A DNA stretch of 41,044 bases from a virus: positions 1 through 41,044 of the IMG/VR virus record IMGVR_UViG_3300010037_000001. One strand, given 5' to 3'. Under the pieces are notes generated by a model. That model was not told the DNA's origin and ran no database searches. It saw only the letters and a program-made list of their open reading frames with translations. Below are positions 1 through 41,044 of this stretch, in pieces. How positions within the stretch are numbered: the stretch's first letter is position 1; every line of letters starts with the position of its first letter. A program made the translations under genes and the position numbers.

Positions 1-63
1 AAAAATTGCGAGTAGCAGAAACTAGCCCGGAAACTTCATCTAGTTTTACTCTCCTTAAATCAG
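1..63. repeat. Terminal direct repeat, left copy (identical to 40982-41044)
   Basis: Bases 1-63 (AAAAATTGCGAGTAGCAG...CTCCTTAAATCAG) recur exactly at 40982-41044. This implies a circular or terminally redundant 40,981-bp unit. Confidence 0.95.
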
Positions 64-181
64 CGACCAAATCACAGGCTAATTCATAATCTCCCTCTTC
101 TTTCTCAGCAAATGGTGGTATCTCTTCTTTTCTTCGATCTACTTCCTCAATAAAATGGTTTAAATCTTCAAGTCTGGGCAT
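1..181 (-). CDS. Hypothetical acidic protein, N-terminal part of a junction-spanning ORF (73 aa once circularised)
   Basis: ATG at 181-179 (minus strand). Translation MPRLEDLNHFIEEVDRRKEEIPPFAEKEEGDYELACDLVADLRRVKLDEVSGLVSATRNF runs off position 1 with no stop and continues in frame at 40981. Confidence 0.5.
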   Translation of the reverse strand, partial: MPRLEDLNHFIEEVDRRKEEIPPFAEKEEGDYELACDLVADLRRVKLDEVSGLVSATRNF

Positions 182-196
182 AAAAAAATAAATTAT

Positions 197-224
197 ATTA
201 TAAATTTACTCCTATGAATATCAA
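197..224 (-). promoter_or_regulatory. Sigma-70-like promoter for the lysis cassette
   Basis: Minus strand reads TTGATA (224-219), 16-nt spacer, TATAAT (202-197). The ATG at 181 lies 16 nt downstream of the -10. Confidence 0.45.
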
Positions 225-498
225 TGACCCTATCACTATTCCTGGAAGAGACAAACAACCCTCTGAAAAAAAATGTTCCTGTGGTAGTTATACCATCAAA
301 CGTATCAACACTTATTACCAAAAATTATATGGTGTAAAAAGAACTATGGCAAGGTTCATATGTTTAAAATGCGGTTCTATTTACAGTATCGCTCTTCATC
401 CCGTTTCCAAAGGAGATTTAAAGATAATGAATGAGCAAAACAAGATTCCAATTAAAATGAAACCTGTTTATAAAGAGGAGCCTAAACCTACCTCTTGA
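214..498 (+). CDS. Hypothetical zinc-ribbon-like protein
   Basis: 94-aa ORF with two Cys pairs (CSCG and CLKCG). It lies on the opposite strand to both flanking operons. Confidence 0.6.
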   Translation: MNINDPITIPGRDKQPSEKKCSCGSYTIKRINTYYQKLYGVKRTMARFICLKCGSIYSIALHPVSKGDLKIMNEQNKIPIKMKPVYKEEPKPTS

Positions 499-571
499 CA
501 AGAGTGGTGAGAAATGCTATGATGTTGAGATCAATTAGTTTGGTCACTTTTATTTCTTAACTTTTTTCTCT

Positions 572-1084
572 ATGAAAAAGTTACTTGCAACCTCACTTGT
601 AGTAGCAGCTTTATCTCTAGCTGGATGCTCTGATATACCAAAAGATACCCAGCAAATGGGAACGTCTCAAATCCCTCTAGAGCAACAGTGTTCGACTCTT
701 GTTGATAAAGTTAGGGACGAATGTCAAAAACAGAATGATACTACTGATTTTGATTTAAAGCTTAAATGTGGACAGTACACTCAAAATGCTAAAGATAGAA
801 TTGATAAAATCAATATTGAAGAACACAAAAAAGGAGAAGATAGGGTTTATTCATATGTTCTTACTGCAAGTGGTTATAGTAAAAAACTTAAAACCTGTAT
901 TTCTGTGATAAGTTACACTAGTTATTATGCTGCAGATAATATTTCAACAACTGTTATTTTCACCGATGAATTAAAAGGTGAACAAATTGATTTTTTTGAC
1001 ACAGCTCATACAAATGATGCAAAAATCAGAGAGGAGCACAATAAAAAAAGAGAAGCGGCAATAAAAGAATTCGAACTCCTCTAG
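572..1084 (+). CDS. Lipoprotein (moron-like; possible superinfection exclusion or surface modification)
   Basis: N-terminus MKKLLATSLVVAALSLAGCSD is a signal peptide with lipobox L-A-G-C. Ser follows the lipidated Cys. Confidence 0.8.
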   Translation: MKKLLATSLVVAALSLAGCSDIPKDTQQMGTSQIPLEQQCSTLVDKVRDECQKQNDTTDFDLKLKCGQYTQNAKDRIDKINIEEHKKGEDRVYSYVLTASGYSKKLKTCISVISYTSYYAADNISTTVIFTDELKGEQIDFFDTAHTNDAKIREEHNKKREAAIKEFELL

Positions 1085-1086
1085 GC

Positions 1087-3405
1087 TTATCTCCCAAAAA
1101 GTAAAGACTTAAGCCCAAGATTTACTAAATTAGCAACTGAGTCAGCTGTTTTTCCTCCCTGTTTTACTGCCTTGGAAATCCAGCCCGGACCGGTTGCTTT
1201 TTTAGTTGCTTGAGGAAGTATTTTTACGAGGTTCGTCATAAGTTCATTCTTTTTTACTGGGGCTTTTTGAGATTGAACAAAATCTTTCAAAACTTCAGCA
1301 CCTTCAATAAGTTTTCCAAGGATAGGAGTTTTTTTAGCAAGCATTCCTGGAATACTCGAAATCTGTCCGGATAAAGACTGGGGATTCACCGCTCCTGTTG
1401 ATTTCTCTGCGATATCGGCAAGGTTAGCACTAGTAAGAAGATCGTCAGCTCCTGGTACACCAAAATTGGTTTTTAATTCCTCAATACTACCTACAGCTTT
1501 CTGATATTTTTTAGGATTATTCCCTAAAAGTCTTCGGAGTAGATTTCCTCCACTGTATTCAATTTGCCCATTTCCCACTGGAACTTTGCTAGCATTTTCA
1601 ACCCTTTGGATAGATTTTATTAACTTAGAAAAATCAACATTCGCTTTCTTGAATTCATCACTTGCTCCATAAACAGCTTCATTGATTGAACCTTTAGTCT
1701 TTTTTAAAGCCTGGTTGCCGGCTGTATTCTTGAATCCACTTGGACCAAGAAGCCCAGTCACTTCATCAATTTGTTTTGTTAAAGCTTCAAGATCTCTAGC
1801 GTTCACATCTTTTTTCTTCGAAAATTCAAAGATTTGAGTAAGTTTATCTTTCGCTGCTCCATTGTCAGCAATATCACTAAAATTAAAATCCAAAACTCCC
1901 TTATCTTTAATTTTTACATTAAGTTTTTTCAAAAGATCCTGAGTATCATTTTTTACTTGTTGAGGATTTACGGTTAATTTACCAAGATTTTCCTTAGCTT
2001 CCCCGACCTTTTGACCATATTTTGATTGTAAATCTTTAGCTTTTTTGATGAAATCTTCAACTTCGGATCCAGCTACATCAAAAACATTTGGAGCATTACG
2101 GTCTGAAAGACGCTTCTGAGCTGCTTCAAGTAAGTTTAAAGCTTTTTCCTGAGCTTCAGGTTTAAGTTTTGAAATATAATTAATATCAGCTTGTTCAATA
2201 CCGTATTTTTCAGCATTTTTTAAAACAGTATTTAATTCTTTTACTTCAGGTTCTGGTAAATTAGTCAAATTCACATCATCACCAGTTTTTTGAAGTTCAG
2301 TAGTAAGTTTCTGAACAGCTTCAGGAGTTTTACCTTTAAATAATTTTTTGAATAATTTACCCCCTCCGGCAAACAGGGTATCAACACCAAGCCCTAAAGC
2401 TCCTTCCTGTGCATTTGGAGCCCTACCTTCCATCACGGCAGTAGCAGCAGTGCTTCCTTTTGCAGAATTAGCAAGCAAATTACCTCCTTTTTGAAGTAAA
2501 TTAGAACCTTCAGCGGCTTTTTGGGCTCCTCCAAAAAGTTTAAGAAGCTTTCCTGCTCCAAACATATCCGTTCCAAATTCACCAATTTTTGCACCAATAC
2601 TATCAGGATCAAGACCGATATCTTTAGATTTTCCTTTAACAAATTCTTTTCCTTGGGATCCAAGGTTTTTTGCTCCAGTACCTACAGCATCAAGACCCCC
2701 CTGGATGTTTAAAGGATCCATCATCTGACGAGCTTTCTTTTGCTCCTCTTCACTACCTCCAATCATAATACCACCCCCAGGAGCGAGAAATTTCCCTACA
2801 TCAGTAGCAAATTTTGCAGTATTTCCAATTGCTTCTGGAACTTCTTGGACAGCCCCCCCGATCACCTCTAAAGCAAAAGGATTTCGATATTGTTTTTTAT
2901 TGTCAGCATAAGCCTTTAATCTCATTTGAGGAGTAGTTGGAATAGCTTTATTAATCGCTTTTGCTGCATCAGGAGCAAATTTTGCAGCTCCAGTCACAGC
3001 ATTTTGAATGTTTTTTCCAAAGTTTGCTGGATTAAAAAGTCCCGTCAAACCTTTAGCAAGATTACCTCCTACTACAGAATTAGCTTTAGAAGGCTTTTGA
3101 ATTGGTTTACCTTCCTCTGCAGCGTCAGGCGCGGGGATATCTTCTTCTCCATAGCTTTCACCCCCACCACCAATAACCTCTTCTGAATCAGAAGTTTCAC
3201 CTCCAACCATTTCAGATTGAGGTTTTGGTTGAGGTAATCCACTGGAAGCAGGAGATCCATACTTCCCAGTATATTTTTTTGCAAGAGCTTTTTCCAAAGT
3301 TTGCTCATTTACTGAACCAGACTTAAGGTCAGCAAGAACTTTAGATCTACTTTCCTTACTGACAGAAGTGTCATTCAGGTAACTTTGTATAATTTGGCTT
3401 GGCAT
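1087..3405 (-). CDS. Large virion protein (candidate internal/ejected protein)
   Basis: 772-aa ORF, last gene of the structural operon. It is Gly/Lys/Ala-rich and I recognised no catalytic motif. The function is inferred from size and position only. Confidence 0.8.
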   Translation of the reverse strand: MPSQIIQSYLNDTSVSKESRSKVLADLKSGSVNEQTLEKALAKKYTGKYGSPASSGLPQPKPQSEMVGGETSDSEEVIGGGGESYGEEDIPAPDAAEEGKPIQKPSKANSVVGGNLAKGLTGLFNPANFGKNIQNAVTGAAKFAPDAAKAINKAIPTTPQMRLKAYADNKKQYRNPFALEVIGGAVQEVPEAIGNTAKFATDVGKFLAPGGGIMIGGSEEEQKKARQMMDPLNIQGGLDAVGTGAKNLGSQGKEFVKGKSKDIGLDPDSIGAKIGEFGTDMFGAGKLLKLFGGAQKAAEGSNLLQKGGNLLANSAKGSTAATAVMEGRAPNAQEGALGLGVDTLFAGGGKLFKKLFKGKTPEAVQKLTTELQKTGDDVNLTNLPEPEVKELNTVLKNAEKYGIEQADINYISKLKPEAQEKALNLLEAAQKRLSDRNAPNVFDVAGSEVEDFIKKAKDLQSKYGQKVGEAKENLGKLTVNPQQVKNDTQDLLKKLNVKIKDKGVLDFNFSDIADNGAAKDKLTQIFEFSKKKDVNARDLEALTKQIDEVTGLLGPSGFKNTAGNQALKKTKGSINEAVYGASDEFKKANVDFSKLIKSIQRVENASKVPVGNGQIEYSGGNLLRRLLGNNPKKYQKAVGSIEELKTNFGVPGADDLLTSANLADIAEKSTGAVNPQSLSGQISSIPGMLAKKTPILGKLIEGAEVLKDFVQSQKAPVKKNELMTNLVKILPQATKKATGPGWISKAVKQGGKTADSVANLVNLGLKSLLFGR

Positions 3406-3408
3406 AAA

Positions 3409-6400
3409 TTAATCGGGTAAAACATAATCATAAGAATCCTCCTCTTCCATGTCTGGCATGGAGTATCCAAAATCTTCTCCTCCTTGCATCCCAGAGAAAT
3501 CCATTCCTTGGAATAATCCTCCTAGTAATCCTGAAAAAGGACTGCTTGAAGCTTCCCCATCTAAATTGAAAATAACATTATTTTTACTTAAACCATACTG
3601 ATCCGCTAAATTTTGTGTTTCTTTTTTAAAGGAATCATATTTCTTCTTTTGCTCATCATACATATCTTTTGCCTGTTTCAAAAAGTCCTCTCTTTGCTCT
3701 TCAGACAACTTTGTTCCTTTATAAGCCGCATTGTAAGCATTCACTATTTGTGTTGGCAAACCTGCAGCTTGCTGCGCTTGAGCATATTCTCCTTCTCTAA
3801 CCGTAGATCCTGGATCTAAAACTTTCATGAAGGCAAAAATCATAGCCATATCCCCTGCTGCAGAATCACTCTGAGCAGCATTTTTAATTTTAGTATAAGC
3901 TGTTTGAGTATCTTGATATTCTTTAGTATTTTTAAGAAATTCTGCTCTCAAGTCTTTTTCCATGCTAAACTTATCTTTTAAGTCAAGAGAAGTTGTCCCA
4001 TTATTAGTTAAATCCTTAAGTTTTTTCTTATACTCAACCATATTAAGAATTTTATCCTGGTCAGCTTTAGAAAGATTTGCAAATTCTTCAGGAGTAACAT
4101 TTGCGTTAAGTTTTTCTTCTGCAGCTTTAGTTTTTCCGGAAATAGCTTGAGCGACTGCCTCTTCTCCAAACATCGACTTCAATTCTTCCCGATCAGTGTC
4201 TTTGAGATCCCAATATAAACTTGGATTAGCACTAAGTTTTGCTAAAACTTGATCCTGATAATTGCCACTCGGAGCTTGCCCAGGTTGAGATTGCTCACTT
4301 CCTCCAAGAGATCTCCGGGAAATATTTCGAGCCAAAGCATCTACTCCAGCTTCCCATGATCCCCAATCTTTATTTGTCCCAGAGTCTACATTCCCAACAT
4401 TCCCTGGATTATGCGTTCGGGCAGCTCTTCCGGCAGTAGCAAAGTTAGCTTCGTGACGGGCGATAGCAAGAACAAGCTCAGGAGGTACACCAAATTTCTG
4501 AGCTGAAGCCATAATCATATCGCCAGTAATCGGACTGTTTGGAGCTTTGGATTTGATATAAGCAGTAATATCTTGAGGACCACTGAATTGAGGCATTTCT
4601 GAGATAGATTTTTTCACTCCATCTTGCCACTTTGGATCTGTTGCATAAGTTGTGAAATCAAACCCCATAATATTTCTATTTGGATCTGGTTTTTTGCTTA
4701 CCAATTCACCTTTAGCTCCTCCTCCATTAATTGAGCCCCCATCAGTACCACCAATATTTGGAGTAAGCATAGGCTGAGCACCAGCAACATTGCCTTTTAA
4801 AGGTAAACGAGCAAATCCATAGATTTTATTCCAGTTAGCGTCTCCTTTAGCGATTTTCCAGCCATGGCGGACCACGCCAGCACCGATATAATTCGCATCA
4901 GTTAGAACAAGATTTCCTTGCTCATCCATGCCTTCAACAATAGCCTTGTGAGGAATTGTAGGATCTCCTGTATCCATAAATACAACATCTCCCACTTGAG
5001 CAGAAAAAGTATCACGCTTCCCTCCAAATTGTCTAATTAAGCTATCAGCATTTGTAAAATCATTACCAAGTTCTCTAGTAGCAAGAAACTGATCATTAAT
5101 ATATTCACCACACTGTAGATTACCGTATTTTTTACTTGGATAATATTGGCCATGTTTTAAAGTTGTTGCAATAACAGAGTTACTTCCAAGTTTGAAATTT
5201 AAATTAGATTTATCTACTTCACTGTAATTTCCACTAAGTAAAGCAGCTAAAGAGTTTTGAGTCTTTTGAACTTCAAAGTCGGTATACGGCATTGTTTGCC
5301 CATCTAAGCCTCGAACAGCATTTCCGCGGCCATCAACAAGATAACCGAATTGCTTTGAAAGTTTATCATCGAATTCTCCTGCAAAAGGTTTAGGAGCTTC
5401 GCCATCTTTTACCCCGATAGGTTGACCAAATTTATTTGCAAAAAATCCAAGTTTCGCCGAAACATCTACATCCACAGCTTCACGAGTAAGTTTTTCTTCT
5501 TCAAGTTTTTTCTTTTCTTCGTAAACAGTATTCACTGCATCAGAAACTTTTTTAGCTGCTTCCATTTCAACCTCATTAAGTTTATCGTAGTAACTACGAA
5601 CTGCATCTCTGGCAGCTTGTTTCTTTTCCTGAGCAGATAAAAGAACTTTTTCGTCGATACCAGTTAATTCTTCATCAAGGGTTTGATAAACAGCTAAGCT
5701 ATCAGCTTTTTTATCAGTAGAAATCTTTTTAAGCTCAGTAGAGTAATTTCTTTCGATATCCATTGCTCTAAACGAAAATTCAGACCGACCAATAGCAGTC
5801 TGAGCTCTCAAGTCATCAAGTAAAGCATCGCCTTTTCTTTTTTCGCTAGTAATGAGGGTAAGCCCTCCTGATCCGAAATCAGCTCCAAGTTGAGCTGCTA
5901 CTGCTCGACGAGTTGCAATCTCAGCCTCTTCATTTGCAGCCTCTCTTTTTCGTTCAGCTTTAGTAGCATCAAGCTCAAACTGTTTTTGAGCCTGCTCATT
6001 CATGAACTTTTCTTTCTGATAACTTTGATCAGTAATTTTAGTTTGAACTTCAGCAGTATCATTAATAACATCAAGCTGTTTCCCAGCGAGTTCCTCTTTT
6101 TTAGCCTTCACATCATCATACATTGCTTTGACGTCTTTTTGTTCGCTTTCAAGGTCTTCTTTTACAAAGTTAGTATATTCCCCCTCTCGTTCAGCAATGT
6201 TGCCTAAAGCGTCAATTTCAGGGCTTAGAATTGCTTTCATTTTACTGATCTGATCCTGAGAAATTCCTGAATCTAAAAGTGCCTGTTCATCGAACCCTCC
6301 AATTTGACTTTTTACACTGGGAGGTGTTGTTGGGCTTGGTGTTGCAGAAGTTACCCCAGGCTGGCTTACTCCAGTGCCTACTGAGGTTTTAGGCTGAACA

Positions 6401-6687
6401 GGGGTTGCTGAAGAAGTGGGCGTGGGTTTTTTAACTCCTGAAGAAGGTGACTGCATTGGATAATTTTGCCCTGATGGAAGAGTAACCGTCTTCCCAGTCA
6501 AATTAGTTCCTGGCTTTACGGTATTCCAAGGTATAGGGCCAGAAGTTTTTGGAGCAGGCTGACTATAGGCTGGTTTTGACATAGCAGGTTTTGCTCGTCG
6601 AGCCATAAGTTTTGCTTTCTGCTGCTCCTCTCTTCTCCTTTTTGCCGCCAGCACTCCAGCCGTTGGGGTTTGTACAAGTTCCGGCAT
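3409..6687 (-). CDS. Virion-associated peptidoglycan hydrolase / internal virion protein (CHAP-like plus lysozyme-like segments)
   Basis: 1092 aa. It has a Pro/Ser/Thr-rich N-terminus and a long Glu/Lys-rich helical stretch. A CHAP/NlpC-P60-like segment reads GNLQCGEYIN...GDVVFMD...IPHKAIVEG (Cys codon 5110-5112). A lysozyme/transglycosylase-like segment reads PELVLAIARHEANFATAG (Glu codon 4450-4452). Confidence 0.8.
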   Translation of the reverse strand: MPELVQTPTAGVLAAKRRREEQQKAKLMARRAKPAMSKPAYSQPAPKTSGPIPWNTVKPGTNLTGKTVTLPSGQNYPMQSPSSGVKKPTPTSSATPVQPKTSVGTGVSQPGVTSATPSPTTPPSVKSQIGGFDEQALLDSGISQDQISKMKAILSPEIDALGNIAEREGEYTNFVKEDLESEQKDVKAMYDDVKAKKEELAGKQLDVINDTAEVQTKITDQSYQKEKFMNEQAQKQFELDATKAERKREAANEEAEIATRRAVAAQLGADFGSGGLTLITSEKRKGDALLDDLRAQTAIGRSEFSFRAMDIERNYSTELKKISTDKKADSLAVYQTLDEELTGIDEKVLLSAQEKKQAARDAVRSYYDKLNEVEMEAAKKVSDAVNTVYEEKKKLEEEKLTREAVDVDVSAKLGFFANKFGQPIGVKDGEAPKPFAGEFDDKLSKQFGYLVDGRGNAVRGLDGQTMPYTDFEVQKTQNSLAALLSGNYSEVDKSNLNFKLGSNSVIATTLKHGQYYPSKKYGNLQCGEYINDQFLATRELGNDFTNADSLIRQFGGKRDTFSAQVGDVVFMDTGDPTIPHKAIVEGMDEQGNLVLTDANYIGAGVVRHGWKIAKGDANWNKIYGFARLPLKGNVAGAQPMLTPNIGGTDGGSINGGGAKGELVSKKPDPNRNIMGFDFTTYATDPKWQDGVKKSISEMPQFSGPQDITAYIKSKAPNSPITGDMIMASAQKFGVPPELVLAIARHEANFATAGRAARTHNPGNVGNVDSGTNKDWGSWEAGVDALARNISRRSLGGSEQSQPGQAPSGNYQDQVLAKLSANPSLYWDLKDTDREELKSMFGEEAVAQAISGKTKAAEEKLNANVTPEEFANLSKADQDKILNMVEYKKKLKDLTNNGTTSLDLKDKFSMEKDLRAEFLKNTKEYQDTQTAYTKIKNAAQSDSAAGDMAMIFAFMKVLDPGSTVREGEYAQAQQAAGLPTQIVNAYNAAYKGTKLSEEQREDFLKQAKDMYDEQKKKYDSFKKETQNLADQYGLSKNNVIFNLDGEASSSPFSGLLGGLFQGMDFSGMQGGEDFGYSMPDMEEEDSYDYVLPD

Positions 6688-6694
6688 TTAAAAT

Positions 6695-7000
6695 TTATAA
6701 AAGTTTAAGTAAAGCTTCTCTAATATCTTCCTGACTAAGTTCACCTTTAGATATTTTTTCTTTTAAAATCGCCCGTTCCTCTGCATTTCTATTCACAATA
6801 TTTTGAGGCTGTTCTTCTGGGGGAATATCAACAAGGATTAATTCGCCATTGACAATAGTAAATTTTTTAAGATGAGCTCTCACAGCATCATAATCCTCTT
6901 GACTGACTTCAAAAACATATTTGGTAGTTCCTGCTTCTTTAATTGGCCTATTTGACCAAGTAAGTTCACCATCTGGGTATTGACAAAAGTATATTTTCAT
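6695..7000 (-). CDS. Hypothetical protein
   Basis: 101-aa ORF tightly packed between the fibre gene and the hydrolase gene. Confidence 0.7.
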   Translation of the reverse strand: MKIYFCQYPDGELTWSNRPIKEAGTTKYVFEVSQEDYDAVRAHLKKFTIVNGELILVDIPPEEQPQNIVNRNAEERAILKEKISKGELSQEDIREALLKLL

Positions 7001-7005
7001 AGTTT

Positions 7006-8991
7006 TTAGCCTAAGATATAAAGTTTACATTCAAAATTTTGACTTCCAGGAGCACCATTTATTGTAATTGCTCTGCGAATAGTAATAAAATCAGGTCCAC
7101 TATCTTGAATATCAATATTGATTGAATATCCAGTATTTCCTAAAGCATTCTGAGTGTCAGAATTATAACTTAAAAGATGAAATCCAAAATTAGCTCCAGT
7201 ATAATTACTACCTCCGTTTTCATCTAAAAAGTTTCGGTTATAAAGTGTAACACCTGGATCCCCAACCAAAGAAAAACCCAGTCCGCCTTGATTACCTCCT
7301 AAAAATGAAAGCCCTGCCAATACCAATCGAGGTCTAAAACCAAGCTCAATATCTGCATCCACAGTTGCTGTTGCTGTAGCAGTAAAATTCAAATCAACAT
7401 AAGTACTCGGAATTTGAGGATTTAAAGCCATCTGAGTTGTGGTGATTGCAATTCCTACCTCCTGATGATTTGTCCCTGGAATAAGTCCAAGAGTGCCTGC
7501 AGTATCTTGAAGAAAAACTTTCTCTCCTGAGACTGATTTAAAGTAAACCTCAAAAACATAATCATTCGTTGGTTCAGAAGACCAAGATCCACCACCATTA
7601 CTTGAAGTTACACCATTTCCATTTGCATAGACCGAAACATTATTATAATTCCAAGAATAATTATTAACCGCATCGTTAGTTGAATGATTCAAAACAATTG
7701 CATAGGTAGTACCTGGAACTACAGTTACAGCACTCGCAAATTCAAAATCATTAAATCCTGTCGCTAAAGCTGAAGCTGCTACTGTCGAAGTTCCGAGAGC
7801 CGCGCCAGTAGGCAAGTTGGATCCATCTACAGCAAAGATTTTCACGAGATAGTTCCCTGCCGGAGAATTGTTTTTTGTAAGTTGTAAAGAAATTTTTGCT
7901 ACATTCGTTTGCCCTGGCTGAGGAATATAAGTTTGACCTTTCCAAGCATTACCTGTCACCGCAGCAGCACTATTGGAGGTAGGATTTGTTTCTCCTGGCC
8001 AATACCTCCCTTGATTCACATTTAACGCAGAAATTGTTACTATTGGTCCCATCACTGCTACATTTTTGGAATCACCATTCACTCCGTTTTGTTTGCCTAT
8101 ACCGATAAAAGTGGATGTTAAATCTATATCTGTAGCATTAGATTTAAAAACTCTTCCATTTCCTTTAAGACTCACTGGTACTGGAGCTGTAATAGATTCT
8201 CCATAAGTCATTGCTTGCCCAATATCTGTAGCCGTAATATTTGTTAAAGTCGTAGTATCAACCGTAATTGCACCGCCAGAAATTATAATTCCTGATCCCA
8301 ATTGAAGAGACAACTGTCCACCTACAATCTGAAGACCTGAATTGGCTGCTATATCTAAATCAATATCAATCTGCTCGTTTGCTCCTGGATTAACAATTGT
8401 GAGAGCTATCCCGTCTCCTCCAGTTAGCTTTGCAGTCAAATAGCCCGAAGTAGTATCGGTCACTGATATTTTAACCTTTTCATCTACCCCTGCTGCTGCT
8501 GCCAAGGTCGATAGAGAAACCTGAGACTGTACAGAACTTCTGAATTGAATATCAGTACCATCATCAAAAATCCAAGAATTGGCGTCATTCAAAAACAGTT
8601 TATTTGTTCCTCCAATAGTTTGAGGAGCGCTAAAAGTGTTTGCCCGGTCTTTATTCGCTTTTAAATTATAAAGCGCATGATAATTCGTAAGCTCTACTAC
8701 ACAAGAACCTCCAGAATGTTGAAAACCTGTTCCTGTACCAGAGAAATCATTTAAAATCCTTGTAAGGTTTCTGACAGGATCTTGAAGAGTTGTAATGCCT
8801 CCAGCAACTATACCACCTCCAAAAGAAATATACTCTTCCTGAGGAGTTCCTGGGTCAAAAAGCAATACTCCTGAAGTTATTGTGAGCGAATAATTGATTT
8901 GGATTCCGATTACCGTGGTTGGTGATATCGTGTTTTTCAGCGTTGTTCGCACGCCACTTTCGACATCATAGCTTGTTGATAATACCGCCAT
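7006..8991 (-). CDS. Tail fibre / receptor-binding protein candidate
   Basis: 661 aa, rich in Gly/Thr/Ser/Asn/Val with few charged residues, so it looks beta-rich. It sits in the tail module. Confidence 0.65.
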   Translation of the reverse strand: MAVLSTSYDVESGVRTTLKNTISPTTVIGIQINYSLTITSGVLLFDPGTPQEEYISFGGGIVAGGITTLQDPVRNLTRILNDFSGTGTGFQHSGGSCVVELTNYHALYNLKANKDRANTFSAPQTIGGTNKLFLNDANSWIFDDGTDIQFRSSVQSQVSLSTLAAAAGVDEKVKISVTDTTSGYLTAKLTGGDGIALTIVNPGANEQIDIDLDIAANSGLQIVGGQLSLQLGSGIIISGGAITVDTTTLTNITATDIGQAMTYGESITAPVPVSLKGNGRVFKSNATDIDLTSTFIGIGKQNGVNGDSKNVAVMGPIVTISALNVNQGRYWPGETNPTSNSAAAVTGNAWKGQTYIPQPGQTNVAKISLQLTKNNSPAGNYLVKIFAVDGSNLPTGAALGTSTVAASALATGFNDFEFASAVTVVPGTTYAIVLNHSTNDAVNNYSWNYNNVSVYANGNGVTSSNGGGSWSSEPTNDYVFEVYFKSVSGEKVFLQDTAGTLGLIPGTNHQEVGIAITTTQMALNPQIPSTYVDLNFTATATATVDADIELGFRPRLVLAGLSFLGGNQGGLGFSLVGDPGVTLYNRNFLDENGGSNYTGANFGFHLLSYNSDTQNALGNTGYSINIDIQDSGPDFITIRRAITINGAPGSQNFECKLYILG

Positions 8992-9008
8992 AGAAAGATT
9001 TTAAATAA

Positions 9009-10766
9009 TTAAGATCGGATCTTCCTATCGAACTTGCTGCTGTAATATCCATTAAGTTCCTGGCCTTTTATTTCGAAAACTTGACCTTCCCCATCAGCTA
9101 TGAACTCTACGCTCATTTTCCTTGTATCTCGTCTTTTTTTCAATAGCTTTTCTATTTCGAATGGATATCCGAGGGTAGCATTTTCTGTACTTACTCCAAT
9201 TCCTCCTCCAATTAATATCCTTCCAATAGGGCTTCCACCAGCTGGGGTAATCAAAGAATCAGTTAGAGTATATTGCTGAACAAGGACATCATCGAAATAA
9301 ATTTTTACCGTAACAATTGTGTTTTCTCCAAGTAAACCATAAAGATATTGATATTTGAAATATTTTGATAAACGAGAAGATTTTGCATTGAAATCCGCAA
9401 GTCTAACAAAAGATCTAATACCGACACCGTTATCAGAGTACCCAACTTCATCCTGGAATATCTTTGGTTCAGAATTCGAGCCCCAGAAAGTCTCACCTTT
9501 ATAATTTACAGCACAAGCCATCGGTTTATTGGTATCTTCACTCCAAGGTTTTTCTGAAATATTTGTATCTAAAGTAATACCAACATCTAAGCTACCTCTT
9601 TTAGCGGTAAGTTTCATTAATTTTTGATCTGGATTATAATGAAGAACCGAATCAAACTGGTCTTCATTCAAAGCTTTTAGTTTATTGAAAATCTTATCAT
9701 CAAACTGAGGATCGATAGAAGGAACAGAATTATTAAGCCCTTCTTTTTCACCAATTTCTTTAATCGATTTCCCGGTAAAAGTAACAATTTGATCTCCAAC
9801 TACCGCAAAAGATCTTTTTCCGTTTGTTCCGTACGAATCTGTGAGAGGTTGAATAACTGGGATTGCTGACGAATTAAATCCAGAACAATAATAAATACTA
9901 GTTTTCTTTAAAATCAAAAGATAGGTTTTTGTCTTGATAAGACCCATAATATCGTCTTTATCTCCTACTGGAATATACCCAGCTCCTCCTCCAGCAAAAT
10001 CATAAAAATATTCAGGATTTACACCAGTAGCCCCACGAGAATAAAAAAGAGTATTACCTTGATAAGTTTGTCCTGTTTGACCAGGGTTTCCGGCTCCCCA
10101 CCAAGTATTTAAAAATTCTGCTCCAAATCCAATTTTCGGAGCTGAGGAAAGAGTTGTGATTTGATAAATAAGAGAGCCGACAGGATGAGAGAAGCTAACT
10201 GTTGCAGCTGTTAAAGTCAAAGTATCATTAGCTTTTCCCGTATAAGTAATATCATCAAAACCAAGTAAAGAAATTACCCGGATCGTTCCAGTATTGGTAA
10301 ATCTCCAGCCTTGTCCACTTTTTACATCAACTGTAGCGGAAACTGCAGCAATTAAAGCTGTTGCAATTATTGTCCTTGCAATCCTTCGAGGAAAATCAAT
10401 TCCATTCATCACATAAATATCCCCTTGAAATGTTAAAAACTCGACATCAGCCGTAGTATTGAGTCCCGTAAGAAGTTCAAAACCATCAGTCACATCCTCA
10501 ATAGCAACAAAAATCTTGCCGTTTACAGCGATATAAATTTCCGAATCATTAGAATACATCCCTTGAATACCAGACGCTCCAATCCCAATAAAATTAGCCA
10601 TTACTTTCTCAAAAAAACCTGGCCGGTTAGTAAAACCTCCTCCAAGTTTAAAACGTACATTCTTTGCTTCTTGTAATTGATTTGGGGCTAGCAAAACTCC
10701 TTCGACGGCAGTAACCTCGCCTCCATTGAAATTCTCCGAGATTATTGGATCAAAAGGTGTTGGCAT
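9009..10766 (-). CDS. Tail structural protein (nozzle / tail tubular B-like candidate)
   Basis: 585-aa ORF abutting the upstream 299-aa gene with no gap, a gene pairing reminiscent of podovirus tail tubular A/B. The assignment rests on position only. Confidence 0.55.
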   Translation of the reverse strand: MPTPFDPIISENFNGGEVTAVEGVLLAPNQLQEAKNVRFKLGGGFTNRPGFFEKVMANFIGIGASGIQGMYSNDSEIYIAVNGKIFVAIEDVTDGFELLTGLNTTADVEFLTFQGDIYVMNGIDFPRRIARTIIATALIAAVSATVDVKSGQGWRFTNTGTIRVISLLGFDDITYTGKANDTLTLTAATVSFSHPVGSLIYQITTLSSAPKIGFGAEFLNTWWGAGNPGQTGQTYQGNTLFYSRGATGVNPEYFYDFAGGGAGYIPVGDKDDIMGLIKTKTYLLILKKTSIYYCSGFNSSAIPVIQPLTDSYGTNGKRSFAVVGDQIVTFTGKSIKEIGEKEGLNNSVPSIDPQFDDKIFNKLKALNEDQFDSVLHYNPDQKLMKLTAKRGSLDVGITLDTNISEKPWSEDTNKPMACAVNYKGETFWGSNSEPKIFQDEVGYSDNGVGIRSFVRLADFNAKSSRLSKYFKYQYLYGLLGENTIVTVKIYFDDVLVQQYTLTDSLITPAGGSPIGRILIGGGIGVSTENATLGYPFEIEKLLKKRRDTRKMSVEFIADGEGQVFEIKGQELNGYYSSKFDRKIRS

Positions 10767-11666
10767 TTATTCTTGATTGTTTGGATTAAAAGGGTAACGA
10801 TTTGAACCATAAAGTCTTATTGCTGGATTATCCCATTCGGTTCGAAGGGGAGTCTGAGTCCCAAAATGTTGTTTAGAATCAAGAATAGCGGCCTGTTTTA
10901 AAATTTCAGCAGCTTTCATAGCGTGTTTATCCGCCAACGCTAATTCTTCAAGGTGGATGTAAATTCTTTCTTTTACGACGTGTTTTATGTAATTCCAGTA
11001 TGGAGACGGCACTTCTATATAAGTTATCGTTAAATCGAGCGGAGTGACCGTATAATCGGTTGCTTTTTGCGCATACCAAAAAAAGATTTTCCTGGTGGTT
11101 GAGTGATAAGGAAAAACAAAATACTTTTTGACCACTCCATTGCTAAGCTTTACTTCAATTTCCCAAAACCTTCTGTAGCTAGGAAATTTCTTAGTTCGTT
11201 CATCTTCACGATAATGCTCTACTCCATCAACCCAAAGAGAAGCGACTTTATTGTAATCAGCCGGAACCTCGTAGAGAAGATAAGCTTTTTCTCCAGTTTC
11301 GTGAGTTCGGTCAATATCGCTAAGAGTAGGGGTCAAAACATCTGTAGCAGTATTGTTTGCCGTGAACTCAATAATGTCCAGATCAATCATTACTCTCCCA
11401 GTATTTCCCCAGTCATCAGTTTTTACGAGTTCTATAGTTGGCCCGGATACTGTGAAAAGAGTTTTTACCCTAGTGTCTGGATAAATGAACTGAGTTTTTG
11501 ATTTGAGCCGGAATTTCCATGCTCGGTGATTTATAAAAAGCTCATTCGCTTCACTAATATATGAAAGAATAGCGTCCGCGGACGTACCTTCATTATCATT
11601 ATCCTCAGCAAGACCAAACTCTTGCATCAGATCTGTCCTGAATGCGCTTACTGTTTTTACGGCCAT
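10767..11666 (-). CDS. Tail/adaptor structural protein (tail tubular A-like or adaptor candidate)
   Basis: 299-aa ORF directly upstream of the 585-aa gene. Confidence 0.55.
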   Translation of the reverse strand: MAVKTVSAFRTDLMQEFGLAEDNDNEGTSADAILSYISEANELFINHRAWKFRLKSKTQFIYPDTRVKTLFTVSGPTIELVKTDDWGNTGRVMIDLDIIEFTANNTATDVLTPTLSDIDRTHETGEKAYLLYEVPADYNKVASLWVDGVEHYREDERTKKFPSYRRFWEIEVKLSNGVVKKYFVFPYHSTTRKIFFWYAQKATDYTVTPLDLTITYIEVPSPYWNYIKHVVKERIYIHLEELALADKHAMKAAEILKQAAILDSKQHFGTQTPLRTEWDNPAIRLYGSNRYPFNPNNQE

Positions 11667-11676
11667 TTTTTAAAAA

Positions 11677-11811
11677 TTAGTAGTTTTTTGATTTCTTTTT
11701 TCTTTTACCTTTCATTCTATTTTTATTTTCAACGATATAGGCCATTTGTTTCCCTTTACGTTTTCCGTACTGTTTTTGCATACCTGAAACTATATTTGAA
11801 TCTAAAGACAT
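11677..11811 (-). CDS. Small, very basic protein (44 aa)
   Basis: ATG at 11811. Translation is MSLDSNIVSGMQKQYGKRKGKQMAYIVENKNRMKGKRKKKSKNY. The track ORF (to 11871) needs a TTG start and overlaps the ORF below. Confidence 0.45.
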   Translation of the reverse strand: MSLDSNIVSGMQKQYGKRKGKQMAYIVENKNRMKGKRKKKSKNY

Positions 11812-11821
11812 AGTTTTTTTA

Positions 11822-12001
11822 TTAAGCAAGTAATCGAGCAAGTAAACTTTTTTTTGGTCCTGCTTTTGCAAGGTACCCTTCCATATTCATCATCTTTTTT
11901 TTTATTTCTAAAGCTCGCTCTATTTCTTTAGGATCAAAATGCCTATTTGGCTCTTGCCCTTTATTCATTTTTCGAAGCATTTCCATTAAATTCATCAGCA
12001 T
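11822..12001 (-). CDS. Hypothetical 59-aa protein (below the track length cut-off)
   Basis: ATG at 12001, 2 nt after the stop of the upstream gene. Translation is MLMNLMEMLRKMNKGQEPNRHFDPKEIERALEIKKKMMNMEGYLAKAGPKKSLLARLLA, with stop at 11824-11822. Confidence 0.45.
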   Translation of the reverse strand: MLMNLMEMLRKMNKGQEPNRHFDPKEIERALEIKKKMMNMEGYLAKAGPKKSLLARLLA

Positions 12002-12003
12002 AT

Positions 12004-12387
12004 TTAGCGAGCGTTAGGAAATCCTGTTATATCTAAAATATCATCATAATTTAAATAATTTACATTTTTCAAATCGGTGTTTACATTATTTTTTTCTGCT
12101 AACCGAACCAATAAAATAGTAATCCCATTAAGTTTATCAGCAAATTCCTCAAGCTTTTTATCAGTGAATTCTCTTACTGATTTGATTTCACTTTCAATCC
12201 TGGACATACGATCGTTATTTAAACTCTGATTCTCAACAATTTTTATTGCATTTTGTTGAGTTCTTTCACTTGTGGTCGTTATTGCATTTCCAAAAAATAA
12301 AATACCTCCAGTAATTAAAACCATTATAGTGACGGAGATACCCGTATCAGAAGCTATGAAATTTCTTATTTGAGACATTTTGGTCAT
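12004..12387 (-). CDS. Membrane-anchored coiled-coil protein
   Basis: 127 aa. An N-terminal hydrophobic segment (ISVTIMVLITGGILFFG) is followed by a helical Glu/Lys-rich region. Confidence 0.7.
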   Translation of the reverse strand: MTKMSQIRNFIASDTGISVTIMVLITGGILFFGNAITTTSERTQQNAIKIVENQSLNNDRMSRIESEIKSVREFTDKKLEEFADKLNGITILLVRLAEKNNVNTDLKNVNYLNYDDILDITGFPNAR

Positions 12388-12395
12388 ATAAAATA

Positions 12396-12683
12396 TTAAA
12401 TTTGAGCCAAGACATCATCAATTTGTTGAATTAATTCTGTTAAAAGAGCCTTTTCTTCAATTGCTTGAGGAGTATTGATTGCTGAAAGTGAATTCTTTCG
12501 TGTGACATAAGCAGCTTTAAGGCCTAATAACTGCCCTTGAGTAATGACTCCTTGAACTGGATATTTAAACCGAATGGTTGCACCATCAAGAGTAAAAACA
12601 CCAGGAACATTTTCTACCGAAGCTCCACTCAAATAAAGTCCTCCATCTAAACGAATCATATTGTTTTCGTAGTTTACTTTCAT
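12396..12683 (-). CDS. Hypothetical structural-module protein
   Basis: 95-aa ORF in the operon, tightly spaced. Confidence 0.65.
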   Translation of the reverse strand: MKVNYENNMIRLDGGLYLSGASVENVPGVFTLDGATIRFKYPVQGVITQGQLLGLKAAYVTRKNSLSAINTPQAIEEKALLTELIQQIDDVLAQI

Positions 12684-12718
12684 AGTTGTGAAAGTTAAAA
12701 AATAAATAATTAAAAAAA

Positions 12719-13396
12719 TTAAGGAACAAGTGTTAAAGGAATTTTATATTTGGCTCCATTCCAAAAAATAATTCCTGAATGAGTTGATGCCAACCCAATA
12801 TCAGCATTTACTGGCTCTTCTGTAACCATAGCCAAAGTCGCTCTGCCTGCCGCAATATCTTTTGCAAACAGATGAGCTAAATTAACACTATTTGTAGGGG
12901 CTGTAGCGCTATTGTGAAGAGCCAAAGTTTTCAAAGCGTCATCACCGGGAGCGGCAATTCCAATTACTATATTATTTTGAACACGAACCATACTATCAAA
13001 ATTCGCATTTCCTTGAGTATGATTAAGGTCAGCATTAAAAGTTGCAGAATTATCAAAAATAGCTGTTCCGTTAGATACATAAAGCCCATCAGTCATCTCG
13101 ACGGCTCTTATAAAATAAGAATAGCCATAGGTTGTAAGGTCACCATAGTTTGCAAGGCCACCTACAGCATAAATTAATCCAGAAACAGACAATTCATCAT
13201 TAAACAAACCTACTCCGGTAATTCTACATTCTTGCTCTTGCGCAACCCCACTACCATCATTAGTTGCGTGGATATTGAACTGTTCAACTCCATCAATCAA
13301 CCAACGCCATTCGTAAAATCCCATAGGATCACTAGAATTTATAGGAATATTTTGATCCACGCTTCCATTTAGACTTGTAGTTTTTTTCTCAGCCAT
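12719..13396 (-). CDS. Hypothetical structural protein (fibre/spike accessory candidate)
   Basis: 225-aa ORF with Gly/Asn/Ala-rich, beta-like composition, next to the beta-helix gene. Confidence 0.7.
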   Translation of the reverse strand: MAEKKTTSLNGSVDQNIPINSSDPMGFYEWRWLIDGVEQFNIHATNDGSGVAQEQECRITGVGLFNDELSVSGLIYAVGGLANYGDLTTYGYSYFIRAVEMTDGLYVSNGTAIFDNSATFNADLNHTQGNANFDSMVRVQNNIVIGIAAPGDDALKTLALHNSATAPTNSVNLAHLFAKDIAAGRATLAMVTEEPVNADIGLASTHSGIIFWNGAKYKIPLTLVP

Positions 13397-13413
13397 AAAT
13401 TTTTAGGATTAAA

Positions 13414-14706
13414 TTATTCTCCAATATGTGAAGGTGACATAAAAGCTCCTTTTGATAAATTTTCTATTCCGGCAGCGTTAGAAAGATCTGCATAATCATA
13501 AATAACACCTGCCAAATCAATTGGGGCTATTGGATAGGTTGGCCCAATAGGATTATCAACAAAATCAGGTATCATGTTGGCTGCATAGGAAACCCTTGCT
13601 CCAGTGCCCATATAAACCCCATAATCAGTGATTCCAAATCCCCAAATTTTTCCATAAAGAATTGCTTCACAGAAATCTCGAACATAAAGTCCGTATCCTT
13701 GATTTGCAGCCATATACCATGCTCCTGGCCTTATAACAACCTTTCCTTGAGATCGAGACTGTAAAAAAGATTGCTCTCCATACCCAGTACATGGAAGATC
13801 TAAGCTGACTTTTGAACTTGCACCATCCGCTGTAGGAGCTGTACCAAAACCACTGAAAAGATTACACCCTATCGATAGATAACTTCCAGCATTCGATCGC
13901 AAGTGGGCTTTAATCCATGAACCTCGAATAAGGGCCACGTTACCTTCATTAAATGCACAATGCCCATAAGGATCACTCCCATCACCAGCATCATCCAATC
14001 CATCTACAATCGAACTGTACATATAAAAATAACCTCCATTTATATAGATTGGATCAATGTAGATATTCTCATCAAATTCAGCAAAAATATCATAGCAAGC
14101 AAGGCCGTTAATCCCCAAATTACCATTAATCCCACCAATAATTTTTGTTACATCATAAACTGAATATTCGTCTCCAACATCAGGAGTAACGTGAGCATCA
14201 TTGGTTTCATCATAAAAGGGTGAAACGGTTGCTTCTTTTGAGCCAAGATCAGAATTAACCCAGGCATAAGCACCCATATTTGCACCAGTTGTAAGCACAA
14301 TTAATTTCCCAACAAAATCACTGGCAGTCCATGAAGTTGGTAAGGTAGAGTCAGTTATCCTTTGATCTTCTTTGGCTGTAGAATCAAAAACTTGAAGAGC
14401 AGTAATTTCTCCACTATCAATCAAAGTTCGGGTTCCTCGAATACTTACTAACCCTACAAAAGCAGTATCAATCATAAAAGTTCCCAAATCTGTAAGTTCT
14501 CCTTCGGGAAGATAAATATTTACTGATCCTTCGATTAAGTGGGTGTGGAGCCTTCTAGCTACCTCAGAAAGGCTTGCTACAGGATGTCCTTGGTTTCCTG
14601 AGTTTTTATTGTTCCCGAGATCAGGGTCTACATAAAAATTTCTTATAGGAAAAATTTTGTCGTATCTGACCCAAGGATATGGTGAAACTTTTGTAGAAGT
14701 AGGCAT
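13414..14706 (-). CDS. Right-handed beta-helix protein (tailspike/depolymerase candidate)
   Basis: 430 aa. The N-terminal YVDPDLGNNKNSGNQGHPVASLSEVARRL resembles the usual start of pectate-lyase-fold proteins. The rest is repetitive and Gly/Asn/Ile-rich. Confidence 0.6.
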   Translation of the reverse strand: MPTSTKVSPYPWVRYDKIFPIRNFYVDPDLGNNKNSGNQGHPVASLSEVARRLHTHLIEGSVNIYLPEGELTDLGTFMIDTAFVGLVSIRGTRTLIDSGEITALQVFDSTAKEDQRITDSTLPTSWTASDFVGKLIVLTTGANMGAYAWVNSDLGSKEATVSPFYDETNDAHVTPDVGDEYSVYDVTKIIGGINGNLGINGLACYDIFAEFDENIYIDPIYINGGYFYMYSSIVDGLDDAGDGSDPYGHCAFNEGNVALIRGSWIKAHLRSNAGSYLSIGCNLFSGFGTAPTADGASSKVSLDLPCTGYGEQSFLQSRSQGKVVIRPGAWYMAANQGYGLYVRDFCEAILYGKIWGFGITDYGVYMGTGARVSYAANMIPDFVDNPIGPTYPIAPIDLAGVIYDYADLSNAAGIENLSKGAFMSPSHIGE

Positions 14707-14708
14707 TT

Positions 14709-15563
14709 TTAAGGTTTAGCTACAGAATAAAGCCCAAACGTAACGCTTGGTGTCGCACCGGCAACCACATATTTGAATCTTAAATATTTTGCAACAATTC
14801 CGAGAAGTAAAGTTTGAGAATCTGGAAGGGTAGTGACAATACTTACTTGATCAAATTGTCCGTCAGTATCTTGATCAAACCAAGTCACGTTATCGTAGGA
14901 ATATTGAGGGATTACATCCAAAAGGGTATCAGCTCCCGTTAAAGCAGTCACATTCAACGTAACTTCAACTTGTTTAGCTCCAAGACTTGTAAGATCTAAA
15001 ACTGAAGTAAAGGTCGTTCCAGCAACGGCAATAGTTCGAGCTAAGTCGTTTAATGAAGCAGTTTTATTACTAACTAAAACTTCACTTCCACCACTACTTC
15101 CACCACTACCATCAGGATCTTCAATTTGAACTTTCCAGGTAGTGATAGTTTGGGTAGTTCCAGCTGTAAGTTTTTTTATAATCAAAAGACCAGTCAAATA
15201 ATCACAGGCCCAGGATCCGTTTGGAACGCCTACCTTACTTAAGGCAGCTATAGTGTCTGTAATACGTTGATTCTCGGTTCCATTGTAATTAAATGCCACT
15301 TCTTCATCAGGGTCCATCACACCAGCACTAAAAACGATTGAGCTGGAGAGGTCACTGCCAGTATATTCTCCAAGACGATCTCCAAGTGCATTAAAAATTG
15401 GTCCTCGGAGTTTTGAAAGTACAATTGTGCCAGCAATTTCTCCTGCATCCGCAGTGCCATCTTGTTTTGTAAAACTAAGTATTGCCGGATCCTGAGGAAC
15501 AACAATATGAGCAAAATATGAGCTGGCTAAGACTGGTGTTTTTTGATCTCTGGATAATTCCAT
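14709..15563 (-). CDS. Hypothetical structural protein
   Basis: 284-aa ORF. An internal GSGGSSGGS linker separates two beta-rich halves. Confidence 0.7.
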   Translation of the reverse strand: MELSRDQKTPVLASSYFAHIVVPQDPAILSFTKQDGTADAGEIAGTIVLSKLRGPIFNALGDRLGEYTGSDLSSSIVFSAGVMDPDEEVAFNYNGTENQRITDTIAALSKVGVPNGSWACDYLTGLLIIKKLTAGTTQTITTWKVQIEDPDGSGGSSGGSEVLVSNKTASLNDLARTIAVAGTTFTSVLDLTSLGAKQVEVTLNVTALTGADTLLDVIPQYSYDNVTWFDQDTDGQFDQVSIVTTLPDSQTLLLGIVAKYLRFKYVVAGATPSVTFGLYSVAKP

Positions 15564-15568
15564 AATTT

Positions 15569-15955
15569 TTAGAGATTAGAAGGTTGAGAAAGGAATTCTA
15601 TCAAACTTTTTTTATCAAATTTTTCTCCCTTATATCCTTTCTTTTGAGCAATTGATTTCAACTTAAAAACATTGACCGCTTCAAGATTTATCCCCTCTAA
15701 ATTTCCTTCATCAAGATTTTTATTTACTTCTTCGGAAAAAGTTCTGTCTTCCATACTTTTTTTCTCCTTTTTTTCTTCAACTTTTCTCCCTTTTTTCTCC
15801 AAATTTTCTAATTCTTCAAGTTTTCTTTCTTTAGCTTCAATATTTGATTGATTATTACGACCCCTCATTGAGCCAACTCTCATTTGTCCATCGCTTAGTC
15901 TTTTTTGAGCAGCAGCAGGAGAAGCTCCAACTTTCATGAATCCTTGTGATGACAT
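15569..15955 (-). CDS. Lys/Glu-rich protein with C-terminal HeH/Rho_N-like motif
   Basis: 128 aa. The C-terminal LKSIAQKKGYKGEKFDKKSLIEFL resembles the helix-extended-helix (Rho N-terminal/SAP-like) motif. Confidence 0.65.
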   Translation of the reverse strand: MSSQGFMKVGASPAAAQKRLSDGQMRVGSMRGRNNQSNIEAKERKLEELENLEKKGRKVEEKKEKKSMEDRTFSEEVNKNLDEGNLEGINLEAVNVFKLKSIAQKKGYKGEKFDKKSLIEFLSQPSNL

Positions 15956-15979
15956 ATTTTTTAAATTAAGAAATTAATC

Positions 15980-16017
15980 CTCAAGAGGCCCTCGAATTTC
16001 TCGAGGACCCTATTGAG
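15980..16017 (-). terminator. Long stem-loop just after the capsid-proximal gene (partial terminator or RNA-stability element)
   Basis: 9-bp inner stem 15987-15995/16001-16009 plus 5-bp outer stem 15980-15984/16013-16017. Pair 15989/16007 is G.U on the minus-strand RNA but C.A on the plus strand. Only a weak U-rich tail follows. Confidence 0.4.
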
Positions 16018-16019
16018 AA

Positions 16020-16484
16020 CTAGCTTACTGGTGCATCTGTAGTATCACGCCAAATTTCATATTGAATTGTCACATAAAGAGGTGAATTACCGGTCGTAAT
16101 TTCTCCAGTGAGTAACTGCATAACAAGAGCTGCATTTTCTACAGGAGTATATTCAGTAACAATCGGACGAGTCAGTCTTTTTTGAGCAGTTGTTTGATCC
16201 AAAAAGCCTGTTGTTTCTAGGGAAGTATTTACTTGAGCCCCAGAGCCATCGGTATATTTAATTGCTAAATCTTCACCGCCTGCAACGCCCGCATAAGCAG
16301 TACCAGCAGGTTTATGGACTATAGCACCTTTAAATACTACGGTTTTCCCAGCTCCTGGAGCTTCTACGATAGAAATCGGAGTAGCATTTAAAGCAAGTAG
16401 CTGAGCTGAGGTAATTTGTACTTTTATAGCCTTTGTTTCAATCAATCTTCCGAGTTCAATCGAATCAAAATTAGTTTTTGCCAT
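16020..16484 (-). CDS. Hypothetical capsid-associated protein
   Basis: 154-aa ORF immediately downstream of the major capsid gene. Confidence 0.75.
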   Translation of the reverse strand: MAKTNFDSIELGRLIETKAIKVQITSAQLLALNATPISIVEAPGAGKTVVFKGAIVHKPAGTAYAGVAGGEDLAIKYTDGSGAQVNTSLETTGFLDQTTAQKRLTRPIVTEYTPVENAALVMQLLTGEITTGNSPLYVTIQYEIWRDTTDAPVS

Positions 16485-16504
16485 AGAAATTGAAATTTTA
16501 GGAA

Positions 16505-17443
16505 TTAGTTATAAGATCCTGTAGTTCCATCTGAACCCACTAGACCAGTCGGAGAAGACCAACCATAAGATTCACGATAGTAAGCGTTATAATAAGTAAA
16601 CATTTTTCTTGATTGCTGCCAAGGAGTCATCCAAGTCATAAGAGGAGTTCGGATGAATCTCTTAAGTTTATGTTTACGGCCGATCAAAAACCAAGCATCA
16701 TCGTTACCACCTTCAATTGAACCCAGGTAGGTTGATTGTTTGACGTATAACTGATATTTGCTTGAAAATACATTTGGTCCGTTATTCGCAGACTGAGGAA
16801 CTAACTCAGCTTCAGTAATTTCTACTGCTCGCCTGAAGTTTTTAGGAGCTACCAAAAGAAATTTTGGACGACTTCTTACTTGTCTTCCAGAATGAGATTT
16901 TTGAGCTGACATCAACTGAATGCCTTGATCAAGAGTATCAGGAGTAAGTTTTCCAGTTAATTTATTACTCAAAACTCCCCCAAAATCACGAGGATGATCA
17001 GTATCGAAGAGTGGTTGTCCATCAGCACCAAGATAGGCATTGTCGAAACCATTCCTTAAAATAGAGAAAGCATTGAAGTATTGAGTGTCTTGAGCTGCTT
17101 CTCCCATTTCTCCTACATTTTCCTTGATCAGGCCATAAAGCTGATCTTCCATTTGTTCATAAGTGACAGGAACGCTGTTTGAGAAAGCGACATGAGTATA
17201 AGTTGTCTTATACTTTTCTTCGATATCATCTTCTGGGATATCTTCTTCTTCACCTTTTTCACTAAATCTACCAACACCTCTATTTTCAAGATCATATTCC
17301 GCGTGTTTTTTAGATTTACCGCCATTGAAAATATCTTCAATCTTGGCTTCATCTGGCAACATTTCCATATTATAGGTGTCATAAAACACCTCATTCAGTC
17401 CTTCCTCTATGGTCTCTAGCATCGTCGAATTATTTACTGCCAT
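16505..17443 (-). CDS. Major capsid protein (Mu gpT-like, HK97-fold family)
   Basis: 312 aa, placed after portal and scaffold. The segment NGFDNAYLGADGQPLFDTDHP matches, from memory, the GF..YDGQ.FFDTDHP signature of Mu-type major head subunits. Confidence 0.8.
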   Translation of the reverse strand: MAVNNSTMLETIEEGLNEVFYDTYNMEMLPDEAKIEDIFNGGKSKKHAEYDLENRGVGRFSEKGEEEDIPEDDIEEKYKTTYTHVAFSNSVPVTYEQMEDQLYGLIKENVGEMGEAAQDTQYFNAFSILRNGFDNAYLGADGQPLFDTDHPRDFGGVLSNKLTGKLTPDTLDQGIQLMSAQKSHSGRQVRSRPKFLLVAPKNFRRAVEITEAELVPQSANNGPNVFSSKYQLYVKQSTYLGSIEGGNDDAWFLIGRKHKLKRFIRTPLMTWMTPWQQSRKMFTYYNAYYRESYGWSSPTGLVGSDGTTGSYN

Positions 17444-17469
17444 AATATTTTAAGAATAAAGAATAAAAA

Positions 17470-17922
17470 TTAACCAAATAAATGATAGCTTGGGTCTACT
17501 TTGAAATAGATTTCGCCACGCTCTACGTTAAATCCAGTGATCAGAAAACAACCATCTGTGGTATCATCTTCATCTAAAGTAAATACTTCACTGATAAGAT
17601 CCATGGTAACCTTCGAATGAATGATTGCTTTTGCCAAATTAGCTGGAGTAGTTGGTTTCATCACAAACTCAGCATTTGGACTATCTACAATATAAACACG
17701 TCCATCCACAGAAGCCGTAACAGTATCTTTTGACACGCAGCAACCAATATGGACATCAGCATTACTAGATCCGTTTGCAGCTCTTTTAGCGTATTCAGTG
17801 TCACCACCTGTGCCTTGGATCGCCCATTCACCAGCAGCTAAAGCAGTATTGCCAGCTTTGGTATCATAAGGATTTGCAGCCCATCGATGTCCATCTTTTA
17901 CGCGGATATCTTGTTTTGCCAT
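17470..17922 (-). CDS. Head decoration / accessory capsid protein candidate
   Basis: 150-aa ORF between the scaffold and major capsid genes, the same position as lambda gpD. No motif recognised. Confidence 0.6.
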   Translation of the reverse strand: MAKQDIRVKDGHRWAANPYDTKAGNTALAAGEWAIQGTGGDTEYAKRAANGSSNADVHIGCCVSKDTVTASVDGRVYIVDSPNAEFVMKPTTPANLAKAIIHSKVTMDLISEVFTLDEDDTTDGCFLITGFNVERGEIYFKVDPSYHLFG

Positions 17923-17941
17923 AAAAAATAAAATTTAAGAA

Positions 17942-18817
17942 TTAATTTGAAACACCATGTTTTTCCATTGTTTTCTTTGCTCCGATTCCGTCAAGGAACT
18001 CTACTTCAGCAGAACTGAGTGACCTCTTGGATTTTCCTGAAGTACGGCTTGAACTTGTAGTAATTGCTCCCGCAAAATTCTTAGATTTAAGATTTTGGAA
18101 AGCCCTTTCTTCTCGCTGATTAACGTCCTCTTCTATTCCATGCTTCCATTTAATATAACCAAAACATTCCTCGAGTGTGAGCTTACTGCTATCGAAAAGT
18201 TTATAAGTTTCTTGCTCAACTTTGCCTTTAAATTCAGGATTTTGTTCCTTGAATTGTGCAAGCCAAACTTCAGCCTCATTCTTTTCTTTTTCACTCAACT
18301 TTTTGTCAATTTCTTGTACTTTTTTCTCAAGTTGTTCAGCTTTATTGAAGACTTTTTGATTATCTTCTGACATCCCTTTTTTCTGAAGCGCTGCCATCAA
18401 TTCATCGTAACTATTGATGCCATGCTCTCCTAAATCAGCTTTTACGATACGGTCAGCAAGTGTTTTATTGACCTTAGCCAATTCATGAATATATTCAGGA
18501 TTGTCAGCAAGTTTAGTCATCGCTACCTGTTCAGCGAATTTTGTTGCTTCTCCAACCTCCCGATCTTTCTGCGCTTGGAGATCCTTATATCTTTTCTCCC
18601 AGTCTTGAGGTTGAGTATCATCTTTGGTTTTATCCTCAGATAAGTCCTCCTCGTCTTTAGAAGAAGCTCCTTTAAAGTTCTCCGTCATACTTCCTTTTAA
18701 GGCAGACATAGCTTTGTCAAACTTACTGCCCTCTTGTTCTGGAGCAGACTGTGCACCTTCAGTAATCGTCTCTTGCGAGCCGGTGTCACCTTGGGTATTA
18801 CTGTCTTGAAAATCCAT
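17942..18817 (-). CDS. Scaffolding protein candidate
   Basis: Acidic, Lys/Glu-rich and helical, located between portal and capsid genes. I prefer the ATG at 18817 (MDFQDSNTQGD...) to the track's TTG start at 18880, which would run through a hairpin plus U-tract. Confidence 0.65.
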   Translation of the reverse strand: MDFQDSNTQGDTGSQETITEGAQSAPEQEGSKFDKAMSALKGSMTENFKGASSKDEEDLSEDKTKDDTQPQDWEKRYKDLQAQKDREVGEATKFAEQVAMTKLADNPEYIHELAKVNKTLADRIVKADLGEHGINSYDELMAALQKKGMSEDNQKVFNKAEQLEKKVQEIDKKLSEKEKNEAEVWLAQFKEQNPEFKGKVEQETYKLFDSSKLTLEECFGYIKWKHGIEEDVNQREERAFQNLKSKNFAGAITTSSSRTSGKSKRSLSSAEVEFLDGIGAKKTMEKHGVSN

Positions 18818-18878
18818 AAAAATAAACTTAAAAAATAAAATCCCACAAAGGGAATACAAACCACTTTTCTTAAATTCC

Positions 18879-18904
18879 AAAAAAAAGTGACTGGATACTC
18901 ACTC
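18879..18904 (-). terminator. Weak intrinsic-terminator-like hairpin between the portal block and the scaffold/capsid block
   Basis: Minus-strand RNA reads AGUGA-GUAUCCAG-UCACU followed by U7 (plus-strand A-run 18879-18885). The stem is only 5 bp. Confidence 0.3.
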
Positions 18905-18940
18905 TGCGTTTATATACTAATATGTCAAAGAGACGGAACT

Positions 18941-19333
18941 CTATCGACCTTCCATCCCCTCGACTCTACCTGGTTTAATTTTCCCTGACTCGTTCCTTAA
19001 ATCTTGACTTGTGACATAGTACCAAAAATCTTTTACTTTCTGAAGTTTATTATCTTTTTTCTCTTTACGCAAATAATCTTCTTTAATTTTCTGAAAATCT
19101 CTTAAAACTGACATGGACCAGTGAATATGATCTTGGTGTTTTGGGAGATCTTCTTTCTTACACTTAGCCATTTCTCGACTTGTTGCGTTCATTTTTATGT
19201 AGAAGTATTTCTTGATTATTTTCCAAACCTCAGGGAACTTAACCATAAAATCCGTAATCGTTCCACGTTCTTCTTCTGACAATAAAATATCTTCTGGTTG
19301 ACCAAACAATTTTTCAAATTTTTCCTTTATCAT
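18941..19333 (-). CDS. Hypothetical protein
   Basis: 130-aa ORF. Its start overlaps the portal stop as ATGA. Confidence 0.7.
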   Translation of the reverse strand: MIKEKFEKLFGQPEDILLSEEERGTITDFMVKFPEVWKIIKKYFYIKMNATSREMAKCKKEDLPKHQDHIHWSMSVLRDFQKIKEDYLRKEKKDNKLQKVKDFWYYVTSQDLRNESGKIKPGRVEGMEGR

Positions 19334-21438
19334 GGAGTGTGTGCATTAATTAATTCGGCTTTTACTTTTTGTACTGGTTCACTTGTCGCCCCCGCAAGTT
19401 TTGCTGGAGGTGCTGTTGGGGGAACTGGCCCTTGCATAGATGCCCCTCCTCCTTCTTGAGGAGCACCTGGTGGTTGCATACCACCTAAGAGTTTTTTCGC
19501 TTCGGATTGAGCCGTTTGATCGCCTTGATCAGTTTCTCCAGTAGTATCAAAAGCTTTTTGCCTATCATAACCATACGCATCCACAAGTTTTTGTAAGCCA
19601 TATTTGAGTGATAAAATAGGTTTAGGTTGTCCTTCTGGTCCTGGTTCCATTGCGCTTCCTGCTACTTCAACATAATCTTTCGCATTTGCTTTTTCAAGTT
19701 CTCTTGAAGCTGCAAAAGTACTTTCCGAAACAACTCGAACAGTTAATTTACCCTTAGATTTAATATAAGCTGGCCTTGCCTGGAAAAACCCAATCTCTTC
19801 TTCGCCTTTTTTCGACATAGTGAGAGATTCACGTGTATATTCACCTTTAGAATTTGGTTTTTCACGAAAATCCATACCTTTGACACGAATTCTACGATAT
19901 TCTACTTTCTTTTCTTTCATTAAAGCTTCTATTTGTTCTGGAGACATTTCTTCCATACCGGCTAAATGTTTGATTAAAGGCTCTGGATAATATTGCTGGA
20001 CTAATTCCATCAACAACCAACCAAGACGTTTATAGCCACGGTTTTCGTTGCGCTTAACGTTCAAATTTAAACGACCTTGAGTAATTTCTCTTCGAATAGC
20101 TGCTACTGTTGCCTGAGTACTTGTATTCATATCAGTGATTTGTCTGAAATCTACACCAGTAGCAAAAATTAGATAATCCATGAGCATACTGATAATTTTA
20201 TCGGTAGATCCGGACATCCCTGGTAGTTCAACATGCACAAAAGCGTCTTTTGGACTTGAGACACGAGTGACTTGGTTCGGACTTAGAATAGTGGCTGTAT
20301 CATCAAACTCAGAATTACTATTATCAAGAAGATTAATCCCTGATCCTGCTTTCTTTTCTTTATCAATTGCGATATTCACAAAAGCATTTATAGCATCACA
20401 AATATTCGCGATACGTTGAGGCTCTCCTTCTCCCACATAAGTATTGAATTGTAGACGATCAATGTAATCAACAAAAGGAAGCTCTTTATGTTTATAAGGG
20501 TTTGCGCCGTGATAGATAATAACTCCATTTGCAATCATCAGGACTTCATCTCTCATCACATTCCAATCCTCAAATACTACCACTTGGTCACTATCATCAG
20601 CCAGAAAGTCTTTATGAATTACTTGGTTATCTATCCCCACAGTTAGCCATTTACCTTTCTGAACTTTATCAATGTTTTTAAAAATTGCTGTGTCTGAAAA
20701 GTATTCAAGAAAAGATCCATAATCGTGTCTTTTTCTCCATTTAAAATATGGAGAATCAGAAACAGTTCGAGATAATGGATGAAGCCAATAATCATCAGGA
20801 TAAATATTCTCTACACAAATATCATCATAAAAAAGAACCTGTTCTGCTTTTGGAAGATCAATATCATACTCAGTATCTTCTGTTTTTTTTGATTCTCTTT
20901 CCTTCTTAGTATCAACCTCACTCACTCCTTCAACTTCTTTCTTGTCTTTATTGGGCATTTTTTCATTTCTTTCAACCCGGTAGACAGTCTTCCAGCCAAT
21001 ATACTGAGCCATATTACCCATTATATCTTTCTCAAAATTCAGGATATCAAACTTATAATCGAGATCCACATACTTTAAATTCCACACATGTTTTTTAACG
21101 ATCTCGTCCATATTTCGAGCGATCACCATATCCTCCTCATACTCAAGAGGCTCATAATTAAAACTTGGAGGAGCTTTCATTTCAGTGGCTCCTTTTGATT
21201 CTATAATCCATTTTACAATAGGAAGTACTACTCCTGATCTACCATCCTCATAAACAAAAGGACGAGCTTCATATCTTTCGATATTTTCTCGCCATTGCTC
21301 TTCATATTGTGACCGAAAACGAATAGCCGTATTCATTTCATCGTCAAACCGCTTTAAAAGATTACGCTCCTGTTCATTCGGTTGCCATAATTTATTATCT
21401 GGTTTTTTGCCAAGTTGGAGATCTTTTACTTCTAGCAA
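19330..21438 (-). CDS. Portal protein
   Basis: 702 aa, immediately after TerL. The acidic/aromatic N-terminal region (RFRSQYEEQWRENIERYEARPF) is typical of portals. The first in-frame ATG is codon 34, so a TTG start at 21438 is implied. Confidence 0.85.
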   Translation of the reverse strand: MLEVKDLQLGKKPDNKLWQPNEQERNLLKRFDDEMNTAIRFRSQYEEQWRENIERYEARPFVYEDGRSGVVLPIVKWIIESKGATEMKAPPSFNYEPLEYEEDMVIARNMDEIVKKHVWNLKYVDLDYKFDILNFEKDIMGNMAQYIGWKTVYRVERNEKMPNKDKKEVEGVSEVDTKKERESKKTEDTEYDIDLPKAEQVLFYDDICVENIYPDDYWLHPLSRTVSDSPYFKWRKRHDYGSFLEYFSDTAIFKNIDKVQKGKWLTVGIDNQVIHKDFLADDSDQVVVFEDWNVMRDEVLMIANGVIIYHGANPYKHKELPFVDYIDRLQFNTYVGEGEPQRIANICDAINAFVNIAIDKEKKAGSGINLLDNSNSEFDDTATILSPNQVTRVSSPKDAFVHVELPGMSGSTDKIISMLMDYLIFATGVDFRQITDMNTSTQATVAAIRREITQGRLNLNVKRNENRGYKRLGWLLMELVQQYYPEPLIKHLAGMEEMSPEQIEALMKEKKVEYRRIRVKGMDFREKPNSKGEYTRESLTMSKKGEEEIGFFQARPAYIKSKGKLTVRVVSESTFAASRELEKANAKDYVEVAGSAMEPGPEGQPKPILSLKYGLQKLVDAYGYDRQKAFDTTGETDQGDQTAQSEAKKLLGGMQPPGAPQEGGGASMQGPVPPTAPPAKLAGATSEPVQKVKAELINAHTP

Positions 21439-23078
21439 GCTGTTCGATATAAAGGAGTAGATTTTTTCTGGATCTTTCTTTCTAAATCTTCCATCCTTTT
21501 TTCGAATTTACTTGAGTCCTGAGGTAGAACCGTTGGTTTCTTTGGCCCACTTGCAGGTTCATTTACCGCAAAATATTCTAAAGCTGTGCGATAATGAGAA
21601 GTCCAATCATGAATTGGTTTATTGTTTGGAGTTGTCGCTTGACTATCTTCCTTTCGCTGTGGTAATCGAGCATTTTCTAGGGCGTCGATGAAATCATATA
21701 AGTTTTTGTGAACTACCAATCTTCTAATCAAGAGTTTAGTTGCATTTACCCTTGTTTTCAAGTCAAATTTTTTCCGGTTCACAATTACGTAAATTCCATG
21801 AGGCTGAAGCTGCTTGATAACTGAAGTCATTGAGGTTTGATTTTTGTTTTCTCCTGTAGGATCCCCAAAATGTATCGCTGGCTGCCAAAGCCTGTGACGA
21901 TTAATCATCTCAAGCTCCATTTCATCATACTTATAATTAAAACCACCAAAAGATTTGATTTCCCCAGTAACAAAAGGAACAAAATAATCAATAGCTTTAT
22001 TTGGCTTTTGATAGGCATCAATAATCCTCACAGTTCCGGTTCGTTTATCAATCTGGAACCAAATAAGTGCGGTTGGATCCGTGCCTCCAAAATCCCAAGA
22101 GACATAAAGGGGTTGAGTTGGATCATACTCCTGAACCTCAAGATAATTTCTTTCACAAAACTCATCATAAACACGCCCTCGAAGAGATTTGTTATAATTA
22201 ATATCTAGTTCCTGAGCTACTTCTTCCTCAGTACGTCTCTCACATTCAAGTCGATACCACTCAGCATCTTTTTTGGGATGCAGTTTCCAGTGAAGAGTTT
22301 GTTTTTTAATTCGGCTCTTGAGTGCCAGTTCTGCAAACTTATTACCTTTTCCGTTTACAGTTGAAGTTGGTATCCGGCATTTAGTTGAGTCTCCCATTGA
22401 ATTCCACGCTGAACGACCGTGAGACCAAAAAGCGAACTCATCTGGCCAAACTACCTTATACCTTCCTTGCCTTGAGAATCTTTCGGTTGGAGCATAGCCC
22501 ACAATTGAGTTACTTCGGGTTTTATTCGTTAGATTCATATAAGCACGATACTTCTGGGGAAGCATCCATTCTGGTGTATTTTGAATAAAAAAATCCAAAC
22601 GACCAAAATGACTGTCCATACTTTCTTTGGTGTCAATCAGATCTTCGATATACGATCCAATAAGTGCACTGAAACCAGTGTCAAACAGCCAATACCAATA
22701 AAGCACCCCCAGAACCATCCAAGAAACACCCATGTCTCGGGATTTCTCAGTAAGCCCGTCCTCTCCTCCATCAATAAGAGTTTTAAGCCAAGCGACATAA
22801 GCATCTTGGAAAGGATAAGTGATAAAGGGAAGTGTTTTCTCATCTACACGAGGATCGTGAGTCCAAAGGATTGCATTGAAAAAATAAAGCATTCCTTCTA
22901 CTCCTTGACTACATTTTTTCAAAACAAATTCTCTCATAGACTCCTCTTCGCATGCTTGATCCAAAAAATATCTCCATTTTAGATTTTCCAAATAATCTTT
23001 TGGAACAATATTAAATTTTGGATCTATAACGGTTTTTGAAGTATTCAGTGATTTGAGTTGGATCAACGGTTTCGCCAT
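21432..23078 (-). CDS. terL: Terminase large subunit
   Basis: 548 aa. It has a Walker-A-like LTEKSRDMGVSW, a Walker-B-like VVWPDEFAFW, and a nuclease-half acidic motif (YVSWDFGGTDPTALIWFQ). The start overlaps TerS by 68 nt, so the true start is uncertain. Confidence 0.9.
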   Translation of the reverse strand: MAKPLIQLKSLNTSKTVIDPKFNIVPKDYLENLKWRYFLDQACEEESMREFVLKKCSQGVEGMLYFFNAILWTHDPRVDEKTLPFITYPFQDAYVAWLKTLIDGGEDGLTEKSRDMGVSWMVLGVLYWYWLFDTGFSALIGSYIEDLIDTKESMDSHFGRLDFFIQNTPEWMLPQKYRAYMNLTNKTRSNSIVGYAPTERFSRQGRYKVVWPDEFAFWSHGRSAWNSMGDSTKCRIPTSTVNGKGNKFAELALKSRIKKQTLHWKLHPKKDAEWYRLECERRTEEEVAQELDINYNKSLRGRVYDEFCERNYLEVQEYDPTQPLYVSWDFGGTDPTALIWFQIDKRTGTVRIIDAYQKPNKAIDYFVPFVTGEIKSFGGFNYKYDEMELEMINRHRLWQPAIHFGDPTGENKNQTSMTSVIKQLQPHGIYVIVNRKKFDLKTRVNATKLLIRRLVVHKNLYDFIDALENARLPQRKEDSQATTPNNKPIHDWTSHYRTALEYFAVNEPASGPKKPTVLPQDSSKFEKRMEDLERKIQKKSTPLYRTAC

Positions 23079-23499
23079 CTTTTATATTAAAATTGAATTG
23101 TTGATAAGTACTTCCGCCCGGGAGTTCTGGGGGGACAGGAGCTGGCTTAAAAAGCTGAGCCGTTACATGTTTCGTTGCAGAAAACTTGATTCGTTCCATG
23201 TCCATATCTCGAATAATTTCACTTTGTCCATCCTCATTGACAACCTTCTTTTTTGTGTCAACAACCAAATATTCTTTCAAATTCTGCATTCCTTGGAAGA
23301 TAACCATTTCAAGATCTTTGCGAGCTTCTTTGAACCAGTTGTATTGAGGAATATTGTTAGCTGCATTCCTAGGATAACCAGCCTTTACAGCACTATCAGC
23401 AATACAGCTAAAGGTTTCGCTTTCAGGATCAAAATAAAACTTGATGAATAGAGCTTGCCTTGGAGTAATCAGCATTTTGTTTTGCTTTGGTCTGGCCAT
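23011..23499 (-). CDS. terS: Terminase small subunit
   Basis: 162 aa. LITPRQALFIKFYFDPESETF..ADSAVKAGYPRNAAN matches the usual TerS N-terminal HTH pattern. It lies directly upstream of terL. Confidence 0.8.
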   Translation of the reverse strand: MARPKQNKMLITPRQALFIKFYFDPESETFSCIADSAVKAGYPRNAANNIPQYNWFKEARKDLEMVIFQGMQNLKEYLVVDTKKKVVNEDGQSEIIRDMDMERIKFSATKHVTAQLFKPAPVPPELPGGSTYQQFNFNIKDGETVDPTQITEYFKNRYRSKI

Positions 23500-23507
23500 G
23501 TTTATAA

Positions 23508-23747
23508 TTAATTCGTTTCTCCAATACCGTTTTCTGCTTCTTTGGAAAACAAAGAGTGTAAAGCAAATAATGAATTGTTTGTTTTCTCAGCAATAAGAAC
23601 AGCAAACTCTTCTCCTGACATAGATTCTAATTTTGATATCCATTCACGATACTCAGCACATTGTTCTTGTTGCTTCTTCTCACGATGCTCTAATTCTTGC
23701 TTCACTTTTGCAACAAAATTTTCTTTAGATTGATTTAAAGTTTCCAT
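23508..23747 (-). CDS. Hypothetical helical protein
   Basis: I prefer the ATG at 23747 (METLNQSKENF...). The longer track ORF uses a TTG start at 23792. Confidence 0.6.
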   Translation of the reverse strand: METLNQSKENFVAKVKQELEHREKKQQEQCAEYREWISKLESMSGEEFAVLIAEKTNNSLFALHSLFSKEAENGIGETN

Positions 23748-23837
23748 TAGAAATGAGTTAAAAGAATTACTCCGACAATAAAAAACGAACAACTATCGTA
23801 TTCAATTCCTATAAGTAAAAAAAGGAAGCCAAGAAGC

Positions 23838-24059
23838 TTAAGCATTTTGAAGAACCAATACGTTGATTGCGTTTAATCCCTTCTCATTCTCTTCAAGAGT
23901 AAACTCTACCTCATCACCTTCTTCAAGTTGATTAAAAAATACTCCTTTTGCGAGTCCCCGAGCATGAAAAAAAATATCTTTATCACTTTCTTCGGTCTCA
24001 ATAAACCCAAAACCTTTATCTGTAATTCTTTTGATCTTACCTCGCATTGTTTGTGACAT
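23838..24059 (-). CDS. Cold-shock-domain protein (CspA family)
   Basis: 73 aa. GKIKRITDKGFGFIETEESDKDIFFHARGL contains the RNP1-like KGFGFI and RNP2-like IFFH motifs. Confidence 0.85.
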   Translation of the reverse strand: MSQTMRGKIKRITDKGFGFIETEESDKDIFFHARGLAKGVFFNQLEEGDEVEFTLEENEKGLNAINVLVLQNA

Positions 24060-24082
24060 CCTTTGAAAAGTTAAAAAATAGT

Positions 24083-24454
24083 TTATTCATTTGATTTAGG
24101 AATCTCAACCCCCGTACTTACTCGTGTCATCTTTTCACCTGGGTTTTTTGGAGGAATTGGTTCGTGTGGTGGTGTTTCTTCAGTCTTTGCTTTTAATTCT
24201 TTCAAGTCTTCTAAAAGAATCTCAACCTTCTTAATCACATCAGGAAGTTCATCAAAGCTCAATTCTTCCAGTTTAAGGCCTGATAATTGATTTGTTGTGA
24301 ATTGGAGAAGCTCTGATTTACTTTTATCCATTAACTGCTCTGCGTTCCTTAAGTGCATCCGAGTAAGTATAAATTCTCCGATAAACTGAATTGGAGTTGT
24401 AAACTGATACGCTACCTTCCGAACATCGTGATTTACCAAAAAGTTTCCGATCAT
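24083..24454 (-). CDS. Hypothetical protein (first gene after the leader terminator)
   Basis: 123-aa ORF with ATG at 24454. Confidence 0.7.
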   Translation of the reverse strand: MIGNFLVNHDVRKVAYQFTTPIQFIGEFILTRMHLRNAEQLMDKSKSELLQFTTNQLSGLKLEELSFDELPDVIKKVEILLEDLKELKAKTEETPPHEPIPPKNPGEKMTRVSTGVEIPKSNE

Positions 24455-24472
24455 GTTTTATGATTAAGCAAT

Positions 24473-24496
24473 AAAAAATCCCCGAAACTCGGAGAT
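24473..24496 (-). terminator. Rho-independent terminator in the leader of the late operon
   Basis: Minus-strand RNA reads AUCUCCG-AGUUU-CGGGGAU followed by UUUUU. Pair 24481/24493 is G.U on minus-strand RNA but C.A on the plus strand, so the element is strand-specific. Confidence 0.65.
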
Positions 24497-24558
24497 TAGG
24501 ACTTTGAATTTTGGGGATTGTATATTCACCTTTCGAGCGATCTTATGTAATTAACCTG

Positions 24559-24586
24559 ATTATAACATCGAAAAGATGAAACTCAA
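24559..24586 (-). promoter_or_regulatory. Sigma-70-like promoter upstream of the leader terminator
   Basis: Minus strand reads TTGAGT (24586-24581), 16-nt spacer, TATAAT (24564-24559). Confidence 0.55.
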
Positions 24587-24726
24587 GGTCTTTTTGTTAA
24601 TCGGTAAATAACACCAACAATAGCAATCACTAAAAGAAGATTAATTAGGGAGATTGTTGGAAAATAAGTAATACCGCCAAACCAAGAGAGTAAAATAAGA
24701 ATAAGGATGATATCAATAAGAGACAT
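24583..24726 (-). CDS. Small two-TM membrane protein (lmo0937-family-like), 47 aa, not in the track
   Basis: Translation is MSLIDIILILILLSWFGGITYFPTISLINLLLVIAIVGVIYRLTKRP. Its T-ending codons (CTT, ATT, GGT, GTT) match the usage I read in the capsid gene. It overlaps the track ORF 24645-24833 in another frame. Confidence 0.5.
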   Translation of the reverse strand: MSLIDIILILILLSWFGGITYFPTISLINLLLVIAIVGVIYRLTKRP

Positions 24727-24853
24727 AATTTTATTGGGCTAATATTGTAAAATATACTTTTATTACCAATTTTCTCGAGTTTTACCTTTTTTTCTTTCAA
24801 TCCGAATTGTAAGTTATGGCTTAATGTTCTCATTTGACAGACAGGTTATAGAA

Positions 24854-25669
24854 TTATTTTATAATTCTTTCCTTGAATGGTCTGTTTGAGGTCGTAGCTT
24901 TTATCTTGGAAAGATTGTCGAGGATGCTAGCTACATGCCGCGCCTGAGCATCTTTAGCAAACATTTGCTGACGAGAGTTACCTGATAGAGCATATTGAGA
25001 CTTAGCTTGCTTCTCTTGTTCATCCAGTTGATTCATTTCATTTTGAGTATTTGGTTTGAGGATATTACCTGAAACATCCCTTTTCTCCTTCATTGCACCA
25101 AGTTGTTTTCTCCGATCTGTAATTTCTGTGAGTCTTTGATTGGCTTGAAGTGATGGGTCCATAAACCCAGAGCCCTGAAACATCGGATTGCTGCCTGCTT
25201 TCTTGAGATAATCTTGGGCGGTGGCATAGGACGAATACTGTCCGTCTCCAGATTTACCGAAATACTTATTGTAAGTATTAGACCTTCCTTCATTGAAGCT
25301 TTGTTCCGCGCTGATAGCTTGCATTACAGCATTCGGAAGCTCAACTGCTTGTCTACCACCCAAATTGATTTCTGATTGTCCTCTAAGGTACTCCGGATTG
25401 CCATTATCCATATAGGCCTCTTTGAAGTTTCTAACGAGTCCTGGACTCATGTATGCGTTCCTTGAGGAGGTAAGCCTATAGTTATTATCCTTGGCTCGGC
25501 TTATAGCTTCTCGGTCAACGTTTCCACCTTTCATGCCTGCCTGGATTGCAGTTTCACGAGCTGCTTGTTCTCGATTAATGGCTCCCATAATACGATCTAG
25601 GTCCGCCGCCGTCATACTTCCTGGAGCTCCGGAAGATGAGGGTTTTAAATAAGGTAAACTTGCCGCCAT
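24854..25669 (-). CDS. Hypothetical Gln/Asn/Ser/Gly-rich protein (leftward unit)
   Basis: 271-aa ORF. It is visibly more GC-rich than its neighbours: I counted about 50% in 25561-25620. Confidence 0.8.
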   Translation of the reverse strand: MAASLPYLKPSSSGAPGSMTAADLDRIMGAINREQAARETAIQAGMKGGNVDREAISRAKDNNYRLTSSRNAYMSPGLVRNFKEAYMDNGNPEYLRGQSEINLGGRQAVELPNAVMQAISAEQSFNEGRSNTYNKYFGKSGDGQYSSYATAQDYLKKAGSNPMFQGSGFMDPSLQANQRLTEITDRRKQLGAMKEKRDVSGNILKPNTQNEMNQLDEQEKQAKSQYALSGNSRQQMFAKDAQARHVASILDNLSKIKATTSNRPFKERIIK

Positions 25670-25732
25670 GATGATTTATGTTATTGATATTTTGGCTTAC
25701 TGCTACGGTAAATTCCATTTTCATTACTTTTT

Positions 25733-25754
25733 GTAGTCACGAAGCATTGACTAC
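25733..25754. promoter_or_regulatory. Inverted repeat (candidate operator) overlapping the -35 of the rightward promoter
   Basis: GTAGTCA (25733-25739), 8-nt spacer, TGACTAC (25748-25754). Confidence 0.4.
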
Positions 25755-25775
25755 GTATCCCCTTTCTGATATACT
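25747..25775 (+). promoter_or_regulatory. Sigma-70-like rightward early promoter
   Basis: TTGACT (25747-25752), 17-nt spacer, TATACT (25770-25775). Confidence 0.6.
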
Positions 25776-25858
25776 GGCTTCAGAGTTAAACATTCTAGCC
25801 GATAGGCAAATAAAGAATACGATTTAATTCAAACCTACTTACTTTACCAAACCCTACC

Positions 25859-26047
25859 ATGAGAAAAAGATTTTTCCAAAATAATTCTGAAGGATTGCTT
25901 TCATCCAAAAATGTTCGATCTTACTTGATCGAGTGTTTAGAGTACAATCAAGCTGAACTTGAGGGTCTTGGTTATGAAGATTTACTTGAACGTGTTGATA
26001 GTAGAAATTCTCTCAACGAGTATTGTTTAGCTGCGACACTTGCATGA
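25859..26047 (+). CDS. Hypothetical protein
   Basis: 62-aa ORF, the first gene downstream of the rightward promoter. Confidence 0.6.
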   Translation: MRKRFFQNNSEGLLSSKNVRSYLIECLEYNQAELEGLGYEDLLERVDSRNSLNEYCLAATLA

Positions 26048-26148
26048 AAGACAAAATATTTTACAATTTAGTTTTCTTCTTATTTACCTTCCTTAGCTTT
26101 TGGGTACTGGTTGTACTTCCAATTGCTATCGCTCAAATCTTAACTTAA
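26044..26148 (+). CDS. Small hydrophobic peptide (34 aa, single TM)
   Basis: Its ATG overlaps the upstream stop as ATGA (26044-26047). Translation is MKDKIFYNLVFFLFTFLSFWVLVVLPIAIAQILT. Confidence 0.4.
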   Translation: MKDKIFYNLVFFLFTFLSFWVLVVLPIAIAQILT

Positions 26149-26152
26149 CCTC

Positions 26153-26404
26153 ATGACTAAGATACAAAAACGCATTAAAGCTCTTAGAATCTTCCTGAAT
26201 CTCAATGAGCAACAATCTCAAAATATCTCTGTGAACGATGATGATGATACTGTCCTTAGATATGATAATCGAGAATACACCGTCATTACCCCAAAAGAAG
26301 ATAATCTGTTCTGGCAACAAATTCCAGAAATATCTGCTCGAGCCTCCTGTATTTCGCAGGTTAGAATTGACTGGCGAAATGTTTTCAGAATCTTGACTGT
26401 TTAA
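26153..26404 (+). CDS. Hypothetical protein
   Basis: 83-aa ORF co-oriented with the early operon. I prefer it to the antisense 116-aa ORF 26126-26476. Confidence 0.45.
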   Translation: MTKIQKRIKALRIFLNLNEQQSQNISVNDDDDTVLRYDNREYTVITPKEDNLFWQQIPEISARASCISQVRIDWRNVFRILTV

Positions 26405-26469
26405 CGATTTGTTGTCCTTAAAAAAGCAGTCAGAAAAGCTCAAAATTATTCTATCAAAAATTCTCTGAT

Positions 26470-26628
26470 ATGACAACCATAAAAAAACTAACTCAAGAGC
26501 AAATTATTATTGGTATACTGTCACATTTTAATGATTTGGAATTTGTGGAAAGAGTAAACGACATAACATATCACCAAAAGGTCAAACTTAAGAAACACAA
26601 AATTATTGGAGAAACAAACAGTTTGTGA
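26470..26628 (+). CDS. Hypothetical 52-aa protein
   Basis: Translation is MTTIKKLTQEQIIIGILSHFNDLEFVERVNDITYHQKVKLKKHKIIGETNSL. It is below the track cut-off. Confidence 0.4.
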   Translation: MTTIKKLTQEQIIIGILSHFNDLEFVERVNDITYHQKVKLKKHKIIGETNSL

Positions 26629-26665
26629 TATTTTTTATTTAGTTTTTCTAGGACTGGTCTTAAAT

Positions 26666-26717
26666 GCCTTGCAACATTAAGTACCGGTGACCACGCAAGG
26701 CAGCCGGTACTTTTTTT
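26666..26717 (+). terminator. Intrinsic terminator with an interleaved competing helix, immediately upstream of the replication genes
   Basis: GTACCGG (26681-26687) pairs with CCGGTAC (26704-26710) and is followed by T7 (26711-26717). GCCTTGC (26666-26672) pairs with GCAAGGC (26695-26701) and interleaves with that stem. Confidence 0.55.
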
Positions 26718-26727
26718 ATGAAACACA

Positions 26728-27594
26728 ATGGAAGATAAACCTCAAATTGAAAACGGATACATTCGAGTGGCAACTGAACTATTTGAGGCATTGACAAAAA
26801 TAAGAATACCAGGTGAAGCTCGACAAATATTTGACTTCATTCTTAGAAAAACTTACGGATTCCAAAAGAAAGAAGATCAAATTGCTCTTTCCCAGTTTTG
26901 TTTGGCTACAGGAATGAAAAAACCTGCTGTAGTTAGAGCTATTAGAAAATGTGAATCAATGAGATTAATCGTTATCAAAAAAGATAACGGCAACATCAAT
27001 TCATATAGTATACAAAAGGATTCTACTCACTGGATTTCGTTATCGAAAAAGATAATATTATCGAAAAAGATAACGAGCGTTATCAAAAAAGATAATCTGT
27101 CGTTATCGAAAAAGATACCCACAATAGATAATACTACAAAAGATAATATTACAATAAATAATACCTCTATATCTCCTATTGGGAATAATTTAGAAATTCC
27201 AAAACAAAAAAAGAAAAATGAAAAAAAAGAAAAAATCGAAAAGACGAAACTTCATCTTCGAATAGAATCTGAGTGTTGGGATAAAAAAATTACATTCGTT
27301 TGTTCCCCGGAAGGATTCATTGCGATCGAGTCTCTTTACCACGAGGAAGATATTTCTCGTCAAGCAGCTAAAGCGTGTGTTTGGACTCACGGCAAAAATC
27401 TTGACTCAGTCCTTCGCCTTACCCGGCTCCAAAAGTTTCTTGAGGATTTCCCTCAAAAAAATTCATCAGTCCCAGATAGACCCCGTAAGCACGCTGATGG
27501 AACCATTAGATCTTTAACCAAAGCAGAATATGAACAACGCCTCAGTGATCAGCGAACCAAAGAAGCTCTTGTTAAGCAAGAAGTTCATGGTTGA
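26728..27594 (+). CDS. Replication initiator, lambda O-like N-terminal domain
   Basis: GYIRVATELFEALTKIRIPGEARQIFDFILRKTYGFQKKEDQIALSQFCLATGMKKPAVVRAIRKCE matches the phage replication protein O pattern. The iteron array lies inside the gene, as in lambda. Confidence 0.8.
   Translation: MEDKPQIENGYIRVATELFEALTKIRIPGEARQIFDFILRKTYGFQKKEDQIALSQFCLATGMKKPAVVRAIRKCESMRLIVIKKDNGNINSYSIQKDSTHWISLSKKIILSKKITSVIKKDNLSLSKKIPTIDNTTKDNITINNTSISPIGNNLEIPKQKKKNEKKEKIEKTKLHLRIESECWDKKITFVCSPEGFIAIESLYHEEDISRQAAKACVWTHGKNLDSVLRLTRLQKFLEDFPQKNSSVPDRPRKHADGTIRSLTKAEYEQRLSDQRTKEALVKQEVHG
26970..27119. repeat. Iteron array (candidate origin of replication)
   Basis: Five 19-bp copies of CGTTATCRAAAAAGATAAY at 26970-26988, 27038-27056, 27056-27074, 27078-27096 and 27101-27119. 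Each copy contains the inverted half-sites TTATC-N6-GATAA. Confidence 0.75.
27201..27250. other. A-rich tract next to the iterons (candidate DNA-unwinding element)
   Basis: The sequence aaaacaaaaaaagaaaaatgaaaaaaaagaaaaaatcgaaaagacgaaac lies about 80 bp downstream of the last iteron. Confidence 0.4.
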
Positions 27595-28417
27595 GAAGCT
27601 AAGCTCAAGCCCTCTTATCGCTATCGATTCCGTTATTGAAAATATTTTGATTACAGCTCTGAACCCACTTCCGTGGGATGCTTTACTCAAAGAATGCACT
27701 GGTTGCTCTACGAAAATTGGGCTTAAGTCTTTCGTTTCGAAGGTTTATGGTGAAATTTCTTTTTACCCTTCCGAATGTGAAACTTGCAAGGAAACAGCTT
27801 ACACCATCCATCTTCAAGACGACCACATCAAGGCTTGGAAAACTAGGGTACATCGTTGTTTTGGACTCCAGAATAAGAAACAAAGGCATCAAGATATGGT
27901 TCCGATGCTTGAGAGTGTGACCAGAGATCATGCTTGGCAAGAAAAGTTTATCGCTCACATTGTGGGTCTTTGCTCTGGAGAACTGAAAATTGGAGCATAC
28001 TTAACTGGCAATCCCGGGGGTGGAAAAACTTTTTTAGCGAAAATCCTTCACAACGAACTGCTTGGGCAGTATGAGGATTCTTGTTTCGTGAAATCGGTTG
28101 ATTTAGCGATAATGCTTCGCCGGTTAAGCTTTAAGGACGATTACCAGTCAATCCTTAACCAGTTCCGCAATGTTAAGTTTTTGATTGTGGACGATTATGG
28201 AGTCCAGAAGAATACCGATTTTGTGAAAGAAGCTATCTTTTCAATCTTCGATTATCGGTATGAGAATCAGAAAACAACCATAATTACCACCAATTTGGAA
28301 GCGCAGGACGTTGAAGAATCTGAGCATCGTCTTTTTTCCAGAATTCAAGATCCCAAGTGGATGAAAAAGTTCGACTTTTCGGCTTATGACCTGCGACAAG
28401 CAGCGATTTATAATTAA
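27587..28417 (+). CDS. DnaC/IstB-like AAA+ helicase loader
   Basis: Walker A is LTGNPGGGKTFLAK, Walker B is FLIVDDYG, and a sensor-like TTIITTNL is present. I prefer the ATG at 27587, which overlaps the upstream stop (ATGGTTGA), to the track start at 27530. An N-terminal CxxC...CxxC motif is also present. Confidence 0.8.
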   Translation: MVEKLSSSPLIAIDSVIENILITALNPLPWDALLKECTGCSTKIGLKSFVSKVYGEISFYPSECETCKETAYTIHLQDDHIKAWKTRVHRCFGLQNKKQRHQDMVPMLESVTRDHAWQEKFIAHIVGLCSGELKIGAYLTGNPGGGKTFLAKILHNELLGQYEDSCFVKSVDLAIMLRRLSFKDDYQSILNQFRNVKFLIVDDYGVQKNTDFVKEAIFSIFDYRYENQKTTIITTNLEAQDVEESEHRLFSRIQDPKWMKKFDFSAYDLRQAAIYN

Positions 28418-28422
28418 TACTA

Positions 28423-28451
28423 TTGACTTTTCACGAAGCATGTGCTACCAT
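28423..28451 (+). promoter_or_regulatory. Sigma-70-like promoter
   Basis: TTGACT (28423-28428), 17-nt spacer, TACCAT (28446-28451). The -10 is weaker than the others. An ATG at 28460 lies 8 nt after the -10. Confidence 0.4.
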
Positions 28452-28459
28452 TAAAACAT

Positions 28460-28615
28460 ATGATTCTCACTTCAAAAGAAATCAGGAAAACGGCTCCAGT
28501 CTGCTTACATTGCGACGAGCTAAAGATTGATTGCTGGTGGAATCTCGCAAAAAATAAGCCTTGGATTGTACCAAGAGCATTAATCCAAAAAAAGAATGGA
28601 AGAAAGAAAAATTAA
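28460..28615 (+). CDS. Possible 51-aa ORF
   Basis: Translation is MILTSKEIRKTAPVCLHCDELKIDCWWNLAKNKPWIVPRALIQKKNGRKKN. It overlaps the start of the next gene by 20 nt. Confidence 0.3.
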   Translation: MILTSKEIRKTAPVCLHCDELKIDCWWNLAKNKPWIVPRALIQKKNGRKKN

Positions 28616-29312
28616 CCGCATCACAATCAAGGAATTCGATGAAAGGTTTTATGAACTCGATGGAGTTTATAAACCTTCGGTCACCTACATTCTCGGGGTC
28701 GGGATGCCAGCTTCACCTCACTTGATCGAATGGATTGCCAAGGTTGGACTTGAGCAGGCTGAACAGATTAAAACCAAAGCCGGAGATGAAGGATCTTTTG
28801 TTCACGACTGCATCGATCGGCTTTTAAAGGGGGATACACTTCCATCCTTCGAAATGGATCTTAAGTCTAAAAGGTGTCTCCAAGCTTTTGTGGATTGGTT
28901 TGTTTATGAAAAACCTCAGGTTATAAGCCATGAATATATCATTTGGGGCAAAGATTATGCTGGTACGGTAGATTTCAAATGCCGGCTTAAAAGCGATGAT
29001 TACAAAAAGGTTTGGTTGATTGATCACAAAACCTCGAAAAGCATCCATGAGAATCACAAAGCTCAACTTATGGCATACAAAAAAGCTGATCCTGAGGTTG
29101 ATCGAGTAGCGCTTCTTCACCTTGGCAACACAACAAAAAAACGATATAGCTTTTGTGAAATACGACCTTCGGATGAACTCAAGTACTGGCATATGTTCCA
29201 ATGCGCGAAGAAAATGTTTCAGATTATGAAACCTGATGCTAAGCCTACAATCGAAGAATACCCAGAGTTTTTCAAGCTTGATCTTGAAATAATCACCAAA
29301 TTTAAAAAATAA
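28596..29312 (+). CDS. PD-(D/E)XK nuclease (RecB/Cas4-like exonuclease fold)
   Basis: Motifs GTVDF...VWLIDHKTSKS...HKAQLMAYKKA fit the D, (D/E)xK and QxxxY pattern. Confidence 0.7.
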   Translation: MEERKINRITIKEFDERFYELDGVYKPSVTYILGVGMPASPHLIEWIAKVGLEQAEQIKTKAGDEGSFVHDCIDRLLKGDTLPSFEMDLKSKRCLQAFVDWFVYEKPQVISHEYIIWGKDYAGTVDFKCRLKSDDYKKVWLIDHKTSKSIHENHKAQLMAYKKADPEVDRVALLHLGNTTKKRYSFCEIRPSDELKYWHMFQCAKKMFQIMKPDAKPTIEEYPEFFKLDLEIITKFKK

Positions 29313-29333
29313 TTATTTCTTAATTTTCGTTTT

Positions 29334-29756
29334 ATGGAAAAATCACAGGTAAAAAAGATCACGATTGAGGATCTACAGCGAGTAACTCACAAGAAAGATG
29401 GTGAAGCGTTCCGAACCAAAAAGGGTGAACGGTTTTGTCTTGTGAAGGTCACTGGAGGGGATGGAGTTAAGTACACAGCGTTTGATATGAATGGTTGGAC
29501 CAAGGAGTGGGCAATTGGTAAAACGATTGAGGTTGAGGCTTATGAAGAGGAGTATGAAGGTACTTACAGCTGGAAACTTCGAAAGATAAATTTTGTTCGA
29601 GAACTTGAAAAGCGTGTAGATATGCTTGAAAGAAAGGTTGCTGCGTTGATGGGAGCAGGGGTTGCTGACAAGCCAGCGTCAGTCCAGCAATCTGATGATG
29701 TTGAGATTGAAGATTTAAATGGGGATGAGGGAGAAAAATTACCTTGGGAAGAATAA
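29334..29756 (+). CDS. Hypothetical protein with acidic C-terminal tail
   Basis: 140 aa, ending DDVEIEDLNGDEGEKLPWEE. The acidic tail recalls SSB-type proteins, but I could not verify an OB-fold motif. Confidence 0.7.
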   Translation: MEKSQVKKITIEDLQRVTHKKDGEAFRTKKGERFCLVKVTGGDGVKYTAFDMNGWTKEWAIGKTIEVEAYEEEYEGTYSWKLRKINFVRELEKRVDMLERKVAALMGAGVADKPASVQQSDDVEIEDLNGDEGEKLPWEE

Positions 29757-29759
29757 TTT

Positions 29760-29972
29760 ATGAAAGAATCTACAAAAATAATTATCTTAACTTTCGTTAT
29801 CACTTTGGGTGTATTTACCCTGATTGTTAAGCTATTTCCGTATGAAAGTCAGACAAAAAAATTACAATGGGAAGTTGAGTATTTGGACCGAGAATTATCT
29901 CATTGCGAGAGCCAGTTGATGATTAATTATGATGAAACTTTAGATATTTTAAAACTTCCTAATGAACAATAA
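29760..29972 (+). CDS. Small membrane protein
   Basis: 70 aa with an N-terminal TM segment (IIILTFVITLGVFTLIVKLF). Confidence 0.6.
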   Translation: MKESTKIIILTFVITLGVFTLIVKLFPYESQTKKLQWEVEYLDRELSHCESQLMINYDETLDILKLPNEQ

Positions 29973-30699
29973 ATTTCTTTTCTTGGACACTGAAACAACG
30001 GGACTCAAGAATCCTCGGATGATCCAGTTAGCCTACTCTACCAACGATCAGCCTCTCGTGAATCTTCGTTACAAACCACCTATCCCAATCGAATTAATGG
30101 CGATGGCTACCCATCACATCACTGAGGAAATGGTAAAAGATCAATTGACCTTTGAAAACAGCATCCAAAAAAACCTCCTCCAAGAGCTTCTTGATCAATC
30201 GGTTATGATCGCTCATAACGCTCAGTTCGACATGATGGTTCTGAAGAACGAAGGGGTTAGGGTGAAGAGCTGGATCTGTACGCAACGTCTTGCAATGTAC
30301 CTTTATGACTTAGAATCATACAAACTCCAGTATCTTCGGTATCATTTTGGTTGCAAGTTCGGAGATCAGAATATCCGAGCTCACGATGCTGAGGGTGATA
30401 TTATTGTCCTCCGTGAGGTGTTTATTTGCCTTTATAACGATTTTATCAAGATGAGTGGACTATCGGAGCCTAAAAAAATTATCGACGCAATTAGGGCCAT
30501 TTCTGAGCGTCCTGGTAAAATCAGAAAATTCACCTTTGGAAAGTACCGGGGAAAATATCTAGCCGAGGTAATGAAAGAGGATCGAGGATACATAGATTGG
30601 CTAATAAAAGAAGAATTAAAAAAAGATGAGGAAGATATAAATACTGATTTGCTTTGGAATCTTCAAAATATCGACAACAAAACTATTTCTGTTCTTTAA
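29962..30699 (+). CDS. DnaQ-like 3'-5' exonuclease (DEDDh) with a small C-terminal domain
   Basis: Exo I is FLFLDTETTGL, Exo II is IAHNAQFDMMVL, and Exo III is HDAEGDIIVL. The C-terminal FTFGKYRGKYLAEVMKEDRGYIDWL resembles the small domain often appended to such exonucleases. Confidence 0.85.
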   Translation: MNNKFLFLDTETTGLKNPRMIQLAYSTNDQPLVNLRYKPPIPIELMAMATHHITEEMVKDQLTFENSIQKNLLQELLDQSVMIAHNAQFDMMVLKNEGVRVKSWICTQRLAMYLYDLESYKLQYLRYHFGCKFGDQNIRAHDAEGDIIVLREVFICLYNDFIKMSGLSEPKKIIDAIRAISERPGKIRKFTFGKYRGKYLAEVMKEDRGYIDWLIKEELKKDEEDINTDLLWNLQNIDNKTISVL

Positions 30700-30716
30700 A
30701 AAATCTGGGGTGGGGG

Positions 30717-30745
30717 TTGACTTCTGTACCTTGCCCCCATATAAT
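30717..30745 (+). promoter_or_regulatory. Consensus sigma-70 promoter of the HNH/RNA locus
   Basis: TTGACT (30717-30722), exactly 17 nt, TATAAT (30740-30745). It is flanked by the inverted repeat TGGGGG (30711-30716) / CCCCCA (30734-30739). The ATG at 30752 starts 6 nt after the -10. Confidence 0.7.
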
Positions 30746-30751
30746 GGGAGT

Positions 30752-31162
30752 ATGAAAAAATGTACATTATGCAAAAATAGAAAAGCTTTATCGGAATTTT
30801 ACAAAGATGCTTATCGTGGTGATGGCTTGATGACAAGGTGTAAGTCTTGTGACATATTTTATCGCCAAGCAAAAAGAATTAAAAATCCAAACACTTATAA
30901 ACTTCGAGATTCTCGCTATTATCAAAGAAATAAAGTGAGAAAAAAGATTTATTTAGAAGGATGGAGAAAGAAAAATAAGCAAAAAATTAAATGCCATACT
31001 GCCGTTAAGATTGCTCTTTTAAAAGGAAGTTTAGTAAAGCAACCTTGCGAAAAATGTGCTGCCAAAGCTGAAGCTCATCATGATGATTATACAAAGCCAT
31101 TAGATGTGAAATGGTTTTGTCGGCGACATCATGCAAGAGAACATGTAAAACTTAATCCCTAA
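30752..31162 (+). CDS. HNH endonuclease (small, with zinc ribbon)
   Basis: N-terminal CTLCKNRKALSEFYKD..GDGLMTRCKSCD and C-terminal CEKCAAKAEAHHDDYTKPLDVKWFCRRHHAREH. I prefer the ATG at 30752 because the track's GTG start at 30710 would lie upstream of the promoter. Confidence 0.85.
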   Translation: MKKCTLCKNRKALSEFYKDAYRGDGLMTRCKSCDIFYRQAKRIKNPNTYKLRDSRYYQRNKVRKKIYLEGWRKKNKQKIKCHTAVKIALLKGSLVKQPCEKCAAKAEAHHDDYTKPLDVKWFCRRHHAREHVKLNP

Positions 31163-31522
31163 AAGTTGGCGCTAAATGCAAACCAAGTACGGCCCTCCTA
31201 GGCAAACGATCGTACCACTGGAAACCCAGCAGGAATACCTATTTGCAAGGGTAGGTTAAGTTCCTCTCGAGAGGGAAGTCATTCTTCAACTCGAGGCCAG
31301 CTCTTAGGGATTAATACTTCGGAAGGAGAGGTGGTTTAATTTAAAACACTGCTAAAAGCAAAACGTTCAATCGTTTACGTTGTGATGCAAGCTCATGACT
31401 TGCCCTCTCCTTCTGGCGTATTAAGTGCCAGAGTCTTAGCGGACTGATTGAAGGAGCGAGCCTGAATAATCAATAAGGCTTATACAACCTCTATTGAGGG
31501 TAATATTTTAACTCCTTCAATC
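31152..31522 (+). ncRNA. Large multi-domain structured RNA candidate (family unassigned)
   Basis: Three closed helical domains are listed in the first finding, for example 31152-31170/31296-31314, 31322-31331/31404-31413 and 31446-31456/31512-31522. Wobble pairs fit only the plus strand. GC is enriched, and no plus-strand ORF of 60 aa or more occurs between 31163 and 31584. Confidence 0.55.
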
Positions 31523-31528
31523 TTTATG

Positions 31529-31605
31529 AGGAAGGTAGCTCAGACAGCAGAGCACCATGGGGTCGACTCTCACGGAGGTCGCAAATGCAATTTTTGCCCT
31601 TCCTC
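31529..31605 (+). tRNA. tRNA-like element, non-canonical (7-bp anticodon-type stem; loop GUCGACU; nominal anticodon CGA)
   Basis: Acceptor stem AGGAAGG (31529-31535) / CCTTCCT (31598-31604), then U8 A9. D-arm is GCTC/GAGC with loop AGACAGCA. The central arm is 31555-31561/31569-31575. The variable region is AGGTC. The T-arm is GCAAA/TTTGC with loop TGCAATT, followed by C-TCCA. It lacks the D-loop GG and the T-loop TTC. Confidence 0.4.
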
Positions 31606-31623
31606 TCCATTAACAACAAAAAT

Positions 31624-31860
31624 ATGTTTTTCAAAAGGAAGATAGAAAAATTGTCACAAGAAATAGATCAACAAAAAGTAAAAACCAAACGAAGACTCTG
31701 GGAACTCAAAAATATTGCTACTGTTCTTGGGGTTGCAAAAGAAACCAAGAGAAAGGAGTTTGCCAAAGAGAGTTTGATTGAAGCGGAGAGCAGATTTAAA
31801 GATTGGAAAAATAACCCTAAGGATGCAGGGAAACATAATAAAAAAAGATTTAGATTTTAA
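31624..31860 (+). CDS. Basic coiled-coil protein
   Basis: I prefer the ATG at 31624 (MFFKRKIEKLSQEIDQQ...). The track start at 31585 lies inside the tRNA-like T-arm. Confidence 0.6.
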   Translation: MFFKRKIEKLSQEIDQQKVKTKRRLWELKNIATVLGVAKETKRKEFAKESLIEAESRFKDWKNNPKDAGKHNKKRFRF

Positions 31861-31862
31861 AA

Positions 31863-32099
31863 ATGATAAAAAAAACTTTTTGTAAAACATGCGATCACAG
31901 TTGCTGGGATAATCAGGGTAATTGTTGTTGTGGGAAAGGAAAAAATCAATTGATTTCTGTTGAAGATATACTCAAAGATCTTAATTTAAATCAGGGGTTC
32001 AGCTGCGATACTTGTTCAGAGTTAGGAGATTTACGAAAAATGATCGCTCACATTGGTCAAAATGCTGGACATGCTATTGTTTTATTCAAAAAAACATGA
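31863..32099 (+). CDS. Cys-rich small protein
   Basis: 78 aa, containing CKTCDHSCWDNQGNCCCGKG...CDTC. Confidence 0.6.
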   Translation: MIKKTFCKTCDHSCWDNQGNCCCGKGKNQLISVEDILKDLNLNQGFSCDTCSELGDLRKMIAHIGQNAGHAIVLFKKT

Positions 32100-32533
32100 C
32101 CCATCAAGAAAAACTAGAGTATATAAGGCAAATGATAGTTAAAGAAATTCCTGAAATAATGGAATTGAAGTTTGGATGTTGGATTAAGGTTCGCGGACAT
32201 GGTTATGATAATCCAATATGGACGGTCAGAGTAATTGGTATGTCTCGTGGCAAGGGTGATACATGGGCAATTGGAGATGGTTTTAGGGAAGTTGTTTATG
32301 ATACCAAAAAAGATATTGTTGAAATCCTTGGTCGTCCGATTGGTATTGCTGAAATTTTGAAAGTTATTCCGTCTCATTGGTTGGCTAAATACGAAAAAAC
32401 CACAAACCATTATGAACTTATTAATACGAGAAGCAAAAACAATGAATATATTTGCATTGAAGGCCGTGATCTTAATGAAGAATCAGAACCAACAATAGAT
32501 TTTTTATATAACTTATTTAAGAAAAATGAATAA
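32096..32533 (+). CDS. Hypothetical protein
   Basis: The ATG at 32096 overlaps the upstream stop as ATGA (MTHQEKLEYIRQ...). The track start at 32012 would overlap the upstream gene by 88 nt. Confidence 0.65.
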   Translation: MTHQEKLEYIRQMIVKEIPEIMELKFGCWIKVRGHGYDNPIWTVRVIGMSRGKGDTWAIGDGFREVVYDTKKDIVEILGRPIGIAEILKVIPSHWLAKYEKTTNHYELINTRSKNNEYICIEGRDLNEESEPTIDFLYNLFKKNE

Positions 32534-32777
32534 AAAATATCTTATTATTATGGGGGTGGGTTTAACTCTTTCAATTATAGGAAATATTATTTTTGAGGGG
32601 CATACCCCATCACCACCTTTAAAATTTTATATTGATCAATTAGCTTTTATTCTCATGTTTTGGGGAATTGCTGGAGATATTTTAAGCAACATAACAGTAC
32701 AGAAAGTGAATAACATTACAGGCGAAACTATTAAAGTAGTAAAACATTCAGAATGTAACTCCAACCAAAATGACTAA
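32526..32777 (+). CDS. Membrane protein (2 TM)
   Basis: 83 aa. Hydrophobic segments are YLIIMGVGLTLSIIGNIIF and LAFILMFWGIAGDIL. Confidence 0.65.
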   Translation: MNKKYLIIMGVGLTLSIIGNIIFEGHTPSPPLKFYIDQLAFILMFWGIAGDILSNITVQKVNNITGETIKVVKHSECNSNQND

Positions 32778-32991
32778 AGAAAAAAGCAAATGTGAATGTA
32801 TGCCTCGTTTTTTTCGCCATACCCATGGCCCACTAAAGGGGAATTGCTTCAAATGTGATCTCCCAATTTTTTTTGAGAAAGATCCTATGAAATTTGAAGA
32901 ATTCTACCAAAGTTTTGTTAATTTTTGTATTAAGAAGGATAAAGAATTAAGGCTTAAAGATCTCCGCTGTCATAGGGTTTTTAAGCCTTAA
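32770..32991 (+). CDS. Cys/His-rich small protein
   Basis: 73 aa, containing CEC...H.H...CFKC. Its 3' end forms a 12-bp hairpin. Confidence 0.6.
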   Translation: MTKEKSKCECMPRFFRHTHGPLKGNCFKCDLPIFFEKDPMKFEEFYQSFVNFCIKKDKELRLKDLRCHRVFKP

Positions 32992-33124
32992 GCACAAAAA
33001 GTTAAAAGTGTCAGTCTCGGTTTTATCTCGAAAATCCAGAAAAATAATGGGTTGAAGATCAGCTAGATGGCCAGAAAGTAAAATATGGTTCTGAAGTTGT
33101 AATTACTAATTTTATTGAAATACC

Positions 33125-33559
33125 ATGAAGAAGTCTAAACTTAATAATGCACAAAATACGGCTGAAGCACGGCTTTTATTTTCAGCATTAAATCAAAAAA
33201 GCATGGTTGGGAAAGGTTTTCCTTTGATAAACAATTTAAAACCAAATAACTGTCCTAAATGTAATTGTAAAGAATTTGACGAACATGAAAAGTTTTGTGA
33301 ACTTCGGCCAAAGTATTGCCATGGAGACTCAAGGCATTATTGTGATAATCAATGTCCCAGCAATAAGGAGAAATGTGAATCTGATGAGTGGAAAAAACAT
33401 GAAGTATTTAAGAAAATTGCAACCAAAGCAGCAAATATGACTATGTTGGCAGCAAACGCAGGACATGATCTTGATGAGAAAAAAAGAGACAAATCAATGG
33501 AGTTGATTATTAAGTTGAATGAAGAAATAGAACAATTATATTCTAACAATTGGCACTAA
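33125..33559 (+). CDS. Cys-rich protein
   Basis: 144 aa, containing CPKCNCKEFDEHEKFCELRPKYCHGDSRHYCDNQCPSNKEKC. Confidence 0.65.
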   Translation: MKKSKLNNAQNTAEARLLFSALNQKSMVGKGFPLINNLKPNNCPKCNCKEFDEHEKFCELRPKYCHGDSRHYCDNQCPSNKEKCESDEWKKHEVFKKIATKAANMTMLAANAGHDLDEKKRDKSMELIIKLNEEIEQLYSNNWH

Positions 33560-33560
33560 A

Positions 33561-34028
33561 ATGAATGAAAGATATACAAGATGTCCAGATGAAGAATGCT
33601 TTAATAATGCAGAAATAAGAGAAATTAAAGGCAAAAAATATACAGACTGTTCAGAATGTAAGCAACTTATTCCGCTTAATGAAGAATTCCCGAAAATAGC
33701 CACCCATTCGGAAAAACCGAATAGCTCAAGTTTGGAGATTAAAAAAATTAAAGATTGGGAGACAAGATTATTAACAGAATGTAGCTCTAATCCCCCAGAC
33801 AAAACTAGACTATTTAGCGATAGAACCATTAGATTCATTCAATCCCTGCTCACCCAAGCCAGACAAGATGAGAGGGAGAGGGCAAGAAATGAACTTTCTG
33901 TTGGACAAATGCTTATAGGCCTAAATCAAGGCGAAATATGGATTCAAATGCCTGATAGTGAAGGTGCCCGCTTTAATCTTAAACTATTCGAGAACCACAT
34001 TTTAGATTTCTATAAAAAGTATTTTTAG
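33561..34028 (+). CDS. Zinc-ribbon protein
   Basis: 155 aa, containing RCPDEEC...CSEC. Confidence 0.65.
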   Translation: MNERYTRCPDEECFNNAEIREIKGKKYTDCSECKQLIPLNEEFPKIATHSEKPNSSSLEIKKIKDWETRLLTECSSNPPDKTRLFSDRTIRFIQSLLTQARQDERERARNELSVGQMLIGLNQGEIWIQMPDSEGARFNLKLFENHILDFYKKYF

Positions 34029-34066
34029 AAACTAAATAGAGATTTATTAATTATAAAATTTAAATT

Positions 34067-34276
34067 ATGAATAAAAAATCATGGTGGGATACCTACAATC
34101 CTTCTTGTTTACATCAAAACAAGGATTATCCGCCTGGAGCTGACCGTGAACTGATAGGACATGTTAAAAAATGTTTTACCAATGGAGATCATATTAAATT
34201 TTCATTCTTACTTTTTCTCTTAATTTTTGGCCCAGCATTCATAATTATTATGGCAGGAATCAAGTCTGCCTCTTAG
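34067..34276 (+). CDS. Small membrane protein
   Basis: 69 aa with a C-terminal TM segment (FSFLLFLLIFGPAFIIIMAGI). Confidence 0.55.
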   Translation: MNKKSWWDTYNPSCLHQNKDYPPGADRELIGHVKKCFTNGDHIKFSFLLFLLIFGPAFIIIMAGIKSAS

Positions 34277-34319
34277 AAGACGCCAAGCAAAAAATTCTTA
34301 ATAATAACCAGTAAAATGT

Positions 34320-34583
34320 ATGGAAAAATTAATTTTACAAGCAGTTAAATTTGAAGATCAAGAAGACTATTGTCAATTTCAAAAATTATTGGCAAATGGG
34401 AATACTGTTTGGGAATCACGAGACTTAGCAGGTGATTGTCCAGAAGATGCTCTGCTGGATAGAGATATGACCGATGTTTTTGAAATTATTAAGTTAATGG
34501 AGTTAGCGGCTGGTAAAGAAATATTAATTTCACCACTTAAAGAATGTGAAAGTTTAGATGAATTTGAGGATTTTACTTCTTAA
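34320..34583 (+). CDS. Small, strongly acidic protein
   Basis: 87 aa with many Asp/Glu residues and few basic ones (..DQEDYCQ..DCPEDALLDRDMTD..ECESLDEFEDFTS). Confidence 0.65.
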   Translation: MEKLILQAVKFEDQEDYCQFQKLLANGNTVWESRDLAGDCPEDALLDRDMTDVFEIIKLMELAAGKEILISPLKECESLDEFEDFTS

Positions 34584-34594
34584 CCAAAATTCAA

Positions 34595-34990
34595 ATGAGA
34601 TATAAAAAATTTTTACTTGAAAAGGAGCCTTATATTCCTACCAATGGAAATGAAGGATTAAACGTTGTTTCAAATAATATTTCTGAAGAAGAGGCTATGA
34701 AGAATGTAGAAAATTACAATATGATTTTTGGTATTTATTTAACAGTTACAGAACTTTTTGATTGTCAAAATATTATGATGTGTGCTTCAGGCGCCTCAAT
34801 TTTCTTTTCGATACCTCAAAAAGGATGGAAAGAATATACAAAATCTGGACCAGAGATTGAAAGTCCAAAATTGGATAGAGAAAAATTGCAGAAAGCCACT
34901 CCCAATAAAGTTGCTGGTGCTATTATAGATATTTTTTTAGATCGTAAGAAGTGGAACAATAAAGTGTTTTCTAAAGAATTAAAATTCTAA
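34595..34990 (+). CDS. Hypothetical protein
   Basis: 131-aa ORF. Confidence 0.65.
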   Translation: MRYKKFLLEKEPYIPTNGNEGLNVVSNNISEEEAMKNVENYNMIFGIYLTVTELFDCQNIMMCASGASIFFSIPQKGWKEYTKSGPEIESPKLDREKLQKATPNKVAGAIIDIFLDRKKWNNKVFSKELKF

Positions 34991-35005
34991 CCCAAAACAA
35001 TCAAA

Positions 35006-35443
35006 ATGAATAATGATAGATTTATTTTAAAAGCTTGGGATAAAACCAAGAAAGAGATTAGTGCAGTACAAGAAATTGTATATGCTGTATTTGATGGTAA
35101 GCCTATCTATATTAAGTTACAAAATGGAAGTGAGTTTAAGTTAGGAAACATAAATGAAGTTATTTTACTTCAATCAACAGGCCTCAAAGATAAAAACGGC
35201 AAGCTTATTTTTGAAGGCAACCTTGTTCATATTGAAGAGAAAGATTATCACGACCGAACAAAGATTGGCAAAGAGTTCGCCACTTATGAAACCAAGGCTG
35301 TAGAATTTGACCATGGCACTTTTCTTTTTGACGGGATTCCTCTAGCAGATCTACTTAATAATCCATATTTAATTGGAGAAATAGTTGGCTCGTTCTACAC
35401 CACCCCCGAACTTTTATCTAATAACAATTTGAAAAATGAATGA
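35006..35443 (+). CDS. YopX-like protein
   Basis: FILKAWDKTKKE...LLQSTGLKDKNGKLIFEGNLV...EIVGSFYTTPELL fits the YopX pattern (FR.WD...TGLKDKNG..IYEGD...GNIYENPELL). Confidence 0.6.
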   Translation: MNNDRFILKAWDKTKKEISAVQEIVYAVFDGKPIYIKLQNGSEFKLGNINEVILLQSTGLKDKNGKLIFEGNLVHIEEKDYHDRTKIGKEFATYETKAVEFDHGTFLFDGIPLADLLNNPYLIGEIVGSFYTTPELLSNNNLKNE

Positions 35444-35468
35444 AGATTCTAATAATTAATTTAATACT

Positions 35469-35936
35469 ATGCTTATAAAAAATCTAAAACAATGGCACAA
35501 AATCGTTTGCTCAGAAGAGAATTATATTTGCCGAGTTTGTAAAAAAGATTTCAGTTTTGATCATTATTTTAATGAAGAAGGAGTGAATCAATATGTCTGC
35601 GGACATCATTATCCTCACACTCAAAAAGCCCGACCAGACCTTGTGCTTGAGACGAGTAATGGAGTTTGTATTTGTCTTGATTGTCACACCAAAGCTCATA
35701 AAGGACTTGTACAGATTCCTGAAAAAGAAGAGGTTGAAGAAGGTGATGTTTCATTGAAAAAGAAAATGGATCCAAAGCCATTTATTAACCATATTCTTCC
35801 TTCTGGGCATGGAATAAGGCTCAAAGGCTATGAAAAACTCTGTAAATGTGGATATGTGGCTCAAGATTCTGGGATTTGTATAGCATGCGAGAAAAGACTT
35901 CCTCCAAGCTTTAAATCAGAAAAAAAGAAAAAATAA
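35469..35936 (+). CDS. HNH endonuclease (second copy, different family)
   Basis: CRVC...VCGHHYPHTQKARPDLVLETSNGVCICLDCHTKAH gives the HH...N...CxxCH..H motif. Confidence 0.7.
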   Translation: MLIKNLKQWHKIVCSEENYICRVCKKDFSFDHYFNEEGVNQYVCGHHYPHTQKARPDLVLETSNGVCICLDCHTKAHKGLVQIPEKEEVEEGDVSLKKKMDPKPFINHILPSGHGIRLKGYEKLCKCGYVAQDSGICIACEKRLPPSFKSEKKKK

Positions 35937-35952
35937 TTTTTAATTTATATAT

Positions 35953-36078
35953 ATGGATCCTTTTCAAGTCGAACTAAGACGGAAATTAAGCAAATTGAGA
36001 CATCAAGCTTTTTTAAATGGGCTTATGGTAGGACTAGCACTGGGGTCAATATTGTTTTTGATTTATAATTCTCGATGA
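35953..36078 (+). CDS. Small TM peptide (41 aa)
   Basis: Translation is MDPFQVELRRKLSKLRHQAFLNGLMVGLALGSILFLIYNSR. Its stop overlaps the next ATG as ATGA. Confidence 0.4.
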   Translation: MDPFQVELRRKLSKLRHQAFLNGLMVGLALGSILFLIYNSR

Positions 36079-36530
36079 AAAAAGCAGTTATTAAAATTAG
36101 AAGGTTTGGAAAAAATAAATGGCTTTTTTTGGATTATCAGAACGAAGGCTATCATTTACTTGAGAAAAGAATGGTGCTTGATAAAAAAGAAGACGGTACA
36201 TTCCAAATTATTTCTGGTTTCCCGTTCCTTCATGAAAATGGAATTAGTGGAGAAATAGAGAACCTGAAACTTGCAAGGAAAGCTATAAAGTATTTAAAGG
36301 CATTAGAGCAGGATATTGGTGAAACTGAAGCAGAACATCGTCTCAAAACTTATCGCCCCGATAAAGGGCATGAAAACCTTGTTAATGATCTCGATGAATT
36401 GCTAGATATGGTTGATGAGTTTGACTTCCATGATTTCCGGAGTAAAAAGCTTGCTATTCCAAAGGTAGAACTCAGAAAAAGACTCTTAGAGTTAGCCGAC
36501 AATGTGGTTGGTGGTAAATATGATAATTAA
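36075..36530 (+). CDS. Hypothetical protein
   Basis: 151-aa ORF. Confidence 0.7.
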   Translation: MKKAVIKIRRFGKNKWLFLDYQNEGYHLLEKRMVLDKKEDGTFQIISGFPFLHENGISGEIENLKLARKAIKYLKALEQDIGETEAEHRLKTYRPDKGHENLVNDLDELLDMVDEFDFHDFRSKKLAIPKVELRKRLLELADNVVGGKYDN

Positions 36531-36548
36531 TTTTTAAAAAAACAAAAT

Positions 36549-36854
36549 ATGATAGATCAATTTTTAGAAAAACTTAAAGAAAGTTTTTTTACTATGGATA
36601 TTGAAAAAGATTTCCTTGATATCCCAATTCTCAATTGGCCACGCCAAGTTCCTCAATTAGATCCTGCATGGAAATATGTTTTAACCAAACACTTGAATAA
36701 AGCTATTTTGGAAGCAATACAAATTGGAGCTAATTCTCCAACGGCAATCAATCAAGAAATTATAGATAAAGGAATTGAGGCCTATGATGAAATGCTTCAG
36801 GCAAAAATTCGAGAATTTATGTATGAAGTAAAAAAACAATTTAAAAAAGAATAA
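36549..36854 (+). CDS. Hypothetical protein
   Basis: 101-aa ORF. Confidence 0.65.
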   Translation: MIDQFLEKLKESFFTMDIEKDFLDIPILNWPRQVPQLDPAWKYVLTKHLNKAILEAIQIGANSPTAINQEIIDKGIEAYDEMLQAKIREFMYEVKKQFKKE

Positions 36855-37276
36855 TGCTACCAATTTTTTATGGACAAATAGAGAAAGGAAGGTTGACCCT
36901 GAATGATAAAATTACCTTTCAAAAATACCTTCATACTCTCAATGGAGAAGTTCAGCTTGTTCTTGGAAAAAAAAAGAAAATTCGCAGCACTCCTCAGAAT
37001 GATTATTATTGGGGAGTTATTATTAAGATGATTTGTGATGAAACAGGAGCAGAGGATAAACAGGCTATTCATGATGGTTTCCGGTCTGAATATTTGAAAG
37101 ATATTTCAAAAGGATATCCAATAGTTAGGAGTACAACTGATCTTAGTACTATAGAGTTTAAAGAGTACTGCCGAAACGTCCAGAAATGGGCTGCTGATTT
37201 TCTTGGACTTTATATTCCAGATCCGAATGAAGATGTATTTGTATTAAATATTAACGATTTAAACGATGCCAATTAA
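36854..37276 (+). CDS. NinB/Orf-like recombination mediator candidate
   Basis: IRSTPQNDYYWGVIIKMICDETG and VRSTTDLSTIEFKEYCRNVQKW parallel lambda NinB RSLDQNRKLWACLGDVS and QSTSRMRVGEFAELLELIQ. The comparison is from memory. Confidence 0.5.
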   Translation: MLPIFYGQIEKGRLTLNDKITFQKYLHTLNGEVQLVLGKKKKIRSTPQNDYYWGVIIKMICDETGAEDKQAIHDGFRSEYLKDISKGYPIVRSTTDLSTIEFKEYCRNVQKWAADFLGLYIPDPNEDVFVLNINDLNDAN

Positions 37277-37580
37277 AACAGAGGGGAGTCAGTTTCCAGA
37301 AATTGATATTAAACTTAAAAAAATTCTGCAAGAACGAATTAAAAACAGAAACAGACGAGGGCGATTCAAACAAACTCTTGCCGACGAATACAAAAGGATT
37401 GCTCTTAAGATTGGGGTAAGCAGTAGAGCTGTAGAGGCATGGGCTAATAACGAGAATAGGATTACTTATTTTAATGCTATCAAGCTAAGAGCTGTGATAA
37501 AAGTTCCTTGGAGGGTTTTGTTTAAGATGAATTTCCAGCCTAGGATCGCAAGAAAGTATAATCATAAAAAAATCTCTTGA
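37266..37580 (+). CDS. HTH DNA-binding protein
   Basis: 104 aa. EYKRIALKIGVSSRAVEAWANNEN looks like a helix-turn-helix. Confidence 0.6.
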   Translation: MPIKTEGSQFPEIDIKLKKILQERIKNRNRRGRFKQTLADEYKRIALKIGVSSRAVEAWANNENRITYFNAIKLRAVIKVPWRVLFKMNFQPRIARKYNHKKIS

Positions 37581-37608
37581 CCACAAATGCCACATGTGTA
37601 TAATGTGG
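37577..37608 (+). promoter_or_regulatory. Sigma-70-like promoter with an overlapping inverted repeat (operator candidate)
   Basis: TTGACC (37577-37582), 16-nt spacer, TATAAT (37599-37604). CCACAT (37590-37595) / ATGTGG (37603-37608) brackets the -10. Confidence 0.6.
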
Positions 37609-37630
37609 GCAATAACAATTTGATTATTTT

Positions 37631-37759
37631 ATGAAAAAAAAACGAATAGCAATTTATCTTGATGAAGAGGAGCATCTGAAATTACGAGCAAAGCTTATTT
37701 TGCTTGGAGAAACTGTGTCTGGATGGATGAGAAAAAAAATTAATAAATTTTTAAAATAA
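37631..37759 (+). CDS. Ribbon-helix-helix (CopG/Arc-like) regulator, 42 aa, not in the track
   Basis: Translation is MKKKRIAIYLDEEEHLKLRAKLILLGETVSGWMRKKINKFLK. It shows a beta-strand followed by two helices, the typical RHH pattern. Confidence 0.65.
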   Translation: MKKKRIAIYLDEEEHLKLRAKLILLGETVSGWMRKKINKFLK

Positions 37760-37762
37760 TTT

Positions 37763-38059
37763 ATGAAGAAAGCTTCTATTGCTCAACAAGTAATATTACC
37801 TACGGTTTGGTGGAATCCCTTTACTTGGTTCTATGAAAAAAAGATCTATGGCTTAGAAAGTCATGGGTTTAAAACAACAAGGGGAGGGATTACTATTCCA
37901 GTAGTAATAACGAGAGGAAAGGTTTATGAGTATTCTGGTGATGGATCTACTTTTAAATCGAAAAGAAAATTCATAGGGACTTTGCCTTCAAAGAAAGGTA
38001 TAACCTTGAGTTCAAGCAAGCAATATTATATTGTTTTAGATTTATCTGAAAATTTTTAA
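37763..38059 (+). CDS. Hypothetical basic beta-rich protein
   Basis: 98-aa ORF starting 3 nt after the RHH gene. Confidence 0.65.
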   Translation: MKKASIAQQVILPTVWWNPFTWFYEKKIYGLESHGFKTTRGGITIPVVITRGKVYEYSGDGSTFKSKRKFIGTLPSKKGITLSSSKQYYIVLDLSENF

Positions 38060-38068
38060 AGAAGTAAC

Positions 38069-38665
38069 ATGAATGACATCAGGGTAGAAATAAAGATCAA
38101 AAACAATAAGCTTTATAAACTTATTTTTGCTAAATTTAATTCAGTAAATGAATTTAGTAAGGCGTGTGGAGTTAGTCCGGGAAACATTGGAGATTATCTG
38201 AATTTTACTAGTAAACCTTATAGCTACAAAACTGGTATAAGAACCTGGCGAGCAAGTGCACAAAAGATTGCTGATTATTTCCAAGTTTTCCCTGAAGATA
38301 TTTTTGATGAGGATAATTATGAAAAAATCAAAACAAATAAAACTTTCTGTGAAGTTGATAGTGAAAAGATAGGTTTATATTTGGCAAATGAACAAGCAAG
38401 GCTTGAGGGACCAAATATAGTTGATGAAACTGAGGAGCTTTTAAAAAAAAATGCTATTGAAGAAGCTTTAGAAAGTTTGACTGCCAGGGAAAGACTTTTG
38501 ATAGAATTACGATTTGGCTTGAACGGAAACTATTCTCATACTCTTGAAGAAACAGGAAAGAAATTGGGGATAACTAAAGAAAGAATAAGGCAAGCTGAGG
38601 CAGGTATTTTGATGAAATTAAATAATGAAAGATTATTAAAACTTAACTCGTTTAAATATGGATGA
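38069..38665 (+). CDS. XRE-type HTH fused to sigma-70 region 4 (no region 2)
   Basis: The C-terminus LTARERLLIELRFGLNGNYSHTLEETGKKLGITKERIRQAEAGILMKL closely follows the primary-sigma region 4.1/4.2 pattern. The N-terminus SVNEFSKACGVSPGNIGDYLN looks like an XRE HTH. No region 2 motif is visible. Confidence 0.75.
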   Translation: MNDIRVEIKIKNNKLYKLIFAKFNSVNEFSKACGVSPGNIGDYLNFTSKPYSYKTGIRTWRASAQKIADYFQVFPEDIFDEDNYEKIKTNKTFCEVDSEKIGLYLANEQARLEGPNIVDETEELLKKNAIEEALESLTARERLLIELRFGLNGNYSHTLEETGKKLGITKERIRQAEAGILMKLNNERLLKLNSFKYG

Positions 38666-38828
38666 TTTAACCGCAAAGTATAATGGATTGAAGAGGGAGC
38701 TTTTGAAAGCAGAGAAAAAACTTGAGGATTTCGAGAAAAAGAATCCTGGGGTTCGAGGGTCTTTTTACCACCGTGAAGTTGATAGAATTGCTGGTCAGAT
38801 AGAAAATTACGAAGAAAATGTTTTATGA
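38658..38828 (+). CDS. Hypothetical 56-aa coiled-coil protein
   Basis: Its ATG overlaps the upstream stop (ATGGATGA). Translation begins MDDLTAKYNGLKRELLKAEKKLEDFEKKNPG... Confidence 0.45.
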   Translation: MDDLTAKYNGLKRELLKAEKKLEDFEKKNPGVRGSFYHREVDRIAGQIENYEENVL

Positions 38829-38992
38829 CAGAAAAACAATATTTCCAGTTAGTACAGGATTACAAGGAATATATGCTACTTGTTCAAGCCCAGAACAGTA
38901 CCATAATTCATGAGTATGGTGAATTTGGACAACTGATTCAATCAGGGCTCTGTGGTTTCTTTTATTTTTTAAGAGACAAATACGTAAAATGA
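38825..38992 (+). CDS. Hypothetical 55-aa protein
   Basis: ATGA overlaps occur at both ends (38825-38828 and 38989-38992). Translation begins MTEKQYFQLVQDYKEYMLLVQAQN... Confidence 0.45.
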   Translation: MTEKQYFQLVQDYKEYMLLVQAQNSTIIHEYGEFGQLIQSGLCGFFYFLRDKYVK

Positions 38993-39183
38993 ACTCTAAA
39001 GAAGAAATAAAGGAAAAAGTGGTTGAAATTTGTGATTGCTTATGTAATCCACCATATGAAGCTTTCCTTGAAGAAGGCCAAAGGTTTGCAGGGCAATTAG
39101 TAAATCCTAAAACTTCCCTTAATCCACTTTATCACTCAGAAGGCAGGGGGATTGCTTGTAACCATTGCTTAACTAAAAAATAA
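38989..39183 (+). CDS. Hypothetical Cys-containing protein
   Basis: 64-aa ORF containing CDCLC...CNHC. Confidence 0.6.
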   Translation: MNSKEEIKEKVVEICDCLCNPPYEAFLEEGQRFAGQLVNPKTSLNPLYHSEGRGIACNHCLTKK

Positions 39184-39186
39184 TCC

Positions 39187-39528
39187 ATGCCCCACCTACA
39201 GAATAAAGAAGATATATTAAGAAAAGCTATAGAAAAAGCAGAAGCCAATGGGTTTAGTCTTTGTGATTGGTGTGGAATAAAAGAGGATTCTTTTAGTGAT
39301 CTTAAAGGTAAATTTGCAAAATGGAGTTTATTGGATGATGTGAATTACAGAATGTTATTATTCAGCCATGATTTCGCCAAAGCTTTTTGGGGAGAAAACG
39401 ATAAAGCTGTTGTTCAAAAAGGAGGTGTCGAGACTTCTAGTGAACAATTAGCTCCAGTCTGGCAATACCACCTTCAGCAATTAGTTCTAGAGCCAGATCC
39501 TATTAATTATTTAGCAAGTTTTTTATGA
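39187..39528 (+). CDS. Hypothetical protein
   Basis: 113-aa ORF. Confidence 0.65.
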   Translation: MPHLQNKEDILRKAIEKAEANGFSLCDWCGIKEDSFSDLKGKFAKWSLLDDVNYRMLLFSHDFAKAFWGENDKAVVQKGGVETSSEQLAPVWQYHLQQLVLEPDPINYLASFL

Positions 39529-39788
39529 AAAAATACGTTCGATTGATGTACGATCCTAAAGCTGATGGAGTAAAAATTGATTCTACGACTGGAGATTGTA
39601 CTCAAGACCTTAGAATTGTTATGGAAGGGCTTGCTCTTATAATGGCAGTGAACCGTAAGAATAAAAAAATAAACGCTGAGGATATGGCTCGATTTGTTCA
39701 TCATGAAATAGACCGTATTGCTTCAGAAAGAGATAATTACAATACGAAAAACAATAACTTTGAAAACCCTAGCTTTTTATTAAAATGA
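39525..39788 (+). CDS. Hypothetical protein
   Basis: 87-aa ORF with 4-nt overlaps to both neighbours. Confidence 0.6.
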   Translation: MKKYVRLMYDPKADGVKIDSTTGDCTQDLRIVMEGLALIMAVNRKNKKINAEDMARFVHHEIDRIASERDNYNTKNNNFENPSFLLK

Positions 39789-40192
39789 GAATATTTGCTG
39801 TCGATGTTGGAGCCCAAAGATGGGGATGGTGCTATGCCGATAAGATTAATGAATTGAGTGGATCTGATGATACGGTTTCTTTCTCAAAGTTTTATTCAAT
39901 ATGTTCAGAATTAATTAGAAATTTTAGACCTGACATACTTGTTGTTGGGAAGCCAAATCGTTACTACAACGTAATATCCTGTCAAAATAAATACATTGGC
40001 GTATTGTGTCTAATTGCCGAGAAAAAGAATATTCCATTAGTGGAAATCAATGATAGTACAGCTCGGGCTGCTATTTTACCTAAAAAAGGTACTTCAAAAA
40101 AAGAGGAAATAATGAAACTTCTCAAGATTGATGATCCTGATCAGTGTGATGCTACGGTTCTTGCTCGAGGTTGGCTGAAGATGAATCGGTAG
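39785..40192 (+). CDS. RuvC-like Holliday junction resolvase
   Basis: MRIFAVDVGAQRWGW supplies the first catalytic Asp. PLVEINDS and DQCDATVLARGW supply the later acidic motifs of the RuvC fold. Confidence 0.7.
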   Translation: MRIFAVDVGAQRWGWCYADKINELSGSDDTVSFSKFYSICSELIRNFRPDILVVGKPNRYYNVISCQNKYIGVLCLIAEKKNIPLVEINDSTARAAILPKKGTSKKEEIMKLLKIDDPDQCDATVLARGWLKMNR

Positions 40193-40373
40193 ACATCTTT
40201 GTCGCCGCAACATTAAAGCCACAATATACCCCTAAATTTGCGATTATAGCCCCGATATAGTATTCAGCCGACAACTTATCCGTCTCGACAAAATAAAAGC
40301 CTATAATCGAAACTAAAGCCAATCCGATCATTGAAATAAAGAATTTCCTACTTTTCCAATTAGTCTTTGGCAT
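40152..40373 (-). CDS. Holin candidate (2 TM)
   Basis: 73 aa. TM segments are FFISMIGLALVSIIGFYFV and YYIGAIIANLGVYCGFNVAA, followed by a polar C-terminus. It overlaps the endolysin stop. Confidence 0.65.
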   Translation of the reverse strand: MPKTNWKSRKFFISMIGLALVSIIGFYFVETDKLSAEYYIGAIIANLGVYCGFNVAATKMSTDSSSANLEQEP

Positions 40374-40947
40374 CGAGGTGTTTATCGTAACGATATAAAA
40401 CTGTCAGCATCCTCTGCATCTCAAGCGTAGGTTCAGAATCTTTTGAGATGAGTCCAAGATTAATCCCCCAGTGCCAAGCATCTGAAGCCCACTCTAAAAC
40501 TTTTGGTTCCTCTGGCATATCTTTTGGGTTTAAAAAATAATCAGCAATTTTCTCTGGAAGTCGAGTTCCTGGACAAGACTTGTAATGAGCTACTTTTCGA
40601 TGACAAAAAATGTTTTCTTTTAAAATACCATAAGCCTTCATTTTTTCTTCCAGAAACTTTTTCATAGCTTTCTTTTGGTTCATATCTGGATCCTCGATAT
40701 CAAAGTTTCCATCTAAACAAATTGAAATTGCCCGGCCATCATTCATATTATCCTGATACTGAGCAGCTGTTTCCGTTCCATCCTTTCTAAATTGATGAAT
40801 TGAGCCATCTTTAGCCATTTCATAATTATAACCACCACCGCCCCAGCCTTTACCTTTATGATAGGCATCAGTTGCCTTCCATTGATCCGGATTTTTTTGA
40901 TAACTTACAGCAGTGTGGTGAATAAATATATATTTCGGAGTTTTCAT
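40360..40947 (-). CDS. Endolysin, N-acetylmuramoyl-L-alanine amidase (Amidase_2/PGRP, T7-lysozyme-like)
   Basis: IFIHHTAVSY...GWGGGGYNYEMAKDGSIHQFR...ISICLDGNFD...FCHRKVAHYKSCPG carries the His/His/Cys zinc-ligand pattern. Confidence 0.85.
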   Translation of the reverse strand: MKTPKYIFIHHTAVSYQKNPDQWKATDAYHKGKGWGGGGYNYEMAKDGSIHQFRKDGTETAAQYQDNMNDGRAISICLDGNFDIEDPDMNQKKAMKKFLEEKMKAYGILKENIFCHRKVAHYKSCPGTRLPEKIADYFLNPKDMPEEPKVLEWASDAWHWGINLGLISKDSEPTLEMQRMLTVLYRYDKHLDAKD

Positions 40948-41044
40948 ATATTGACGTTAATTTGTATCCCATAAATAGATAAAAAATTGCGAGTAGCAGA
41001 AACTAGCCCGGAAACTTCATCTAGTTTTACTCTCCTTAAATCAG
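40944..41044 (-). CDS. C-terminal part of the junction-spanning ORF (..ATRNFLSIYGIQINVNI*)
   Basis: The same frame continues through the repeat. Stop TGA at 40946-40944 overlaps the endolysin ATG (40947-40945) as ATGA. Confidence 0.5.
   Translation of the reverse strand, partial: DLRRVKLDEVSGLVSATRNFLSIYGIQINVNI
40982..41044. repeat. Terminal direct repeat, right copy (identical to 1-63)
   Basis: Exact 63-nt match to the window start, read directly. Confidence 0.95.

What the first reader, a model, noticed from the sequence alone, without database searches (positions are those of the whole stretch)
30717..31609. HNH gene on a perfect promoter runs into a ~370-nt multi-domain RNA fold capped by a tRNA-like module
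Promoter and gene (seen):
- TTGACT-17-TATAAT (30717-30745) sits 6 nt before the ATG of a 136-aa HNH gene.
- The HNH stop codon (31160-31162) lies inside an 11-bp helix, TTAATCCCTAA (31152-31162) / TTAGGGATTAA (31304-31314).
- That helix continues as AGTTGGC (31164-31170) / GCCAGCT (31296-31302), which includes one G.U pair.

Domain 1, enclosed by that helix:
- GTACG 31187-91 / CGTAC 31211-15
- CTGG 31218-21 / CCAG 31226-29
- ACCTA 31237-41 / TAGGT 31252-56
- CCTC 31263-66 / GAGG 31271-74

Domain 2:
- GAAGGAGAGG 31322-31 / CCTCTCCTTC 31404-13
- This encloses AAACG 31361-65 / CGTTT 31372-76 and GCAAG 31387-91 / CTTGC 31399-403.

Linker hairpin: CTGGC 31413-17 / GCCAG 31427-31.

Domain 3:
- GATTGAAGGAG 31446-56 / CTCCTTCAATC 31512-22
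- This encloses AGCCT 31459-63 / AGGCT 31476-80 and CCTC 31488-91 / GAGG 31496-99.

A tRNA-like cloverleaf follows at 31529-31605.

Supporting observations:
- The wobble positions are G.U on the plus strand and would be A.C on the minus strand.
- Hand-counted GC is 42-48% in 31141-31260, against 25-37% in the flanking windows I sampled.
- The plus strand has no ORF of 60 aa or more between 31163 and 31584.
- GAAGGAG / CTCCTTC-type segments recur four times, so alternative or intermolecular pairings are possible.

Interpretation (inference): this is a large ornate RNA co-transcribed with, and structurally overlapping, a nuclease gene. Large phage-associated RNAs such as ROOL and GOLLD are known to sit next to tRNAs. 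An RNA partner or mobility module for the HNH protein, or a decayed intron, are alternatives. I could not match any family by eye.
Basis: partly seen in the sequence, partly recalled or inferred. Interest (0 to 1): 0.85.

Follow-up and report, generated by a model that had tools for sequence, protein, structure and literature searches.

The report
Orphan phage structured RNA with tRNA-derived end
A 460-base gene-free stretch of a phage genome folds far more stably than chance into three helix-closed domains, followed by a module clearly derived from a phage threonine-type tRNA. I found no relative anywhere, so it stays an unverified, single-copy candidate RNA and is not a partner of the neighbouring nuclease gene.

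Summary
**Observation: confirmed.**
- Every quoted helix is exact.
- 31152-31608 folds at -163 kcal/mol, z about -6.7, with 0 of 150 shuffles as stable. It is the most structured spot in the 41-kb window.
- It has no ORF of 30 aa or more in any frame, and is 43-46% GC against about 30-35% in the flanks.

**tRNA-like end (31528-31609).**
- ARAGORN and Rfam do not detect it.
- A covariance model built only from 15 real phage tRNAs (D-loop AGACAGCA, T-loop UGCAAYU, mostly Thr) hits it at 59 bits, E = 9e-17.
- The acceptor stem (8 bp), D arm, variable loop and T arm are intact and an encoded U-CCA follows. The anticodon arm is aberrant, so the module is probably not a decoder.
- Domain 2 is the second-best hit of that model in the whole window (E = 0.22), a weak hint that it is also tRNA-derived.

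**Interpretation: partly supported.**
- No Rfam family matches (ROOL, GOLLD, introns, HEARO, tmRNA).
- In the three closest HNH homologues whose downstream DNA was fetched, the next gene follows immediately, which argues against an RNA-nuclease partnership.
- No RNA homologue was found in any collection or related phage locus, so covariation could not be tested.

**Best reading:** a transcribed array of tRNA-region-derived stable RNA domains, with the tRNA-like end acting as an RNase P/CCA processing punctuation mark.

Interest is moderate.

The parts
30717..30745 (+). Sigma-70-like promoter TTGACT-17-TATAAT. The -10 element ends 6 nt before the HNH ATG, which implies a leaderless or near-leaderless mRNA (inference).
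   Evidence: 11/12 match; 5 such sites in the window against 1.65 +/- 1.6 in shuffles, and I judge about 4 of the 5 to lie between ORFs. Function not tested.
30752..31162 (+). 136-aa HNH-like (His-Me finger) endonuclease gene. Its last 11 nt form the 5' strand of the D1 closing helix.
   Evidence: phrog_2340 'endonuclease' at 7.5e-25, plus weaker endonuclease VII and HNH phrogs; no Pfam hit; invariant CxxC...HHDDY..P...W.C...H motif, and the last residues (KLNP) fall in a variable tail; a confident model (pLDDT 90) whose best PDB matches are HNH nucleases PacI and Hpy99I, but these are not significant (E > 1).
31152..31314 (+). Domain 1. An 11+7 bp closing helix encloses four hairpins, including ACCUAUUU-GCAA-GGGUAGGU (a GNRA loop with three U.G pairs).
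   Evidence: exact helices; pair probabilities 0.89-0.99; z = -6.1 on plus against -4.6 on minus, 0 of 300 shuffles as stable.
31322..31413 (+). Domain 2. A 10-bp closing helix GAAGGAGAGG/CCUCUCCUUC encloses four hairpins. The last one (GCAAG-CUCAUGA-CUUGC) abuts the 3' strand the way a T arm does. It may be a degenerate tRNA-like paralogue.
   Evidence: z = -3.7; second-best hit of the tRNA-class model in the whole window (11.2 bits, E = 0.22, full length); alignment to the tRNA-like module scores z = 2.7 over shuffles.
31413..31445 (+). Two short linker hairpins, CUGGCG/UGCCAG and AGUCU/GGACU.
   Evidence: pair probabilities 0.48 and 0.91; z = -2.1, which is weak.
31446..31522 (+). Domain 3. 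An 11-bp closing helix GAUUGAAGGAG/CUCCUUCAAUC encloses two hairpins.
   Evidence: pair probabilities 0.97-1.0; z = -5.5, 0 of 300 shuffles as stable.
31528..31609 (+). tRNA-derived module.
- Acceptor stem: 8 bp, 31528-35 paired with 31598-605.
- U8 A9.
- D arm: GCUC-AGACAGCA-GAGC.
- Aberrant anticodon arm, 31555-31575. It reads either as a 5-bp stem with an A.C mismatch and an 11-nt loop, or as a 7-bp stem with the 7-nt loop GUCGACU.
- Variable loop: AGGUC.
- T arm: GCAAA-UGCAAUU-UUUGC.
- 3' end: U (31606) then CCA (31607-31609).
   Evidence: a model built from 15 phage tRNAs, without the window, hits 31529-31608 at 59.4 bits, E = 9e-17, full length, with the anticodon loop as an 11-nt insert; alignment. 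ARAGORN and Rfam tRNA fail to detect it; the cloverleaf is -26.4 kcal/mol against an MFE of -29.0.
31624..31860 (+). Next ORF (78 aa, unknown function). It starts 14 nt after the CCA, behind an A-rich, SD-less leader typical of this phage.
   Evidence: gene call in the identical contig L006; all genes of the phage lack Shine-Dalgarno sequences; no family hit for the 78-aa product; the longer 91-aa reading gave only a weak hit to an unknown-function phrog.

Best explanation
**What it is**
- 31152-31609 is a transcribed, non-coding array of helix-closed RNA domains that grew out of a phage tRNA-gene region.
- The last unit is a tRNA of the phage 'AGACAGCA / UGCAAYU' class. It keeps everything needed for the L-shaped upper half: an 8-bp acceptor stem, the D arm, the variable loop, the T arm and an encoded U-CCA.
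- Its anticodon arm is no longer canonical, so it most likely does not decode.

**How it most likely works (inference)**
- The stretch is transcribed with the HNH gene from the promoter at 30717 and reads through into the downstream genes.
- The tRNA-like unit serves as a processing punctuation mark. RNase P cuts at its 5' side and tRNA 3'-end enzymes act at its 3' side.
- This would release an upstream RNA whose 3' end is protected by domains 1-3. That RNA is either the HNH mRNA with a structured tail or a free RNA of about 370 nt.
- It would also leave a downstream mRNA with a short, unstructured, A-rich leader.
- Domains 1-3 would then be stable RNAs of still unknown role, comparable to the small stable RNAs in the phage T4 tRNA cluster.

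**What is shown and what is inferred**
- Shown: the fold statistics, the absence of coding potential, the tRNA ancestry of the last unit, and the lack of conserved linkage to HNH.
- Inferred: transcription, processing, stability and any function.
For: - **Fold significance and localisation:**
- **No ORFs and raised GC in a tightly packed, AT-rich phage genome:**
- **tRNA ancestry of the last unit:**
  - The independent class-tRNA model gives 59.4 bits, E = 9e-17.
  - The alignment shows identity at U8, A9, the D arm, the variable loop and the T loop, while the stems differ.
  - That pattern is what selection on tRNA shape, rather than recent copying, would produce.
- **Orientation:** the module is on the same strand as all flanking genes, and D1 has a GNRA loop closed by three U.G pairs on the plus strand only.
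- **Weak hints that D2 is tRNA-derived:**
- **Transcription context:** a near-consensus promoter upstream and no convincing terminator up to the next gene.
- **Leader of the next gene:** it starts 14 nt after the CCA with the phage's usual SD-less A-rich leader.
- **Precedent:** polycistrons of irregular tRNA-like sequences have been seen in metatranscriptomes (PMC5389517). That T4's tRNA region holds stable RNAs and homing endonuclease genes is my own knowledge, not tested here.
Against: - No homologue was found, so there is no covariation support. The region could be a lineage-specific accident.
- The minus strand folds nearly as well.
- No expression data exist.
- The RNase P and CCA processing steps are pure inference.
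- The D2 resemblance to a tRNA is marginal (E = 0.22).
- Domains 1 and 3 have no detectable relation to tRNA, apart from a weak D3 alignment score (z = 2.6).
- The promoter match is only modestly above chance.
Confidence: 0.45

Rival explanations
1. A decaying remnant of a phage tRNA gene cluster. The domains would be pseudo-tRNAs and spacer DNA with no present function, lying next to a free-standing homing endonuclease gene that often lives in such clusters.
For: - The module has a non-canonical anticodon arm and fails standard tRNA detectors.
- D2 gives only a faint tRNA signal.
- The element is an orphan, absent from TerL relatives and exonuclease-relative phage loci.
- The association of HNH genes with tRNA regions is my own knowledge.
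Against: - Decay produces mismatches, but here the closing helices are perfect over 10-11 bp and nearly all helices are intact.
- In the module only the anticodon arm is aberrant. The acceptor stem (8/8), D arm (4/4), T arm (5/5) and all tertiary-core bases are intact.
- GC is enriched by about 12 points over the genome.
- 460 nt of junk would be unusual in a phage with almost no intergenic space.
Confidence: 0.2
2. A cis-acting leader or regulator for the downstream operon. The folded tRNA-like unit and domains would control read-through, RNA stability or translation initiation of the genes starting at 31624, or would insulate them from HNH translation.
For: - Position between a promoter-proximal ORF and a run of small early genes, with no terminator.
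- The module ends 14 nt before the next ATG.
- The repeated GAAGGAG/CUCCUUC strands allow alternative pairings.
Against: - No riboswitch, attenuator or antitermination family matches.
- A forced alternative pairing cost about 12 kcal/mol more than the MFE, although my helix register in that test was off by one.
- The ensemble is well defined rather than bistable.
- 460 nt is far larger than known phage leaders.
Confidence: 0.1
3. A DNA-level element: an origin, a recombination or endonuclease recognition site, or MITE-like insertions bounded by terminal inverted repeats.
For: - Both strands fold equally well.
- D1 has 19-nt arms that are 17/19 identical, resembling terminal inverted repeats (and my reading).
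- An HNH nuclease gene is adjacent.
Against: - The likely origin lies inside the RepO-like gene at 26641-27142, which has strong inverted repeats.
- There are no direct repeats or iterons here, and no further copy of any domain in the window.
- The spacers of 70-140 nt are full of nested hairpins, which DNA sites do not need.
- The last unit is an oriented, full-length tRNA-shaped gene.
- No integrase is detectable, so an attP reading has no support.
Confidence: 0.1
4. One reading: an RNA partner, guide or mobility module that works with the HNH protein, in the manner of the omega/HEARO RNAs of IscB and TnpB.
For: - The RNA starts inside the 3' end of the nuclease ORF, as TnpB omega RNAs do.
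- The two are probably co-transcribed.
Against: - The protein is a 136-aa His-Me finger nuclease with no RuvC or RNA-binding domain.
- Homologues at 39-44% identity have no non-coding downstream region.
- The overlap involves only a variable C-terminal tail.
- No HEARO or omega RNA match was found.
Confidence: 0.05

Closest known systems
Phage tRNAs of the 'AGACAGCA D-loop / UGCAAYU T-loop' class (mostly tRNA-Thr UGU, also CAU and UGC) found here in IMG/VR contigs
   Same: The module shares U8 A9, the whole D arm, A26, an AGGUC-type variable loop, a 5-bp T stem with a UGCAAUU loop, and the U-CCA end, all at the same spacing.
   Different: It has an 8-bp rather than a 7-bp acceptor stem. Its anticodon arm is 4 nt longer and carries an A.C mismatch. 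It reads either as an 11-nt loop, or as a 7-bp stem with loop GUCGACU, which has a pyrimidine at position 37. ARAGORN and Rfam RF00005 detect almost all of the class members but not the module.
Small stable RNAs in the phage T4 tRNA gene cluster (own knowledge), and polycistrons of irregular tRNA-like RNAs (PMC5389517)
   Same: Non-coding structured RNAs lie next to tRNA-type units, in a region that also hosts a homing-type endonuclease gene. Maturation is presumed to use tRNA-processing enzymes.
   Different: There is no sequence relation. Only one tRNA-type unit is present here, and it is not canonical. The domains are larger and are closed by unusually long perfect helices. Nothing about expression is known.
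tRNA-like 3'-end processing modules such as MALAT1-mascRNA, and mitochondrial tRNA punctuation (own knowledge)
   Same: A tRNA-shaped unit without decoding ability sits at the 3' side of a long structured RNA and just before the next coding unit.
   Different: Those are eukaryotic or organellar systems. No cleavage has been shown here.
ROOL and GOLLD large ornate RNAs of phages and prophages
   Same: A large multi-domain non-coding RNA in a phage, next to a tRNA-type gene.
   Different: No match to either covariance model, even at E <= 10. At about 370 nt it is shorter than the 500-800 nt I recall for those RNAs. No family of homologues exists.
HEARO / omega RNAs of IscB and TnpB nucleases
   Same: A structured RNA beside, and overlapping the end of, a nuclease gene.
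   Different: The nuclease is a 136-aa HNH-like protein without a RuvC domain. The RNA lies downstream of the nuclease gene and is absent from the protein's homologues. No model match was found.

Membership tests
ROOL (Rfam) / GOLLD (Rfam) | Match to the family covariance model (conserved multi-domain core) | tested here: not met
   cmscan of the window at gathering thresholds gave 0 hits. The permissive scans of 30600-31900 and 31140-31530 at E <= 10 gave only chance snoRNA, SR1 and miRNA hits.
Group I / group II intron | Conserved catalytic core detectable by a covariance model, and interruption of a host gene | tested here: not met
   No intron model hit at E <= 10. The upstream exonuclease is complete, with RNase_T and ExoX-like_C domains. 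The downstream ORF is a separate small gene.
HEARO / omega RNA with an IscB or TnpB nuclease | An adjacent IscB or TnpB-type protein (RuvC domain, 400 aa or more) and a match to the RNA model | tested here: not met
   The protein is 136 aa with no Pfam domain and only endonuclease/HNH phrogs. No RNA model hit.
Canonical tRNA | Cloverleaf with a 7-bp acceptor stem, a 5-bp anticodon stem and a 7-nt loop; detection by ARAGORN or Rfam RF00005 | tested here: not met
   ARAGORN finds 0 genes. RF00005 does not report it even in a 106-nt search at E <= 10. The anticodon arm is 21 nt long with an A.C mismatch.
Phage tRNA class with D-loop AGACAGCA and T-loop UGCAAYU (descent from it) | Full-length match to a model built from class members only; shared tertiary-core nucleotides | tested here: met
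   Model R2 (15 tRNAs, window excluded) hits 31529-31608 at 59.4 bits, E = 9e-17, model positions 1-76. The invariant columns are shared.
tmRNA | A tRNA-like domain formed by the 5' and 3' ends, enclosing pseudoknots and a tag reading frame | tested here: not met
   ARAGORN tmRNA search gave none, and no Rfam tmRNA family hit. The tRNA-like unit here is contiguous and encloses only 21 nt.
Bacterial Y RNA (YrlA type) | Match to the Rfam model; a neighbouring Rsr (Ro60) gene | tested here: not met
   No Rfam hit. No Ro-like protein appeared among the annotated ORFs.
HNH / His-Me finger endonuclease (the ORF) | A beta-beta-alpha-metal fold with CxxC...HH...N/...H motifs | tested here: inconclusive
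   - Profile: phrog_2340 'endonuclease' at 7.5e-25, and an HNH phrog at 7.6e-4.
- Motif: conserved CxxC/HHDDY/W.C..HH.
- Pfam and PDB: no Pfam hit and no PDB sequence relative.
- Fold: the best fold matches are the HNH enzymes PacI and Hpy99I, but E > 1.
Sigma-70 promoter | -35 and -10 hexamers at 17-nt spacing; transcription start shown experimentally | tested here: inconclusive
   The sequence is an 11/12 match. There are 5 such sites in the window against 1.65 +/- 1.6 expected. No transcription data are available.
Conserved structured RNA family (any) | Homologues with compensatory base changes in the helices | tested here: inconclusive
   No homologue was found, so covariation could not be assessed.
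- nhmmer and the D1 covariance model were run against about 1.2 Mb of related loci.
- blastn was run against 50,697 phage records.
- Pattern scans covered the viral, metagenome and genome collections.

The most novel reading that the evidence does not exclude
This is the founding example of a new kind of phage RNA: a multi-domain, tRNA-derived scaffold. Its tRNA-shaped end and tRNA-like domains would mimic tRNA upper halves. They could sequester or mislead host tRNA-binding factors, such as anticodon-nuclease defence systems, RNase P, the CCA-adding enzyme or EF-Tu. Alternatively, the RNA could self-assemble through its interchangeable GAAGGAG/CUCCUUC strands. The host may belong to the Patescibacteria (CPR), on the weak evidence that the best exonuclease homologues carry Patescibacteria names.
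Probability: 0.1. Interest if true: 0.8.

Novelty: new variant of a known kind. Interest (0 to 1): 0.45.

Why it matters
**If the RNA is real**
- It would show a phage turning a tRNA gene region into a large, very stable non-coding RNA. One tRNA copy would be kept only for its shape.
- That is a possible route by which ornate phage RNAs arise.
- It would also be a bacterial parallel to tRNA-like processing signals known from eukaryotes and organelles.

**A practical blind spot**
- The module scores 59 bits against its own tRNA class, yet ARAGORN and the Rfam tRNA model do not detect it.

**Limits of the present case**
- It rests on a single sequence, with no expression data and no covariation.
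- For now it is a good candidate for RNA-seq and for model-based searches of larger collections, not an established discovery.

Tried and rejected
**Rfam**
- Gathering thresholds on the whole window, and three permissive local scans: nothing relevant.

**Anchoring on the HNH protein**
- IMG/VR yielded 3 loci, and the 5.8-billion-protein search yielded 13 homologues.
- I fetched the contigs of the four closest homologues: no downstream RNA.

**Anchoring on the upstream exonuclease**
- The best homologues are only about 46% identical, and those that carry a source name are mostly called Patescibacteria.
- 80 phage loci were fetched with a profile.
- nhmmer, the D1 model and a scan for gene-free structured gaps found nothing related. 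L047:4657-5145 looked promising but is a terminator/operator region.

**Anchoring on the large terminase**
- Relatives at 55-62% identity were fetched with 10-kb flanks.
- They share only the structural module and hold no RNA or tRNA-like hit. The 1.3-kb gap in L146 is unrelated.

**Exact or degenerate DNA patterns**
- The D-arm patterns found real tRNAs, not the RNA.
- The pattern for an expanded anticodon arm found nothing in IMG/VR. In the metagenome collection it found only a normal tRNA-Met.
- Three D1 patterns gave chance or coding hits only.

**Other searches and side checks**
- blastn against GenBank phages: no match.
- A second cluster of inverted repeats at 34063-34685 is coding and not structured.
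- attP idea: no integrase found.
- The GGAGG-N6-ATG start at 31585 inside the module is rejected as a real Shine-Dalgarno site, because no gene in this phage uses one.
- Literature searches found no description of this element or of the D-arm sequence.
Full report
**Context**

The window is a tailed-phage genome of about 41 kb.
- Structural genes lie on the minus strand: large terminase 21432-23078, portal and major head protein.
- Replication and early genes lie on the plus strand from 26.7 kb onwards. They include RepO-like, DnaC-like, two exonucleases, NinB-like, a sigma-like regulator and a RuvC-like protein. An amidase gene lies on the minus strand near the right end.
- Genes are tightly packed.
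- None has a Shine-Dalgarno sequence; the leaders are A/T-rich.
- The phage is essentially a singleton.
  - The exonuclease next to the finding has no homologue above about 46% identity among 5.8 billion protein clusters. Of the best hits that carry a source name, most are called Patescibacteria.
  - The only other copy of the locus is an identical contig from the same run.

**Checking the observation**

| Region | z-score, plus strand |
|---|---|
| 31140-31620 (-164.2 kcal/mol vs -122.9 +/- 6.4) | -6.5, 0 of 100 shuffles as stable |
| D1 | -6.1 |
| D2 | -3.7 |
| D3 | -5.5 |
| D1-D3 | -6.8 |
| HNH ORF, each half | -0.2 |
| Downstream ORF | -1.0 |

- In a sliding scan of the entire window, this is the most structured position.
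- Pair probabilities are mostly 0.9-1.0, so the ensemble is well defined.
- Three of about ten perfect 10-bp-or-longer inverted repeats in the 41 kb lie side by side here.
- No ORF of 30 aa or more exists in any frame across 31163-31523.
- GC is 43-46%, against about 30-35% around it.

Two caveats apply.
- The promoter is an 11/12 match. Five such sites occur in the window against 1.65 +/- 1.6 in shuffles.

**The tRNA-like end**

ARAGORN finds no tRNA in the window. Rfam's tRNA model does not report the module even in a 106-nt search at E <= 10.

The 16-nt D arm, GCTCAGACAGCAGAGC, led to the key result.
- It recurs in IMG/VR contigs, and about twenty of those hits are bona fide tRNAs.
- They are mostly Thr(UGU), with some CAU and UGC anticodons.
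- They come from phages of very different GC content.
- All share the D loop AGACAGCA and the T loop UGCAAYU.

A covariance model built only from 15 of these tRNAs hits window 31529-31608 at 59.4 bits, E = 9e-17, full length. The alignment shows the following.
- Shared with the class: U8, A9, the D arm, A26, the AGGUC variable loop, the T loop and the U-CCA end.
- Different from the class: the stem sequences.
- This is the signature of a unit kept for its tRNA shape.

The exceptions are as follows.
- The acceptor stem is 8 bp long.
- The anticodon arm is 21 nt long.
- That arm reads either as CCAUG/CACGG (with an A.C mismatch) and an 11-nt loop, or as a 7-bp stem with the loop GUCGACU. In the second reading U33 is present but position 37 is a pyrimidine (and direct reading).
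- The module is thus tRNA-derived and very probably not a decoder.
- No second example of such an expanded arm was found in IMG/VR or the metagenome collection.

**The three domains**
- D1 (163 nt), D2 (92 nt) and D3 (77 nt) are each closed by a perfect 10-11-bp helix and contain 4, 4 and 2 hairpins.
- The closing strands of D2, D3 and the module are variations of GAAGGAG/CUCCUUC.
- D2's last hairpin, GCAAG-CUCAUGA-CUUGC, abuts its 3' strand exactly as the module's T arm, GCAAA-UGCAAUU-UUUGC, does.
- D2 is the second-best hit of the tRNA-class model in the whole window, at 11.2 bits and E = 0.22. It also aligns to the module better than shuffles do (z = 2.7).
- This is weak evidence that at least D2 is a diverged duplicate of a tRNA-type unit.
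- D1 shows no such relation.
- Its hairpin ACCUAUUU-GCAA-GGGUAGGU has a GNRA loop and three U.G pairs that exist only on the plus strand. D1 also folds better on plus than on minus (z = -6.1 against -4.6).
- Together with the oriented tRNA unit, this favours a plus-strand RNA.

**Is it a known family?**

No.
- Rfam 15 gives nothing at gathering thresholds, and only chance hits at E <= 10.
- That excludes ROOL, GOLLD, group I/II introns, RNase P, tmRNA, HEARO and Y RNAs, at least at the sensitivity of those models.
- An intron is also excluded by context, because the upstream exonuclease is complete.

**Is it tied to the HNH gene?**

The ORF is plausibly a small His-Me finger (HNH-like) nuclease.
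- For: strong 'endonuclease' phrog hits and a conserved CxxC...HHDDY...W.C..HH motif.
- Inconclusive: Pfam and PDB sequence searches find nothing, and the fold search is not significant.

Its homologues argue against a partnership.
- In the three closest homologues whose downstream DNA was recovered (39-44% identity), the next gene follows immediately.
- A fourth locus has a 258-nt gap that looks coding.
- The overlap of the RNA with the ORF covers only four codons of a variable tail.
- An RNA-protein partnership is therefore not supported. A free-standing endonuclease gene sitting beside tRNA-type genes is a common phage arrangement (my own knowledge).

**Search for homologues of the RNA**

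- No similarity was found in GenBank phages.
- None was found in 80 phage loci carrying the exonuclease family, in contigs of the closest terminase relatives, or in loci carrying the tRNA class. These were searched with nhmmer and a D1 covariance model.
- D1 sequence patterns in the viral and genome collections gave only chance hits.
- The terminase relatives share only the structural module; the early region of this phage is unique.
- Covariation, the test that would settle the matter, is therefore impossible with these data.

**Most likely mechanism (inferred)**
- Transcription from the promoter at 30717 yields a leaderless HNH mRNA that continues through the domains into the downstream genes. 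No convincing terminator lies in between.
- The tRNA-shaped unit is recognised by RNase P and by 3'-end and CCA enzymes, and so acts as punctuation.
- The upstream product ends a few nucleotides after the 11-bp helix of D3 and would be protected from 3' exonucleases.
- The downstream mRNA begins with the short A-rich leader that SD-less genes of this phage use.
- What D1-D3 do beyond stabilisation is unknown.
- I give this reading a confidence of about 0.45.

| Rival explanation | Confidence | Main argument for or against |
|---|---|---|
| Decaying tRNA-cluster remnant | 0.2 | Against: perfect helices and selective preservation of the tRNA core |
| cis-regulatory leader | 0.1 | |
| DNA-level element | 0.1 | Against: the likely origin lies in the RepO-like gene at 26641-27142, and no integrase is present |
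| HNH partner RNA | 0.05 | Against: absent from homologues |

**Verdict**
- This is a real and striking sequence feature and a credible candidate for a novel phage non-coding RNA built from tRNA-region material.
- It is an orphan, with no evolutionary or expression support.
- Interest is moderate (0.45). It would rise sharply if homologues with covariation, or a processed transcript, were found.

Noticed in passing
Loci L013, L016, L018, L019, L021, L022, L024, L027, L028, L032-L034, L036, L040, L041, L004, L005, L125 (for example L013:1749-1824): A distinct class of phage tRNAs, mostly Thr(UGU) but also CAU and UGC anticodons. All share an invariant D arm GCUC-AGACAGCA-GAGC, which lacks the usual GG, and a T loop UGCAAYU, which has G where U55 normally sits. 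They occur in phages from about 37% to over 60% GC. This suggests a co-varied elbow contact. ARAGORN misses some of them (L004, L005, L021).
   Followed up: partly
Window, all gene starts (for example 29962, 31624, 33125, 16505-17443 minus strand): No gene of this phage has a Shine-Dalgarno sequence; the leaders are A/T-rich. GGAGG-like strings occur almost only inside the structured RNA region. Together with the Patescibacteria-named best exonuclease homologues, this hints at an unusual host translation-initiation mode.
   Followed up: partly
Window 26641-27142: Strongly structured DNA (z = -4.8 and -4.5) with perfect 10-bp inverted repeats (26641/26844 and 27053/27142), lying just upstream of and within the 5' half of the RepO-like gene. 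This is probably the replication origin.
   Followed up: no
Window 35469-35936: A second, unrelated HNH-endonuclease-like ORF (phrog_119, E = 2e-6) in the same early region.
   Followed up: no
Window 30706-30739: A G/C hairpin (TGGGGG ... CCCCCA) encloses the -35 hexamer and spacer of the promoter in front of the HNH gene. It could be an operator, or a transcript-end structure of the upstream gene.
   Followed up: no
Window 37577-37604: A second near-consensus promoter (TTGACC-16-TATAAT) in an intergenic gap. The leader behind it is not unusually structured (z = -0.2).
   Followed up: yes
L146:7134-8432 and L145:7365-8463: Phages with a related terminase (55-56% identity) have gene-free regions of 1.1-1.3 kb at the divergent junction, rich in UGUCAA-type repeats and hairpins. 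They are unrelated to the finding.
   Followed up: partly
Window 31309-31316 and 31418-31425: AUUAAUAC / GUAUUAAG could extend the D2 closing helix across a 4x4 internal loop. That pairing would compete with the D1 closing helix and the first linker hairpin. A forced alternative fold cost about 12 kcal/mol more than the MFE, but my helix register in that test was off by one.
   Followed up: partly

Follow-up and report, generated by a model that had tools for sequence, protein, structure and literature searches.

What a phage might do with domain 4 of a primary sigma factor when the rest of that factor is missing is the question raised by g63, an open reading frame of a complete 41-kb soil phage genome (38069..38665, plus strand, stop codon included) whose product, P0001, has 198 residues. 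The window, i.e., the whole stretch of DNA that was analyzed, covers 41,044 nucleotides. An earlier note on this DNA had described an XRE-type helix-turn-helix (HTH) fused to a stand-alone region 4, without region 2, and this architecture has been borne out by Pfam, by fold searches, and by structural superposition. The assignment draws on the ORF listing, on matches to Pfam, NCBIfam, and PDB entries, and on an AlphaFold model of the full-length protein (pLDDT 78). From its N terminus, g63 comprises a strand that is a signature of its family (residues 2-13, 38072..38107, plus strand), recognized from alignments and from conservation over 121 members; an XRE/Cro-C1-type, HTH_26-like domain (residues ~10-85, 38096..38323, plus strand) with a conserved P-E-D-L-F at its end; a connector (residues 86-114, 38324..38410, plus strand), delimited with the AlphaFold model and family conservation, in which conserved N90 and E95 are followed by a variable, low-confidence linker; and a segment (residues 115-198, 38411..38662, plus strand) that structural alignment, BLASTP, and Pfam equate with residues 529-612 of E. 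coli sigma70, a stretch running from the last part of linker 3.2 through regions 4.1 and 4.2 and including the C-terminal helix.

That the C terminus follows the region 4.1/4.2 pattern of primary sigma factors, as had been proposed, was upheld by profiles and structure alike. The Pfam model Sigma70_r4 (PF04545) matches residues 133-184 (E = 5.8e-14, 51.8 bits against a cut-off of 24.1), and the same model was placed at 38465-38620 in a six-frame scan of the genome. The NCBIfam RpoD models match the C terminus only, a phmmer search of the PDB matched region 4 of SigA/RpoD at 3e-13, and BLASTP gave 44% identity to E. coli K-12 RpoD across sigma70 524-600, within an overall range of 44-52% identity to primary sigma factors. 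Superposition of the AlphaFold model on sigma chains is limited to residues 115-198 (E. coli 529-612), with Z-scores of 10-11, rmsd values of 2-4 Å, and 33-43% identity. In the numbering provided by BLASTP, K170, E171, R172, R174, and Q175 in the recognition helix (residues 169-184, 38573..38620, plus strand, located by RpoD numbering and family conservation) correspond to R584, E585, R586, R588, and Q589 of sigma70. g63 shares with domain 4 of RpoD/SigA the fold, the HTH, and the C-terminal helix, and it keeps the -35 contacts, with K instead of R584. It differs from a primary sigma factor in that it has no regions 1.1 to 3.1, its connector does not conserve the sigma-finger motif of region 3.2, several positions of region 4.1 that are invariant in sigma factors are relaxed, and its domain 4 is joined to an unrelated DNA-binding head.

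Profiles for Sigma70_r2 and Sigma70_r3 did not match the g63 protein in Pfam searches (r2 at E ≤ 10), nor did they match the complete phage genome in any of its six frames at E ≤ 10, so that the profile check for r4, r2, and r3 suggested in the earlier note returned the first and neither of the others in g63. Among 60 family members, Sigma70_r2 was matched by none (E ≤ 0.01) and Sigma70_r3 by a single one (E = 0.003). Since regions 2 and 3 are missing from both the protein and the genome, g63 is, judging from its domain content, a transcription regulator and not an autonomous sigma factor, which supports the earlier contention that a free region 4 cannot act as one. It appears extremely improbable that g63 is nonetheless a true or split sigma factor, with a cryptic region 2 in its N-terminal half or in a small neighboring gene, in the style of T4 gp55/gp33 or B. 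subtilis SigO-RsoA. Such a reading can be invoked from the automatic naming of family members as "sigma-70 family sigma factor", from the ~190 columns that Foldseek aligned to SigA, and from the genes overlapping by 4 nt that are frequently found downstream of family members. Besides the missing profile matches, it is opposed by the confinement of rigid superposition to residues 115-198, by the fact that the N-domain alone matches XRE folds, and by the neighboring genes, which vary by lineage (RusA, glycosyltransferase, prohead protease, unknowns), none of them being sigma2-like. No sigma2-like partner was found by the six-frame r2 scan or by PHROG and Pfam searches of the neighbors, although a highly diverged one, such as gp55, could escape profiles. 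The phmmer and BLAST alignments with sigma factors reach back to residue ~30-66 of g63, but the registers of these extensions into sigma region 3 are inconsistent, two of them being ~8 residues out of mutual register. A reading of the N-domain as sigma domain 3, which would make g63 a truncated sigma3-sigma4 protein, was rejected on account of these conflicting registers, the limits of the superposition, the XRE character of the domain, and the single r3 match in 60 relatives. The likeness of residues 96-107 to the sigma-finger motif D-S-H-L-G-D-F-I-E-D is taken as a relic or as chance, because the motif is not conserved in the family.

The nature of the N-terminal head, which the earlier note had likened to an XRE HTH, was confirmed by the XRE-type fold matches of its model, with HTH_26 and HTH_3 matching part of the family. 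HTH_26 matches g63 itself weakly (E = 0.032, residues 18-80, 14.9 bits against a Pfam cut-off of 22), and an N-domain profile compared with PDB sequences gave nothing significant, the best relevant match being CylR2 (E = 0.68). In a Pfam tally of 60 family members, HTH_26 was found in 31 (best 4e-8), HTH_3 in 20, and HTH_31 in 10. The fold search with the N-domain model (pLDDT 81) retrieved almost only XRE/Cro/C1 structures, with Z-scores from 8.3 to 5.4, among them DR_2454, C.AhdI, SinR, P22 c2, 434 repressor, DdrO, and HigA; the Z-scores are middling, but the families agree, and the matches span the whole of the 63-66-residue target domains. As modeled, then, the N-domain is a five-element lambda-repressor-like HTH fold. 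It has this fold in common with XRE/Cro-C1 regulators such as the 434 and P22 c2 repressors, SinR, C.AhdI, and DdrO, and the family alignments show the HTH_26 sequence pattern, including a C-terminal "C-x-P-x-D-L-F"-like motif. Unlike those regulators, g63 begins with a beta-strand whose signature (K-D-Y-R-V-E-I-K-V-K-N-N) is invariant, has a beta-hairpin where they have helix 4, and carries sigma-4 in place of a dimerization or sensor domain.

This combination is not peculiar to one phage, as g63 belongs to a large, nearly all viral, and uncharacterized family. The full-length XRE plus sigma-4 architecture was found in ~1,800 representative clusters (50% identity), nearly all of them viral, whose members have been automatically named "sigma factor", "sigma-70 family sigma factor", or "hypothetical"; none has been characterized, and a full-text literature search for an XRE plus sigma-4 protein found nothing. 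The closest relative, P0002, is 59% identical to g63 and is encoded on a 43.6-kb contig. When three members were searched by tblastn against 50,697 phage records, no full-length member was found in cultured phages, and the matches were at the level of sigma-4 only, of which several fell in host rpoD of "UNVERIFIED_ORG" records. A strict scan for the N-terminal pattern in cellular genomes recovered the family on only three MAG contigs. The phage itself is present in one soil-metagenome DNA run, with no RNA run listed.

Conservation was computed over 121 family members and compared with 70 primary sigma factors, and the two heads were found to behave differently. The N-terminal strand is highly conserved (mean 2.85 bits, with N12 99% invariant). 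In the XRE recognition helix (residues 37-44, 38177..38200, plus strand), the exposed positions 37, 38, 39, and 42 carry 0.7-1.4 bits and are the least conserved of the folded part, whereas its sigma-4 counterpart hardly varies (mean 3.16 bits). The residues that in sigma70 read -33 and contact the DNA backbone (PMC2613000) are present at frequencies of 0.81 (E585), 0.95 (R586), 0.88 (R588), 0.92 (Q589), and 0.96 (R562). The sole variable base contact is at R584, which reads -31 (PMC2613000); there the family has R at 0.52 and K at 0.15, and g63 has K. The sigma finger, L540, K/R541, E560, L561, and L611 are at 0.87 or above in the primary sigmas and at 0.21-0.36 in the family. At position 541, where a substitution, as part of the R541C/L607P pair, disrupts the contact between sigma-4 and the flap, the family has K at 0.21 and R at 0.12, against 0.87 in sigmas. 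Other elements are retained, including L607 (0.78), F563 (0.73), the S/P-E motif at the end of linker 3.2, and, family-wide at sigma-like levels, the basic patch K593/R596/K597/R599 with the H600-P601 turn; the patch is absent from the g63 copy, which has G179, M182, N185, and N186. Because the -35 contacts are conserved and the sigma finger and region 4.1, including position 541, are relaxed, this pattern speaks for a protein that reads DNA at a -35-type hexamer rather than one that only docks on RNAP.

The gene lies between those of NinB (36854) and of a RuvC-like resolvase (39785), downstream of O-like and DnaC-like replication genes, a lambda-nin-like position adjoining recombination genes. 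Its relatives in unrelated phages adjoin helicase or DNA polymerase genes, RusA, or terminase, portal, or protease genes, and no partner gene was conserved across lineages by all-against-all BLAST of the neighbors at 17 loci and by Pfam and PHROG scans. As had been noted, promoter-like sites with TTGAC(T/C) -35 boxes are present on the plus strand at 25747, 28423, 30717, and 37577. Promoter-like matches as a class number 62, against 58.4 ± 8.2 in shuffled sequences; this class is not enriched, and the sites therefore stand as candidates only. The last of them, identified by promoter and palindrome searches (37577..37608, plus strand), consists of TTGACC-16-TATAAT with a unique palindrome, CCACAT-N7-ATGTGG, over its -10, and is probably the promoter of a unit made of g61, which codes for a ribbon-helix-helix (RHH) protein, g62, and g63. 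On the minus strand, the promoter scan placed a late promoter-like site (24559..24586, TTGAGT-TTCAT...TGT-TATAAT) before the 23-kb structural operon; it is followed in the late leader by a terminator-like hairpin with a T run (24477..24497, minus strand), and the first late ATG (24454) comes 23 nt after the hairpin. The lysis operon has a promoter-like site with the same motif (197..224, minus strand, TTGATA-TTCAT...TATAAT), and both sites are candidate g63 targets. The motif TTGAnnTTCAT-N11-TATAAT was found only at these two operon starts, a statistic that is partly circular because the motif was derived from the two sites themselves, the independent part being one shared 5-mer. Both minus-strand promoters lack the consensus C at -31. 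The 9-mer CACGAAGCA is found, letter for letter, directly beside the -35 hexamers of two early promoters and nowhere else; a composite operator beside the TTGAC hexamers was rejected, as no motif is common to all four. A genome-wide repeat search was uninformative on such an operator.

The explanation that we tentatively prefer, with a probability falling somewhat short of even, is that g63 is a two-headed, sequence-specific regulator that binds selected phage promoters at or near their -35 elements in an early-to-late switch, most likely by activating the late and lysis operons. We infer that both heads bind DNA. The C-terminal one, a primary-sigma domain 4 captured by the phage, keeps the residues for the TTG part of the -35 hexamer, and the XRE/Cro-type one would read a phage-specific site, since its recognition helix varies from phage to phage; the flexible connector of ~30 residues would permit both to sit on one promoter region. 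Expressed from the strong promoter-like site at 37577, toward the far end of the early rightward operon, g63 would bind at or beside the -35 of selected promoters and thereby set the switch, its most likely action being activation of the minus-strand late structural (24586) and lysis (224) promoters that carry TTGAnnTTCAT-N11-TATAAT. Variable exposed positions in the XRE helix are as expected for a head whose specificity varies, and the near-invariant -35 contacts, the nin-like position of the gene, and the confinement of the shared motif to two operon starts are in keeping with this role, as is the lack of Q, RinA, and ArpU homologs. Searches of the genome at E ≤ 10 matched neither Q-type antiterminators (PF06530 and PF03589) nor RinA and ArpU (TIGR01636 phage_rinA and TIGR01637 phage_arpU).

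Such activation would follow the example of Ltr/RinA, the sigma-4-like activators of late genes in Gram-positive phages. Members of the Ltr superfamily (RinA, ArpU, LtrA, LtrB, and LtrC) are, like g63, small non-sigma phage proteins; they are encoded at the border between early and late modules and turn on the late operon (terS, morphogenesis, lysis), LtrA and RinA, which have similarity to sigma region 4, activating the terS/late promoter (PMC3753634; PMC3152322). g63 differs from them in that it matches neither TIGR01636 nor TIGR01637, has 198 residues with an XRE domain rather than ~100-140 without one, and is close to primary sigma factors where the sigma-4 similarity of Ltr proteins has been described as limited. 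Nor does it lie beside terS, although some of its relatives adjoin terminase, portal, or protease genes. The distance to the late operon, which starts at 24.5 kb on the minus strand, 13 kb from g63 at 38 kb on the plus strand, counts against late activation, as does the possibility that the true late regulator is among the many unannotated small ORFs of the phage. In addition, TTCAT abuts the hexamer at ~5.5 bp center to center and so lies on the opposite face of the helix, which is awkward if both HTH heads belong to a single monomer, and the family-wide patch K593/R596/K597/R599 and L607 could also reflect RNAP contacts.

Against activation also stands the fact that most XRE proteins repress, and that the simplest effect of a free sigma-4 bound to a -35 hexamer would be to block it. 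The opposite direction of regulation is one that we consider doubtful: the sigma-4 head would occupy the TTGAC(T/C) hexamers at 25747, 28423, 30717, and 37577, the XRE head would add specificity, and host region 4 would be excluded, shutting off the early promoters and that of g63 itself and sparing the minus-strand promoters, with their non-consensus -35 and perfect or extended -10 elements. Early shut-off fits the conserved -35-reading residues, the TTGAC present at all the early promoter-like sites and missing from the late and lysis ones, the repressors that dominate the fold matches, the 9-mer abutting two early hexamers, and the TTGACC and unique palindrome of the own-operon promoter. 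It fits less well with the lack of a hexamer-adjacent motif common to the four sites, with K at the R584 position, which speaks against C being strictly preferred at -31, with the palindrome at 37590, which is more readily explained as the operator of g61, the RHH protein encoded next to it, and with the known stand-alone sigma-4-like phage proteins, which are activators. The position of the gene and the Ltr/RinA precedents point to late activation as much as to early shut-off.

Other readings place g63 on the polymerase; beside early shut-off, the earlier note had offered a sigma-appropriation-type factor and a factor for read-through of the late-leader terminator. It is unlikely that the sigma-4 of g63 binds the tip of the beta-flap where host region 4 would otherwise sit, forming a hybrid holoenzyme for a new promoter class, or rides on RNAP in a Q-like fashion past the leader terminator at 24497-24477. 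The conserved fold, the many core residues kept in regions 4.1 and 4.2, and the retained end of linker 3.2 would suit such docking, as would the family-wide basic patch and H600-P601 turn. So would the lack of a Q homolog and the late operon, whose promoter, short leader, and intrinsic terminator before the first late gene recall PR'-tR' of lambda, where the Q gene, like g63, lies in a nin-like region by recombination genes. In contrast with Q, g63 has no Q-family homology and does not adjoin the late promoter, and the lysis promoter with the same motif has no terminator. Position 541 is unconserved, L540, E560, L561, and L611 are relaxed too, flap docking alone would not require strong conservation of base contacts, and ousting a cis-tethered host sigma-4 would probably need an AsiA-like helper, none of which is recognizable. 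Quite unlikely, in the same vein, is a substitution of sigma domains in trans, by which the XRE-sigma-4 protein would displace host region 4 from the flap tip, host regions 2 and 3 would stay, and RNAP would be redirected to the late and lysis promoters of the TTGAnnTTCAT-N11-TATAAT class; the phage-supplied -35 unit of this hybrid holoenzyme would pair a constant sigma-4 with a phage-specific XRE head. T4 AsiA and MotA, in sigma appropriation, and gp33, which binds the beta-flap and takes the place of sigma-4 at late promoters, also alter the -35 or beta-flap occupancy of host RNAP, and g63 resembles them as a phage strategy that would let a new promoter class be read. These T4 proteins lack a sigma-4 fold, whereas here the phage would supply its own sigma-4, and no AsiA-like, MotA-like, or gp55-like partner of g63 was found. 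It is very improbable that g63 is a decoy that titrates proteins binding host region 4 (anti-sigma-type factors, class II activators, defense sensors) without acting on DNA. Family members resemble primary sigma-4 on average as closely as they resemble one another (identity 0.44 against 0.41), which could reflect selection for likeness to the host domain, and proteins with 7-9 tandem sigma-4 repeats exist. A decoy would have no need of an XRE head whose fold is kept while its recognition helix varies, the basic activator-contact patch is lost from g63, and no adjoining partner gene is conserved.

As the family members lack region 2, the sigma label on ~1,800 tailed-phage clusters is almost certainly wrong. 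From the conservation pattern, in which the -35-reading head is near-invariant and the operator-reading one varies, a simple modular means for phages to mark subsets of promoters is predicted, and XRE-sigma-4 proteins may serve as the principal switch from early to late expression in many of the uncultured phages without Q, RinA, or a phage sigma factor. The family could also supply natural two-headed DNA binders as programmable promoter-proximal regulators. Docking on RNAP, if true, would represent a new route of host polymerase takeover, and substitution in trans would give tailed phages a widespread means of reprogramming which promoters are used, one that differs both from complete phage-encoded sigma factors and from AsiA/MotA appropriation. 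In a tree of sigma-4 domains, 119 of the 121 family members and none of 69 sigma factors fall on one side of a split (support 0.61), a grouping apart from cellular sigmas that is consistent with a single capture of the domain.

The complete IMG/VR virus record, which derives from a soil metagenome assembly, comprises 41,044 bp with 36.6% G+C and 63-bp direct terminal repeats, and its ORF listing agrees in coordinates and length with the 198-aa ORF reported at 38069..38665 (+), here called g63. Sigma region 4, which the earlier note had read in the C terminus of the product, was recovered by Pfam (Sigma70_r4, residues 133-184, E=5.8e-14, 51.8 bits against a cut-off of 24.1), and the match to the NCBIfam RpoD/RpoS/SigA models is confined to the C-terminal 70-100 residues. 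Region 4 of SigA/RpoD was the PDB match of g63 in phmmer (about 1e-13), and BLASTP yielded 44% identity with E. coli K-12 RpoD across sigma70 524-600; from this alignment, g63 residues 127-186 are converted to sigma70 numbering by adding 414. On rigid superposition of the AlphaFold model (pLDDT 78) on sigma chains, only residues 115-198 could be fitted, onto E. coli 529-612, with Z of 10-11, rmsd of 2-4 A and 33-43% identity. Together, the superposition and the sequence matches show that the domain corresponds to a primary-type sigma from the end of its linker 3.2 through regions 4.1 and 4.2 to the C-terminal helix.

The N-terminal domain is an XRE-type HTH, as had been suspected. The HTH_26 match of g63 itself being weak (E=0.032), this identity is settled by Pfam matches in 60 full-length relatives, 31 of which match HTH_26 (best 4e-8), 20 HTH_3 and 10 HTH_31. 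A model of the N-domain alone (pLDDT 81), searched against 48,161 representative chains, retrieved almost only XRE/Cro/C1 structures, with Z from 8.3 to 5.4 and matches spanning whole 63-66-residue domains (DR_2454, C.AhdI, SinR, P22 c2, 434 repressor, DdrO, HigA, ImmR, TP901-1 CI). Sigma domain 3 had been hinted at by Foldseek, which aligned about 190 columns of g63 to SigA, and by sequence alignments with sigmas that ran upstream; this reading was rejected, since the rigid fit ends at residue 115 and the two upstream sequence extensions do not agree in register. Neither Sigma70_r2 nor Sigma70_r3 was detected at E<=10 in six-frame scans of the complete 41,044-bp genome, in which Sigma70_r4 was found once. 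The lack of region 2 first noticed in g63 extends to the 60 relatives, one of which matches Sigma70_r3 (E 0.003), and no sigma-like PHROG or Pfam match was obtained in the genes around g63. The protein consists of two DNA-binding-type domains without the core-binding or melting parts of a sigma, and it lies outside the sigma-70 factors. What the earlier note observed in this ORF is borne out completely.

The family of full-length XRE + sigma-4 relatives is very large and phage-specific. A profile made from seven relatives and searched against 1.84 billion representatives returned 1,812 clusters at E<=1e-30, a threshold that a match to sigma-4 only, with about 116 bits at most, should not attain. 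Almost all of the top 150 clusters are 185-230 aa long and match end to end. About 30 neighbouring clusters in a protein atlas (183-225 aa, Sigma70_r4 with or without HTH_3/HTH_26) are 75-100% viral (Uroviricota). Only three MAG contigs match the strict N-terminal pattern among cellular genomes (species representatives), and 50,697 cultured-phage records contain no full-length member. Names, where given, were assigned automatically ('sigma-70 family RNA polymerase sigma factor'). Automatic domain annotation picks up the architecture, which usually carries a wrong label; a literature search found no paper on it, and as far as could be found it is uncharacterised. A 215-aa full-length member is encoded on a 235-kb contig of a Candidatus Saccharibacteria MAG (locus L017, 8001-8291), roughly 8 kb in from one end of the contig and next to a gene for a PfkB-family kinase; it may be left over from a prophage or have been domesticated. 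Record OR846618.1 ('Enterococcus phage Efs 1-1-1', UNVERIFIED_ORG; L021) encodes at 565-1671 a complete primary sigma of 368 aa whose SigA C terminus is intact, apparently on host DNA. The short 'phage' records OR847339, OR849101, PQ520365 and OR845903 give the same kind of match, and such host-type genes inflate phage matches for sigma queries.

Conservation was compared between 121 family members and 70 primary sigmas. Conservation in the family is highest in the sigma-4 recognition helix (mean 3.16 bits; E585 0.81, R586 0.95, R588 0.88, Q589 0.92, I590 0.87, E591 0.94), and R554 (0.85), R562 (0.96), T572 (0.87) and L573 (0.86) are also kept. Specificity is set at -33 by E585 and R588 and at -31 by R584, and R584A moves the preference from C:G to A:T (PMC2613000). 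Of the contacts, only position 584 varies among members (R 0.52, K 0.15); in g63 it is K170. K593, R596, K597, R599, H600, P601 and L607 have sigma-like frequencies across the family; most of the basic patch is gone from g63 (G179, M182, N185, N186) and from the relative that shares 59% identity with it. The family does not keep the region 3.2 sigma-finger motif, which is above 0.9 in sigmas, nor L540, K/R541, E560, L561 and L611. In the XRE head, fold positions are conserved, whereas the exposed recognition-helix positions 37, 38, 39 and 42 (0.7-1.4 bits) rank among the least conserved in the folded protein; the N-terminal strand is a family signature (consensus K-D-Y-R-V-E-I-K-V-K-N-N, N12 99%). 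The family joins a constant sigma-4 reading head to a variable XRE reading head. In a quick tree, 119 of the 121 family sigma-4 domains and none of 69 sigmas fall on one side of a split (support 0.61), a pattern that fits a single old capture. Mean identity is 0.44 between family and sigmas versus 0.41 within the family, which indicates that each lineage stayed near the sigma consensus.

Early genes lie on the plus strand between about 25.7 and 40.2 kb; g63 is one of them, as are the genes for an O-like initiator (26728), for a DnaC-like loader (27530), for NinB (36854) and for a RuvC-like resolvase (39785). Upstream of g63, a putative regulator cluster (37266-38059, +) holds the 104-aa g60, with an HTH-like C-terminal half and no PHROG match, a 42-aa RHH-like gene (37631-37759) and a basic 98-aa gene. 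The last two lie between g63 and a strong promoter-like site (TTGACC-16-TATAAT, 37577, +), the -10 of which is bracketed by a unique palindrome (CCACAT-N7-ATGTGG, 37590-37608). The structural operon, with the terminase large subunit (21432-23078), lies on the minus strand; before it come a late promoter-like site (TTGAGT-16-TGT-TATAAT, 24586-24559), a leader of some 55 nt and a terminator-like hairpin (24497-24477), and its first ATG is at 24454. A second minus-strand unit, for lysis, begins downstream of another promoter-like site (TTGATA-16-TATAAT, 224-197). All plus-strand promoter-like sites carry TTGAC(T/C). The promoter-like sites of both strands are pattern matches that as a class are not enriched over shuffles. 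The late and lysis sites share TTGAnnTTCAT-N11-TATAAT with a 16-nt spacer, found nowhere else in the genome even with one mismatch; this pattern was defined from its two sites, so that independent evidence for a candidate late-promoter class apart from the plus-strand sites is confined to the TTCAT that both have. The two classes diverge at -31/-30, where the base pair is read by residue 584, which is K in g63.

Both heads of g63 may bind DNA at one promoter region, where a TTGA-type hexamer would be bound by the sigma-4 head and a phage-specific site by the XRE head, and in this way the protein would govern a subset of promoters as early transcription gives way to late. The preferred reading, held at somewhat under even confidence in an estimate that includes this general two-head model, is that it activates the late and lysis promoters. 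It is favoured by the nin-like position of the gene, by the motif common to both promoters, by the lack of another late regulator (no homologs of Q (PF06530, PF03589), RinA or ArpU were found in the genome) and by the precedent of Ltr and RinA, late activators with sigma-4-like character (PMC3753634, PMC3152322). In the proposed role, g63 would act like the Ltr type as a promoter-proximal phage regulator; it joins parts of two known families and is a member of neither RinA/ArpU nor Q.

The main rival, shut-off of early promoters by occlusion of their -35 elements, appears rather unlikely. Docking on the beta-flap, as a sigma-4 replacement or a Q-like rider, is less probable still: the fold, the basic patch and L607 are retained, but position 541, which with L607 forms the R541C/L607P pair that breaks the sigma-4/beta-flap contact (bioRxiv 10.1101/2022.01.24.477500; also PMC9388147), and region 4.1 are relaxed, and base contacts are strongly conserved. 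A decoy role is very unlikely, and a true or split sigma is the least credible reading.

At 17 related loci, the family gene is the only protein in common with this phage; it follows helicase or DNA polymerase genes, or lies by RusA or beside terminase, portal or protease genes, and no neighbour is conserved across lineages. The end of g63, with its stop codon, shares 8 nt (38658-38665) with the beginning of a 56-aa gene. The family gene likewise runs into the next gene at loci L003, L004, L005, L007, L008, L011, L012 and L018, with 4 nt shared in many relatives, which suggests translational coupling. Between lineages, these following genes are not related to one another (RusA, glycosyltransferase, unknowns).

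The second late-operon gene, just downstream of the late-leader terminator, is cold-shock-protein-like (23838-24059, -; PHROG 729, 1.2e-11), and a CspA-type RNA chaperone is worth a look with respect to read-through. The exact 9-mer CACGAAGCA has only two genome copies (25738-25746 and 28432-28440, +), both at TTGACT -35 hexamers, directly upstream of the one at 25747 and 3 nt downstream of the one at 28423, and is a candidate operator half-site of a regulator. Among proteins from the profile search, P0122 (938 aa) and P0195 (589 aa) consist of nine and seven tandem Sigma70_r4 repeats without region 2 (Pfam totals of 249 and 190 bits) and P0125 (1,692 aa) has 13 matched stretches; these may be genuine poly-sigma-4 proteins or products of misassembly.
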